Shown: one piece after another, positions 1 to 64,000 of the stretch
How the letters are laid out: each line of letters opens with the position of its first letter
How positions within the stretch are numbered: the stretch's first letter is position 1
Source: Microthyrium microscopicum
Taxonomy: Eukaryota
DNA length: 64,000 bases
Direction: 5' to 3'
Assembly (NCBI GenBank): GCA_010405405.1
Contig: MU004231.1
Coordinates: forward strand, 4,018,884 to 4,082,883
Notes under the pieces: generated by a model
Seen by the model: the letters and a program-made list of their open reading frames with translations, nothing else
Told to the model about the DNA's origin: nothing
Databases searched by the model: none
Translations under genes and position numbers: made by a program

Positions 1-40
1 TGATCGACGGGAATCGGAAAATATATACTAAAATCTCCAG

Positions 41-1170
41 GTGACGGTGTAACAGACGATACTAAAGCTTTCCAATCCGTTCTTGATCGGTTCTCCAATT
101 CCAACAAGGTTATATTTATCGATACTGGGAGCTACATACTGACAGATACTATCAAAATACCACCGGGGACACGAATTGTCGGTGAATTATGGCCACAAAT
201 GATTGCTTCAGGGGTAAAGTTCAATTCAGAACTGACCCCCAAGCCGTTATTTCAGGTTGGCCAACCTGGTCAGAAAGGCGTGGTGGAGTTGCAAGACCTC
301 ATTTTCTCTAGCAAAGGTCCAACAGCCGGATTGATTCATGTTGAATGGAACATCGAAGCCTCATCTCCAGGAGCCGCTGGAATGTGGGACTGTCATGTTC
401 AAGCCGGCGGAAGCGATGCTTCACAATTGACATCTAGACAGTGCCCTGAATCTATCTCTGGAAAAGCTGATCCCAGATGTAAAGCAGGATCTCTCATGTT
501 TCATCTAACACCATCTGGATCAGTCTATCTAGAAAACGTTTGGCTTTGGGTGTCGGATCATGATCTTGACGATGCAGATCTGAATGATCCAAACAACCCC
601 ATGCCCAAGACCAACGTTTTCGTAGCTCGTGGTCTGCTAGTGGAAAGCAACAAACCATCTTGGTTCTATGGCACTGCATCAGAGCATTCTGTATTCTACC
701 AGTACTCTTTTCAGAACGCCCACAACGTACATGCTGGCATGATTCAGACAGAATCACCGTATTACCAACCTTTTCCACGTGCGCCTGCCCCGTTCCAATC
801 TACAGTTGGTAACTTTCCAGGGGACCCAAACTATGCTGACTGCGTGAGGCAGCAAAACAAAGCCGGTTGCGACTCTTCATGGGCAGTGAGAATCTCGAAT
901 TCATCAGATATATCATTTGCAGGAGCTGGCCTTTACAGCTTTTTCAATGGGTATTCAGAGACGTGTATCGATAGCCGGACATGCCAGAGATCGCTTGTAT
1001 CACTGGAAAATAATGGAGCCGGAATCCAATTTCTGAATTTAATCACTATAGGAGCAAAGTCGATGATCACAACGCCTCATGGAGAAGTGTCTGCGGACGA
1101 AAATGGCTCAGCAATGCATCATCCCCTCTGGAGTCATATATCAGTTTACAGGCCAAGGCCAGACAGGTAG
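41..1170 (+). CDS. GH55 exo-beta-1,3-glucanase (pectate-lyase-fold), 3' part; gene starts before the window
   Basis: After an acceptor ctccag at 40 the frame reads (G)DGVTDDT...IVGELWPQM. It also has the GH55 motifs GMWDCH, YLENVWLWVSDHDLD, YGTASEHSVFYQY and MIQTESPYYQP. Confidence 0.9.
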
Positions 1171-1605
1171 ACTACTGTATCATAGACATGCTCATACAAA
1201 CTGTAATTGGTATCCTATTAGGAAATCATGATTCAAGATTTCCCAATCTACTACAATTGATTCATACAAGAAAGATGGCGCTGTGGGAGTCACCAACAAC
1301 ACTGAATGCACAATGTGACTTATCCATCTACGTTATACCCCCATCTACGTATCATCTCATGATTTACGTGAGCCGCATTGCCTATACTCGGCAGTCTCGA
1401 TGTCGAAGTGAGGAGCTAGGGTCTTTATGTGTTCCATTCTTAGTGTATTAAGTTCTTCCCTATATTAAAACCTATCCGTATATGAGCTTTTAACACACAG
1501 CTATATACTGCCGTCCGGAATTTTCAAGATCAAGATTTCTAATACGCCTCAAGTTCTTTCCTCAACAGCATCGTGATCTTGTTCTACCCATCAGCACCAC
1601 TCAAT

Positions 1606-2198
1606 ATGACAGTCTCCAAAGCTCTCGTACAATGGCTCGTGAGCATCCTATTCATACCAGCCATTTTTGCCCAAGGATTCAATCTCACAGCCCTAACGGC
1701 AGTGAGCGGCGTATCGGTATTCCAGTGCTGGCAATTAAAGGATTCTCCAGGCAAACTGAATGCGAACGGAATTGTCCAATGGCCGATTGGTAACGCTGCC
1801 AACATGGACATGTCATTCATGCCAAAGAATTTGGTGATTAGCGCTAGTAAACCCAAGGTTCCGATGTAATAGTGACTTCTACCATTTGCCGAGCTCTGCT
1901 GATGAACACTTCTAGACTCTCATTTATGCTGTCTGGGCTACTGCACGTAACCATAGCAAACACAACAACGGATGTGTATATCAGAGGGGGAAAATATGGA
2001 ACTGTTTTTGTGGCAGATACTGCTGAGGTTTCCAAAACAGGACATTACTCATTTTTCCCGGAGGACTCTATCATGGTACGACTGCCGACAACTGATGGGA
2101 AGATACCAGAGCACAAGATTTTATATGACGGGCCTTGCAAGGACGAGCATATTGCAGGTATCGGCACTGACATGGCCAAAATGACAATACACGGATAG
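1606..2198 (+). CDS. Small secreted protein (cupin-like fungal family), 2 exons
   Basis: Hydrophobic signal-like N-terminus from ATG 1606. Intron 1866-1915 (gtaata...ctgat...ctag) joins two ORFs in frame. Motifs FQCWQL, LSGLLHVT, GGKYG.VFVADT, GH. Confidence 0.75.
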
Positions 2199-3582
2199 TC
2201 AAATGATAGCAGACTTTCGAGGAACTTTGGAAAGCTTCAATCCAGACCATAACTAATTAATCTGTCTTAGATACAAATTTGGACTTTGCTTTCACTACTG
2301 TGGGTTTGAACGTCAGCTAAACATGCTATGCTGTGACTCGCACAGAGATCTTGCTCATCTGATGGGATGGGCCTCCTTTCGTGAGAATACACCTTCATAT
2401 CTCAAGTCAAATCCATTGCTAGACTCATCAGAAGAACTTCCCAACGTTTAGACATGTCAAAGATACCCGGTAGTACCCAATGCAAATTTCGAGCTGCAGC
2501 ACAATCAGCTCACGACTAGAAAGTATTTGGACTTCAAACGTTTCCAGTCTAGCTTTCATGATTTGAGTATCTTGCGGTCTATATGTACGGAGACCTCTTT
2601 CTATGAGCAGCACTAAGTGATCAGACTGACCCAAGTAGAAGAGAGTTTAGTGTGGCATAAAGAATCGCTCTTTAGCAAAATGTTTCTTGTCGTCGTCGTA
2701 GAACTTGACCAGTACGAGATGGAGCAACATATAGGGTTAACACGAAGCTTCCAAGGCCCAATGTATAGTATTTTGTGGTGCTGACCAGCAAGGTAATAAT
2801 GGGAAGATTAAGAAACAAGCCTTGGATATGGCGACGAACCAGATAGGTAGAGATTTGTTTCATATGTCTACTTGCTTCATATTTCAATAGTAGGGGCATT
2901 TGTTTACCCGGTATCAGATACGGTCACACAGTTGTACGACCAGAGTAGTCGGTAAATTTGTCCATGTCGGTACATCCGAGAGCGAAGAACTGAGTTAACT
3001 TAGAGTTTGTCTATCTTAGGGCGGGTAAAAGCTCCATACTTAAGAAACCCAGATGTACCTAGAAAAAGTTCGTATTGCTAATCCCTTATGCCATTTCCTC
3101 ATGATCAATTATCTAGCAGCTGTAGCAGCTACCAACCAGCGATCCCTGTGGGATATAAACTCGGTTGGCACTTGCCATCTGTGTGGGGAAGCAGTTTTCC
3201 CCTGACGGAGGTCTTAATTGGGCGGGATAATACATTTCAGTGGCCTTCAGGCGCAGAAAAAGATCCATTTTAGTCCGATAAGCCGAAGTTCCATTGTTGG
3301 TTATCTCTTCATCTACTTCTAGCGGAGCGGAGTAGAAATACTCACAGAATTGGTATGCTTACCGTCAGCCAACTCGTATTGTTTGTTTGACAGTAAGGGG
3401 CACGTCCACGGAGCTGAATCGCTCCTATCATGAATAGATGGCCAAGGTGCTAGGGTTGCATACCTTACGCATTACATTTGACATAGTAAACAGAGCATTC
3501 AAAAGGACTCCAATTCGCTTTTCTTATCTGATGTTCGCAAAGTAGATCCCATCAACAGGAATCAACTTCCTTCGCATTCATC

Positions 3583-6424
3583 ATGGGCTCAGTACCGGTC
3601 AATCGGGTCCAAGAGGTGGCGCAACCCTTGAGAATTCTCATTGTAGGAGCTGGAATAGGGGGATTAACAGCAGCACTGGCGCTTCGACAACAAGGCCATG
3701 AAATAACTTTATTCGAAAAAACCGAGGATGCAAAGGAGGTCGGAGCTGCGATGCATCTTGTGCCAAATTGCAACGGCCTTCTACGAAGATTAGGCATCAG
3801 ACCTGAGACCTTTGGTGCCAACCTCCAGGAAGTGATGACAGAATATTCATACACTGGAGAACTACGTTTCAGTGTGCCACTTCGTGAAGCAAACAAGAGA
3901 TGGGCGTACCCTTGGCAGCTCTGCCATCGATACGGATTACACGAGGCTTTGAAGAGCGCAGTATTGAGCAAAGAGGGCGACGGACCACCAGCCGTCCTCA
4001 AAGTATCCAGCCGAGTCGTGAGTGCTGACGCCAAATTTGCTTCAATAACACTCGAGAATGGCCAGTCATTTTCTGGAGATCTAGTGCTAGGTGCAGATGG
4101 AGTCGGGGTAAGTATAGAATGTAGCCTCAATCATGTTTTCTGACGGGCATGCAGTCTACGATGAGGAAGATGACACCAGAGTGGCAGGACTTCAAGCTAT
4201 TCGATAGTGGAAAAAGCGCATTCCGATTTCTCTTGCCACGCCAACAGCTTTTGGACAATCCACTCACCAGCAAATATGTGGAAACGGATGGTAATTTTGT
4301 TGGGTGGGCGGCAAACGACCGTCGAATTGTCTCCTATCCATGCATGAACAATACCGTTATGAACTATGTCTGCATTCATCCAAGCAATCTTTCTCAGACG
4401 TACCACGACCGTGGTAACGGTAAATTAGATTACGATATTGATCATTGGAAAGATGCTGACTTTGGTTAGAATATAACCAGAAAGGCACAAAAGAGACATT
4501 GTTAGATATCTACGATAGCTTTGAGCCTGGAGCTAAGGCAGTCCTAGAGATGGTCAACGGTGACGATCTCAGAGTTTGGCCGTTACTAGATATGGCAACG
4601 CTTCCTACTTGGGTTAGTGGTCGTTTAGCTCTGCTAGGAGACGCTGCTCATCCATTTCTACCTCGTAAGGGTCCCGTAAGCGCACAAGCCATGCTCCACT
4701 GACGAGATTACAGATCAGGGCCAGGGCGGTGCTGTGGCGATAGAAGACGCTATCTCGGTGGCAGCTCTACTGCCATCAGGAACTACGAGAGCAGATATCA
4801 CAGAGAGACTGAAGTTATATGAGACCTGCAGGCAAGACAGAGCTCACAAGATTCAGGATTACACCCGAATCATGGGAACAAATCTTGACGATCAAGCAAG
4901 AAAGAAGTTAAATAGTGAGTATTGTTTTTTGAGACGGGAGGATAGAATTAATGATCTACAGTGGAAAAGTTTTCTGGCTTCAATTTTGGGCACGATGAAT
5001 GGCATCACTCCAAGAATGAACTTAAGAAGTATCTCCAAGCAAAGAACCAAGCTCTTATCTTACGACAGCCAATTGGATTTGGCGCCATACCCAGCTATAA
5101 GCAGAATGTGTATGGACCTTCACTACCTGGGGTCGACTCAAGCTTTACGAGGTTTTCTATTCGCTTTACATCAGCTCGAACTTATCTACAGACGCTATTC
5201 CCCTCATCGTCTTTCAGCTTTGTCTCTCCAGGGACTGTAGCTGAAGCATCCTTTCAAAACACAACACTTGATGGGATGAGCTCATTTGGAGGAGGCGAGG
5301 AAGATTCATTTGGCCTCTGGATACATGGTGTACAATACACTAGGAGTGACGGCACCCAAATTAATGGAACATTTCTGGCAGCGCTTTTCGAGTCACAAGC
5401 TGACTCGATATCCATGGGTAAAGAACTTGGTATGCCAAAGCTCTTCAGCGACATTCATGTTCATCGAAGAAGGGAGAACTCACACATCAGCCTCAGTTGG
5501 AGAGGAGCCGAATTCATCCGAGCAAGCTGGAAGGAATTAGCAGTGGTTCAGGAGCTTTCTCTTGACAGGATAGGGGAATCACAATCGATATCGGGCAAGT
5601 CTTGGGAGGGCACTGAATTACCAAATGGAAACCCACAGCCTATGATACATCGAGGTCCACCATCATTTCTATCACAACTGAATGGAAACTTCCCACCGTC
5701 ACGAGATTTATTAGATCAATCTCCTCCATTCGCATCTGCAACCAGTCTGCCTACGAATGGACATACTTATCCACCACCTTCGATGCCCGACGGCTTGTCA
5801 TCTTTCCCTCCCAATGGCGTCCTACCTTTGACCCCCAACAGTACTCCCCCATTTGCGCCTAAAGGTACTTCTCCGGCCCGGCTTAATGGTCCTCCACGCT
5901 TCGCTATCAATGGACCTCCGCCATGGGTACAGAACGGTCACAACCTACCCACACCCAACGGAACTCCCCCATTTCCTTCAAACGGCTCTCCATTCCGACC
6001 ACCATTCCGACCATCATTCAACGCACCACTAAGCGGCGAAGCCCATCCACCAGGTCCCATCCGCGGCCCACCTCAATTCCAAGCAAACCCACCACCAGAA
6101 GCTGGCATATTCATGTACCACTATGTGCCTTCTGTCGGCGGACAACGCGGAGCTGTAGATGCCGAATACGCAGTCTTTGTGCCCAAGCCAAGCAAGCCGG
6201 AGATCATACTTGAGCGACGTGTAGCTAAGACCGCAGACGTCAAAGTTCAGCCGAGAGATTGGGAGACGCTACCGACACTGCACCATGTGGCGCAGGGACT
6301 GGCTGACATACCGATATTTGAAGTGCTGAAGGCGGAGATAGTCAAGGGCCGGGGAGTTGAGGACTGGGGGCGCGCGGAACGGATCGAAGGAGGTGTTGAT
6401 TCAAAAATCCAAAAACGAGTTTGA
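3583..6424 (+). CDS. FAD-dependent monooxygenase (salicylate-hydroxylase-like) fused to a C-terminal acetoacetate-decarboxylase-like domain
   Basis: FAD motifs GAGIGG, GADG and GDAAHP...QGQGG. Four introns at about 4108-4154, 4420-4470, 4664-4713 and 4915-4961. The C-terminal ELGMPK and YVPSVG...DAEYAVF resemble the ADC fold. Confidence 0.85.
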
Positions 6425-7046
6425 TGGATTTGGGTAGTTTGGCTGGAAATAGCCTTGTGTCATGATTAGTATGTACATATTGTTAGAAAGCATCCAGTGC
6501 AGTTTTAGTATAGACTTTGAGAACTGTCAGGTAGCAGCTGGGAACCGAGACCGCAGGATAGTTTGTAGATTCATGTAATAAACAGTCTACATAAGGCAAC
6601 ACGCATACAGTATTGCCCGTATAACAATGATCCGCTCTTGTTTTTCAAACACCTTTCTTTTCAACAGTTCTTCCATTTGTCGTCAATTCTATCTTTCATT
6701 GCAAACTCAGTGTGCGGCATGCCAGCCAGATTGAGCAGCAGTCCGTATAGTTTGTGTTACTAGCGGCAAATAGCGAACACACAGGAGAGACTCGGGCGAC
6801 TGAGGCGCGTATTTATGTCTGATGGAGGAGTCTAGACCGCAGTACAGGAAGTGGCTACAGTTTGGCCATATGGAGGTATTGCAAATGAGTCTTTTTGCGC
6901 AGGCAATGGACCACGCCACCATGACAATTTGCTGTTTCGTGGAGAAGCGTTTCATTATCCTTCGAATGCGCCGGCGAAGACATACTACCAAGACTTGCAC
7001 TGTCAATTCGAAGAGAAGTCATTCCATTCTCTGAGGAAGAGAATAC

Positions 7047-10000
7047 TTAGTCTCGAGTAGCTCGAGTTCGGCCACCACGCCCTCTAGACACACCTCCGCG
7101 ATCGCCACGATCGCCACGATCACCGCGCGCACCACGCTGCCCTCCACGTCCTCCTCGTGCATTGAAATTCGCGGGTGGTGGCATAGCATTGTAAGACTGA
7201 GCCGGCACGAAGTTTGAATTAGGCCCGCCATTCTGGCCACTGCCATCTAAAATAGCAGGGCCGTTGCTATTTGCCGGTGTGTTGCTCATGCCTCCGCGAC
7301 CACCTCGGCCGCCTCGGGGTGAAACAAAATAGCTACGAGGCACGGAACCCCCTCGTCCTCCACGTGATTGTGTCAAGTTGTCACCGACACCATTGCCAAT
7401 AGATGGAGCGAAGCCGAGTCCACCGCGACCACGTCCACGGCCGGGTGAGAAGTTGGCGCGTCCGTTCTGGAAGTTTCCATTGTTTCCAGCGACAGCTGAA
7501 CGGAAAGAGCCAGCCAATGGACCAGGGGCCGGAGCAGGAACAGAGGATCCATATGAGCCAATCGGATTACCATATCCTCGTCCGTAGGAACCTGGTTGAT
7601 ATGTAGCGGCCTGTTGAGGAGGGCGACGAGCCTGAGCGGCTTTCGATTCTGCAATGATCTGGCGGTCCGTCAGGTTTAGCACACTGTTGCTCGGTACACT
7701 GGCTCCGAAGAAAGGTTCACAGCGATCACCCAGGTTGGTACCAGACATGAAGCTTGTGTCAAAGACGATGTCAAGCCAAGTCTGGCGTGATGACCGAGTG
7801 ATGCCAACCACCGTACCACGCTGGGCGATTGGAACCTTTCCTGCAGATAGAACGTAGATGACCCGATCACCGAGTGTGAATTGTTGACCGCTTATGCGCT
7901 TGTCAGCGTCGATAGGATTTAGTAAAGCGTTTCGAGGCACGCCTTTCATGGTTTTCAGCTCAACCTGGCCTTCTTGTTTGGCAAGATTCTGCGCTGCAGC
8001 CTTTTGAATAGCTTCAACGGCATCAGAGTCTAGTTGCTCTGCTTCGAGAGGAACAGTTTCGAAAGACTTGGTATGAATTGATTTTAGCCATGCCCCAATC
8101 TCTTTGATTTTGTCTTTGGCTTCATCCTTCGGATAAAAGTCGGTATCATGGTAAATGTCACCCTTTGGGTTCATAGCGATTCCGGCGATGAACTCCGGAA
8201 ACTTGACCATATACTGCTGAATCAGAGTGATTGCTTTATCACTGAACTCCCAGCCAGTTTGACTCTTTCGAGAGTATCCTAGGACCTTCATCTTCTTCGC
8301 TTCAAATTTCAGATTCAATCCAAGATTCAGTCTCAATCCGTTAGACTCCACCGACAGAGATGAGGTGATCTTACTAAGAGCAAGTGGGTGGAATTTAAGT
8401 TGACGAGCAACATGGTAAGAAGGTGTGTATCGAGTTTCGTTCAATGACTTTTGAGCCTGGTAGCGGCCAAACTCCGTGTCTTTGACCTTCAGCTGGAGAA
8501 CACTAATGGACAGCTTGCCATCAGTATAACCCTCCACCATGACAGGCCGTCCATAAGCATACTCGCCAAGGAAGAAAGCTCGCGATCCTGCCGGAAATTC
8601 CTCTTCTAAAGGCTTAGCCTCTGCCTCCAAAAAGCGAGGATCCGCGCTGAAGACCTCGTCAACAATAGTTTGGGTAGCATAGTCCGTCTCTTGGCCCGGA
8701 ACAAGGCCGTACTCCTTGGTAGTCGATCCATCATCTTGCTTGATCAATCCCTTGAGCATTTCCACATGGACAAGAGACTCAACATCGCCAATTACGACAC
8801 CCAGCTTTTTGCTGTAATTATTTTCAATCCGCTGGGAAGTTTTCGCAAAGTCCTCGATCTGTCGATTATCGTGAGGAATAGTCATGACATGCCCCTGGTC
8901 ATCCAAAGCGTAATCAAACATTTCATCCGACACCTTGTAAACCTTGGCTTCTTGCAAAAAAGGATATCCTACAAATATAGCTTTGCCTAAACGTGCCTGA
9001 GCCGCCGAAACCTTTGCCTCCGTTTGCGCATCAAGCAATGTGATAATCATGCTTTCGTTCTTTGAATCCTGTTGGAACACTGAAACTCCGTGGAAACCAT
9101 GCTGTGCAACGTATGGAAGAGTTTTCATGGACGGGAATCCTGCGAGTGCCTGTTTACCAAGCAATACTCCATCCACAAGGCCGACAAAAACCTCCAAGCC
9201 GTCCATGGTTGGAAGATCAAAGATATTTTCAATACAATGACAGTGATCCAAGTCCGGAAAGTAGCCTGGAAGCGAAGAAGGATAAATGAAGTCCTGATCA
9301 TCGCTGTGTGTAAATTTAAAGGTTACACCATGAGTATTGCGCGCCGCTTCATCTTCAGTAAGAAGTTGATCTTTAGTGGCCATTGCAGCCAAAAGTCGGT
9401 TTTCATCAATGAATGGAATTTTAACAATGGCCTCCCAGTCTTGTTTCTTCCCGTTCATATCCAATTCGAAGTCGCGCGGATAGAAATCGTAGATCGGTGA
9501 CTTTGGATCTGTCATCAGTTCATGATAAGCTTTGGGAACAATGCTCTTGCTTCGATCCGGGAGCACTCCCATCAGTTGCTGATAAGGAAGGAAAGGTTGC
9601 CCAAGCTTGAAATTCAAGTTGGCGCCCAAACCGTGCTTGACATCGGAGATCATCGGCGAATAGTGATAACTGTAGTACCATCCCCAAGAGGCTACGCCAT
9701 TGTAGTAGTAATAAAGCACCCATTGAAGCCCTTCCACATATTTTTCAGTTAGCTTCTTAACCTCTTCATGGTTGTTAAGGTCCCAGCCAAATTTTTCTTC
9801 GTAGTACTTGTTTTTCCATCCTTGGAACTTCTCGTCATACTTCTTTTCCATCGCCAATTGAGTTTCTTCGGGACTGACATCAACGATTTTGACATTACGA
9901 AACTGTTTCAATACTCGATGAAGTGCCATTTGAGCTTCCACATCACCTCCATCGTCCTCTTCATCGTCATCGGATGAGACAGGGAAGCTTATCTGCATGT

Positions 10001-11342
10001 GTCGATTACCCTCCTCATCTTCAACGGTCGCCCATTCAAGATGCAGTGAATCTGCCAGCTCTTCCGCGAACTTTCGGTCGCGTGCTGGCAATGATACTGG
10101 GAGATCGTAAGGTTCAAATGCTTGACCTTCAGCCTTGTTTTGAATGTATTCCTGGATGCCTCGGAAAAGGGTTTGCTGTGAGGTAGTCATGCTTGTTGGA
10201 ACTCCACGTCGTTTAGTCCGGTCTAAAACATCTTCCTTGCCTTGTTTGCCCTTGAGCCATGCAGCATCGGAATTTTCGTGCTCAAAAAACCGAAATTCAA
10301 CATGCGAAAGCTCATCTAAGAGCAGACCCAGTCGCTCAAGATTGATGACACCGCCTTCGTTGATATACCCTTTCGCTTTGGGCAGAAGAGATTTGTAGGT
10401 GTCAAACATGAGAGCCAAAGCACCCTCGTTAATGTGTAAGTGTGGTAGATTCGGCAAGAAATCATTGCCTACAAAGAAGGCCATGAGAATAAAATCGTCG
10501 ATAACGCGTTCCATGTCGAAGGGAAAATTCAATGCGCCCGGTTCTTTTAGTTCCTGAAACTCCAATTCCAAATATTCCCGAACCATGCATAGATGCATTA
10601 GATAAAAGTTCTGATGCTCTAGTTCCTTGGATTTGGTCTTGTTTTGCCGGCCAAAGGTTACTTCTTCTCGCAACAAAGAAAAATGAGGGTCGTGGCTCAA
10701 CAGGCCAAGCATGATCAAGTCTGCGTCGAGTCCGTATAAGCAGTGCCGCATATTCGGGTCGTAGTTCGCCTGTGCTTTAGCTTGGCGAATGTATTCATTG
10801 ATCTTGTGTTCTCCTTCACCAGGAACATCATGACCGGAGAGAACGATTTCAATTCCTTGCCAATCGATATCCTCGGAAACCTTTTTGTTGACAAAATATC
10901 GCAAGTGTTTTGACAACTTGGCCATGAACTCTGTACCAGGCGTGATACAATTCGAGTCGAAAGGTGGTTCCTTGGGCATTTCTACGCCGTCCTTAATGGC
11001 CTTTTCGCGCGCTTTTTCAGCGTCGAGGGCGGTTCGAAAACGACGGGAACGCTGTTGGTTCATTTTGGCACGAGGCGCAACGCCATCGACAGCCATGAAG
11101 AATAACTTTTGAGGTTTAATCTTGCTGAACAGGTGTTCTATGTAATTGAATATGGCTATGATCATCTTGTCTTCGGTCATTCGAAAGGAAGGCGAGTCAT
11201 TGTCATTGTGGGTGCAGTTATGAATGATGCTGTTCATATCCAAGTATAGGCAATCGAACTCGGGGATACGGTTGTCAGCGATCAACTGCGAGATGGAGGG
11301 ATATCGCTCCGACATCCATCGGAAGAACTTTGGGATACCCAT
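7047..11342 (-). CDS. XRN1: 5'-3' exoribonuclease 1
   Basis: MGIPKFFRW start, DGVAPRAKMNQQRSRRF, PGEGEHKI, YGLDADLIML and VGNDFLP. Single 1431-aa ORF with an RGG-rich tail. Confidence 0.97.
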   Translation of the reverse strand: MGIPKFFRWMSERYPSISQLIADNRIPEFDCLYLDMNSIIHNCTHNDNDSPSFRMTEDKMIIAIFNYIEHLFSKIKPQKLFFMAVDGVAPRAKMNQQRSRRFRTALDAEKAREKAIKDGVEMPKEPPFDSNCITPGTEFMAKLSKHLRYFVNKKVSEDIDWQGIEIVLSGHDVPGEGEHKINEYIRQAKAQANYDPNMRHCLYGLDADLIMLGLLSHDPHFSLLREEVTFGRQNKTKSKELEHQNFYLMHLCMVREYLELEFQELKEPGALNFPFDMERVIDDFILMAFFVGNDFLPNLPHLHINEGALALMFDTYKSLLPKAKGYINEGGVINLERLGLLLDELSHVEFRFFEHENSDAAWLKGKQGKEDVLDRTKRRGVPTSMTTSQQTLFRGIQEYIQNKAEGQAFEPYDLPVSLPARDRKFAEELADSLHLEWATVEDEEGNRHMQISFPVSSDDDEEDDGGDVEAQMALHRVLKQFRNVKIVDVSPEETQLAMEKKYDEKFQGWKNKYYEEKFGWDLNNHEEVKKLTEKYVEGLQWVLYYYYNGVASWGWYYSYHYSPMISDVKHGLGANLNFKLGQPFLPYQQLMGVLPDRSKSIVPKAYHELMTDPKSPIYDFYPRDFELDMNGKKQDWEAIVKIPFIDENRLLAAMATKDQLLTEDEAARNTHGVTFKFTHSDDQDFIYPSSLPGYFPDLDHCHCIENIFDLPTMDGLEVFVGLVDGVLLGKQALAGFPSMKTLPYVAQHGFHGVSVFQQDSKNESMIITLLDAQTEAKVSAAQARLGKAIFVGYPFLQEAKVYKVSDEMFDYALDDQGHVMTIPHDNRQIEDFAKTSQRIENNYSKKLGVVIGDVESLVHVEMLKGLIKQDDGSTTKEYGLVPGQETDYATQTIVDEVFSADPRFLEAEAKPLEEEFPAGSRAFFLGEYAYGRPVMVEGYTDGKLSISVLQLKVKDTEFGRYQAQKSLNETRYTPSYHVARQLKFHPLALSKITSSLSVESNGLRLNLGLNLKFEAKKMKVLGYSRKSQTGWEFSDKAITLIQQYMVKFPEFIAGIAMNPKGDIYHDTDFYPKDEAKDKIKEIGAWLKSIHTKSFETVPLEAEQLDSDAVEAIQKAAAQNLAKQEGQVELKTMKGVPRNALLNPIDADKRISGQQFTLGDRVIYVLSAGKVPIAQRGTVVGITRSSRQTWLDIVFDTSFMSGTNLGDRCEPFFGASVPSNSVLNLTDRQIIAESKAAQARRPPQQAATYQPGSYGRGYGNPIGSYGSSVPAPAPGPLAGSFRSAVAGNNGNFQNGRANFSPGRGRGRGGLGFAPSIGNGVGDNLTQSRGGRGGSVPRSYFVSPRGGRGGRGGMSNTPANSNGPAILDGSGQNGGPNSNFVPAQSYNAMPPPANFNARGGRGGQRGARGDRGDRGDRGGVSRGRGGRTRATRD

Positions 11343-11773
11343 GATTGCTGATGTGCCAATGGAAACCTCAACGCTGTTATGACTTCAATAGCTGACGTGC
11401 AAACAATGTGGGGTGGCGATGCGGGGATCGTGAAGAGAGATTTCGCTGGTTCCAACTTGAAGGAAGAAAAGAAATAGAAACAGGTCAGACGCCTTAATAG
11501 GCGTGTAGCGCCTTAAGAGGGCCGGAAAGCAAACAATGGAGATTCTGGACGCGATGGTCTTCGAAGAAAGGAAGGTGTTGAAGGCGAGGCGCGGAAGCTC
11601 GAGTGTTGGGACTGGGTGGTGTGAGGATCCGAGCTAGGGTTATTCGCCAGTAGACCTAAACATTTTTGTCTTTGAGATACCAGGTACGCCTGTCTGTCTT
11701 TGATCTTCTTTGAAGCAGCACCAGTCCTCTATTACTGCTTAACTCAACAAGTCGCAACACCTGAACGGGGAGG

Positions 11774-12635
11774 ATGGTGGTCTGTCAAAGGCTAGGAGCT
11801 CAATTGGGCGCAATTAGTCTTCCAACACGATCCAGGTGCATTGCGCAAACACCACTTCAGTCCCACGTCTTTGCCTTTCGACCAGCAATCAACATCACAT
11901 CAATACCCGTGCGACACGCCTCTCACGCGGAGCAAGGAAGGGCCAACGGTGTCAAAGATGGAGCAGGAAGACGTTTAGGTGCCAAAAAGACTGGCGGTTT
12001 GTTTGATTCAGATGCCCCTGTGCGAACGATGGTATCTAACTCTCTCAGGGGAATTTGTAGTGCCCGGAAACATCATATTTCGCCAGCGCGGCACGTTATG
12101 GCATCCCGGCGAGAATGTCGGACTTGGCAGAGACCATACAATCTTTGCTACGGAAAAGGGCTACGTCCGCTACTATCGCGATCCCGCTCGTCACAAAAAG
12201 CGACGATATATTGGTGTCGCCCTCGAACCACACGATACCCTCCCCGCAAACCCTTTCGCACCCCGAAGAAGGCGTTTGAATATGATTGCCGTTCCATTCA
12301 AAGCCGACAAGGTTCCTGAACCTCCCAAACCGCTCGAGCCCATAGGGAGAACACCAGAAGGGAAGATTTTACGAATGAGAAGCAATCTTTCATTCAGGCC
12401 AGCCAATTGGGAAATCGGAAAGCTGATGGACGCTGCCGCAGAGAAAATTACTCCTTTTAAGAAGGGAGACCGATGGACAGCATGGCGGAAGAGACGCGCC
12501 AAGCTGACCAACGTCAAGGACTTGAAGGCAGCGAAGAGAGCACAGAAGATAAAGAAAGCGGCCAACAGAATCAAGGGCAAGCAGATGGCCGCTATGAAGG
12601 GCAAAGAGATCAAGGCAAATAAAGCTGCAAGATAG
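11774..12635 (+). CDS. MRP7: Mitochondrial large-subunit ribosomal protein bL27m
   Basis: Presequence-like N-terminus, then GRRLGAKK, intron 11997-12048, and [28 protein letters not shown]. Divergent from XRN1. Confidence 0.92.
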
Positions 12636-13058
12636 ACGTGTTTTGTAAGATAGTAGAGGGTCAATTGCATAGGAGCGAGCGATGTGGATTCTTGATATAC
12701 TACTCTTCAACTTTTCATAACCTTTGCAGCACCTTCTGCTTGACCAATTGACCAACCCGTGTCGCGAAGCCAGATATGCATCAGAAATGCGCTCGGAAAT
12801 AGCTTTCAGAAGTCTTGACACGACACTAACATTATCTACAGGAGCTTTAGTCCGCCCCACTATTACAGAATTTGAGTCGCCGAAGGCGCGAGATGCTTAT
12901 TATTCGCAATAATTGGCTTTCCAGGTCTTCTGAAGACAGCCACTTACGCTACAGAGTTATCCTCTCTCCAAAAAGTCGAACCCTTTACTCACTCGGCTCT
13001 AAAAATCTGACGAACCCCTACGTATGATAAGGAATTGAACTGATACATTGGTTCAATC

Positions 13059-14517
13059 ATGGTATCTACCGAGCTGTACCGCTTGAGTGCCTGCGAAATC
13101 CGAGATCTCCTCAGATCCAATACCATCACAGTAGAAGAATATGCCAAATCACTACTCTCACGCGTATCAGCCCGAGATAACACTGTCAAGGCATGGGTAT
13201 ATCTCAGTCCAGAATATGTGCTGGAGCAGGCAAGAGCTTTAGATAAAACTCTTAAAGACAATCGAGGGCCTCTATTCGGGATCGCTATTGGCATTAAAGA
13301 CATCATGAACACAAAAGGTATTTTCTCCACGAGCAGGTCTGATCACCGACTGACTCAACCAGACATGCCAACCGAATATGGTTCGCCTATTTACAAAGGC
13401 AACAATCCAACCTTTGACTCGGCGGCAGTGGGCATTCTACGAGCCGCAGGAGCTTTGATATTTGGTAATTATACTCCATGACTGTTTCCTCGACATCACT
13501 GATCAAAGGCAGGCAAAACGACAACTACGGAATTCGCCGCTGTTCAGAAAGGCACCAAAACGGCAAATCCTCACAATCCAGCCCATACACCAGGAGGCTC
13601 CTCATCTGGCTCCGCTGCGGCCGTTGCCGATTTCCAAGTCACGCTCAGTGTTGGCACCCAGACTGCTGGAAGTATTGTTCGCCCGGCGTCATTCAATGGT
13701 ATCTACGGCATGAAACCGACGTGGAACTCAATATCACCCGAAGGTGAAAAGACCTTCTCAATCCACAACGACACGTTCGGCTTCTTTGCGCGAACAGTAA
13801 AGGATCTTGAACTGTTCGCTGATATCTTCTCTTTGCAAGACGATGAAATGCCACGGTCAGTGGACCTTAAAGAGTCTGTATTTGCTGTTTTGAATCCGAC
13901 GGACATCCTGGGGGAAGGGTCAAAAGCCGCACTCGGGTCTGCTGCACAACTGCTACGAGACAGTGGTGCACGCGTGGAAATGATCGATCTGCCGGACATC
14001 TTCGCTAAAATCATCGATATGCACACGGAGATCCTTGCGCATGATGGACGGATAGCTTTCTATAAGGAATATCGACTGGCGCCTGAGAAGCTGAACAGTC
14101 AACTCATCGAGTACGTCACTAATAAGCATCAGCTCTCAAGAAAGAACTACGTGATGTATCTTGAAGAGTCATCGAGTTTGAGACCTCAGATGGATAGGCT
14201 ACTCAGTGGATATACTGCTCTGATTGCGCCGAGTACACTCGATGCTGCACCCCAAGGACTAGAGTACACTGGCAATCCTGTTTGTAACTCTCTATGGACA
14301 GTAAGTCATTCAAATATACAACTCATCTGCCGATGCTGAATGTGATTATTAGGCTCTACATGTCCCTGTTATCAACATTCCTGGATTTCAAAGCTCTGAT
14401 ATGCCTGTTGGTGTTTCTCTCATAGCTCCACGGTATCATGATCGACAGCTCCTGAAAGTTTGTGAAAAGGTTGGAGAGGTATTCACAAGGAATGGGGGAT
14501 GGACATCAAAGGTATAA
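13059..14517 (+). CDS. Amidase-signature family amidase
   Basis: IGIKD, GKTTTTEFA, PGGSSSGSAAAV, GTQTAGS.VRPAS and a C-terminal MPVGVSL. Introns about 13318-13362, 13465-13512 and 14301-14352; stop TAA at 14515-14517. Confidence 0.92.
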
Positions 14518-14613
14518 ATAGCGTTTCGAGTCCTTTGATCGGTAATACGCAATTCTCGGAGTGAGCGGAATGGATACTGCGCATGTCTAAAGTCTTTCCA
14601 TTCAGACTACATA

Positions 14614-15243
14614 CCATAGCGTGGGAGGGGGGGTAGAGGGAATGATGTCGAGTTCTCTTATTCTAGACATTTTGGCGACATAAAGTCTAAAATACTAGTT
14701 TACGGAGCCAATGTGTCTTGAAATAAGATTATGTCTTGATAATGTCTAGTATAAGAGTATCTTAATAGCTAGGAAGGATCACGATAAGAAACTAAGAAGG
14801 AGCAAAAATGGTAGTAGGCAAGAATAAGAAAAAGAAAATCTAGGTAGTCTATATGTACCAAAACTACAAAATTGCATATTTAGTATTCATAAAACTAGTA
14901 GAAGTCTATATGCTAAATCTCGCTCATAAGTAAAATACGAGGCTAGCCTAAAACGTAAAGTAAAATACCATAATTAAAACTATCTTAAAAATCCTAAGTT
15001 CTTCTATTAAAGATACTAGTTAATAAGACCTCTAAATCTAGTAAATTGCCTATTTAGGCAATTTTTTTAGGTCTATCTAATAGCTAGGACATAAATTTTT
15101 AGATAAAATAGTCTTATTAGCTAGACATAATACCAAGATTTAATATTATTTTTATTAAGGATGCTAGAAGAAGTACCTTTTAAATAAATAGTACAGAGAT
15201 AGTAGTAAACATTATTTCCTCTACCCCCCGTCGCACGCTATAG
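14614..15243. mobile_element. Non-autonomous TIR DNA transposon (MITE-like, TA target duplication), RIP-mutated
   Basis: Imperfect TIRs of about 35 bp: left ccatagcgtgggagggggggtagagggaatgatgt; right reverse complement ctatagcgtgcgacggggggtagaggaaataatgt. TA on both sides and an AT/TpA-rich interior. Confidence 0.85.
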
Positions 15244-15749
15244 TACCTAGGTATTTGCTTATCAATCTCATAGGAGACAGAATATAATGGAGAATCAATG
15301 CGGCTTCTATCGGTACCATATCCCCCAGGCTTCAGGTCCTGCAAGTGTACCATAGGCCTTCCTCCGCTTCCGGCGAACGCTGGCTTTGAGGGCCGCGCTG
15401 AATTACTTTGTCTTAAGCTTCATAAACTAAAGGAGCCGCCACCAGGATATCCCAAAGCCAGACCAGGGCTTGTGGAACCTGTGGGAACTAAACCTCTTGA
15501 GGCCTAGATCGTCGACAACTCAAGACCAAATGAGTGCAGCATCCGACAACAGCTCTATCTCGTTACCCATGGAAAACTTTCTACAGTATTTTACTCCTTT
15601 GAGTCTTCCAGGACGGCATATCTACATTTTCAGCAAGTCTTTGGTCGTTTGTAAGAACAAACCGGAATCACTATTCTAACGACTATTGCTTAAAAGATCG
15701 CAGACATTCGGGACCACAACTCAGCACAGTGTCAAACCGGTATTTCGAT

Positions 15750-16914
15750 ATGCCAACTCTGCGTAAAGCTTGCACAAACTGCACCACTTCGAAACGTAAA
15801 TGTGTTGTTCGGAATCCGAAATGTGTTCGTTGCTCAGAGAAGAATCTAGAGTGTGTGTATGACCTCGACCCTCTTCTAACACCGCCAACCAAAAATGAGA
15901 GACTGCTTGCTTTCGGCTTCCATCCATCTAGTCACAAAACACTAGGCAGGTGTATCTTAAGAAACATTCAACTTCGAGCACCTGGGTGTGACCCAACAAT
16001 CAGTGTGCCCGGTGGCAAGCACATTCTCGACATGGTCAGACTGGGATTCGGCACTGTGCCAGAGCTCCTCAAGCGAGTTAAGCCTGCATCGTTCGTGCAT
16101 CCGAAGCTGCAAATATCGAACAAGATCAATCCTATCGCTACCCTTGTGGAACAAGGGGCCTGGGGAGTGTGCTCGCAGAGCTTTATGCGTCTTAAACAAA
16201 CCGATATCAAAATGGTATCGGCTACTGAAGCCCTTACTGCATTGCAAGCACTTCTAGTTCACTTAGCAGAGTCTTTGTTCTCCACATGTCCGGGTGAACA
16301 AGAACAGGCGGATCAGTCACTCACCCTTTTATCTGATTGGACCCAAAATTTGTTAGCACTTGTTGACATTGGAATGCCACAGTGCCAGTCTTCATGGCAA
16401 AATTGGCTTCTAGCAGAAAGTAAGTTGAATATCAGGTTCACAATTCTTCACAAGATCCAATGGCAGATATCGCCCTCGAGGGGAGCGTGCCATTTATCTT
16501 TTTGACTCGTTCATGGCTCTATAAAGCCAAATGTCGACTTGTACAGTGAAAAGTCGCAAATGTTTCACATCCTTTCTATCAGCCCAGACTAATACATCGA
16601 CAGGTATTCGTCGAACTATCTTCATGGCTTACGTGCTCAATTTGTCGGTCATTGGCTATAAGCATGGATACTGTCCTTACTGGTTGTTCACGGAATCACT
16701 GCCATTTGATGCTCGACCAGGTCTCTGGATGGCCGAATCTCCCCAGGCATGGATTGGCGCAGCTAACGTCACAAATGGAGACGAAGTTGGGGAACAGCTC
16801 AGCTCATACCACGAATTTGCCGAGTCTTTTCGGGGTCAAACTATACCAGACTTTGGTGGGGATGCATTTCTAACTTTAGTAACTTACGCACATAATGGAC
16901 CTGGTGGGAACTAA
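15750..16914 (+). CDS. Zn(II)2Cys6 transcription factor, 2 exons
   Basis: CTNCTTSKRKCVVRNPKCVRCSEKNLEC. Intron 16420-16603 restores W..AESIRRT; LPFDARPGLW.A follows. Confidence 0.9.
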
Positions 16915-17089
16915 GCCCAATACGGTGTTACCATAAACACGATTTTTTTGGATTATGTAAAGTCCAAGACGGTTTATATCATTTGGCGCTCGCGTGGCCA
17001 TGGACATGGTCTATATAAAGCCTGCATCCTCCACCGTTTCATGGTTGATCCAGCTAATACCTCTCATCATCGAATCTTGATCTTGCATC

Positions 17090-18181
17090 ATGTCCTCTGC
17101 GAAGCCCCTTCTTGTTGTACTTGGTGCTACAGGTAACCAAGGAGGCTCTGTCATTGCACACTTTCTCTCCGTTTCGCCCTCATCATATGCACTTCGTGCA
17201 GTAACTCGGGATCCCTCCTCAGCCAAAGCTACTTCACTCGCGTCACAAGGGGTTGAGGTAGTGGTCGGTGACTTTGATGATCCCAAATCACTTGATAAGG
17301 CTTTCGATGGGGCATCAATCATCTTCGCTGCAACAGATTTTGTACAATTGATGTTGAGCGCCTCGTTGCGCGAAAGGGCTGCAGCAACGGGTGAACCTCC
17401 CGGATTTTACATCAGAGACTACGAAGCCCAGCAAAACAAGAACATTATTGATGCTGCGGCTAAAGTCACTACGCTTGACAGGTTCATCTTTTCCGGCCTT
17501 CCAAACGTGAACAAGCTAAGCGAAGGAAAATACGCCCATGTCTACTATTGTGATAGTAAAGCACTTGCCGAAGAGTATGGTAAAGCCAAGTACCCACAGC
17601 TCTGGGAGAAGACAAGCGTCTTTTATGCTGGATTTTTCCTCGAGAACTTGATAGGGGAAGATGGGGCTTTTCGGCCTACTCTGGTACGTCCTCGAGATAC
17701 TTGATCCACACCTCATTTCCAATGGTCTTGAGTTATCAGACTGATGCTTCCTTAGAATAAGTCAAAAGACACTCTCATTGCGCAGAAAGGAGAGCCTCTG
17801 ACTACAGTTCTTTTCCCTTGGTACTCTGCTGTGCAAGACACTGGCCCATTTGTAGCAGCTTTGATCCATGCCGCACCTGGTCAGAAGCTCCTCGGCGTCA
17901 ATCAATGGCTGAGCCTTCAAGACATATATAAAATCATGGCTCACACTATGGGAAAGGCTATTCGGTTCGTCGATAGCACGCCTACCATAAGTATAGGTGA
18001 TCCAGAGTTTCAGCGAGCTCACAAGGGGCTCATAGGCTTTTCTGTTGAATTTGGATACGATGGATCGAAGGTTGACAAGACTGTTCTGAGACCTGAAGAG
18101 CTCAACAAATCAATTCGATTGCCATCTGTGGAGGACTGGATCAAGCAGCAGGACTGGGACAATATATTGCAGTGTGAGTGA
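17090..18181 (+). CDS. NmrA-like NAD(P)-binding protein
   Basis: GATGNQG, RAVTRDPSS, GKNI/NIIDAA, DSKA, and DTGPFV..L after intron 17684-17755. Confidence 0.9.
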
Positions 18182-18214
18182 GGGTTTTGGGGTTAAGTTC
18201 AAGCCGTTGGCACT

Positions 18215-18429
18215 CCAACGGCATGGCAAAATAAATGGCGTACTCCCATCAACTCTGATGGCTACCACCAGCGCTGCTAACCAAGAGGCGCTTTAATTCC
18301 CATCGTATCTGATAAATACTCCCAATCCGAGCGCCCTTTATGGCAAATAAAGCACTCGATAACAGACCGTAGCCTCTGGGCGCCATCAGAGTTGATGGGA
18401 GTACGCCATTTATTTTGCCATGCCGTTGG
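18215..18429. repeat. Perfect 48-bp inverted repeat with 119-bp spacer
   Basis: 18215-18262 (ccaacggcatggcaaaataaatggcgtactcccatcaactctgatggc) is the exact reverse complement of 18382-18429. Confidence 0.95.
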
Positions 18430-18960
18430 CACTTTTGGGACATCAGTACGTAAATGCCTCATAGCGCTTCCGTTGAAAATGTAGAGCCAACAGGAGAAGA
18501 ATAAAGGGATTGTGTGACAGCAAAGAGGTTCATCGAGGAACATTGTTTCTCATATCTGCTCATAAAGGGTTTGAAGCAGTGATCATCAATAGCTTTTATG
18601 TGAGACTCATGTACACAATACACACATCTATGAGGAGACCAAAGGAATAGTATCCTCAATTTCAACAATCTTTAGAGCTCCTGAACAGACTCACATCTAG
18701 ATCCTTTGTCCTCTGCTCGATAGCTTGGCCAGTCAGCGATTCGAACTTCTTTGTTGTATTTATTCGACCTAGGCAGGCCTATTGTTTCCCATCCGCAAGC
18801 AGTAGAAAAGTGGTTTTGTAGTCCTTTTTCTATTTCTCGATAACCACGAGATTCAGATATTACGTGATGGTCTACGTGTAACAAACATCGAGGTCAAAGT
18901 CGAACATAGAACTACAAACCCAAAAATAGCCGGCGCATCAGCAATAATTGACCAGTGACT

Positions 18961-21307
18961 ATGCGCCGAGACCGGCGCGATGTTGGGCGCTATAAATCCA
19001 TCGCAAGGCTTGATATTGATGAGCAGCGCGACACATGGAGTCGCGAGGTTGCCAAACGTTCCGTCAAGCACTCTGAGCAAATGAAGCTACTTAAAGACAT
19101 CGCGAAGGCATACCCAGAAGTGACCGGAGGGATCTTACGAGCCCTAAGGGCGCGGATTAAAGTACAAGCAACAAAGGGATATCAGTATAACAGACGCCAA
19201 CCTCCACAGGAAAGGCGAAGAGGTCCGCCTCTTCTGGCTACGACTCATATTCCGGGTCGGCAATCTCGAACTAAAGATCTAGAAGATACTTTTACTAAGC
19301 TTTTCGCTTCTCTAGTACGTGACGATTCCAATCCGGCCTTAATTCAGTCTCTAGAGATCACCTTATGGCCCATCGAAACACCTTATAAGATTACTAGATA
19401 CCACACTGATATATGGAGGCGCGCTTTTGAGAAAATGCCTTCCCCCGCTCGTATTAGCTTTCAAGAATTTCTGAACATCATGCGAACTACTACTGTCTAT
19501 CACCAGCAGATATTCTATGAAATCACTCTCCTTTTATGTCTTCTTCCCAATCTGAAGGCACTTAGAATCAAGAGTCCTGGCGCTGCTTTAGAAAACAACC
19601 ATTCAGAGATTGGATTTGAAGAAACATTTAGAGATCTGAGACCAGTTCTTGACAAACTGATCATATTTCAAGTCAGTCCGCGGGTTCTAGATTGGAATAA
19701 TATTCAGCATCCCATGAGAGTTTTTGGACCATTCGTTAACAACCCCAACTTGGAACATCTAAGCTATTCTGACTATAGAGATATAAAGGAATTCAACTTT
19801 CCTGGTACCAATGACCAGATTATGAATATACCAGACAGGCCACCGCCTGCTCCTGCATCACTCCCTTTTTCTGTCCCTCCGAGGTTTCATTTCCCTGCGG
19901 ATCCTCCTGATGTACCTCCTCACCCTTATCAGGATGTAGTCACAACGGGTGACCCTCCACACATGGTACCTTGGAACAATAGATGGTGGTCTAATCCACT
20001 TGTACCGTCGGCATGGGGACAGCACGGAGGACAGAACCTACAAACTATTCGCCTGCATGGAGTACCAGAAATAAAGACTGCTCAGCTCCAGGACCTCCTT
20101 TCCAGACCAACCACTCTCAAGTCATTTTCTTGGGTCTGCTGCAACGTGACTTGTGAAGGTTCACACCAGGAAACTCATGGAGCAAAGGCCATAGTGCCGT
20201 TGCTCGCAAACTTTACCAACACTCTTCAACACTTGAATATCTCATTTTCAAACTACCAACCAAGAGAACAGCCCATGGACCGTTGCAAAAGCACTAATGC
20301 CCTATGCGGCTTCAACCATCGTCATCCTGATCCCAATCTAGGAAGATATACAGTCACACGCGCTTGTCCTCCTTTCTGTCATTATGAAATGGACTCACTA
20401 AAAGATTTTCGAGTCCTTGAGGACATCACTCTTAGTGGAAACTTGCTAAAGTGCCTGCACGGAACTTTTGAGTACCCTTTAACTGTCATGCATAGTGGGG
20501 GTTTTCCCAATGACTCCCTTGACTTGGAGGATATTCTTCCAGACTCATGCAAGTATTTGACCATTAGTAGCTGCACCAGTCACTGCTTCTATGAGCTACG
20601 AACATTTGCGAGACAGTTAGCCCGACAAAGACCAACGCGTACGTTATACGGGATTGAGGGTACACAATCGTCCACACCTCCGTCGCCTCAAGATGGACCT
20701 ATAAGCGGAGATTGTCCAAATCTGCAATGGATCGATTTGCAGGACACTGGAACCCCGTCAGACTGGAATTTAGATATACCTGCTCTGAGGCAGGAATTCC
20801 GTCGCATGTACCCTAATATTACTATATATAGTGACCAACAATCTCTACACACATCGCGAAGAAACCAACTTCTAACACAGCAACTTTTCAAGCCCGGTAA
20901 GACTATCAATCCCGCAGCCTGCTACTTTCTGATCTCAGTGCTAACAGCCAACAGGTCCACCCCTAGCCCCAACCGACCCCCGAGTAGCAAACACGATCCC
21001 CATGCGCCCAAACAATCCTAGATGGTGGCCAACCCAACCCACCATCGAAGGCCGACGCCACCCCGACGACGAGCCCAACGGACAAGACGACATTGACTTT
21101 GATCTCGAACTGAACGAAATGAACGGCGAAGGCCCAGATCTAGCAAAATTAGCCGGCTATGAGCGCCGAACTGTCAATGGAGAATATGCACGACCTTTTG
21201 GCCTCCGTCCGTGGGATAGGGAGTGTCCATTCTACTTTAATGATTTTCGGTGGAGATGGAGTTTTTTGATGGATCCTGAGAATTTGGCGCCTGGACCTGG
21301 GAATTAG
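18961..21307 (+). CDS. Hypothetical protein with degenerate LRR-like segments (possibly F-box/LRR-related)
   Basis: Long ORF from ATG 18961. Intron 20897-20954 (gtaaga...ctaac...acag) joins the 21002-21307 frame. LLPNLKAL, SLKDFRVLEDI and ILPDSCKYLTI are LRR-like segments. Confidence 0.65.
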
Positions 21308-22503
21308 GCAGCTTGATTGAGTGCTAGTGGTTCTAGTGATGATTGGGCTGACGCTGAATAAATTACAATCTGATGTATTTATGAATGGACCTGATATGTA
21401 GAGAGGCAAAGAGTGGTACTGTTTACTAAAGCTAAGGGGGGATGGCAGCGTATCAGCCAATCACAGCTCGTTCCAAAACATATATCAAGTTAGCAACCAC
21501 ATTTTAGTCTCCCATGAATGTGGCGGCACGCAGTATGAAAGGAGAGCCATTGGCGACGAATAGTATCAGTACGAATGCCGTGTCTGTCCTTTTTCCTGCC
21601 ATTCTTACATCTTCCCAGCTAGAAAGTAGCCATAAGCACATATATCTTGCACATTATCTATGCTAGCCTTCACCCCAAACTCAAATCTCACTCTAACCTG
21701 AAAAGTATGATTCAGATGCATTTTTATTCACCTTGTTCATCCACCACACAGCCCCATAGCAGATGGCACGTATCTATATACATAAAAATCCCTTGGGCTG
21801 CCATCATGCAGCAGGTTTCCTGCCAACCGGCCCACTAACAAATGCAGCCTGCGCAAACGAACAAAAAAAAGCTACTTGATATCGCTTAGTAGCTGGATAT
21901 ATATACATACAAGACAGGAAAGGCTAATGCTGTGCAAAGCTGGCCCAAAATAAAGAAAACCCAACCGCCATGAGGGCGCTGCGCAAAATCCGGCGCTTCC
22001 AGTCCAAAACACCGATAAAGTAGAATCGTGGTAAAAGGTGGGTAGAGTGAGAAAAGCGGGTATGTCAATGCGCCTGGAGGTTCGAAAGAGGTAAAAGTGG
22101 CGGGATCGGAGGAATCGAAAGGTTACAGTGGAAAGGGGTCTCGATTACATAGTAGATTATATTGGAGTTGTAAGGTTGCGCTGGTGTTGCTGATGCTTTT
22201 CACCCAGCGAGAAGATGGAGCAAAAGGTTTGATATGCGCGAAGGGACGGCCGCGTATGGTGAAGTTTTTTTACGAGGAGAAGAGGTAAGGGAAGCTGAAC
22301 ATGGTGTAGAGCTTCGTCGGGATATGGTTTGATAAAGCAACGGAGTTGCTTTGGGTGGCAATTAGTTTTACCAAAGCTTGGCCATCCAAAGGTATTCGAG
22401 GATGAACTTCTCGTTGAGATCCTGTCCTTTAGTTGATTTGATGCCAATGAATCAATTCGGCCCATGGCGAAAGAACTGTTGGTCTGCTAGTAGTATCACG
22501 AAG

Positions 22504-24706
22504 TTACGATGATGTAACAGTCTGACCATTGCAGCTGGGGATCGTCAAGCCGCTCTTGAGGTTCCTGTTCACGTCGAACAGGCCCCATTTGTCTTCCCAT
22601 GCCTGACCTGGTGTATCGAATTGGACTTTCCAGGGTTCGTCATAACCTAAGTTGTAGTTAGATACCGCTAAGAAAAAAGCAGACATTGAACATACCTTCA
22701 AACCAGAAATAATCTGTTTTGTTTGTCAAAGATTGGCAAACAAATGTGCTCATGAAGGTGTTCATCTGAGAGATACCAGCGACGGATCCAGCCGTAGAAC
22801 TCGTACATGCTGGACCACCACAATCGTTTCCGCCAGCACTTGGCCAACCTACCTCACTAATTACGTTCCCTTTGGAGGTTCCCTTCGTTAAGATAACGTC
22901 GTGACTAGTCCAAAAGTCCCAGGTCCATCCGGCAGCTTGTTCAACATTTACACCGGCAAAGAAAGGATGAACGTTGGACATGACGGTGTCTACTGCAGTA
23001 GCGAGTTCTGCTGTCCAGTTGTCTCCGAGGTCAGAAGTTGCAACAGGAATGTTGATACTTTTTGATGTAAGATTAGTTTTGACATCGCTAATGTACTTGG
23101 TCAGGGCAGTGATAGTTAGGTCCTTGCGGAATAAAACTTCGTTACCGACAACGACGCCCTTAATGTTTGTGCTGGGATATTTGTCAATGATATTCCAGAA
23201 TTGGGAAATTTGGCGGTCCACGGTAGTCTGATTATTGTCGAGCCAGATTCCAAGCCAGACCTTCATGTCGGTTAGCCCGAGTTTGTCGATGGCTGTAAGA
23301 ACCAATTCTGTCTGGCCACAATCGGTACCGTACAGCCTGACAACATTGGTGAGTTGACTCAAAACCGCTAGATCGAGTGTGACGTTATTTTGGAGGGGTT
23401 TGAGATTTAGGCAATCAGGATATTGAGTGTTCATGGGCGTATATGCCATGCCAGTAAACACTTTGTGGAGGTTCTTGTTGTTCATCAACTTTTTGACGGC
23501 CGCGGAGTTCTTGTCGTACAATCCAGAGTCGTTGCCAGCATCTCCTGCTGCTGGGTTTGCAGCAGCCTGTGCATCGTCGGCCTTCTTTTTAGTGATCAAA
23601 CCGCCAGCAAGGCCGCCACCTACACCACAGAGAATGAGAATTCCGAGAAGGAAGAAGAGTACCTTTTTCCACTTTCTGCTCTTTTTCTCCTCATCCTTAA
23701 ATGGTGTGATGAATGGATCTGGAATCTTTTCGGTAGATGGAGCTCCTGAACCTGAGCCCGAGGGTACGGCGCGCGCAGCATCTGGTGTGTATACACCCCT
23801 AGACGCATCGCCAGGCCGAGCCATGGCGGCGCCAGCTCCAGCAGCAGCTCCAATCCCGGCGCCAGCAAGCGCTGTATGGCTAGCCATTGACTTTCTATTG
23901 AGACTAATCATAGATCGTCGTTTGGGGTGCGCATAGCCGAGGCCATGGTCTCCATCATCTATGATAGCGTCTGGGTCCACATATTCCATTCCATTAAGGT
24001 TGTTGCGCGATATTGAGTGACTGTCGTATATGTTTTGATTTGAGTAGGGACCTTGGTTGCCATAGCCATTATGTCGACCAGATTCTTGGCCCTGACCATA
24101 ACCAACACCATTGGCATATGGATTGCCTCTTGAACCGGACATTGGAGGAGGCGCGGCAGCGGTTGCGAGATGGTCCCCTGAACTGTAAGAATCATGCGAG
24201 GAATGGGTGGGGTTGTTTTGGTACGGACTATAAGGCGAAGATCTCCCTCCATGCTCAGCCAGGTCACCTGGCAAATCAGACGATGAAGGTGAATATCCGC
24301 CAGCAGCACCGTATTTTGCCAAGTTACCATGACCAACAAACTGCTGGTCTTCTGCAGCTCTGTTCATGCCAGCGCCGCCAGCTGCAGCACCTGGGGCGTA
24401 GGCGGAGTAGTTATTGTTGGCAGGAGGGCCGTAGGCTTGTTGTGAACGAGACGGTGATGTGTTGAACGATCGGGAATTTTGAAAGCCTGGATGCAGGTCT
24501 GGAGAGTTAGAGTTGTCGTCGCGATAAGAGGATTGTGGCATTTGAGGATGCTGCGGTTGCCGATTGTCGTAAGCATATTGGTCGTGCCCTCCTTGGTCGG
24601 GATAGTGTTGTTGTTGATTATCCCAGTTATTGGATTGCTGTTGCCGCGAACCACCATAATTACCATTCACGGGCGGTCCATACTGGTTATTGGCATACGA
24701 GGCCAT
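22504..24706 (-). CDS. btgC: Membrane-anchored GH17 glucan endo-1,3-beta-glucosidase
   Basis: Disordered N-terminus, [10 protein letters not shown], one TM helix, then [31 protein letters not shown] and SEVGWPS. Intron 22647-22695 gives WFEGYDEPWK...WEDKWGL. Confidence 0.93.
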
Positions 24707-27496
24707 ATTGGCCTCGCTGTCGGAGGAATCGGGATCGTCAGGATGATATAGGTCAATGTAGCCGTCTAGAAAGGCTTCGTAGTACTCGGACTTGTGGCTC
24801 GGAGGCGGAATTATGGGGGAGCCTGGGATATGATTGAGGTCGGTGAGGATCAGAGTGTCAGAGTCGTGGAATAACCTGGAGCGAGTGTCGGAGAGGCGGT
24901 GGAACGAAGGAGTAGTGAGGTCAGAGAAGCGGGCGGAGAGATTAGAGTTGAAGGAGCGAGATGTTTGGAAACAAGGACGGTGCTGAGCCTGCTGCTGGGC
25001 GGGAGAGGGAGACTGGGGAGACGAGCTGCCAACCTCCAGCAACGACTTGTCTCGCTGCTCCTGCTCCTCCTGCACAGCCCCTGTCCCGGTCCGACCTTCT
25101 ACTGGCTGTGGTCCAGCCAGCGTCACAGTGTCGATCTTATAAAGAGGGGCGCCAGTGGCAGAATAAATCTTGAAAATGCACAACTCATGGTGTCTGTAAA
25201 AGTTTGTAGAGGAAGTGGAGGTCAAGATGCAAGTTATGGAGTTGCAATTGCCTTATCATGCAGTCAGGGGCAGTTCCTTCCAAATACCGTAGTCCCAATT
25301 GTTCCTTCCTAGAATTTCCCACGCAGAACTAAGCAGTAGCGATCGAATGAAATGGCAGGAGCACCTGGTAAGATACGGCAGGCCAGGCGCTTGCTTCATT
25401 AAGTTCATTTTTCATTTTTGGAAGCTGCTACGGAGTGCTATTTACAACACCAAGTCTATACCCATCTCTGCGTTAATTGAGTATGCTATTGCTTGTGCTC
25501 ATTCACCTTCAATTAGTATTACTGTAGTATATCTGAAAGCTTCGTCCTACCTCCAGTACCTTCCAGCCTTCGCAAGTCACATACGGATATCATCACATAT
25601 CCATAATTGATGCATGCATATCCGACCGGCACCCCGTTTTCCAATGTTTCGGAAAAGGAATAGAACGGCATCTCCTTTTAGACGTGTCTATCAAAGTTCA
25701 TCGACTGCAAATTGAGGAATGAATTGGCATCTCAACTTCCAAACAAAGCGATACATATACCGAACCCACCAATCGTCTGCAATCATACATAAAGGTACTT
25801 TCAACTCCTCTAAATTGTACTTCAATTTCTACGTAGCCCCCGTCCTGTACATGTTGCCCTCCTTGTACAGTCGTTGGGTGTCCCTAAATCCTTCCAGCTC
25901 AATTTTAATATTACCTTACATTATATATTTTATCATTTCCATCCAAATGGCTCCCGGTCCTCCCATCAAATCAACCATTGGATCCCACACAAAATCCTGC
26001 CCCTAAAGAGAACCATCTCATCTGACCAGGACGCTTAAGCCGCCCCACGGCAATGTGCCAAAAGAAGGTCCAACGCCAGGCCTCCAGAGCCGCAAAGCAA
26101 GGTAATTTAAACATCCAGCGCCTGAGCCTTGTCGCTACTCTACATTTGTGCCAGGGAACGAAGATTCACCGCAATGCGCAAGTTGAAAGTTTGCCCTTAT
26201 TCCTGCACAGAATCCTGATAATTGTCTTGAATGGCCAGTCCACCTGCCTGAACTAGGCTGCGCATGGAAGCTTGTCAATATGCGGGAGAACTCTATCCGC
26301 GGCTGTTCATAGAACTCCCAATCTCCCCCGGTATGAATCTCCAAGTACTGATAAGTACACTCTATCGGTACACTCTTGAAGACCTTTGGTAAAGTACTGG
26401 GTACTTGGTGATGTCACACGTTATCTCCCTAGATGTTCTCAAACAACCTGCTAAAGGGTGATCGAAACGAGCGACTCGCTTGTTCAGTTTCACACATCAA
26501 CCTTCCAGAAATCCAAAAGAAGTGACATTTGTCTCGGGTTTAAGTGAATCTCAACAATCGACGATTTTCTCCAGACTTTTTGATACTTTGACGCCACACG
26601 GGCCAAAAGCGCAATCAACGGCTGATGGGCCAGACAGAAACGCCTTGTTGGGATTTCTGTCAATGCCCAGACAACCAAAAGGGTGCCACCCTTTGCATAC
26701 AAGGCTGTGAATGGTCAGTTTTTGCTACAGCGAATCTGTCGTTCGCTTGCAAGGATGCAGTCGGGTGCCCTGTGATTCCGCCACAGTACGCCACTTGTGT
26801 TCTTTTTTCTTCTCCATCATCGCAACATTTGATGAAGATTTTGAAGATTGATGTCCAACATCAGCCTGATGAAGACAAGTTGGATGCGCAATTTTGTGTT
26901 CTAGATTCCCTTCCTGCGAGGCCTCGTGTTCTGCAGGAACTGCGCCTCATTATTCGCCTCCGGCCAATGGTTCAACGCATCATTCTCATGCCAATATTCG
27001 ATAATATCCTGCAACAATCACGTTTGGGTTGTTTAAGGAGGGTGCCGAATTGAAGACAGTTTGGGCGGAGATTCCCTTTTCATACAGATTCCCTTTTCAT
27101 ACAAGCCTCATCGTCCAACTCGATCAAAGGCGTTGAAGTTGGTGTAAATCGCCCCATTTGCAGAGCCAGCAGTTGGCCCACGCACTTGCTGTTACGAGGC
27201 CTCTGTACTTGCTTTTCTTGACGACACACCTTTGATGAGAAATTGGTCGTGAGGCTTTGCCCCTTTTGCAAATCATCGTGTTCTTGCACTTGGTTCGAGC
27301 GTTGGAAGTTGGGTGCTTTTTGGTTTCTACGGCGAGATTGTCGTGATCGCCTTGAATCTCGAGGTTTAGCAAGGATCAGGAGTTGTTCATCAACTCCTTC
27401 TGTCATTCATTATTATGAAGAAATAAGATTGTTTCCTGTGCTGACTTTAGTAGGTATGTTTGTTTAGCACTCTCAGTTCACATCTCATGTCGCCAT

Positions 27497-30478
27497 CTAG
27501 CGTAGCTCGAATTTTTCTTCCTTACTCTTCAGCCAGGAGGATTCACGGAACTCTATGATCTCTCCATCCATAATGTTATCAACATATGCCTCTCCAATCA
27601 GTTTCCAAGATATTTTTCCATCGGATGCAACTTGATCACGCAGGACTACTGGAACGCTGCAGCCGTAGAGAAGGCATACCCTGTCTCCAACTTTGGCTGC
27701 TTGAGGTGCTAGACCCACCAACGAGACATTTTCAAAGGCTGGCTCTGATGAGGCTCGAAAAGTCTTCCGATTCCAGATTACGTCTCTCACAATCTCCAGG
27801 TAAGTCCTAACGTGATCATGCAAGTCTGTATTCAAGAGCTCCTCGACATCAATACTGGAGACATTATCGAGTAAGTCGGCATGCCTACCCGAATCGCTTT
27901 CATCACCTGCTTCAGTCGATAACTGCAACAGATGTGACATAGCAGATCTATAGAACGTTGGCGCAGGGTTACCATTGTCGTCTCGGTCTGCGCACATGGT
28001 TCGCCAAATAACGTCCGGAATACTAGGTGATCTGTGGTAATCATTTTGAAGCGATGATAACAGAGGTTTCAAACAGTCTTTTGTGATCATGGAGCCAGCC
28101 ATTCTCATTGACGTTTTGGAAACCTTTCCCAAAATGATGCCTTGCACATATAGCGAACCGTTGCATTTGCGTTCCGCATCTCTTTCCATGCGAGCTATAG
28201 GTTTTGTATAGTAGTGACAATTGTACACTCTTTTGGAACTGGCGTCAACAAGCACTTTACCGTGTTGCCGATGGTTTAGTAGAAGTGCAGGGTCACCAAA
28301 AGGTTGGCGATCTCTAGTTGCTATCCATGATGGCAGAGAATGACTGCTGGCAGTCGCGATCGAGGTAATATCTGTAGGATGTCTACTGGTCGACGGTGCC
28401 CATGGTCGACAAATGATGTCCAAGGAGTCGTTTTGATGAATGCAATGCTCTACAAATTCCGTATATACGTCTAAAACGGGTTTACTGTAGTCAGGTTCTA
28501 TTGTGCGCGAGATGTGGGCCAACGATGGCTTTATCGAGGGTAAGGACGCATCGCGTGCCAAGCTCAATAGCGAATAAACGGTGTCTCGATGATCAGAGGT
28601 GTCACTAAACCGAGCCAAATCCATGAGTGTCTCTAACGGCAGGCTGGTTCTTCGCATTATTGTCTCAATGATATCGAGTAAGCGAACCGCAGGTGAGTCT
28701 CGGAAATTAGCCAACAATCCGAACGGCGAACCCTGATTCAGTTGTATAACGATTGGAGTCGCTTTACTAAGCTTCGCTCGCACCAGGTTTACCGCGTCCG
28801 AAAACAAGCTCATGTAAACTTGACGATCACCGCAGTATATGGTTGTGTTGCTTGACATAGCAGCTTCTTGGAGCACCCATCGGCGTCTAAACCAAGCCCT
28901 CTCGAGGAGTCGAGCTAAGGCGACAAAGCCGTAGTCTAGCCACCATTTGCCTTTCCAAATATATTGCGGCTTCACAATTTCCGTGATGAGGTCTATGGCC
29001 AAGTTGCTTGTGGAGTCTTTCTCACCCAGCCAGACCATGACACCTGTAGCATTCTTGTAGATCTGTGCCATTTGTCTAACCTGAGTTTTCTTCTCCATCT
29101 CGTCCTCTTGGCGAATACAAATGCTGTCAATCCAAATATGTATTGAGCCAGATCGTAGTCGAATTCTTTGTAGGGCGTGATAAAGATTGGATCGAACGTT
29201 CCTAGTCGCGCCATTAAGAGAAATCGGATGAAGATCGGGCTCGTCACCCCAAGTGTAGCTTAGAGCATAGTACGTTGGAGCGCTGGAAAAGTTATACGTT
29301 CTCACATGTCCCACAAGTCTTTCTCCATCCGTACCGCTTTCGAGCGTAATGATTCGAAGCTGCTGATTAGCAAGACGTAAGCTTGGGTGGAACGTCATAG
29401 GCGAATCATTAGGGTCGTTCCTGTCTTCATGTCCTTTATCACTATGATGTTCGTCGTCTTGATCTCTGAATTGAGAATCCGGAGTGCTTGCGACCGGCTT
29501 GTTTCTCTCCGTACTTCTTCTTACTTGGCCAGTTCCATTCATTCCAGTAGCAAGCAAAAGACTGTGGGTCGTTTCCCGGTTTTGGGTGTCCTTGATAGCC
29601 AGCTCAGCAAGTAGTCTTTGCACATAGACCAGGCCAGGCTCCAATGGAGATTTCTTCAGCTTTGAAATAACTCTGCTGGTGAAGGCTCTATAGCCGACTG
29701 AGGTCTTCGCAATCTCCAGTGCAAGTCTTCGGTAAGCATTATCCCCCTCACCGTAGATGAGCGGCATGACAATGTCGAAAATACCAAGCAAACAATACGC
29801 GCCATCTTCGATCCGTGTGGTCTGACGGTTCGCAGCCCAAGACAACCGCTCTGTAACAGCCCAGGTTGACAAAGCGCTACCATTTAAGACACTTTGAGGG
29901 ACTCCAGTTATCTCGTTAATCAGGTCCTCCAATGAGCCTTTATCGCCCAGAAGATGCTTATCATGTGAGAAAAAGGACACTGATCGTGGGGCAATCAATT
30001 CTTGTAGTGTCCAGCCGCGTGTGAACCATTTCGCCCTACAAAAGTCTTCTTTCCATTTTTGTGGCAAGGTCTCTTGTATTGAACCTATAGCTGTTGACTT
30101 CTCAGCCACCGCGACCCAATCGTCTGACGGATCAGAGGGTCCCCAAACGTCCATAAGGCGGACATAGCAGCGACTCGCATTGCGATACCAGCTAAACATC
30201 GAATTGATCGCTTCACTGAGCTCCGCGCTACTGCTTTTATCAATGCAGCAGGTGTCGACCCAGAAGTAATCCAGGCCATCTTCCTTCGCTTGTTCACCGC
30301 AGAAGCGCACCTTTTCATAGCCTTTCTTCGCCTGAATGGAACCATCCACTAAGTCTCTGTAGGTGGCTTCATCTGCGTCCCAGGTATGCGAAAGTATGGC
30401 GTAAGACGGGATATGATCTGGATTGATAAACTCGTTCCAGGCGATGTCGCCATTTGCTTTGAATGATAATAGTCGCAT
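27497..30478 (-). CDS. Heterokaryon-incompatibility protein with two HET domains in tandem
   Basis: First HET: MRLL, YAILSHTW, WVDTCCIDK..SAELSEAINSMF.WY, WFTRGWTLQELIAP. Second HET: YYALSYTWG, WIDSICIRQ.D..EK..QV..M..IY, WF.RRWVLQE, with a HET-6-like tail GD.VCLLYGCSVPVVLR...LIGEAYV. Intronless. Confidence 0.92.
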   Translation of the reverse strand: MRLLSFKANGDIAWNEFINPDHIPSYAILSHTWDADEATYRDLVDGSIQAKKGYEKVRFCGEQAKEDGLDYFWVDTCCIDKSSSAELSEAINSMFSWYRNASRCYVRLMDVWGPSDPSDDWVAVAEKSTAIGSIQETLPQKWKEDFCRAKWFTRGWTLQELIAPRSVSFFSHDKHLLGDKGSLEDLINEITGVPQSVLNGSALSTWAVTERLSWAANRQTTRIEDGAYCLLGIFDIVMPLIYGEGDNAYRRLALEIAKTSVGYRAFTSRVISKLKKSPLEPGLVYVQRLLAELAIKDTQNRETTHSLLLATGMNGTGQVRRSTERNKPVASTPDSQFRDQDDEHHSDKGHEDRNDPNDSPMTFHPSLRLANQQLRIITLESGTDGERLVGHVRTYNFSSAPTYYALSYTWGDEPDLHPISLNGATRNVRSNLYHALQRIRLRSGSIHIWIDSICIRQEDEMEKKTQVRQMAQIYKNATGVMVWLGEKDSTSNLAIDLITEIVKPQYIWKGKWWLDYGFVALARLLERAWFRRRWVLQEAAMSSNTTIYCGDRQVYMSLFSDAVNLVRAKLSKATPIVIQLNQGSPFGLLANFRDSPAVRLLDIIETIMRRTSLPLETLMDLARFSDTSDHRDTVYSLLSLARDASLPSIKPSLAHISRTIEPDYSKPVLDVYTEFVEHCIHQNDSLDIICRPWAPSTSRHPTDITSIATASSHSLPSWIATRDRQPFGDPALLLNHRQHGKVLVDASSKRVYNCHYYTKPIARMERDAERKCNGSLYVQGIILGKVSKTSMRMAGSMITKDCLKPLLSSLQNDYHRSPSIPDVIWRTMCADRDDNGNPAPTFYRSAMSHLLQLSTEAGDESDSGRHADLLDNVSSIDVEELLNTDLHDHVRTYLEIVRDVIWNRKTFRASSEPAFENVSLVGLAPQAAKVGDRVCLLYGCSVPVVLRDQVASDGKISWKLIGEAYVDNIMDGEIIEFRESSWLKSKEEKFELR

Positions 30479-30787
30479 GTCGTTCGTAGGGACCGGAATA
30501 AGTCTCAGTCCAGGTTCAACGGACACAAAGTGCTGAAAGTTGGACTTCGATGGATATAGTCGCTAAGTCTAAGTATTGTAATATCTACAGCATCGAGGTT
30601 TCTCCTGAGGCCGCTTTTTTGTCCTAAACGCTTCGTAGCTTAATGCAACGCTGAGGCTGTGTATCTGTGCCTCACGGCTGACGTGGACGATGAGCTGCGG
30701 AGCTTTATTTCCCCTCGGCATCTTGTGGTTGGCTGCCTCAGTATCAAGATCCTCTCTGTTACATTAGAAGATCGAATAATATCGTAA

Positions 30788-30872
30788 TTGAAGCAGTCAC
30801 CCTTTAAGAAGTGTTATGACAGCCATCGTAATTGCTGGGAGCTCCATCAAACCTACTCACTTATTTTGTTCC
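30788..30872 (+). repeat. Dispersed ~85-bp repeat, copy A
   Basis: 65/85 ungapped identity to 34687-34771 by hand alignment. Confidence 0.75.
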
Positions 30873-31166
30873 GCTAGAGCCAGCGTAGACTCTACCCTCT
30901 TCGGGAATCTCAACTTCTTCTCCAGAAAAACAACAGTGCCCAGACCGCTCTTGACCACCATCATCTCTCACTCCCCATTTCACCGGTCGTTGTGCTGTAT
31001 CTTCACCAAACTCCTTGTCCCTAAGATGGCACATGGCGCTCATAACCGCACTACAGCTCCCAGCAACAGGCATCGCATGACGGACCTTAAGTCTGCCCAT
31101 CGCAACCACACCTACCAGCATAATACACCCAATGATAATGACACCCAGCATTGCACGCGGTGAAAT
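30861..31166 (-). pseudogene. Isolated C-terminal fragment of a widespread fungal multi-TM protein family (DUF6536-associated)
   Basis: SP.AM + TM helix + MPVAGSCSAVMSAMCH...PVKWGV...GHCCFSGEEVEIP..G.VYAG is the typical C-terminus of that family. No upstream coding sequence is recognisable. Confidence 0.7.
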
Positions 31167-31634
31167 ATGCTTTCGGATCCCTGATTCAGGCGGTGGGAGT
31201 GATTGTGACTATTTGGAATGGAGAGATATAGGAACCGCAGAATAGGCGAGTGGTTTTCTGAACATCATCGGAAAATAAAGCAGCTGATGATTGGAAATGA
31301 GTTTCAAGGATACCTAGCATACTCTGCTCTGTTGTATGGAGTACGGGGCATTTGATATTGTTCTGCAAGTTGTCCGATTCAAGCGACTACAAGCCAATGA
31401 GTTGGCTAGCGCGTCGCTTGAATCTTCATTATTTGCTCTTTACTACGGAGTACACATGCGCCCCGTCTGAAAATTAAAGCTGCCTCATGAGCTATGATGA
31501 GGCTGTGCTACTCTGTACTCTCATTTTCACGGCATAGCCACTGTTCCTCCCATGATGGTGGATATCGAGTTCTCGCAGCCCGATGAAACTAGTTTCAGCT
31601 TTACTTTTCCTGCATTTGGTCCAAATATATCAAG

Positions 31635-34456
31635 ATGGATCCTCTCAGCGCCCTGAGCGTCTCATCAAGCGCGATACAGATTGTTGATTTTAGCGCGAAG
31701 CTTGTCAAGCGAATCCACGAGATTTACACATCGGAGACTGGCGAGATCAAAGAATATAAGCAGCTCAGGAATGAAGCCGAAAACCTGAAGACGGTGAACC
31801 AGCATTTGATCAAAGCGCTCAATCCGGAGAAACTGAACAGGCAGCTCTCGGAGATCGAATTGGCAGCCGTATCTTTGTCTCAAGAATGTGATGCAATTGG
31901 GGGAGAACTTCTTGCTGTGCTCGAACGCGTCTCTATTGATATCAGAATTTGGCACGACAAGACCTATTATCACGCGAAATGGCAAGCTATGCAAAAAGCT
32001 ATCAAGGCACTGTGGATGCGAAAGAATATAGAACATCTGAAAACGCGATTGGACGCTGCGAATCAAAGATTATCAACCAGCATCTTGGTCAACCTCCAGT
32101 AAGCTTTTGATTCTATTCCATCACAGATCTCAACTAATCCCATGTTAGGCAAGATCTCTCCACTTTCAGCGCCCAAATTGTACGTGATTCGAATCAACAG
32201 TTCAGTTGGGGTAGTGCTCAACCAATTCGCCAGTGGCTGGAAACGAATACCAAGGACAATCAGCAATGGCAGAAAAATATACTAGAAGCAGTGAACAAGA
32301 GCAACGAGAAGCTTCTATATGCTATCGGCTCCACGCAGGATGAAACTATACCAGACTGGAAAGATACACTTGTGGCTGGTAATATCATGGATAGACTTCT
32401 TGAAGCTCTCAAATTTCCAGAAATGCCGACACGATATCAACGTGTAGCACGAGCTCATGCCAAAACGTTCGAGTGGATCTTTTCTGAGCCGGAGCCATCA
32501 GTAGAGCATGCATGGCAAAGCTTTAGACAATGGCTTCAGACCGGACAGGACATTTACTGGATAACTGGCAAGGCAGGTTCAGGAAAGTCAACTTTGATGA
32601 AACTCATATATAATGATCCGCGCACAACGGAGATGCTACAGTTGTGGCGCCCAAACAGTCATATATTGACAGCAGCGTTTTTCTCGTGGAATTCTGGAAC
32701 TGCTCTTCAAAGATCACAGATAGGCCTACTACGCACCCTTCTACATCAAGCCTTGACAGCACGACGAAAGGCAGTAAAACAGACAATGCCGAACAGATGG
32801 GATGCCGTAAGTCTCGCGAGAGACTTTAGTGCCTCATGGAGCTGGTCTGAACTCTTACAAGCCTTTCGCTTCGTCGTTGAAGATGAATCAGACGACATCA
32901 GTTACGCCTTTTTCATTGACGGCTTGGATGAATTCGAGGGAGACAAGACGGATCTTCTTGCGCTCCTGCAGAATATCGAAAGTTATCCAAACGTGAAGCT
33001 TTGTGTCTCAAGTAGGCCATGGGTTGTATTTGAGGACGCCTTCAGCCTGAGGCCAAGTTTGATGATGCAATATCGGACTTACAAAGATATACGACTCTAC
33101 GCCGAGACAAACCTGCTCAAGCATCCCGGGTTCAAGGAACTCAAACTTGCATATCCAGACAATGCTTCGCAGCTTACTGAACAGATATCGTCCAAAGCAT
33201 CTGGAGTATTTCTCTGGGTCGTCTTGGTGGTTAATTCGCTCAAGAGAGGTTTTACAGATGGCGACAGACTCTCTGACATTCACGACCGCCTGGATCATTT
33301 GCCAGAACAGCTTGAAAAGCTCTTCTCCAAGATACTGCGCAGTCAAGAACCAGAGTATTACAAACAGGCCACACGTTATCTTCGACTGGTACGTGCCGCG
33401 AAAACCCCACCGTCTCTCACCTTACTTTCGACTGCCGACAAGGAAGATGGGCAGCAAACATTTGAATACCCTCCGGACTCTTTTAGCCACGCCAAGTTAG
33501 TCTATAGAGCAAACAACATGAAAAGACGTTTGGATAGCAGATGTAAAGGTCTTCTCGAAATCCCGCTTTCTCGATTGACCTACAGCCGAAGTGATAAGAA
33601 GACGAGAAAAGAGGAGTTTGATTTGGCACATACTCCGGTGGGGTATCTGCACCGCACTGTGAAAGACTTCCTCGAGAAGCCATCAGTATGGGCCGAGATC
33701 GTATCTGCGGATCCAGAGTATGATCCAATGTCAAATCTCACTCGCGCACTCATCGTACATTTACGAGAAGAGATTGTAGGGTATGGCAACGCTGCTCGCC
33801 TGGAAGCCAACCCCCTATTGGTAATACGTGCCAACATGTCTCTATGCTTGAGCCACGCTTTGGAAGCTGGGAGTAGTGATACTACCTATCAAACGACTCT
33901 TCTTGACCAACTGGACAAAAGAGCTAGCGCTGTTTTCTCAGAGATGGATGTAAGATTGTTCCACACAGATCCGTACAACATGATGTGGTCAGACTACGAC
34001 AACAAAACGCTGCATTGGTCCTGTTATGGTGCTGGATGTGAAGTAAAGAAAGCAACGACGTTTCTGGATCTTGCAGCGAAATGTAATCTTGTCGACTATC
34101 TTAAGGTAAAAATCCTGGAGTTGAACCTTACTGAGGCAGATCGACGAGTATTGTGCACAAGACTTCTTCGTTCTTCTGTTCAGACGAGATCTTGCTGCCC
34201 AGATTTCGAGCATGTCATACCAGATAAAACGAGTGTAGAGATGGTAGATTTGCTTTTAGCCTATGGTGCAGCCCCGGATCCTGCCTTGCAGTATATCAAG
34301 GCCAGGACTTATCCACAAGAGCGTGAGGATGATCCGATCTGGAAAGGCATTATAAAATCCTTGGAAAAAGCCTCGGAAAAGTGTGGGTCGTTCAACATAC
34401 CAACTAGGAGGCGTACCTGGGTCAGTACCAGATTAAGGTCATGGTATTGTGGGTAG
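31635..34456 (+). CDS. NACHT-domain (fungal NLR-like/STAND) protein with N-terminal HeLo-like/SesA-type helical domain
   Basis: MDPLSALSV...IQIVDF N-terminus and intron 32099-32148. Motifs AH.KTFEWIF, Walker A WITGKAGSGKSTLMK, Walker B FFIDGLDEF, CVSSRP, ASGVFLWV and YLHRTVKDFL. Confidence 0.92.
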
Positions 34457-34554
34457 TACATTGAGGTATCACATAAGATCTTCAGGCTGCAGGTAAAGCT
34501 CTTCCACTCTTGGGCAAGTAGTCTAACTATGGCTAATTGATATTGCCTCTTTCA

Positions 34555-34771
34555 GGACCAGATAAGTGAGCCGTTTTGACGACTAGCCATCGACGACGAT
34601 GGCTGCCATAATACATCTTGCAGAGTTATTGCTTCAATTCCCATTAGTGTATAGAACTTATATCAGATTACCGACCACGATGGTTTTTGAAGAAGTGACC
34701 TTATAAGAATTGTGACGGCAGCCATCGTACCCAATGGGAGCTTCATCCAGACGGCTCACTTATTTTGTCCC
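34555..34771. repeat. Degenerate inverted repeat (copies C and B of the ~85-bp repeat)
   Basis: 34555-34637 (ggaccagataagtgagccg...acgatggctgcc...gcttcaa) is a roughly 70% reverse complement of 34687-34771. Confidence 0.7.
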
Positions 34772-35428
34772 TCGAGGGACTGTGTAGAAGATTGCTTTTA
34801 ACCTTGCACACAATTCCCGCCTCAGATATTGGTCTAGACTTTAACTTTGGGAACCCGGAAAGCTGAAAAGACCTCGATATGCCTCGCCGAGAGTCATATT
34901 CTATATAAACTCTACGTTGACAAATACTGCTTATGGTTCTTAAACGATCCGAACAGCCAATGTCGAGCTCATCAACGATCGCGCCAAAAAGGTTTGACAG
35001 GATTACTACCTATCAAGCCGTCTAAGCCTCCTTGGGAGAAGAGTACGCCCACGAGGAGCCAGGATAGCTTCAAGTACATGCATAGCTCAAAAAGCCTCGG
35101 AGCACTTGGTTTATAAGCGATGATGAGAATCAAAAGATGTACTGGCATTTAATTTCCTCATCTGGTTATAAAGAACACAATAGTTCAGGCAAGGACGTCA
35201 CATGTGTCAAGAAAAATTGAAATCGATGTAGACAATAATAGTGTTTATATTAAACGGCATGCATCATACAATTACATCATACGCTCATGCCCGCCAAAAC
35301 ACCAAACGCAAAATAGCAAACTGGTATCAAGTACTAGTCATCATGGACATAACCAAACCACCATCCACCCTTCCATTCCTGGACATTCAGAAGCAGTCGT
35401 TTGCTTGTCCCATTGCACATTGATCCCT

Positions 35429-35983
35429 TTAGATGAATCGGCGACGACGGCGACCACCCTCTACATCTGCAGTGGTGGTAGTAGTAGCGTGACGCTTGTT
35501 GACCTTGTGGTACACATACATGCCCTGTACAACATTAGCATATTATTCTATGATTGGGAGTCATAATGAACTTACCAACAACGCACTCGCCAACCAAAAG
35601 ATAGCTGCCAAAAACGCAAACGCCTCATCCGCCTTCCACTGGTTGCACACACCAGAGTGCTCAAGACCGCTCCACTGGAACGCGCCACCACAGTCCATCT
35701 TGTGCAGCCAGTTGACGAGGACTGCAAACGCCGCGAACCACGCAGCGCTCATCAGCAGATCGAAGGGATAGTGCATGATCGCGGACGTGAATGGGAGCAG
35801 CCACAGGAGGGCCATGAGGGTGGAGATGACGGCGATGACTTCGACGTAGATGCTGCGGCCGAGTGGGTTGACGCCATATTTGTGGTGTTGGTAGAGGAAG
35901 TTGGCTGTGATGCCGAGAACGACGGCTCCGCAGACGAATTCTGCGAAGCGGAAGATCATGGAGAGGAGGCGGGACATGATCAT
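35429..35983 (-). CDS. MARVEL-domain four-TM membrane protein
   Basis: R.AEF..GAVVLGI, IY.EVIA, DLLMSAAWFAAF and CNQWKADEAFAFLAAIFWL. Intron 35525-35575; stop TAA at 35429-35431. Confidence 0.88.
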
Positions 35984-38900
35984 CTTGGCGGTGGGTTGGA
36001 TTAGTTTTGGTGTAAGTGGTTTGGTTTGGTTTGGATGGTGTAGAGGATGAGGCGAGGTTTCAGCCTTGTGGTGGAAAGATTATTAGATGGTGGGAAGGGT
36101 GTTGGGATTGAGAGTGACTATGGGTCAGGTTAAGTACTTGTTGAGCAAGTGAGTGTTTGGCAGATTGGGTGGACCTGCCACCAAGTATTGTGCCTCTCGT
36201 CATGGGCTGTTTTATGCAAAAACTTGATTCTGGTGCGAAACAAACCGATTGGGTTTCTGAAGAACGGGAGGCTGAGGCCACTTTTCCAACGTTGTGCCCT
36301 GGCATGCCTGGTCGAGCATGGCATGTGCTGTGCCTATACAAACTTTTTCCCTTCGTTGAACAGATGGCACGGGCTACCCATGACGTACAAATGTATATAA
36401 TCTATATTATTGGCCGAATGGTCTCAGTTACTGAGCTAGTTTGCTGTTTGGCGCCTGAGATGGTCAGATGTGGTGATGGCTTTTAGGTAAGTGGTAAAAA
36501 CCTGGTATACGCCACGCAAGTTGTCTAGATGCAAGGCTCAAAAGCTACAGCAAGAATAATTCCCCGACTCGACAGTGGCCATGTTTCAACTACTCACACG
36601 ACGTCTTGAGCCGCCTTCAGCCACCAACCACGCATCTCAAGATTCAAGCTAGGGAATCTGCTCTGCCAACTTAATCTTGCTGAGGCACGGTTGGAAACGG
36701 CGAGATCAGCGAGTCACAAGGTTTGCGACGCTGGTCTTGATTCTTAAAACTCATCTCGATCAATATCATGTTTTCAAGCATGCCGAAAGTAACTGCGCAA
36801 TCTGCCACTTGATTTTTCCATAACCTTTAGCATTATTGATGCAAGAACCACGACCATGACCTTGTCGTCATGAACTAATACTTTCAATAAAAGCCTGAAA
36901 TAATAAAAGGCAGGGCATGAAGTTAGACATGTGCATTGATATCAAGATGTGTTGTCCATTGTAAGTGACGTGGGTCAAGAATGCAAGGGGTGCCCGGTTT
37001 TAAAATTGTCAAATTCTGCTGTGACCAAGTGATCCAGTCGACCAAGTATTCTTTGATTTGCTCACAGCGCTTCTAAGAGGTCGGGCGTTTTTGACGTTTT
37101 GAGATATTGCAAAATGTTGTGGCCAGTACTTTCGTTGGGTCTTCCCGGATAATTTAATCAATTTATCGCGAATTCCAGATCGGGTGTTCGCGACTGCATC
37201 GAGCCAGTGAGAGTGGTGGCGGGTTCTCGCGATTTCAACCGTGTTTGGGTTGGCTGCAATTTCAATAATTCCCGGGCAAAGAGTAGTTCTATGATGACAC
37301 AAAACAAGGATAAAAATTGAGTAGACTCCAGATTTCGATACTCATTCCAAAGCCAGCCTTGCCAGCTTGCAAGAATGAGATGTTGTGGTGCCAATAATAT
37401 CTGCCCAGTTACAAGGAAGTTAGGAAGTCAGTCGCGTCCTGGCATCGGCTGGAGAAGCTTCAAGCAGCAAGCAGCTGCCAGGTTCCGTTGCCAGAATTTT
37501 CTTCAAGACTTGCACCGCCTGATCGGACGCGGTTGCTTGCGTGCATCTCCATCTTTCTTCGACCCAAGGGAGAGCGACTGCGTGACAATTCAGAGGAGCA
37601 GTGAAGAAGGATGTTACTGATGGTAAGTTTGTAGAGTACTGAAGGCACTCGCAATGTCTTAGATCTGTGGTGAAAAATGCCAGAAAACGGAGGTTTGAGA
37701 CGCTCGATATTGACGAACTCCAAAGCACACCGACTTTTAAAATAGTTTCGAGATTGATAATGACTTGAGTAGAAGGTGGACTTGATGTGAATGAACTTTG
37801 AAGAAGCTCGTCACGACGGAATGGCTCCGTACTGTCAGACGGAACGAGATCAAGATGTCTGGATCTGATAACTCGCATCTTATCAAATCAGATTATCAGC
37901 TGAAGATAATCAACGGATCTCCGGGAAGTTTTGAAGATAGAGGCGAAGTGGGGTTTTCAATGATCTTGATGATTTCGGTGCTTCAGGATCCCAGCCAATC
38001 GACAAAACAGATACTAACCTTGCCTGCATAATCACTCGTTGACGTGATGCCAGCGATTGAAGCAATTGAGGCAATATTGAATGAGGAGACCTTGGGGCAA
38101 CACCATGAGCACAAGAGTTCGTGATTAGAGATTCACCCCACAGTCCAAACTCTAATCAGTGGTGCGGCAAGCTCGCCGTTGCTGACAAGCGGACATCGGA
38201 GAGTGGAGCGTAGCGTACCGCATTTCAAAGACGGCAATCTCCAACCGACCATTGGAAGACATGAATAATGCCTCCAAGGATTGATAAATATTTGGTCGAT
38301 ATTTCGCAATTCTGCCAGCATCTACTTGACCATCAATTGTCAGCGAAAATCGGCCTCCACAAACACTTCAAAAGACTTCACTCGCCTGATATCGGAACAC
38401 GTCCAATTTATATTGAAAGAAGAGACAAGTCAATAATTGCTAGAAAAGGAGGCAAGAGAGTCACTTGGGCCTTAGACCGACTTTTTCCGCGCCGGTGCCA
38501 TCTCAAGGAAGGAGCAAACACCGATTCTACGCGCGCCTGCCATTTCCACGGCGCTCAGCACGGCAGTAGCTACCCACAATCACTGATCGCCATCCAGAAC
38601 TCCATCATCCTCTCCAATTCTCCATCTCCATCTCTGACCACTTTACATTCACCTACGCCTCCTTCTGCTCATACTGGCATCTACAACTTTATTACACGCG
38701 CTAACTCTGTCAATTGCGTGTATTCATCCCAGGGGCACCGCTTCTTTAGCCAAAACGCGCTTTCCAACCTCGTCGCGTCTTACAAGGCGAAGGACCTGCA
38801 TCACCATCTGATTAGATCCCCAGCCGAGGATATCAAGGGTATGTCATTATTTGCCCCATTGACTCTCATATCTATGATCCCGAGGACACTGTCAAACATT

Positions 38901-39124
38901 GACTGCCCTGTCCACCACATTGTTTCCATGCCGTTTCCTTACCGATGATCGGGTTAAATGAAACTCTAAACTTTGTTTCTTTGCTAACTGCGTCCCGCAC
39001 TACAGCGCACCTCATTTTTTCACAAAGGCGACCTCGCCTCTTGCGAGCTCTCTACCATCTCCCTCTCCACCAAACGAGACCGATCCATACTCGACCCCGA
39101 TTACTTAGTCAACACTCCAAGAGT

Positions 39125-41144
39125 ATGATTAGCCAACATGATATCATTCCTGGGGCAGCTTCTGCCCAGAATGAGACTGATTGCTCCGACATGATCCCTT
39201 CCGAACCCTCAAGCACAGCTCCCGAACACGCGATTATGCGTCAATATCTCTCAATTGACCCCTCCGCCAAACACCAGCCATCCCCTCGATCATCACGCGA
39301 TAGCCTCGTTCCCTCTTATCAGTCGAGCACTCTGGAATCGCCCACAACTCCCCATACCGAACCACAATCAGACGAAGAACTCGACAATGTCTCAAGCCTA
39401 GCTATTGCTACTGTCGAGCACGAGAATGGCAAGCCTCGCCGAGCTAGTACAAGTCTGGTCACTCAAAATCGCGATGATCTTACGAAGATACTAGGTGATC
39501 CTGAGGCTGGCACAACATTATTACAAAAGCTTTGCTGCGGTGGAGGCTGTTGTTTAGCAAAACCAAACATCGATCTGGCCTTGTCCACCTCGTTCAATGA
39601 TCCAATTATTCCTTGCCCGGAAAATAAAGCTTTCAAAAGCTTAAAACTCAACTTGGGTGAATTATCCCTGGATACAGAACTTACATCCATCGCTCCTCTT
39701 CCTGAACAGACTGTTTCACTGGAAGCTTTAGCATCACAGACCTCTTGGGTCAAGCCCAAGCCTTCCTCGACGTTCCTCGCGCAACCTCCATCCTTCGTTC
39801 AACCACACCCTCCTTATCAAGTATACTCTGCGCCGATCTTCAATGCTAGAGAATTGACCAAGTCGGATGCTGAAAAGAGAACATTCCACTTTGACATTGA
39901 TGTCACGGACTATCCTGTTGAGAGCGGTGTGGATTTCAAGGTTGGAGGAGCAGTTGGTGTTTGCCCCCCGAACGACGATGGAGTAGTTGACGACATTTTC
40001 GATAGACTTGGCATACCAAAGTTTCTCAGAGATAAACCTTTCACTGTGCGAACAACCGGTGGACGATGGCCAACTATCTGGGGAGAAGAACAAGCCCGGG
40101 AACTCACTGCTACACGTCGTGAACTGCTCACATGGTGCTGTGATGTTCAAGGGACACCGCCTACAAAACAACTCCTCCGCGTTCTGGCCGAGCATGCCAG
40201 CGATCCAAGCGAAAAGAAGATCCTTACATATCTTGTGTCATCTGAAGGACAAGGAGCATTTTGCGACCTTCGGACCGGCCCATATATAACCCTTCCCCAA
40301 CTTCTTCACGCATTCCCATCATCTCAGCCTCCCCTTGACATTCTTCTTACCTGTCTCAAACAACTCATGCCCCGCTTCTACTCTCTTTCCAACGATCCTC
40401 ACGTATCATCCTCCCGGGAAGGTCTCTCTGGCCGTCGTCTCATTGAAATGGCTGTAACCATCCACGAAATGGATGACTGGCGAAACGGCACGCGAACTGG
40501 AATTGGCAGTGGCTACATGGAACGCGTCGCCAAGGCTTTCATCGCCCAGCAAGCCGCAAACCCCGACGCAACACCCAATCTTCATATTCCTCTATTCCGT
40601 GGTCTTATGGCAAATCCTCTTTCACGCGAATTTATCACCGATGGCCCCATGCTTCTCATCGGTGCCGGCGTCGGCATAGCTCCTTTCCGTGGTTTCATTC
40701 TTAACCGCTTCAAGAACGCCAACTGCGCCAACAAGGTCTGGCTACTTCAAGGCATCCGCGATAGCTCCAAAGACGAGCTATACTCGGGCGAGCTTGGTAA
40801 TGAAGAATCACAAATCAAGCGCGTGGTTCAAAGCCGCAAAGCAGATCCTAACATGGGCGAAGCAAAGTACGTGCAAGAAGAAGTGGTGCATCAAGCAGAC
40901 ATTGTTTGGTTCGTGGCCAACGCTGTCGATGGACGTGTCTTTGTCTGTGGCTCCAGCGAGGGTATGGGCGAAGGCGTCCACGAGGCATTGGTGCAAGTAG
41001 CCATGCAAAAGGGTGGTCTAGACGTGGAGCAGGCCGAGGCATATTGGGCTTCGAAGAGGGAGGGTGGGCAGTATATTGCTGTAAGTTTTCTTTTACTCCA
41101 CTCCTATGCTTCAAGTACTAATTATTATTCAGGAAGTGTGGTAA
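39125..41144 (+). CDS. FAD/NADPH-binding diflavin-reductase-like protein (CPR/MTRR-like) lacking the flavodoxin domain; start uncertain
   Basis: PRFYSLS, G.GSGY, LIGAGVGIAPFRGF, KYVQ and VFVCG. Terminal intron 41081-41132 gives the C-terminus YIAEVW*. N-terminal region has CCGGGCC. Confidence 0.87.
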
Positions 41145-42926
41145 TACCACGCATTGATGACTTTGCGTTTACTCAATTGATTTTCTGAGCTTGTATCGCA
41201 TTTGAACCGGAGCATTGGGGGCAGCGATCTTTTTTTCCCTTCATATACAAAGAAACGACGGTTTGAATTGGCGCGTCTTGCGCAAAAGCGAATATACATA
41301 CACGGGTTTCACAACTATACTTTGGATGTTCCTCCACAGGACTGGAAGGCGTTTTTGTCGATATACAGGATGATTGATGATTTGCTTGATACGGGCAGTA
41401 GCTAGATTATTACATTGCTGCATAGATGATGATCTGAGTTGTTTCTCGTTTATTCCGTGACGTGCTCGCCTGTTGATAGTTCGTGGTGTCGGTCCGAATG
41501 GGTTGGCCTTGACGGCCTGATGTGTTTTTAGTGTGGAAGGTTGGGCCTTGATGTGTTGGTGCTCAATGTCAATGATAATTGCTTTTTCGGATGGCTGCCA
41601 CAAGGCTGAAAATGCATAAAACATATCAAGAACTTTTGATGTCTACACATGCCTTACGACGATCAAGAATTGAAAAGAGAGGTTGTATCTCCAATCATGC
41701 TTTCTGTTATGGAACAAAATCTCGAGTCATTTCAGCTTCTCCCCAGGTACCACAGGAGTTCAGATTTTATACCCGTTCAATCCATTGGAGAATAAGAGCA
41801 TGGCAAGCAGGGGTGCCACGATATATCAAATTGGTGTAACTTTACCTTTTGACTAGTAACATAGTATCATGCACGTCTTAAGGCTTTGGTACTTGGCTGT
41901 CACTAGTATTTATGGATGGTGATAGTTGACTTGTATCAATATTACTATTGGGTAGATGAGGCAAGTCTAGACGAAAATCAATTACTCACTTTGAACTTTG
42001 GTGGGTAGCGACTGGAGTCCTAATATGTAAACCTGCAAGACATCAGCTGAGTCTTTCCTCGAATAACTACTTTTGGATATAACCAACTGCAGGATATAGG
42101 AGCCATGTTTCTCTTGGTTACTCAGACTTCCTCTTTCTCTCTGTTGTTGTCGTACTTGCTTTCCTACTTGGGATATACCAACGGTGTTTAGGCGATTGAG
42201 TCTAGCAGTAGGTCGGTACCGTACTTGTCGACATCCGCCATCTCTTTGCCGTAACCTCACACTACTCTACTCTACTCCTCCTTTTTCCTACCATGAGTTT
42301 TGCATTCAAACTTTGGAACATCTTCTCATTCTTCGCGGTTTTATCCATCTCTGCTCTTCTCCATCCCCTACTACACCTATCATCCAAGTCAAAAGTTCAC
42401 TGATCCAACATTGAACTGCACGAACCCTGTCTATCCTACGGTTCCTGCAACCTGCACGTTGTCTGCAGCATCAAAGATCAATTCGACCAAACAACGGGCC
42501 CGTTATCAGCCGCTAAACATATTCAATCCAGGTCTAATCCTTGCTCCAAGCTCCAGAGTCCAGACTCGATTGAACCTCTCCAAAGACCTCCACGATAGTT
42601 AAGAATCGCTCAGGTAATCCGCCATCCGCCCCATTGGCTCACACCCGAACAAATCATCAACATCTCAGCCTCGTAGAGCAGCACGCGACCTCGTACTCCG
42701 CCAATTCCGTCTACTCTAAACAATTTCTTCTGATCTCAAGACCACTTCACCACCCATTATCCAAAGGCGGTCAATAAACACATACATCCTGCAACCTGCA
42801 GTTCCTGCACATCTCCCATCACGCTAATCGGCGTCGTTCCCGTCGATCCGTCAACCTTGCAGCAGCCGCACACAATCTCCTATAAACCCAGTATAAAAGG
42901 GTCCTCACCCCACCACCCCACAACAG

Positions 42927-44660
42927 ATGAAGGGCCTCTTCCGACGCGGCAACAAACACTCCCCCAACAACCCCTCCACACCCTCAAACACCCCAACACC
43001 ATCATCAAACAACCCATCCGATCCACGCACAGTATTCCCATCTTCTCGCTCCAATAGCGGTGGTAGCGCCAGCTCCGGCGGCGGACACTTGGGATTCGCT
43101 CATCGAGGCCGTAGCAACATGGCAGCAGTGCAGAACGTTGAAGACAACGATGATGGTCCGCTGCCAACGTGTCCAGATCCACATGTTGATCCGGCAGGCT
43201 ATTTGCGGAGTATTCAGGCGGTAAGGGAGCGGTGTGGGGTTGTGTTTGACAAGGCGAGGAGGAATGAGTTGAGGCATTTTGAGGTGGATTGGTCTAAGTT
43301 TGACGAGACCTCTAAGTGGGTGGAGAAGATTATTAGAGTGAGTTGATCTATTGGCAAGGGTTGTGGGATGGTGTGGCTAATGGGTGTGATTGTTGTAGAG
43401 AGACTTTCAGGGCGATTATTCAAAGATTCCTCCGCATGGTCGATGGCAGCACTTTGAGGTTGGTGGTAGACCGAGAGTGGGTCAGCTTATTTCGACTTGG
43501 CCGAATTCGATTGTCGATGTTCAGGAGCAGACGAGACGGCTGATTGACCTATTTATGGTTTCTGTGCTGTTGGATGCTGGTGCGGGCACGCAGTGGAGCT
43601 ATAGGAGCAAGGAGAATGGCCGGTTGTATAATCGCTCAGAGGGCCTGGCTGTTGCGAGTATCGAGATGTTCAAGGCTGGCGCATTTAGCTCTGATCCGGT
43701 GGAGAAATGCCAGGTCGATGCCGAAGGCTTGAAACAGTTGACAGTTCAGTATTTGGGCAAAGGGCTACAAGTCTCTGAACACAATCCAATTGAAGGACTC
43801 GAAGGCCGGACAGGTCTTCTTCAACGATTAGGAGACGCCCTCGCAATCAACCCCGAAATGTTTGGAGCCACAGCCCGCCCAGGAAACATGCTCGGTGGGT
43901 AATCTCAACGCTTTCTTCGCACATAGCTAACTTATACAGACTACCTCCTCGCCCATCCCACCACCGAAGCATCCGGCGGCCCCGTCATTCAAGTAACAAC
44001 TCTCTGGGACGTCCTAATGACCGGCCTCGCACCAATCTGGCCCGCCAGCCGACACACCATCAACAACATCCCCCTCGGCGACTGCTGGCCCTGCACCACC
44101 ATGCCCAGCACTCCCGATTGGGCCAACTTCGTCCCCTTCCACAAACTCACGCAATGGCTCGCCTACAGCCTAATGGGCCCCATGGAACGTCTAATGGGTG
44201 CCCGATTCCGCAATATCAAACTCATGACTGGCTTGCCCGAGTATCGCAATGGTGGCTTGCTGATTGACACGGGACTACTGACGCTCAAAGAGGCGGATCG
44301 GAAAGTGGGTGAGAGACAGTACCATGAGCATATGAAGGCACGGGGTGTAGAGAGTATGGAGGTTGTGCCGGCTTTTGAACCGAGTGATGATGTTGTTGTT
44401 GAGTGGCGGGCTGTTACGGTAGGGTTCTTGGATGAGATTGCGAAGAGTGTTAATGAGCGGTTGGGTTTGACGGGGAAGAGTGCGTTGAGTTTGGCACAGG
44501 TGCTTGAGGCGGGTACTTGGAAGGTGAGTTTTGCTGAATGTTTGGAATGTATGATGAATTGCTAATGGTCTTGTAGGGCGGTCGTGAGATTGCGGCGGTT
44601 TCGAGACCGAATACGAAAGAGCCGCCTATTATGATCATATCGGATGGAACGGTCTTCTGA
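42927..44660 (+). CDS. URC4: Uracil catabolism protein Urc4/Urg3 family (DUF1688)
   Basis: YLRSIQAVRERC, IPPHGRWQHF, SVLLDAGAG, RSEGLAVAS, PFHKLTQWL.YS, TGLPEYRNGGL, EWRA.TV, LEAGTWKGGR and terminal SDGTVF. Introns 43338-43398, 43895-43939 and 44524-44576. Confidence 0.93.
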
Positions 44661-44992
44661 TTCGAGATCTCGTATCCTTATGCAAAAGCCCAGAGCTGAC
44701 TCTGGCAATGTCCTCCGGAATCGACAGATTGAGCGCTCATACGCTGGGGCACTGGCTTCATCATTATACTCCTTCCAATACCTCTATCAAAAGCCGGCCC
44801 GGTACCACCAACTATACCACTTGTTCAATCTTTCCCTCTGGAGTCCGATTCCCCTCTATTATATCTTAGACCACGACAAATCACATGATTACCCCTTAAT
44901 GTATGATATCACTCATAACCAAAAATAAAAAGGTATCATCAAATCATCAAATCGCTAACATCCAAGAACCTACTTTGACTGTCCATACATTG

Positions 44993-45726
44993 CTAATACA
45001 TCCCCGGTATCAACTGCCACCTCGTACTCTGGCAATACTTCTTCCACAGCTCCCCATACTTCTCATCACAATACCCTTCCAACCCAGGCATCGCATTAGT
45101 CACGATATTACTCACATACATACCCCCCGCCAAAACCGCATACACCGGTCCCCCCAACGCCATCCCATACCCTATACCAAACAACACATTGGCCGTTTAA
45201 TTCACATGTCTCGTCATCGCCCAGAAACCACTCGTGCACAGCTTCCCCTCATTTTCCGGCTTCCTCTTGAACGTATGGCGCTGTATCTCCGCCGCAATCT
45301 CAAGCCCTACGGACGCATAGAAAATACTCGCTCCTACATAAAACAGCTTCTCATTCCAGAACGGATTCGACGCTCCTGCGCTGTGCTGGTCGCTTCGTAT
45401 AGAAAATCTGCGAGTATCGCGAATGTTGCGAAGGGGAGTGTCATGGGCTCGCGCATTAGGCTGTTGAACCAGAGGATATGTTTTGCGGATAGCACGGCGG
45501 GCAGTGGCGCGACGAGGAAGGGGAGGCGGGGGTAGGTATGTCCGAGGACGCTGAGTGTTGCTGGTGTGCCGAGGGGGATGGGCGGGACGTTGAGGTGTTG
45601 GAGTGGTGGGCGGGTGGGAGGAGGTATTGGAGGGGCTGGTGAGGAAGCGGCCGGTGTTGAAGAGGAGGGTGGGGAGGAGGGGGTGTGGGCGTAGATGCCT
45701 CGCTGGACTGAGACGTCGGCGGGCAT
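44993..45726 (-). pseudogene. Disrupted steroid-5-alpha-reductase C-terminal-like/DUF1295 membrane protein
   Basis: Homology-like blocks lie in different frames (QRG.Y, LFNTGR, LQY, KH..W...REPM, EIQR..FK..P.N.GKLCTSGFWAMTRHVN). An in-frame TAA at 45197-45199 is followed by the remainder ...YCDEKYG..W..Y......LIPGMY. Confidence 0.8.
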
Positions 45727-46374
45727 TTTGGCGGTTTGGATGCTGAGGGGGAGATAGGGTGGTGGTGGGTTGTAGAGTGGGAGTCGGGTTGATATATTGA
45801 TGGATGTTGTGAGGCATAAGGGACTTGAGCTGACGTGAGAGCGCAAGTGGACTAAGGGGAGATTGATTGGACTTTATGGTCTTTGCCTTATTGATTGTTT
45901 TATCTTTAATTCTCTCTGATATAGCTTTCCTACTTCTAATACTTTTAAGGTCGAGGTATTTTGGGTTGACAAGTGAGAATATCATTATCGTTGTGATAAC
46001 TGGCGTCCCAATATCGATCCGGAGCAACATTATTGCTACAATCAGAGAAAGAGTTGCGAGCATGGCAAACATGAACGACCATTTGTTCTAGTTCTTGTTT
46101 GTATATATTCACTAAGTTATCAAAGGTCTTAAGAATTTTCAATGTCGGTTCATTTCGCTCAGCTCCCAGTCAATAACGAAACAGTCGGAGTTGAAAATGC
46201 TCGGACTAATCTGAATGATGTCAACTTTTTTTGCAGAATCACATATAGTACTGAAAAGGATTGATTCAATTTCTACTTGGACCAAAATCTCTAGAAAACA
46301 AACTTGTTCGATTGGTTTCTAGTTCTTGAAAATGCTGTGACAAATCAAAACTGGCTAGGGTGGACTTGACTTTC

Positions 46375-46530
46375 TGTTAGAAGGTGATCCAAAAGGGACA
46401 AAGCTTTTGGGTGGTAGAAGATAATATTAAAACGGACAAGTCCTTAATCTAAGGGTGTGGGAAGTATTTATTACTTATATAATTTGTACTAAGTTAGTAT
46501 TTTCTTAATATTAAATAATATTTTTTAATA
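46375..46530 (-). repeat. 3' LTR (156 bp) of the Copia element
   Basis: Begins TGTTAG and aligns without gaps to 56545-56700, with 23 differences that are all transitions. Confidence 0.92.
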
Positions 46531-49500
46531 CTCCTTTTTAATAGTAGTACAAATTAATATTATAAATCTTATTTATATTATCTAAAATACTTATTTCTTT
46601 TAAATTATATAATACTAGTATATAACGTAAGTTAGTACTTAGCTAGAGGTTATAAGGCTACGCACTACTATATTAAGGTAAATTAATATAAATAACTTTT
46701 ATATTAACTAAAAAATTATATATTGTTTAGATATAGTTTTTTAGATCTACTAGATTAAGCTCTTTAATATAGGTTTTAAACTTTATAGAAATTAAAGACT
46801 TTATAAGACTATTTATAATATTCTTTATTATTAGAACCTAGTCTATATTAATTTTACCTTTAGTAACTTAATTATAAATAAAGTAATACTAGATATTAAT
46901 ATATTTTAACCTTTTATAAAATATTAGGTTCTTAGCTAATGCTAGTATTCTAAGGTTATTATTATATATAGTAATAGCTAAAGGGCCTTTGTATTAAAAG
47001 TTAGATATTAATTCTTTAAGCTAGATTACTTCTTTAGTAGCTTTAGATTTAGTAATATATTTAGCTTTATAGCTAAATAAGGCTATTATTACTTATTATT
47101 TAGAGCTTTAGCTAATTATTATACTACTAATCTTAAAAATATAGCTACTTATTAATTTTTTTTTCTCTTTATTTCTTTCTTAATTAAAGTTAGTTTAGTT
47201 TATTAGATTTATTTCTATATTACTATTTTTAATAATTAGTCTAAGGTTCTTAGTTTTATAAAGATATTTAAGAAGATATTAAGTAGCTATTATATATTTC
47301 TTTACTAGATTTAAGGAGAAATAGTTAAGGATTAATATTAAGTAGTAAAGATTAGGTTTTATTCTAAGTATAAGATATATAACTAAGCTAATAAGAGATT
47401 AGTACTATTTAATATCTTACTCTTTAGCTTTACTAGTATTAGTAATAAGCTTAAGATTATTAAGTATTAGAGTTTTGACCCTTTTATTAATACTATTAAA
47501 TTCAAAGTTATTAAGGATCTTTTAATAGTATATATCTTAAAATATTATAAGTTTTAACCCTCTACTAAGCTTTTTATAAGTAATTTTAATTCTTAAGTAA
47601 TAAGATTTTACTAAGGTTTATTATTTTAAAACGTTTAGTAAGTCTTTTTTTAAAAGACTTAATTACTTTAAGGTTTTTATTAAATATTAAGAAGTTATTA
47701 ATATAGATAGTAATAATGACTTTTATTTTATAATTAATAAAGATATTTTTATTATAAGAATAGGGTTTAAAGCTAAAATTTATAAGTACCTTTTAAAGTA
47801 TAAAGAACTAGATTTAGGAAGCTTGCTTAAGTTTATAAATAGCTTTATTAAGTTTAGCAACTATACCTTTATAGGTATAGTTTAGTAGTAATTCTATATA
47901 AATTATTAGAACGTTTTTTTTTAGGTTTATATTATTATAGAGAAACGTAGTCTTTATATTTATTTAATAAATATATTAGTTATAAAAGATAGCTAGTATA
48001 AAGAGTAGTCTCTAGCTTATTAATTTAACTATAAAGGTAAAGGTTTTAAAGTAATTAATTTTATATACTTACTTAAAGTTATAAACAACCTAGCGTACTT
48101 TATAGTAAATAATATTACTTTTTAAGTTCTATTTAATCTTAAGAACGTATCTACTAGATATAATATAAGTGCCTTTTAGAGAATAAGGAACTATATCTTA
48201 TATATTATTATTTAATAAAGATAAATACTTATCTTTAATAATATCTATTTAGTTATAAATAAAAGAAGATTTAAGTATTTAGATATAGTTCTTTAGTTTA
48301 AGGTTATTTTTATCCTTTTTAAGAAGGTAAAAGTTAGGTAATATTATTATAAGAAAGAGTTTAATAGTTTAATGTTTTTTAGTAATTAAGAGAATCCTAA
48401 TATACTTAGTAATTTCTTTAAGAGTATTTTCTTTAGGCTTAGATTTAATAATAGCTTATATTTCTTTTCGTTCTTTATAAATTATTAGAATTTTATTAAT
48501 ATTATCTTTCTTAGTAACTTATTCCTTAGTAAGTAGTAATAAGAGATTAGATTTTTCTTTATTAGTAAATATAGTAAGATAAGTGTCTTTATTATTATTT
48601 AGAATATAATAAATAAGTTTTTTATTAGGTTTAACTATATTATCGTAGAGTAAAGTTAAAGACTAATTTAGTTTATTATATTTTTTCTTAAAGTAGTTAG
48701 TAGCTTTATATTTATAAGAGTACTCTCTTTTAATAGAGGTAAGAGTAATATATAAATAAAGACTTATAAAGAGTATAAGATAGTTTATTTAAAGGATATT
48801 AAATATATATAGTAGAAATTCTAATTACTTAGGAAATGTACTTTCTTTAAATTAAAGATTTTTAATAATTTTAATAAAGCCTTTGCTAGTGTTTTAGACG
48901 TAATATTAGTTAGTTTTAATTTAAATATTATAGCTAGATTTGTTATAATTAAGAAGGAAATATTATTCTATTCTAGTATTAGTTTTCTTTAGGCTATCTT
49001 ATAGGATAGGTTTCTAGTAGAGAGAGTTAATAATGTAGAGATTTAAGAGATTAGATTCTTTATTATAGAATATTTTATATAAAGATTTGTTTTAGTAATT
49101 AATTAAGGTAGTTATAATATTAATAAGAATAATAGTAATACTAATTATTTTAGTATATAGTATTAGTAAGAAGTATATATAGTATAGTAGTAAATAAGCT
49201 ATATTACTTAGAGATTATATACTTTTTTTAAAAACTTTATTTTATTTAGAATTATATAGAGTTATTAGTTTAGGGTAGATTTTATTCTTTTATTATATAG
49301 TATCTATATTAATATTTTAGAATTCTAAATTATTATTATATTTTATAACTTTAACTTTATTACTATATTTATTCTTAATTTAGAGTCGCTATTCTTTAAT
49401 AAGAAATAGTACATTAATCTTTAATAATATAAAGTAGATCTAACGAAATTAAGAATAATTATTTATAATAATAAGCTAGTATAGCTTTTACCCTTTTTTA

Positions 49501-50461
49501 TTATTTATAGTAGTAGGGTTAGTAAAGAGACTACTAAGATCTATATATACTCTTTTAAGCTTTTAAGTTATTTAATTTTATATAGCTTTTAAGTAATTAA
49601 ACTAGATTTTTATTACTTTATTATAAGTAGTATAGTTAGTAATATAAAAGTAAGTAAACTTAATTTAGCTCTTTAAAGTACGTTATAGATATATCTTATT
49701 TATATATCTAAGGCGTTAATACTAGAGTTTAGTAGATATTATATATTCTTTAAACGTAAAGATAGTATTTATTAGTAGTTATATTTAGTAAGTATAGAGT
49801 TATATTTACTATTTAAATATAAGGATAGTATTTAAAGAAAGCTATTAAAGAGTATAAAGTTATTAAGTAAAATAACTTACTACGCTAATAAGGGAACTAT
49901 TATTATAAAGAATTTAAGCTTTAGAGTTCTTAAACTAGACTTTAACATTAGTTTTAAGATTATTAGAAGTTAGGAGGAGCTTCTTTAGTAAGATAATATT
50001 AAAAAATAAGCTAGGGATATAGGCTATGTTATTAAGAATAAATATTTTATAGACTTTATTATTATTTAAGTTAGTAATATAGGTAGAAATATAAGTAGTT
50101 TCTATTCCTTTAATATTTACGTTTCTACTAAGTCTTAATAGTTATTAATTATTACTATTATTAATAAAGCTTTTAGTAAAATAGCTTAGATTATTAGTAA
50201 TATAGTATAAAGTACTAGAGTTTAGAACTTAACCTTTCCTAGCTTTTATAACGAAGACTAAGTTACTTTAGAATTTTTTATTTATATTAATAGTAAAAAA
50301 GGTAATTAGGTTAATAATATTAACTATAATTTAGACTTAGTTATATTTATAGTTATTATTACTAAAGTTGTTTTTAATATAATTAACTTAATCTTAGTTA
50401 TAGAAATTATACTTATTAATATTAAGTTAATTTTATAAGGATTAATAAGAGCAGCTTTATA

Positions 50462-51333
50462 CATTGTGAAAAAATTATTATGCATCGCAAATTGGACTAC
50501 GTATCCGACGGTAAAACGGTTATTTTAGTTATTTTAAAGACATTAGATGCGCATTGGATGCATATTGGATAAAGTACTAAATAATTCTAGTTATTCTAGT
50601 TATTTTAAACTCATCGTAGTTATTTTAAATATATTGAAAATCTATCGTAGTTATTTAAAATCTATCGTAGTTATTTGAAATCCATCGTGGTTATTGGAGA
50701 CATTGGAACCTGAATAGGCAACTTTAAGGTATAATTTTTATATTACTACTTAGAGCTCGTTAAGCTCTATCTAGATATAGTTTTATTATTTTTATATCTT
50801 AAGTGTTAATTGAGTTATAATTATTTAAACATAAATATATTTTTTATTTTTCGATTTCTATTAATAACTTTTTAAATATAATTGTTATAATAATAAAAAG
50901 TACACCATTAGATAGCCCTCGTTTAGATAAGTAAGTTATAATTTAAATTAGAGTTTATTATCTAGTCGTTACTAGTTGTAGCCAAAAAACGTTTTTTGGA
51001 CTTTAATATTCCTTTTTTTATTTATTTCTAGAATCCTTGCTAACTCTTTGGTTTTTCTACCGTTTTAATTCTAGATTAAACTAAAGGTACTAAACCCTAT
51101 ATTTTAGCCTATAGTAAGGTCATTAGGCGCCTAGCTAGATTAGTTAATTAGTTATTGGACTTACGACTTTACTAAAATCCTTTTATCTATTTTATTAATC
51201 TTAAGGTTATCGTAGGTTATTGTAGTTATTTTAAAGTTATTTCTAACTCCTTAGATAAGGCACTACGTATAATAGTCATAGGTATTATTAGTACTATCAG
51301 ATAACTCAAATTAATGATAATCTTTTCACGATG
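50462..51333. mobile_element. Non-autonomous TIR element (TA duplication) nested in the Copia
   Basis: TIRs of about 19 bp: cattgtgaaaaaattatta and (reverse complement) catcgtgaaaagattatca, flanked by TA. Internal 20-bp tandem unit tctatcgtagttatttaaaa x3 at 50641-50700. Less RIPed than the host element. Confidence 0.8.
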
Positions 51334-52691
51334 TAATTAAGAGAGATAGCTTTAGTAAGACTAACTTTATTATTATTAAGAATAGTATTATTAAGGGCGT
51401 TCTTAAGTTCTACCCTTAATTTAAATGCCTTAGTCTTTTTTAGCCTACTAGTTAATTAGGCGTTTAGTAGCTTCTTTAATATATTTATTAAGCTTCTCTT
51501 AAGACTTAAAGAAAGTTTTTTTAAGTTTAGTATTAGTTAAGTAATTAAAGTAGCTATTAGGTTTATTAAAGTTACTATATTGCGAATAGGAATAATTTAG
51601 ATATAATTAGGTTTTAATACTAGAGTTAATAGTAGTAAGAGCTATATTATTATTCTTTTTTAATTCTTCTTTAGTATAGATAATAACTACTAGCTTATTA
51701 AATTCTATAAGGGGTTTATTAGTAGCTAGATCTTAGTATTTAGCGTTTTAGTATAGAGGAGTAATAATATTATCTATAATAGCTAGGATATTCTTAAGAA
51801 ACTAGATATTTTAGAAATATTTAGGAATTTCTTAGCTTTTTTTAAGCTTATAAAACTTAGTCCTAATCTTAAGAATAGAGTTTTAAAGGGTAGTAGCGAA
51901 TCTATTTAGTCGTTATATATAGTCTTAAAGTCTATTAAAGACTTTCTCAATATAAAAGAAGCTAGCTAACTTATATTAAATTAAGAGGATAGATAAAGCT
52001 TTAGACGTATTAAACTTATTAATAATTATTACTTTTATATTTAGTTTTATAGTAGTATAGAGAATTTTATAGGCTTTAGTATTATAATAGTACTAATATA
52101 CTTAATTATTAAGAGTCTTAGTAAGAAGATATACTTTAGCTTTAGAGAAGAAGGTTTATAGTTTATTAGATTTTATTAAGTATTTAAACTATAGTCTTTA
52201 GAGTCTTTAGTTAGCTAAGCCTTAAAAACGCTTATAGTTAGTAGAGTAGATAGCTTTAAGGATATTGTTTAGTTTAGACTTTAACTTATTAGTAGATAGC
52301 TCTTTTAAGAAATTAGAGAGTATAATTAGGTTAAATAACATTTTAAATAGAGAGGTAGTAGTAGCTATAGTAGCAAGAGCTACTTTTTCTATAAAAGACT
52401 TTTTTATAATTCTATTTATTAGTAGGTTATATATTTTAGTAAGAGATTTACGAAAAGTTTCTATTTATAAGGTAATAACTTATTAAATAATTTATTAAGT
52501 AGTAGCGTCTAGTATTAAGGAGTTAGGGTTTATTAGTTATTAAGTTAGGGAAAAAAGAATAAAATACGTAAATTAACGAGTTAAACTAATAATCTAATCT
52601 AATCTAGATCTAATTTATCTAAGAGCCTATTTACTTTTCTACGTAGATTTTTGTAATCCGTATAGAATTATCTAAGCGCTTAGTACAATTA

Positions 52692-53015
52692 TGTAATATT
52701 CTACTACAACCTAATAGATTTAAAGCTTCTAGTATAATTTACGCTAAGCCTAAATTAAGGATCCTACGCGGAAACGTTAAAAATATTATATTATAAGATC
52801 TAATTAGATCTTCTATTCTCTACTATATTCCTTCTTATCTTTAGGAATATTCTTTACCTCTACTACTATCTAATATTACGCGTCGTTATTTCCTCTCTAG
52901 ATAGTATAAATATATAAGTATTAGTAGTAGTAAGTTAGATAGAATGCTTAATATCTTCTTTACTATTTATTACTAATCTTGATCCCTTGAGGTGCACGGA
53001 CTACTTTCCGTTACA
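52692..53015. mobile_element. Probable solo LTR of a different retrotransposon
   Basis: TGTAAta...cgTTACA ends, with atta/acta flanks consistent with a RIP-altered 4-bp TSD. Contains a TATA-like tataaata. Unrelated to the Copia LTR. Confidence 0.55.
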
Positions 53016-53019
53016 ACTA

Positions 53020-53381
53020 TAGGTGTTTATTTTTGCAGCGTAATAAAATTACGAGCAATACTACTAGAACTACCCCTAATAATCTAGCTTATAGGCTAGC
53101 TATAGTAAGCTGTTAAGTAGTCTAAGAAGGTATAGAACGGTAATAGAAAGAGCAATATCTTAATTATCTATTTAGTATTAAGTTTCGTTAGAGTTTGTAA
53201 TATTTGTACACGTAATATTCTGCAAATTCTAGTAGTTTGGAGAACTAGAAAGTTTTCTGGCGCTGGATTACCTTATTAGGTTTAGTAGGTCACGTTTTTT
53301 TGCAATAGCCGCGCTTTTTAAAAATGCGCAAGATTCTTAGCAATTAGCTAATATTCTGCGCCATAAAAACCGAACACCCTA
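53020..53381. mobile_element. Possible small TIR relic
   Basis: Weak TIRs: taggtgtttatttttgcagcg versus reverse complement tagggtgttcggtttttatggcg. RIP-like interior; no TSD resolved. Confidence 0.35.
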
Positions 53382-53539
53382 CTAGAAACCAGATATTTTA
53401 GCGCTAAACGTGATGCCAACGTGATATTCTGCCAGCACCGCAAGAAAAAGTGAACAGGCCCTAAGCCACATCACACCCGTTGACCGGCGTTCTTAACTCA
53501 GCTGCGCTGAAAATCTCGACTCATTCTTTCATACTCATT

Positions 53540-55093
53540 ATGGAAGACACCCGTTTTGAGTCGATTCTCAAGCAACTTCACTGTGCTAAGAAGACGAAGG
53601 TGCAGATATATGATAGTAGGGAACAAACGAACAAGGAAGACTGGTCTGATGATGCCGAGCTCCTGACAAGGCTGAGAGGTGTAGTGAGTTGCCTAATCGA
53701 GCCCGAATCCAACTATAGCACTCTGTAATATTTTGCGTAGTCCTCCTTGGTCAATAACGACTCAATCCATACCCAGCAAAATGCCTCCACGAGCCAAACA
53801 CCACTGTTTGTGATGTAAGTAGCTCGGTCTCCGCTTTTAGTTTCCTAGCTAAGCTCTGCCTAACTGTTCGATTACTAGCTCTACCACTGGCGTGGGAGAT
53901 CCTGATGGCATAAAAAATCCTTTGAATACATCGAGATCATCACTACAAGCTATTATAGACACTTGCAACCTGCCCCGCGAGCTTGTACAGGTTCTAGCGA
54001 TGCGATTGCCCCATGTATCGCATCACTTTCAATATGAACCGGGAAGCTTGGAAGCAAGCGCTATTAGTACGTGTCGTATCTAGAGCTCTAAATCAGTATG
54101 TTAATCATCTACATAGCTATCTTAGCTCGATTACCAAGGAACAGCATTCATATCACCGTTGCTCTTCGAGTGAGACTCCTGGACAATGCATGTGTCTGTT
54201 TGTTGATTACGAAGTCACCTCAGGATTCAGCAGAGCTAATGAAACTGTGCATCCGACGACAACATCAGCTTGCAAAATACCCGTTTCTGTTGCTGTCGTT
54301 CGTCCTAGAGTATCGATTGGCTTCGTACGAATCGTGGCTCGACCGTCTTTGGAGCCGAGTGGACAAGCTAGAGGTTAGCACTGGTATGACAGCATGGCCA
54401 AGAGCAGAAGATTTGGAGCCAAACACCCAAGATTATGGACCGATGCTCCAGGAGCTACATGCCGTCAATGTTGAGCTACTGGTTGCGGAGACAACGATGA
54501 AGTTCGGTCGAACCTTTGTCGATTTTTGTAGAAAGACATTGGAGATCACCAACGAGAGTCGAAAGCGGGTCGGCTTACCAGAAATGCCATCCTCTGAGCG
54601 GCAGAAAATTGAAGTAGCTATTGCGTTCAACGCAAGATTGGCTCAGTTCAGAGATGATAAATTTCGTGAACTGTTGAACAGAGTTCAATCTCAAATCAAC
54701 GTGGTGTGTTCCTAGAACCTGAATGATGTAGTTGGTTTGACGCTTAATACCTCCAGACCTTCAGTCTTGTCACTCAGCAAGACAGCCGAACGAACACACG
54801 AATTGCCGAGTCTGCTGCCAGGGACAATCAAACTATGAAGACAATTACCGTCATTACCTTATTATTTCTGCCCTCAACACTACTAGCAGTGAGTATTCAA
54901 CCTTGATACAAATGCATAATGTGCTCATCTAGGGTAGACCATTTGGAGTAGTGGAATTTTCAAGATGGAACCGGAAAGAAGCTGGAAGATTTTTGTTGGG
55001 ACGTCTGTTGCACTTACAGCTGTTGTATTTGTTGTTTGGATAACGTATCGAGCTTATGTAGCAGGACGACTTCGGCATTCACTAAAGTTCTAA
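53540..55093 (+). CDS. Fungal CorA-like protein (helical bundle + 2 C-terminal TM helices), 6 exons
   Basis: Introns 53684-53740, 53815-53878, 54067-54116, 54704-54756 and 54889-54937 splice into a stop-free frame. It ends QSQINV.FSL..QQDS......IAE.A.RD..TMKTITVITLLFLPSTLLATIW, then a second TM helix. Confidence 0.85.
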
Positions 55094-56544
55094 AGTTTAT
55101 GATATATGTCTAGCATCGACATAGAGTCTTTTCCTAATTTCCAGAATCGTTTTCTAATGTGTAATAATTTTAAATTAGTCATTTCGTGGCTTTCATATAA
55201 AGGATTTGACAAAGTGATTGTGCAGTTAGATGTAGCTGATCTAGAGGACGTAATTTGGTACTAGATCTCTTGGATCCCTAAGCAGGATGTGTTCACGATC
55301 TCTTGACAATAGGCGCCATCTTAGGTAGCAGTGGCAATATGATGGTGCAGGTTGTTGCAGTGAGAGGGCCCTCGATAAGGAGAGATGGGACCGCCTTTAG
55401 TTGATGGACCACGTGTTGAAAGATCGGAGGAGCAGCGGCTTTAAAACTGGTGGCTAAGACTAGCTGCAAGGGAGTCTTGCTCAAAGCTAGGATAAAAAGG
55501 CTATATAGATTAACTAATATGTATAGAGCGCCTATCTAATATACTACGTCTATACGCAAAGTTTAGTAGATATACTAAGCTTAGCTAATATAAGCTATTA
55601 TAGAAAGGAATAATAAGTAATAGTAAATACTAAATAAGAAGTATTAACTAAGATATATAATAAGAAATATTATTATTCTACTTCTTATAAATAAATTATT
55701 AATATTTATTTACTAGTTATAAACTAATCTTAAACTTAATTTATTAAAAGCGCTATAGAGTAGCCTATAATATAACTAAGTACTTATATTAAGTTTCTAA
55801 TTAAGCTAAGAGACAAGTAGTTTAGTACTTTATTGCCTAAAAATCCTTAGTCTTAAAACTATAAAAGGCTAGCTTAAAATAACTAGCTTAATCTATTAGT
55901 AAGTTATCTACTTTACTACTAGTATTTTACTAGTTTATAATTAGTATTTAAGTTATAATAAACTAATTCTTATATAGACTATACTTATTAAGCTAATTCT
56001 TATAGTAGATAACTTAATTATAATATATATAACTTAGGAACCTATTTTATACTATTTATTTATTTATCTAAATAGTTATATATATATTTATAATATAAGA
56101 GAAAAATAGTAAATTCTAAAGTTTATTATAGATAATATATATATACTATATTAATTATATATTAAAACTAATTCTAAAATAATTTTATCTTTTTACTTTA
56201 TTTAAGAAGTAAAACTAGTTAAATAGTAGTAATATAACTTTCTTATAAAGTAATTAGTTAGTATTATTTTATAATAGGACTTAGAACTTAGTAGTTTTAC
56301 TATAGCTTTAGTTGCTCTTAGTAATTAATCTTTAGTTATAACTACTTTAGTAAGTAGTTAAACTACTTTTAGAAGATAGTAGAGCATTATAGCTTACTAA
56401 GGTAAATTAATGCTTACTATTATAAGGTAAATAAATAGTAATAATGCTACTATTTATTAATAGTATTGTTATAGAGGTTTATTTAGTAGAAAGAGAATAA
56501 AGCTATAAGGAGAGTAGTAGTAAGTATACTTTAGGCTTATAATT

Positions 56545-56700
56545 TGTTAGAAGGTGATCTAAAAGGGACAAAGCTTTTGGGTAGTAGAAGATAATATTAA
56601 AATGGATAAGTTCTTAATTTAAGGGTGTAGGAAGTATCTACTACTTATACAATTTGTGCTGAGTCAGTATTCCTTTGATGTTGAATAATATCTTCCAACA
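56545..56700 (-). repeat. 5' LTR (156 bp) of the Copia element
   Basis: TGTTAG...CCAACA termini, followed by the TSD ctttc. Confidence 0.92.
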
Positions 56701-56930
56701 CTTTCTTGAAAACTAACACCACTAAGCTTCCGTTTACATTCAATTCCTGTCGAATCTCATCAAACACTTCTTCTCTCCGGTAACTCACGTGTTGGTAACA
56801 ATCTCCAGCTAAATCGTGCGGTTTATGGCTCACTAGGGTCCTCCTCGTGGAAGACTGCGGTAGAGGCAACATACAGGGCGTTTGCGCTTAAGCGGTCGAA
56901 GCGTTATCAACATTACTAAAGCTCGCAGAG

Positions 56931-58678
56931 ATGGCTCCAAACGGTGTTGACGCATCAGCCCAGCAACAGGAGAGCTATGCATGTGCCTTTTGTCGACGTC
57001 GGAAGCGGAGCTGTGACAAGAGAAAACCTCAGTGCTCTGCCTGCTCATCTCGCAATCTCGAATGCGACTATTCTAAGTAAAGCACTCACATCCTCAAGGA
57101 TTCGCCATGAACTCATCAAACACACAGACCCCCTGCTCCCAGTGAATCCGACTTACAGCAAGCTAGAGAATGGAGCTATACGCGGCCGCTTCTTACACCA
57201 GCGGACAGCGAGCAATCTTTTCCTGCAGCATACTTTATGGACTACCGTGTATTCAAACACAGCCACATGCAGCTACCAAAGAACAGCTGGACTGCCTCAC
57301 CGGTGCTTCTTGACTTCATTGGCGATCCGGTTTCACTGGCACTGGAATACTGGGAGAAAGTCCACTGGTGGCTACCCATCATATCCAAAAAGCGGTTCCA
57401 TGCACATGCTTTGAACCCTCTGGTCCCACGCGGTGTAGATACAGTACTGCTATTATCCGCGATGAAACTCATCTTATGGCATCCCGATCCAATTACACGC
57501 CCAGACGCCGAGTATATGGCCATCCGCCATGCCTTTGTTGAGGCTGAGAGTGCAGGAGTATTAACACTTCAGTTGCTTCAAGCGAAGATACTCATTACCG
57601 TTTACGAATTTGGACATGCCATTTATCCTGCTGCTTACTTATCGGTCGGCTCATGTGCCCGCTACGGCGCAGCTCTTGGAGTGAATCTGTGCTTGGAATC
57701 TACAGACCTAGCTATTTCTCCTGAAGCTGCTCTGGAGGTGGAAGAGAAGAAAAGGGCTTGGTGGGCTGTACTGCTGCTAGATCGGTTTGTATTTGTAACT
57801 CAATCTCTGGGTGTTGAAGGCTCACAGAAACAGCACCATGCAGCTAGGCAATCCTACGCAAATGCTCTGCACAGAGGAGCCGGCATCCGCCAGCTATCTA
57901 CCCGTGGACGACGCATCGTATGAGGCTGGGGTATGACAACACCCTCGTCTTAAATTAAGTCTACTGACTTGATGCCCAGATTATCACCAGCGAACCATTT
58001 CGAGCGTCGTCTCCGGCATCGATTGAGATGGGTATGCTTGCGAGAATGTGTCAAGCGACATATCTGCTCGGTCGTGTATTAAGATTTCAAGCAAGAAACA
58101 ATGAGCACGAAGACGATGAGATGCGGCAGTCAGAGAAAGTGCAGCTTGATAGGACACTACGCTCTCTCTTGAATTTATTATATGTGGAGGGATCAGTCAA
58201 GCGACTCCCTGTTTGTGCACAGTCGAGTATCTGCTATAGGTACGTCCCACGATCTTCTCCCTCGCGATCATGTGGCTGAGAAAATGTGCTAGTGCCCTCA
58301 TTGCTTTGCACGATCCAGATGCCAAACGAGCAGACTCAGAATATTTCGACTTGACCATGGAATTTCTCAAACCAGTCGTCAATGAGATGACCTGGGCTTC
58401 GGGCGTATGGTTCAACGATCGTCTTGTCAGTATAGCTGATGCTTCACCGTTTCTACTCTTCTGGGCCTATCAAGCTATCACGATATATCGTCGCCTAGAG
58501 GGGCAATACGGCTACGAGGCTCAGCAACATATGTTGCTGATGAATGAGAAGCTCAGAGTCATGTCATTAAGATGGAAAGCTGGAGGTAAGCATTGAAATC
58601 TGTAGCAAGGTCATTTTCTCACCACCAACAGAGGCATATTTGCAAATATTGAAAGCGCGAGAGATCACAATGATGTAA
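56931..58678 (+). CDS. Zn(II)2Cys6 transcription factor with fungal-specific TF middle domain
   Basis: Exon 1 reads CAFCRRRKRSCDKRKPQCSACSSRNLEC (missed by the ORF track), then intron 57077-57127. Later motifs VHWWLPIISKKR, YEFGHAIYPAAYLSVG.CAR and RAWWAVLLLDR. Further introns near 57785, 57931, 58240 and 58586. Confidence 0.88.
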
Positions 58679-58730
58679 TGAATGAAAGTAGCACGATGAT
58701 CAAAGAAGTTTCATGCTATCTACGAATGCA

Positions 58731-59533
58731 CTACTTTTTGGGCTCTCCCAAGGTTGCAATAAATTCATCCGTAGTCATGACTCGAGATGCGAAGAGTGGC
58801 CAAATCATTTCCGTAGCAGCTTTCTTCATTTCAGTGCTGAACGCGGCTGTGGCATCGGACCTGGAAATTCTGTCAGTATCGCTATTCTTGGGCGGCGAGT
58901 TTCCCATGCTTACAACAAGGTAGTCTTGTATCCACTGGAGAAAAGTTAGCGAAATACTCCGAAGATTAGATCAGTGAAGCATTGTTGTAACTCACAGATC
59001 ATATGCATATCGGGCTGACGATTCAACGCAGTGGTTGGTAGTCAATCCAGCCAGCACTACCTTTGTGATCTCCCTCTGGCGGAGCTGATAGTTCAGATCT
59101 GTGTTCTGGAACGAGCTATTACACCCAGGTTAGCACCTCTCTAGTCACTGAACGCCTGAAAGATGTTTACGTACCTGCTTGACCAATGTTTGCTGACAAC
59201 GACATCTCCATTCTCCAGATCTGGCTCCATGCCCTTGAAGATCGTGCCTCCAAAGCCACCCTCTTCGAACACGTTGTTCTCTTTCTGGCTTGAGTGGACG
59301 GCCATCATGTGTTTCCAGCCGTCAAAGTTGCCAGCTCTGGAAGGCTGATGCAACCCATAGTATATAGGAATCTTGTGAGCGCGTGCGGCAGCGATGAGAT
59401 CGAAGATATGTGCGATTGTGTTTGAGTCTTTGATCGATTCTTCGAGTCGAGGGTACATCTTTCCTTCTTCGTGGAGAAAGTCATTGTAGGGATCGATGAG
59501 TAGTATGGCCGTTTTGGAGAGATCGGATGTCAT
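58731..59533 (-). CDS. Isochorismatase-family cysteine hydrolase, 4 exons
   Basis: LLIDPYNDF, SKHWSSSSF.NTDL, AGLTTNHCVESSAR and DATAAFS give the Asp/Lys/Cys triad positions. Stop TAG at 58731-58733. Confidence 0.9.
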
Positions 59534-59746
59534 CTTGGGCTTTGAATATGGGAATGAAGATTTTCAAGTTATATTTGGAGACAATTCTCTGGTTGTATGT
59601 AGAATGTATTTGATTCAAGAAACAAACATTGCCAACTATATATATTATGGACTTTACGACGTGCTGACTTGTATATCTATAACACACATGAACTTTCGAC
59701 TTGTTTTGGGCACTTGAATCATCCATTGGCAAGTAATACATTAGCG

Positions 59747-59779
59747 GCGGATGCAGTGGAGCAAGGCGGGCGCAGTGGA
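59747..59779. promoter_or_regulatory. Candidate Zn2Cys6 binding sites: direct repeat GCGG(A/G)(T/C)GCAGTGGA
   Basis: 12/14 identical copies at 59747-59760 and 59766-59779 in the divergent promoter. CGG triplets are the usual Zn2Cys6 half-sites. Confidence 0.3.
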
Positions 59780-60334
59780 CCGAGGCGGCCGCCAAACAAC
59801 TTTCTATATTACTCGAATATAACTGATATGCTGCTAGGATGTTTCAAATCTTGAATGGGCCTGCCGCCTCAGGAATCTGAAGGCTACCATCACTCGTGTT
59901 GCAGATTATATGACCACGATGGCAAATCATAAGCAGATAGAAGGTGATGGAGTGCTTATAGCTCGTGAAATAAGCCTTACGCATAAACTGAATTTGACGC
60001 TAACAATAGGACCAAGACATGAGGTGAATGTTTATTGATGTCAGAGTCTTAGGTAGAACATTTTCTACAGATTTATGGAAAAGGGGTGGAGGAAACCGGC
60101 CGCCGCTAGTCAGGCAATCCCATGGTCACTGCAGCTTTCCATCCTTATGGCTGATATTTTCATGATTTGAAAAGACGCAGCAGATTCTAGTCGCTTTCAA
60201 GTCGGCTAGGATAGTGATAGCTTACGATTTTCAGGGCGAACTGAATATTCATCACGATCCTTTCTAGTTGACACTCTTTGCCTTGGAGCCCTCAGGAACT
60301 CCGAGTATTCATTTTCACAAAGATATCGTCAAAG

Positions 60335-64000: not shown

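Follow-up and report, generated by a model that had tools for sequence, protein, structure and literature searches.

An intron-bearing CorA-fold gene enclosed by a single RIP-mutated Copia retrotransposon of Microthyrium microscopicum

The window is a stretch of 64,000 nucleotides of contig MU004231.1 of Microthyrium microscopicum and contains no gaps (0 N). A repeat search of the window detected a direct repeat at 46375–46532 and 56545–56702 with 85% identity. Trimmed to 156 bp by alignment, the two copies start with TG and end with CA and correspond to the 3′ LTR (46375–46530) and the 5′ LTR (56545–56700) of a Copia element on the minus strand. At its inner end the left LTR has TA in place of CA, a change of the RIP type. 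Both outer LTR ends are adjoined by the TSD CTTTC (46370–46374 and 56701–56705, direct reading). From the base composition, this match of five out of five letters has a chance of about 1e-3. A PPT-like purine run, AAAAAGGAG (minus-strand reading, 46531–46539), adjoins the 3′ LTR on its upstream side in the sense of the element. A reading made earlier from the sequence alone (the sequence-only reading) had described the LTR pair, the TSD and the polypurine tract in the same way. Its PBS relic was not recovered: beside the right (5′) LTR none is recognizable by eye, no tRNA gene for comparison is found within 45000–58000, and RIP may have erased the site. The element lies in a divergent promoter region of ~0.5 kb that separates a gene of the DUF1295 type from one for a Zn2Cys6 transcription factor. 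From TSD to TSD it spans 10.3 kb, compared with lengths of 5.1 and 5.6 kb, and LTRs of 165 bp, given for two other Copia elements of Dothideomycetes in the accessible text of 10.1101/2025.11.13.688278.

The remains of the coding region are located beside the left LTR. The RT and RNase H region (46733–48614, minus strand) is interrupted by many RIP stop codons. Pfam RVT_2 matches it in one of six frames (~47601–48176, E 5.3e-24, 85.6 bits with a cut-off of 31.6), and all seven Copia polyproteins used in tblastn searches align with it (E 1e-7 to 6e-42). The integrase region (48834–49502, minus strand) is a weak tblastn match (E 0.015) to residues 486–700 of the Copia polyprotein P0002, i.e. to its rve and SH3_retrovirus domains. 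The protease beta-barrel region (49976–50222, minus strand) is likewise a weak match, to Pfam Pol_BBD (E 0.029, under the family cut-off). Together these regions form a block from about 50.2 to 46.7 kb with the expected minus-strand order PR, INT, RT and RH. No gag domain was found in the element. When the domain positions of P0002 and P0003 are extrapolated to the element, 50223–52077 (minus strand) is assigned to gag, degraded by RIP, and to the beginning of the leader. This extrapolation puts the gag start at 51050–51550 and not at ~52500, where gag had been located from the sequence alone. A less-mutated, high-copy patch is present in the gag region (~50400–50900, RIP indices and contig depth). 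At the other end of the element, the leader adjoining the 5′ LTR (56094–56544, minus strand) is RIP-mutated and has other genomic copies, as indicated by variant contigs at 56443–56512.

RIP targets duplicated DNA. C-to-T and G-to-A changes of the RIP type saturate the Copia body, and the element is dead. The ratio (CpA+TpG)/(ApC+GpT) is 0–0.45 over 46400–53199 and 55600–56599, with the exception of the patch at 50400–50799 (0.59–0.94). In most 100-nt windows of the sampled RIP-mutated parts (51800–52800 and 55500–56400) only 0–3 CpA+TpG per 100 nt are left. Between these parts lies a block of normal GC content (~53250–55500), flanked on either side by AT-rich, RIP-marked DNA as described before. 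This block holds a gene. The ratio is 0.9–1.45 in the gene and in the flanks, and the gene contains 14.06 CpA+TpG per 100 nt compared to a background of 14.07. Thus, the gene carries no RIP signature.

Of the 156 LTR positions, 23 differ between the two copies, every one of them by a transition. In the left LTR, 15 of them are A/T, all within positions 94–155, which is the inner half. In the right LTR, eight are A/T and seven of these are found at positions 16–85, again the inner half. The RIP pattern of the LTRs is therefore mirror-image, with mutated inner and spared outer halves, and this fits a single unit. Two independent, truncated Copia copies around a long-resident gene, with the outer CTTTC identical by chance, would be an extremely improbable arrangement. 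Such genomes often contain genes flanked by relics of RIP-mutated TEs, the PBS is unrecognizable at the right LTR, and the right margin of the gene block is degraded like a TE. Against this stand the complete TSD match with its low chance probability and the common orientation of the LTRs. Furthermore, each copy would have to be truncated exactly on its gene side, and the repeat search yielded one LTR pair only, with no second LTR or inner TSD.

The gene runs on the plus strand, opposite in sense to the element, and has its own transcription start. Its transcribed region extends from about 53485 to about 55300 according to spliced, RNA-derived contigs (X5); an adapter-like loose end precedes 53485, and the cover extends into the bin 55001–55600. 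Open frames, spliced contigs and homology define a coding sequence at 53540–55093 for ~426 residues. It consists of six exons (53540–53683, 53741–53814, 53879–54066, 54117–54703, 54757–54888 and 54938–55093). In X5 contigs showing 0 differences, all five introns are skipped; each has GT..AG ends. Transcription and correct splicing bear out the complete, apparently functional six-exon gene that had been proposed. The closest full-length relative, the 436-residue protein P0012, is colinear with 53540–55042 from the start codon over its residues 1–417, with identities of 38–51%. Exon 4 is 100% identical to protein P0008 and has 129 relatives at E<=1e-3.

The product is a predicted CorA-fold membrane protein with two TM helices; the fold is assigned by proxy via P0012. 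The model of P0012 (pLDDT 85.5) is matched by Foldseek to Thermotoga maritima CorA (PDB 4i0u, E 1.7e-9, ~420 columns). Pfam CorA (PF01544) exceeds its cut-off in five of nine scanned relatives (27.6–33.5 bits), and three more fall below it. Exon 5 of the gene alone scores 21.6 bits and P0008 26.1 bits, with a cut-off of 27. P0012 and T. maritima CorA (4i0u, 2iub, 3jcf) are alike in the N-terminal α/β domain, the long stalk helix and the two C-terminal TM helices. Their identity, however, is only 13–15%, and the GMN motif is replaced by W-S-x after FLPxTL. The position aligned with GMN reads W-S/T-x in the relatives, and GMN occurs anywhere in the sequence in only two of 129. In the protein of the window FLPSTLLA is followed by TIWSSGIF at this site. 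The protein is thus assigned to a Pezizomycotina family without the GMN pore motif. Mg2+ conduction is doubtful because the motif is replaced by the W-S-x stretch.

The margins of the normal-GC block differ from each other. The left margin (52548–53250) is single-copy and shows graded RIP. CpA+TpG climbs from 0–3 to 8–9 per 100 nt, CpG is kept at a steady 1–4 per 100 nt, and 52601–53200 is covered by one X3 contig only (X3 is a DNA run). The right margin (55500–56008) is fully RIP-mutated, with a GC content of 0.12–0.29 and 0–3 CpG per 100 nt. Its inner edge is sharp, and the X3 bin depths reveal no other copy. Spill-over of RIP into single-copy DNA has been recorded in Dothideomycetes (accessible text of PMC9453070). 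Spill-over alone explains the right margin poorly, since RIP is as full there as in the Copia body, the edge is sharp and no other copies are found.

The segment that is not common to comparable copies of the family lies between the gag side and the 5′ LTR and has the gene at its centre. Depending on the edge chosen, its foreign or unique part comprises 3.0–4.0 kb, and DNA beyond a normal Copia amounts to ~4–5 kb. The ~2 kb of normal-GC DNA described from the sequence alone are present as the block itself, whereas the extra DNA is larger. Contig ends and joints place its left edge at either 52078 or 52547. They put its right edge within 56009–56093, although composition taken alone would also allow about 55500. 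The 5′ segment of the element had been thought to begin at ~55300, but other copies resume at about 56009–56093. Block A (52078–52547) belongs to the Copia leader or forms the left end of the insert; it is RIP-mutated and has at least one other genomic copy. A second X3 contig, of depth 804.4, covers it and lacks 6 nt at 52362. A contig joint ends at 52078, and a loose end of run X6 is found behind 52547. Block B (56009–56093), for which the choice is between leader and right insert end, is the part where other copies start matching again. Two contigs have loose ends before 56009, and joints are present at 56030 and 56093. The edges of the insert show neither a TSD nor terminal repeats, be they inverted or direct.

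Over 52601–55600 the X3 depth corresponds to one contig (653.1), whereas the Copia bins have extra contigs. The comparison comprised 471 aligned pieces in all. At its likeness threshold of 80%, the gene is single-copy in the X3 DNA run and the Copia parts are multi-copy; copies driven below 80% by RIP would escape this comparison. A name-based protein search returned five proteins, one of them from the species with the identical protein.

One exact X3 contig (52066–56252) contains the whole gene together with RIP-mutated DNA on either side of it, and X3 contigs also cross the junctions of the flanks and LTRs (45790–46889 and 56638–59793). The identical TSD, the co-oriented LTRs, the polypurine tract at the 3′ LTR, the absence of N and this contig all indicate one insertion enclosing the gene. 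The locus therefore represents a single minus-strand Ty1/Copia LTR retrotransposon that inserted once and duplicated CTTTC, with an intact gene inside, as the sequence-only reading had it. The intervals 46889–52066 and 56252–56638 are bridged only by short, variant contigs, some of which differ from the window (e.g. at 52055, 52060 and 56443–56468), and the best holders of the sequence share only 0.85–0.93 of the sampled words. A misassembly, in which the gene segment from another Copia copy or locus was joined via repeats, might be suspected from this. The X3 contigs provide no independent proof against it, as X3 may be the assembly data of the window itself. We nevertheless regard an artefact as very unlikely. 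The window contains no N, and the RIP-diverged copies are distinct enough for assembly. Moreover, the contig 52066–56252 would still embed the gene in RIP-mutated repeat DNA, and only its link to the LTRs of the same element would fall.

In one X3 and one X6 contig, block B (to 56093) is followed by block A (from 52078) with 17 letters in between. This order is not predicted by the simple picture of a canonical copy minus the insert. It would be accounted for if 52078–56093 (4.0 kb) were a non-autonomous DNA transposon, Helitron-like or other, that captured the gene and then went into the Copia leader. Its family-specific ends would be blocks A and B, and the B-then-A joint would be a head-to-tail pair of units elsewhere. 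Consistently, other copies are found for the end blocks only and the interior is unique. Whole-gene capture and tandem junctions are reported for fungal Helitrons in the accessible text of 10.1101/2025.11.13.688278. There, ToxB-HLE, FoHeli and HELPO1 resemble the present case in that a complete intron-bearing gene was captured at the DNA level and unit–unit junctions occur. In contrast to these, recognizable Helitron ends, a hairpin or a target are missing here and the gene is not amplified. A 5′ TC, a 3′ CTRR and an A/T target could not be read by eye at either edge in either orientation; RIP and the uncertainty of the edges (tens to hundreds of nucleotides) limit this reading. The edges also have no terminal inverted or direct repeats. 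A variant X3 contig is apparently colinear across 52078 and ends near 52096, which suggests that in another copy block A runs on into the gag side without a break. Finally, capture by copying also predicts a duplicate gene and RIP. A DNA transposon is thus unlikely.

The sequence-only reading had offered two origins, the first being a Copia that carried the gene as cargo. The whole gene, antisense and with promoter and introns intact, would have been acquired in the Copia leader by template switching in the particle that gave rise to this copy or from a gene-bearing progenitor. It would have been part of the element RNA and arrived by retrotransposition, and the other gene copies would have been lost before the next RIP cycle. 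The position between the LTRs of a single TSD-flanked insertion agrees with this, and retention of all five introns in a gene antisense to gag-pol is what an antisense passenger would show. LTR retrotransposons do transduce host sequences, and some families have antisense extra ORFs (accessible text of PMC7264820). However, the gene region is found only once in the X3 run and is covered by a single contig over 52601–55600, and the gene is free of RIP although both LTRs were RIP-mutated after insertion. A source gene or progenitor would have constituted a duplicate of more than 3 kb and hence a RIP target. With a leader of at least 1.7 kb and a passenger of 3–4 kb, the RNA would have reached ~10 kb. 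According to the same text, transduced sequences are usually sense and fragmentary. This origin is therefore disfavoured, and we consider it quite unlikely. A retro-transduced gene of the Bs1 type was also considered; the antisense orientation, the five of five introns, the completeness from ATG to stop and the one copy found rule against it.

Most likely, on balance, the gene was put into the Copia at the DNA level and was not carried there by the element. Relocation is preferred to retro-transduction because any copying route makes a duplicate that is open to RIP. It implies that the genome never contained two gene copies during a sexual cycle. The segment would have been relocated into an already resident element. 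Candidate routes are the capture of a chromosomal fragment in the repair of a break in the leader and recombination among repeats. RIP would have wrecked those parts of the Copia that are multi-copy and worn away the insert at its left margin at least, while the single-copy gene was spared. The element would not have moved again after acquiring the gene. The later DNA-level capture suggested as the second origin thus fits better than cargo, but the edges bear no TSD or terminal repeats that would point to a mechanism of insertion.

A functional single-copy gene within one Copia is unusual but not unprecedented. In the plant LTR elements that captured host genes (maize Bs1, sorghum), host coding sequence also lies between the LTRs and is functional in some cases, as outlined in the accessible text of PMC7264820. 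These captures are usually sense, processed or fragmentary and propagated with the element, whereas here a whole antisense single-copy gene with its own promoter and five introns is present and the composite shows no sign of moving. The antisense extra ORFs of Grande (gene23), RIRE2 and Retand resemble the present gene in being transcribed antisense from their own promoter inside an LTR element (same text); a figure legend there also lists Botrytis Boty. In contrast to the gene described here, which is located between gag and the 5′ LTR, is restricted to a single copy and has 129 cellular relatives, those ORFs are situated between pol and the 3′ LTR in most family copies and are without cellular homologues. 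Single-copy genes in RIP-affected AT-rich compartments and RIP leakage are described in the accessible text of PMC9453070, and RIP-affected compartments are also a subject of PMC3105345. Such genes likewise form normal-GC islands in AT-rich DNA, and here RIP fades into the single-copy left margin; the present island, however, lies inside the two LTRs of one TSD-flanked element and not among unrelated TE relics. A keyword search of the open-access literature found no whole fungal gene inside an LTR element.

The route of gene mobilization proposed from the sequence alone finds no support here and is not established by this locus, as it is one locus in one genome, and there is no sign that the composite ever moved. 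If cargo were the true origin, the locus would represent an LTR retrotransposon moving a whole gene in a RIP-active fungus. Provided that the structure has been read correctly, the locus offers a clean natural case of a functional single-copy gene inside one RIP-killed retrotransposon, in which RIP comes to a halt at most a few hundred bases away from a gene that is transcribed. It allows one to ask in what way a resident element takes up unique DNA, over what distance RIP and its accompanying heterochromatin extend, and whether nesting changes the expression or the evolutionary rate of a gene.

Two direct repeats of 156 bp each (46375–46530 and 56545–56700) form the outer ends of the single AT-rich island in the window (46.4–56.6 kb) and are the LTRs of a minus-strand element. 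Their termini are TG..CA, except that the inner end of the left LTR reads TA in place of CA. CTTTC adjoins the outer end of each LTR, a match with a chance of about 1e-3 as judged from base composition. The LTRs are unlike at 23 of 156 positions and all 23 differences are transitions. These features bear out the proposal of the sequence-only reading that one insertion encloses the region. Fifteen changes are located in the left LTR (positions 94–155) and eight in the right LTR (seven at positions 16–85, one at position 130). The outer 85–93 nt of each LTR, beside the unique flanks, are nearly clean and the inner halves are mutated, an edge effect of RIP where the repeated unit ends. The mirror pattern would be expected for one unit hit by RIP from inside. 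Two truncated elements with a TSD match by chance are extremely improbable, given the rarity of such a match and the fit of the mirror pattern to one unit. The distance from TSD to TSD is 10.3 kb. By comparison, a passage of 10.1101/2025.11.13.688278 gives sizes of 5.1 and 5.6 kb and LTRs of 165 bp for two further Copia elements of Dothideomycetes. The insertion site is a divergent upstream region of roughly 0.5 kb between a minus-strand DUF1295/ERG4-like gene (45626–46246) and a plus-strand gene for a Zn2Cys6 + Fungal_trans transcription factor (56801–59800). The empty-site joint (46374 to 56706) was not seen in the four runs aligned to the window.

Matches to Copia coding domains on the minus strand and a purine run adjoining the left LTR in element sense identify the element as Ty1/Copia on the minus strand with the left LTR as its 3' LTR. 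The purine run agrees with the PPT relic suggested for this position. A PBS relic, also suggested, is not recognizable by eye beside the right LTR, and a tRNA gene search of 45000–58000 found none. Pfam RVT_2 matches one of six frames of 46531–53300 (minus strand, stops read as X, E 5.3e-24), and all seven Copia polyproteins fetched with the RVT_2 region map to reverse transcriptase and RNase H at 48614–46733 (tblastn, E 1e-7 to 6e-42). Integrase is represented by a weak tblastn match at 49502–48834 (minus strand, E 0.015) to those residues of the reference polyprotein P0002 that hold rve and SH3, and the protease barrel by a weak Pfam Pol_BBD match at 50222–49976 (minus strand, E 0.029). Extrapolation from reference proteins indicates that gag should start near 51050–51550, instead of lying at about 52500 as had been assumed. 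A Pfam scan of 15 six-frame X-translations (48500–53300 and 55100–56544) gave any match in only two and no domain in the insert margins; one is the Pol_BBD match, and the other, to TMCO5 (E 0.065), was taken as chance. In a patch of the Copia at 50400–51400, which contains a 20-nt tandem repeat of 3.2 copies at 50632–50695, RIP has left far fewer mutations (index 0.94 at 50400); the tandem repeats found in the search were not informative. The summed contig depth of the DNA run X3 at 50201–51400 is 5–9 times that of its neighbors. This patch may be a nested, separate high-copy repeat or a region common to a more abundant family.

Inside the element, an open six-exon model on the plus strand (53540–55093) encodes about 426 aa. 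Contigs of run X5 skip exactly all five introns, with GT..AG ends and no differences. They also splice three introns of a gene at 43.3–44.6 kb, and since introns are spliced in two genes the X5 contigs are RNA-derived, a nature that the label of this run gives only as a guess. The latter introns are short, end in GT..AG and belong to a plus-strand DUF1688-family gene (43001–45614, Pfam E 2.5e-72). An adapter-like loose end precedes 53485, and no X5 contigs are found on 46601–53200 or 55601–56200. Both neighboring genes, the DUF1295-type and the Zn2Cys6 gene, are still represented among the RNA-derived contigs, so their transcripts have survived the insertion of 10 kb between them. In further RNA-derived contigs of X5, LTR-like sequence continues into GC-normal sequence unrelated to it (loose ends at 56542, 56637 and 56667). 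This points to transcription of other LTR copies or solo LTRs elsewhere, or to their presence within transcripts.

A 436-aa protein of Mytilinidion (P0012) is colinear with the gene from residue 1 at the start codon through residue 417. Thus, the gene is full length, and a complete six-exon gene antisense to the element, as first read from the sequence, is confirmed by splicing and colinearity alike. The deposited 251-aa model P0008, a hypothetical protein of Microthyrium microscopicum that is identical in exon 4, includes no exons other than 4 and 5, along with some intron read-through. It appears to be truncated, and the RNA contigs and the 436-aa relative back the longer model. An exhaustive protein search with exon 4 (194 aa) yielded 129 relatives at E≤1e-3, of which 55 reach E≤1e-10, after a word-index search against longer proteins had found no match among 1148 candidates. 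Next to P0008 rank environmental proteins with 84% and 75% identity, followed by the Mytilinidion protein. Metagenome locus scans for exon 4 relatives gave 94 and 234 pattern matches and no confirmed loci.

The designation as CorA-like holds for the fold. Pfam CorA scores above cut-off in five of nine relatives scanned and below it in three more, as it does in exon 5 of the window by itself. Modeled structurally (pLDDT 85.5), the Mytilinidion relative matches T. maritima CorA along its full length (E 1.7e-9). GMN, on the other hand, occurs anywhere in the sequence in only two of the 129 relatives, and the aligned site reads W-S-x. With the fold present in this relative and the motif absent, the product is classed by its CorA fold and is not designated a Mg2+ channel.

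One exact X3 contig spans 52066–56252 and others cross both flank/LTR junctions. X3 may underlie the assembly and these contigs are thus not independent proof. An assembly mis-join is considered very unlikely. Runs X6 and X7, labelled as a different organism, contain short contigs of about 3x identical to the window (region 43978–58048, including the right LTR/flank junction at 56634–56899) and contigs of 80–100x of AT-rich repeats only partly similar to it. This looks like low-level admixture of M. microscopicum in data of another organism.

Extra, variant X3 contigs fall on the Copia body; 471 pieces were aligned in all. The summed X3 depth over 52601–55600 equals that of one contig (653.1). 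Other copies extend into 52078–52547 (block A), where a second contig lacks 6 nt at 52362 and an X6 contig departs from the window sequence behind 52547. They resume at 56009–56093 (block B), as seen from loose ends at 56009 and from joints at 56030 and 56093. Hence, about 52548–56008 can be taken as unique with certainty, and the non-RIP core by composition is about 53250–55500. Two 30-letter loose ends have no window matches at ≤3 mismatches. The letters behind 52547 are about 74% like those from 56009 onward by eye, which was judged not significant in AT-rich DNA.

CpA+TpG amounts to 14.06 per 100 nt in the gene versus 14.07 for the window's first 45 kb, and to 0–3 in most 100-nt windows sampled at 51800–52800 and 55500–56400. 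On the left margin the RIP gradient runs from 52500 to 53400 with CpG kept, as expected for RIP spill-over into single-copy DNA; part of PMC9453070 describes such leakage in Dothideomycetes. The right margin is RIP-saturated with a sharp end at about 55500. This is poorly explained by spill-over and the right margin may be old repeat DNA.

In one X3 and one X6 contig, sequence up to 56093 is followed, after 17 intervening letters, by sequence from 52078 onward. These letters have two window matches at 3 mismatches (0.44 expected; 6 of 100 shuffles reach two). A first interpretation, that other copies lack 52079–56092, was withdrawn: the piece lengths of another record (side 27 = 46613–46639) show that such rows are "go-back" joints in plus-strand coordinates, and thus block B precedes block A elsewhere. 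A tandem leader unit could account for the joint, and so could head-to-tail copies of a mobile unit of 4 kb. The second option would suit a gene-carrying DNA transposon, which is nevertheless rather unlikely: RIP-tolerant local alignment revealed no terminal repeats common to both margins, direct or inverted, above shuffles, and no Helitron ends were found by eye. Likewise, the margins show nothing above shuffles against the Copia body in either orientation. The best alignment of the margins with each other or the Copia body is inverted and scores 29.5 (shuffle maximum 30.0).

Both LTRs are mutated and RIP hence acted on the element copy after insertion. By any copying route, a segment of >3 kb would end up in duplicate and RIP would mutate both copies, whether the route is template switching in the particle, a progenitor cargo element or synthesis-dependent capture. 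The gene is untouched by RIP and no second copy is found among the X3 contigs. Accordingly, transduction by the element, one of two routes considered initially, is unlikely, and the other, later capture at the DNA level, is favored in the form of relocation of unique DNA into a resident element. A single, un-mutated copy would also be compatible with a gene acquired during a long asexual phase, with a source copy lost early on, or with a segment that came from outside the genome. For the whole picture, we give slight preference to a relocation of unique DNA into a resident Copia that was probably already inactive at that time.

Plants offer examples of host genes within LTR elements and of additional antisense ORFs, as stated in part of PMC7264820, and Helitron gene capture is known in fungi, as stated in part of 10.1101/2025.11.13.688278. 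In contrast to these cases, the gene described here is whole, intron-bearing, expressed and single-copy, and it resides in the leader of one RIP-killed Copia copy.
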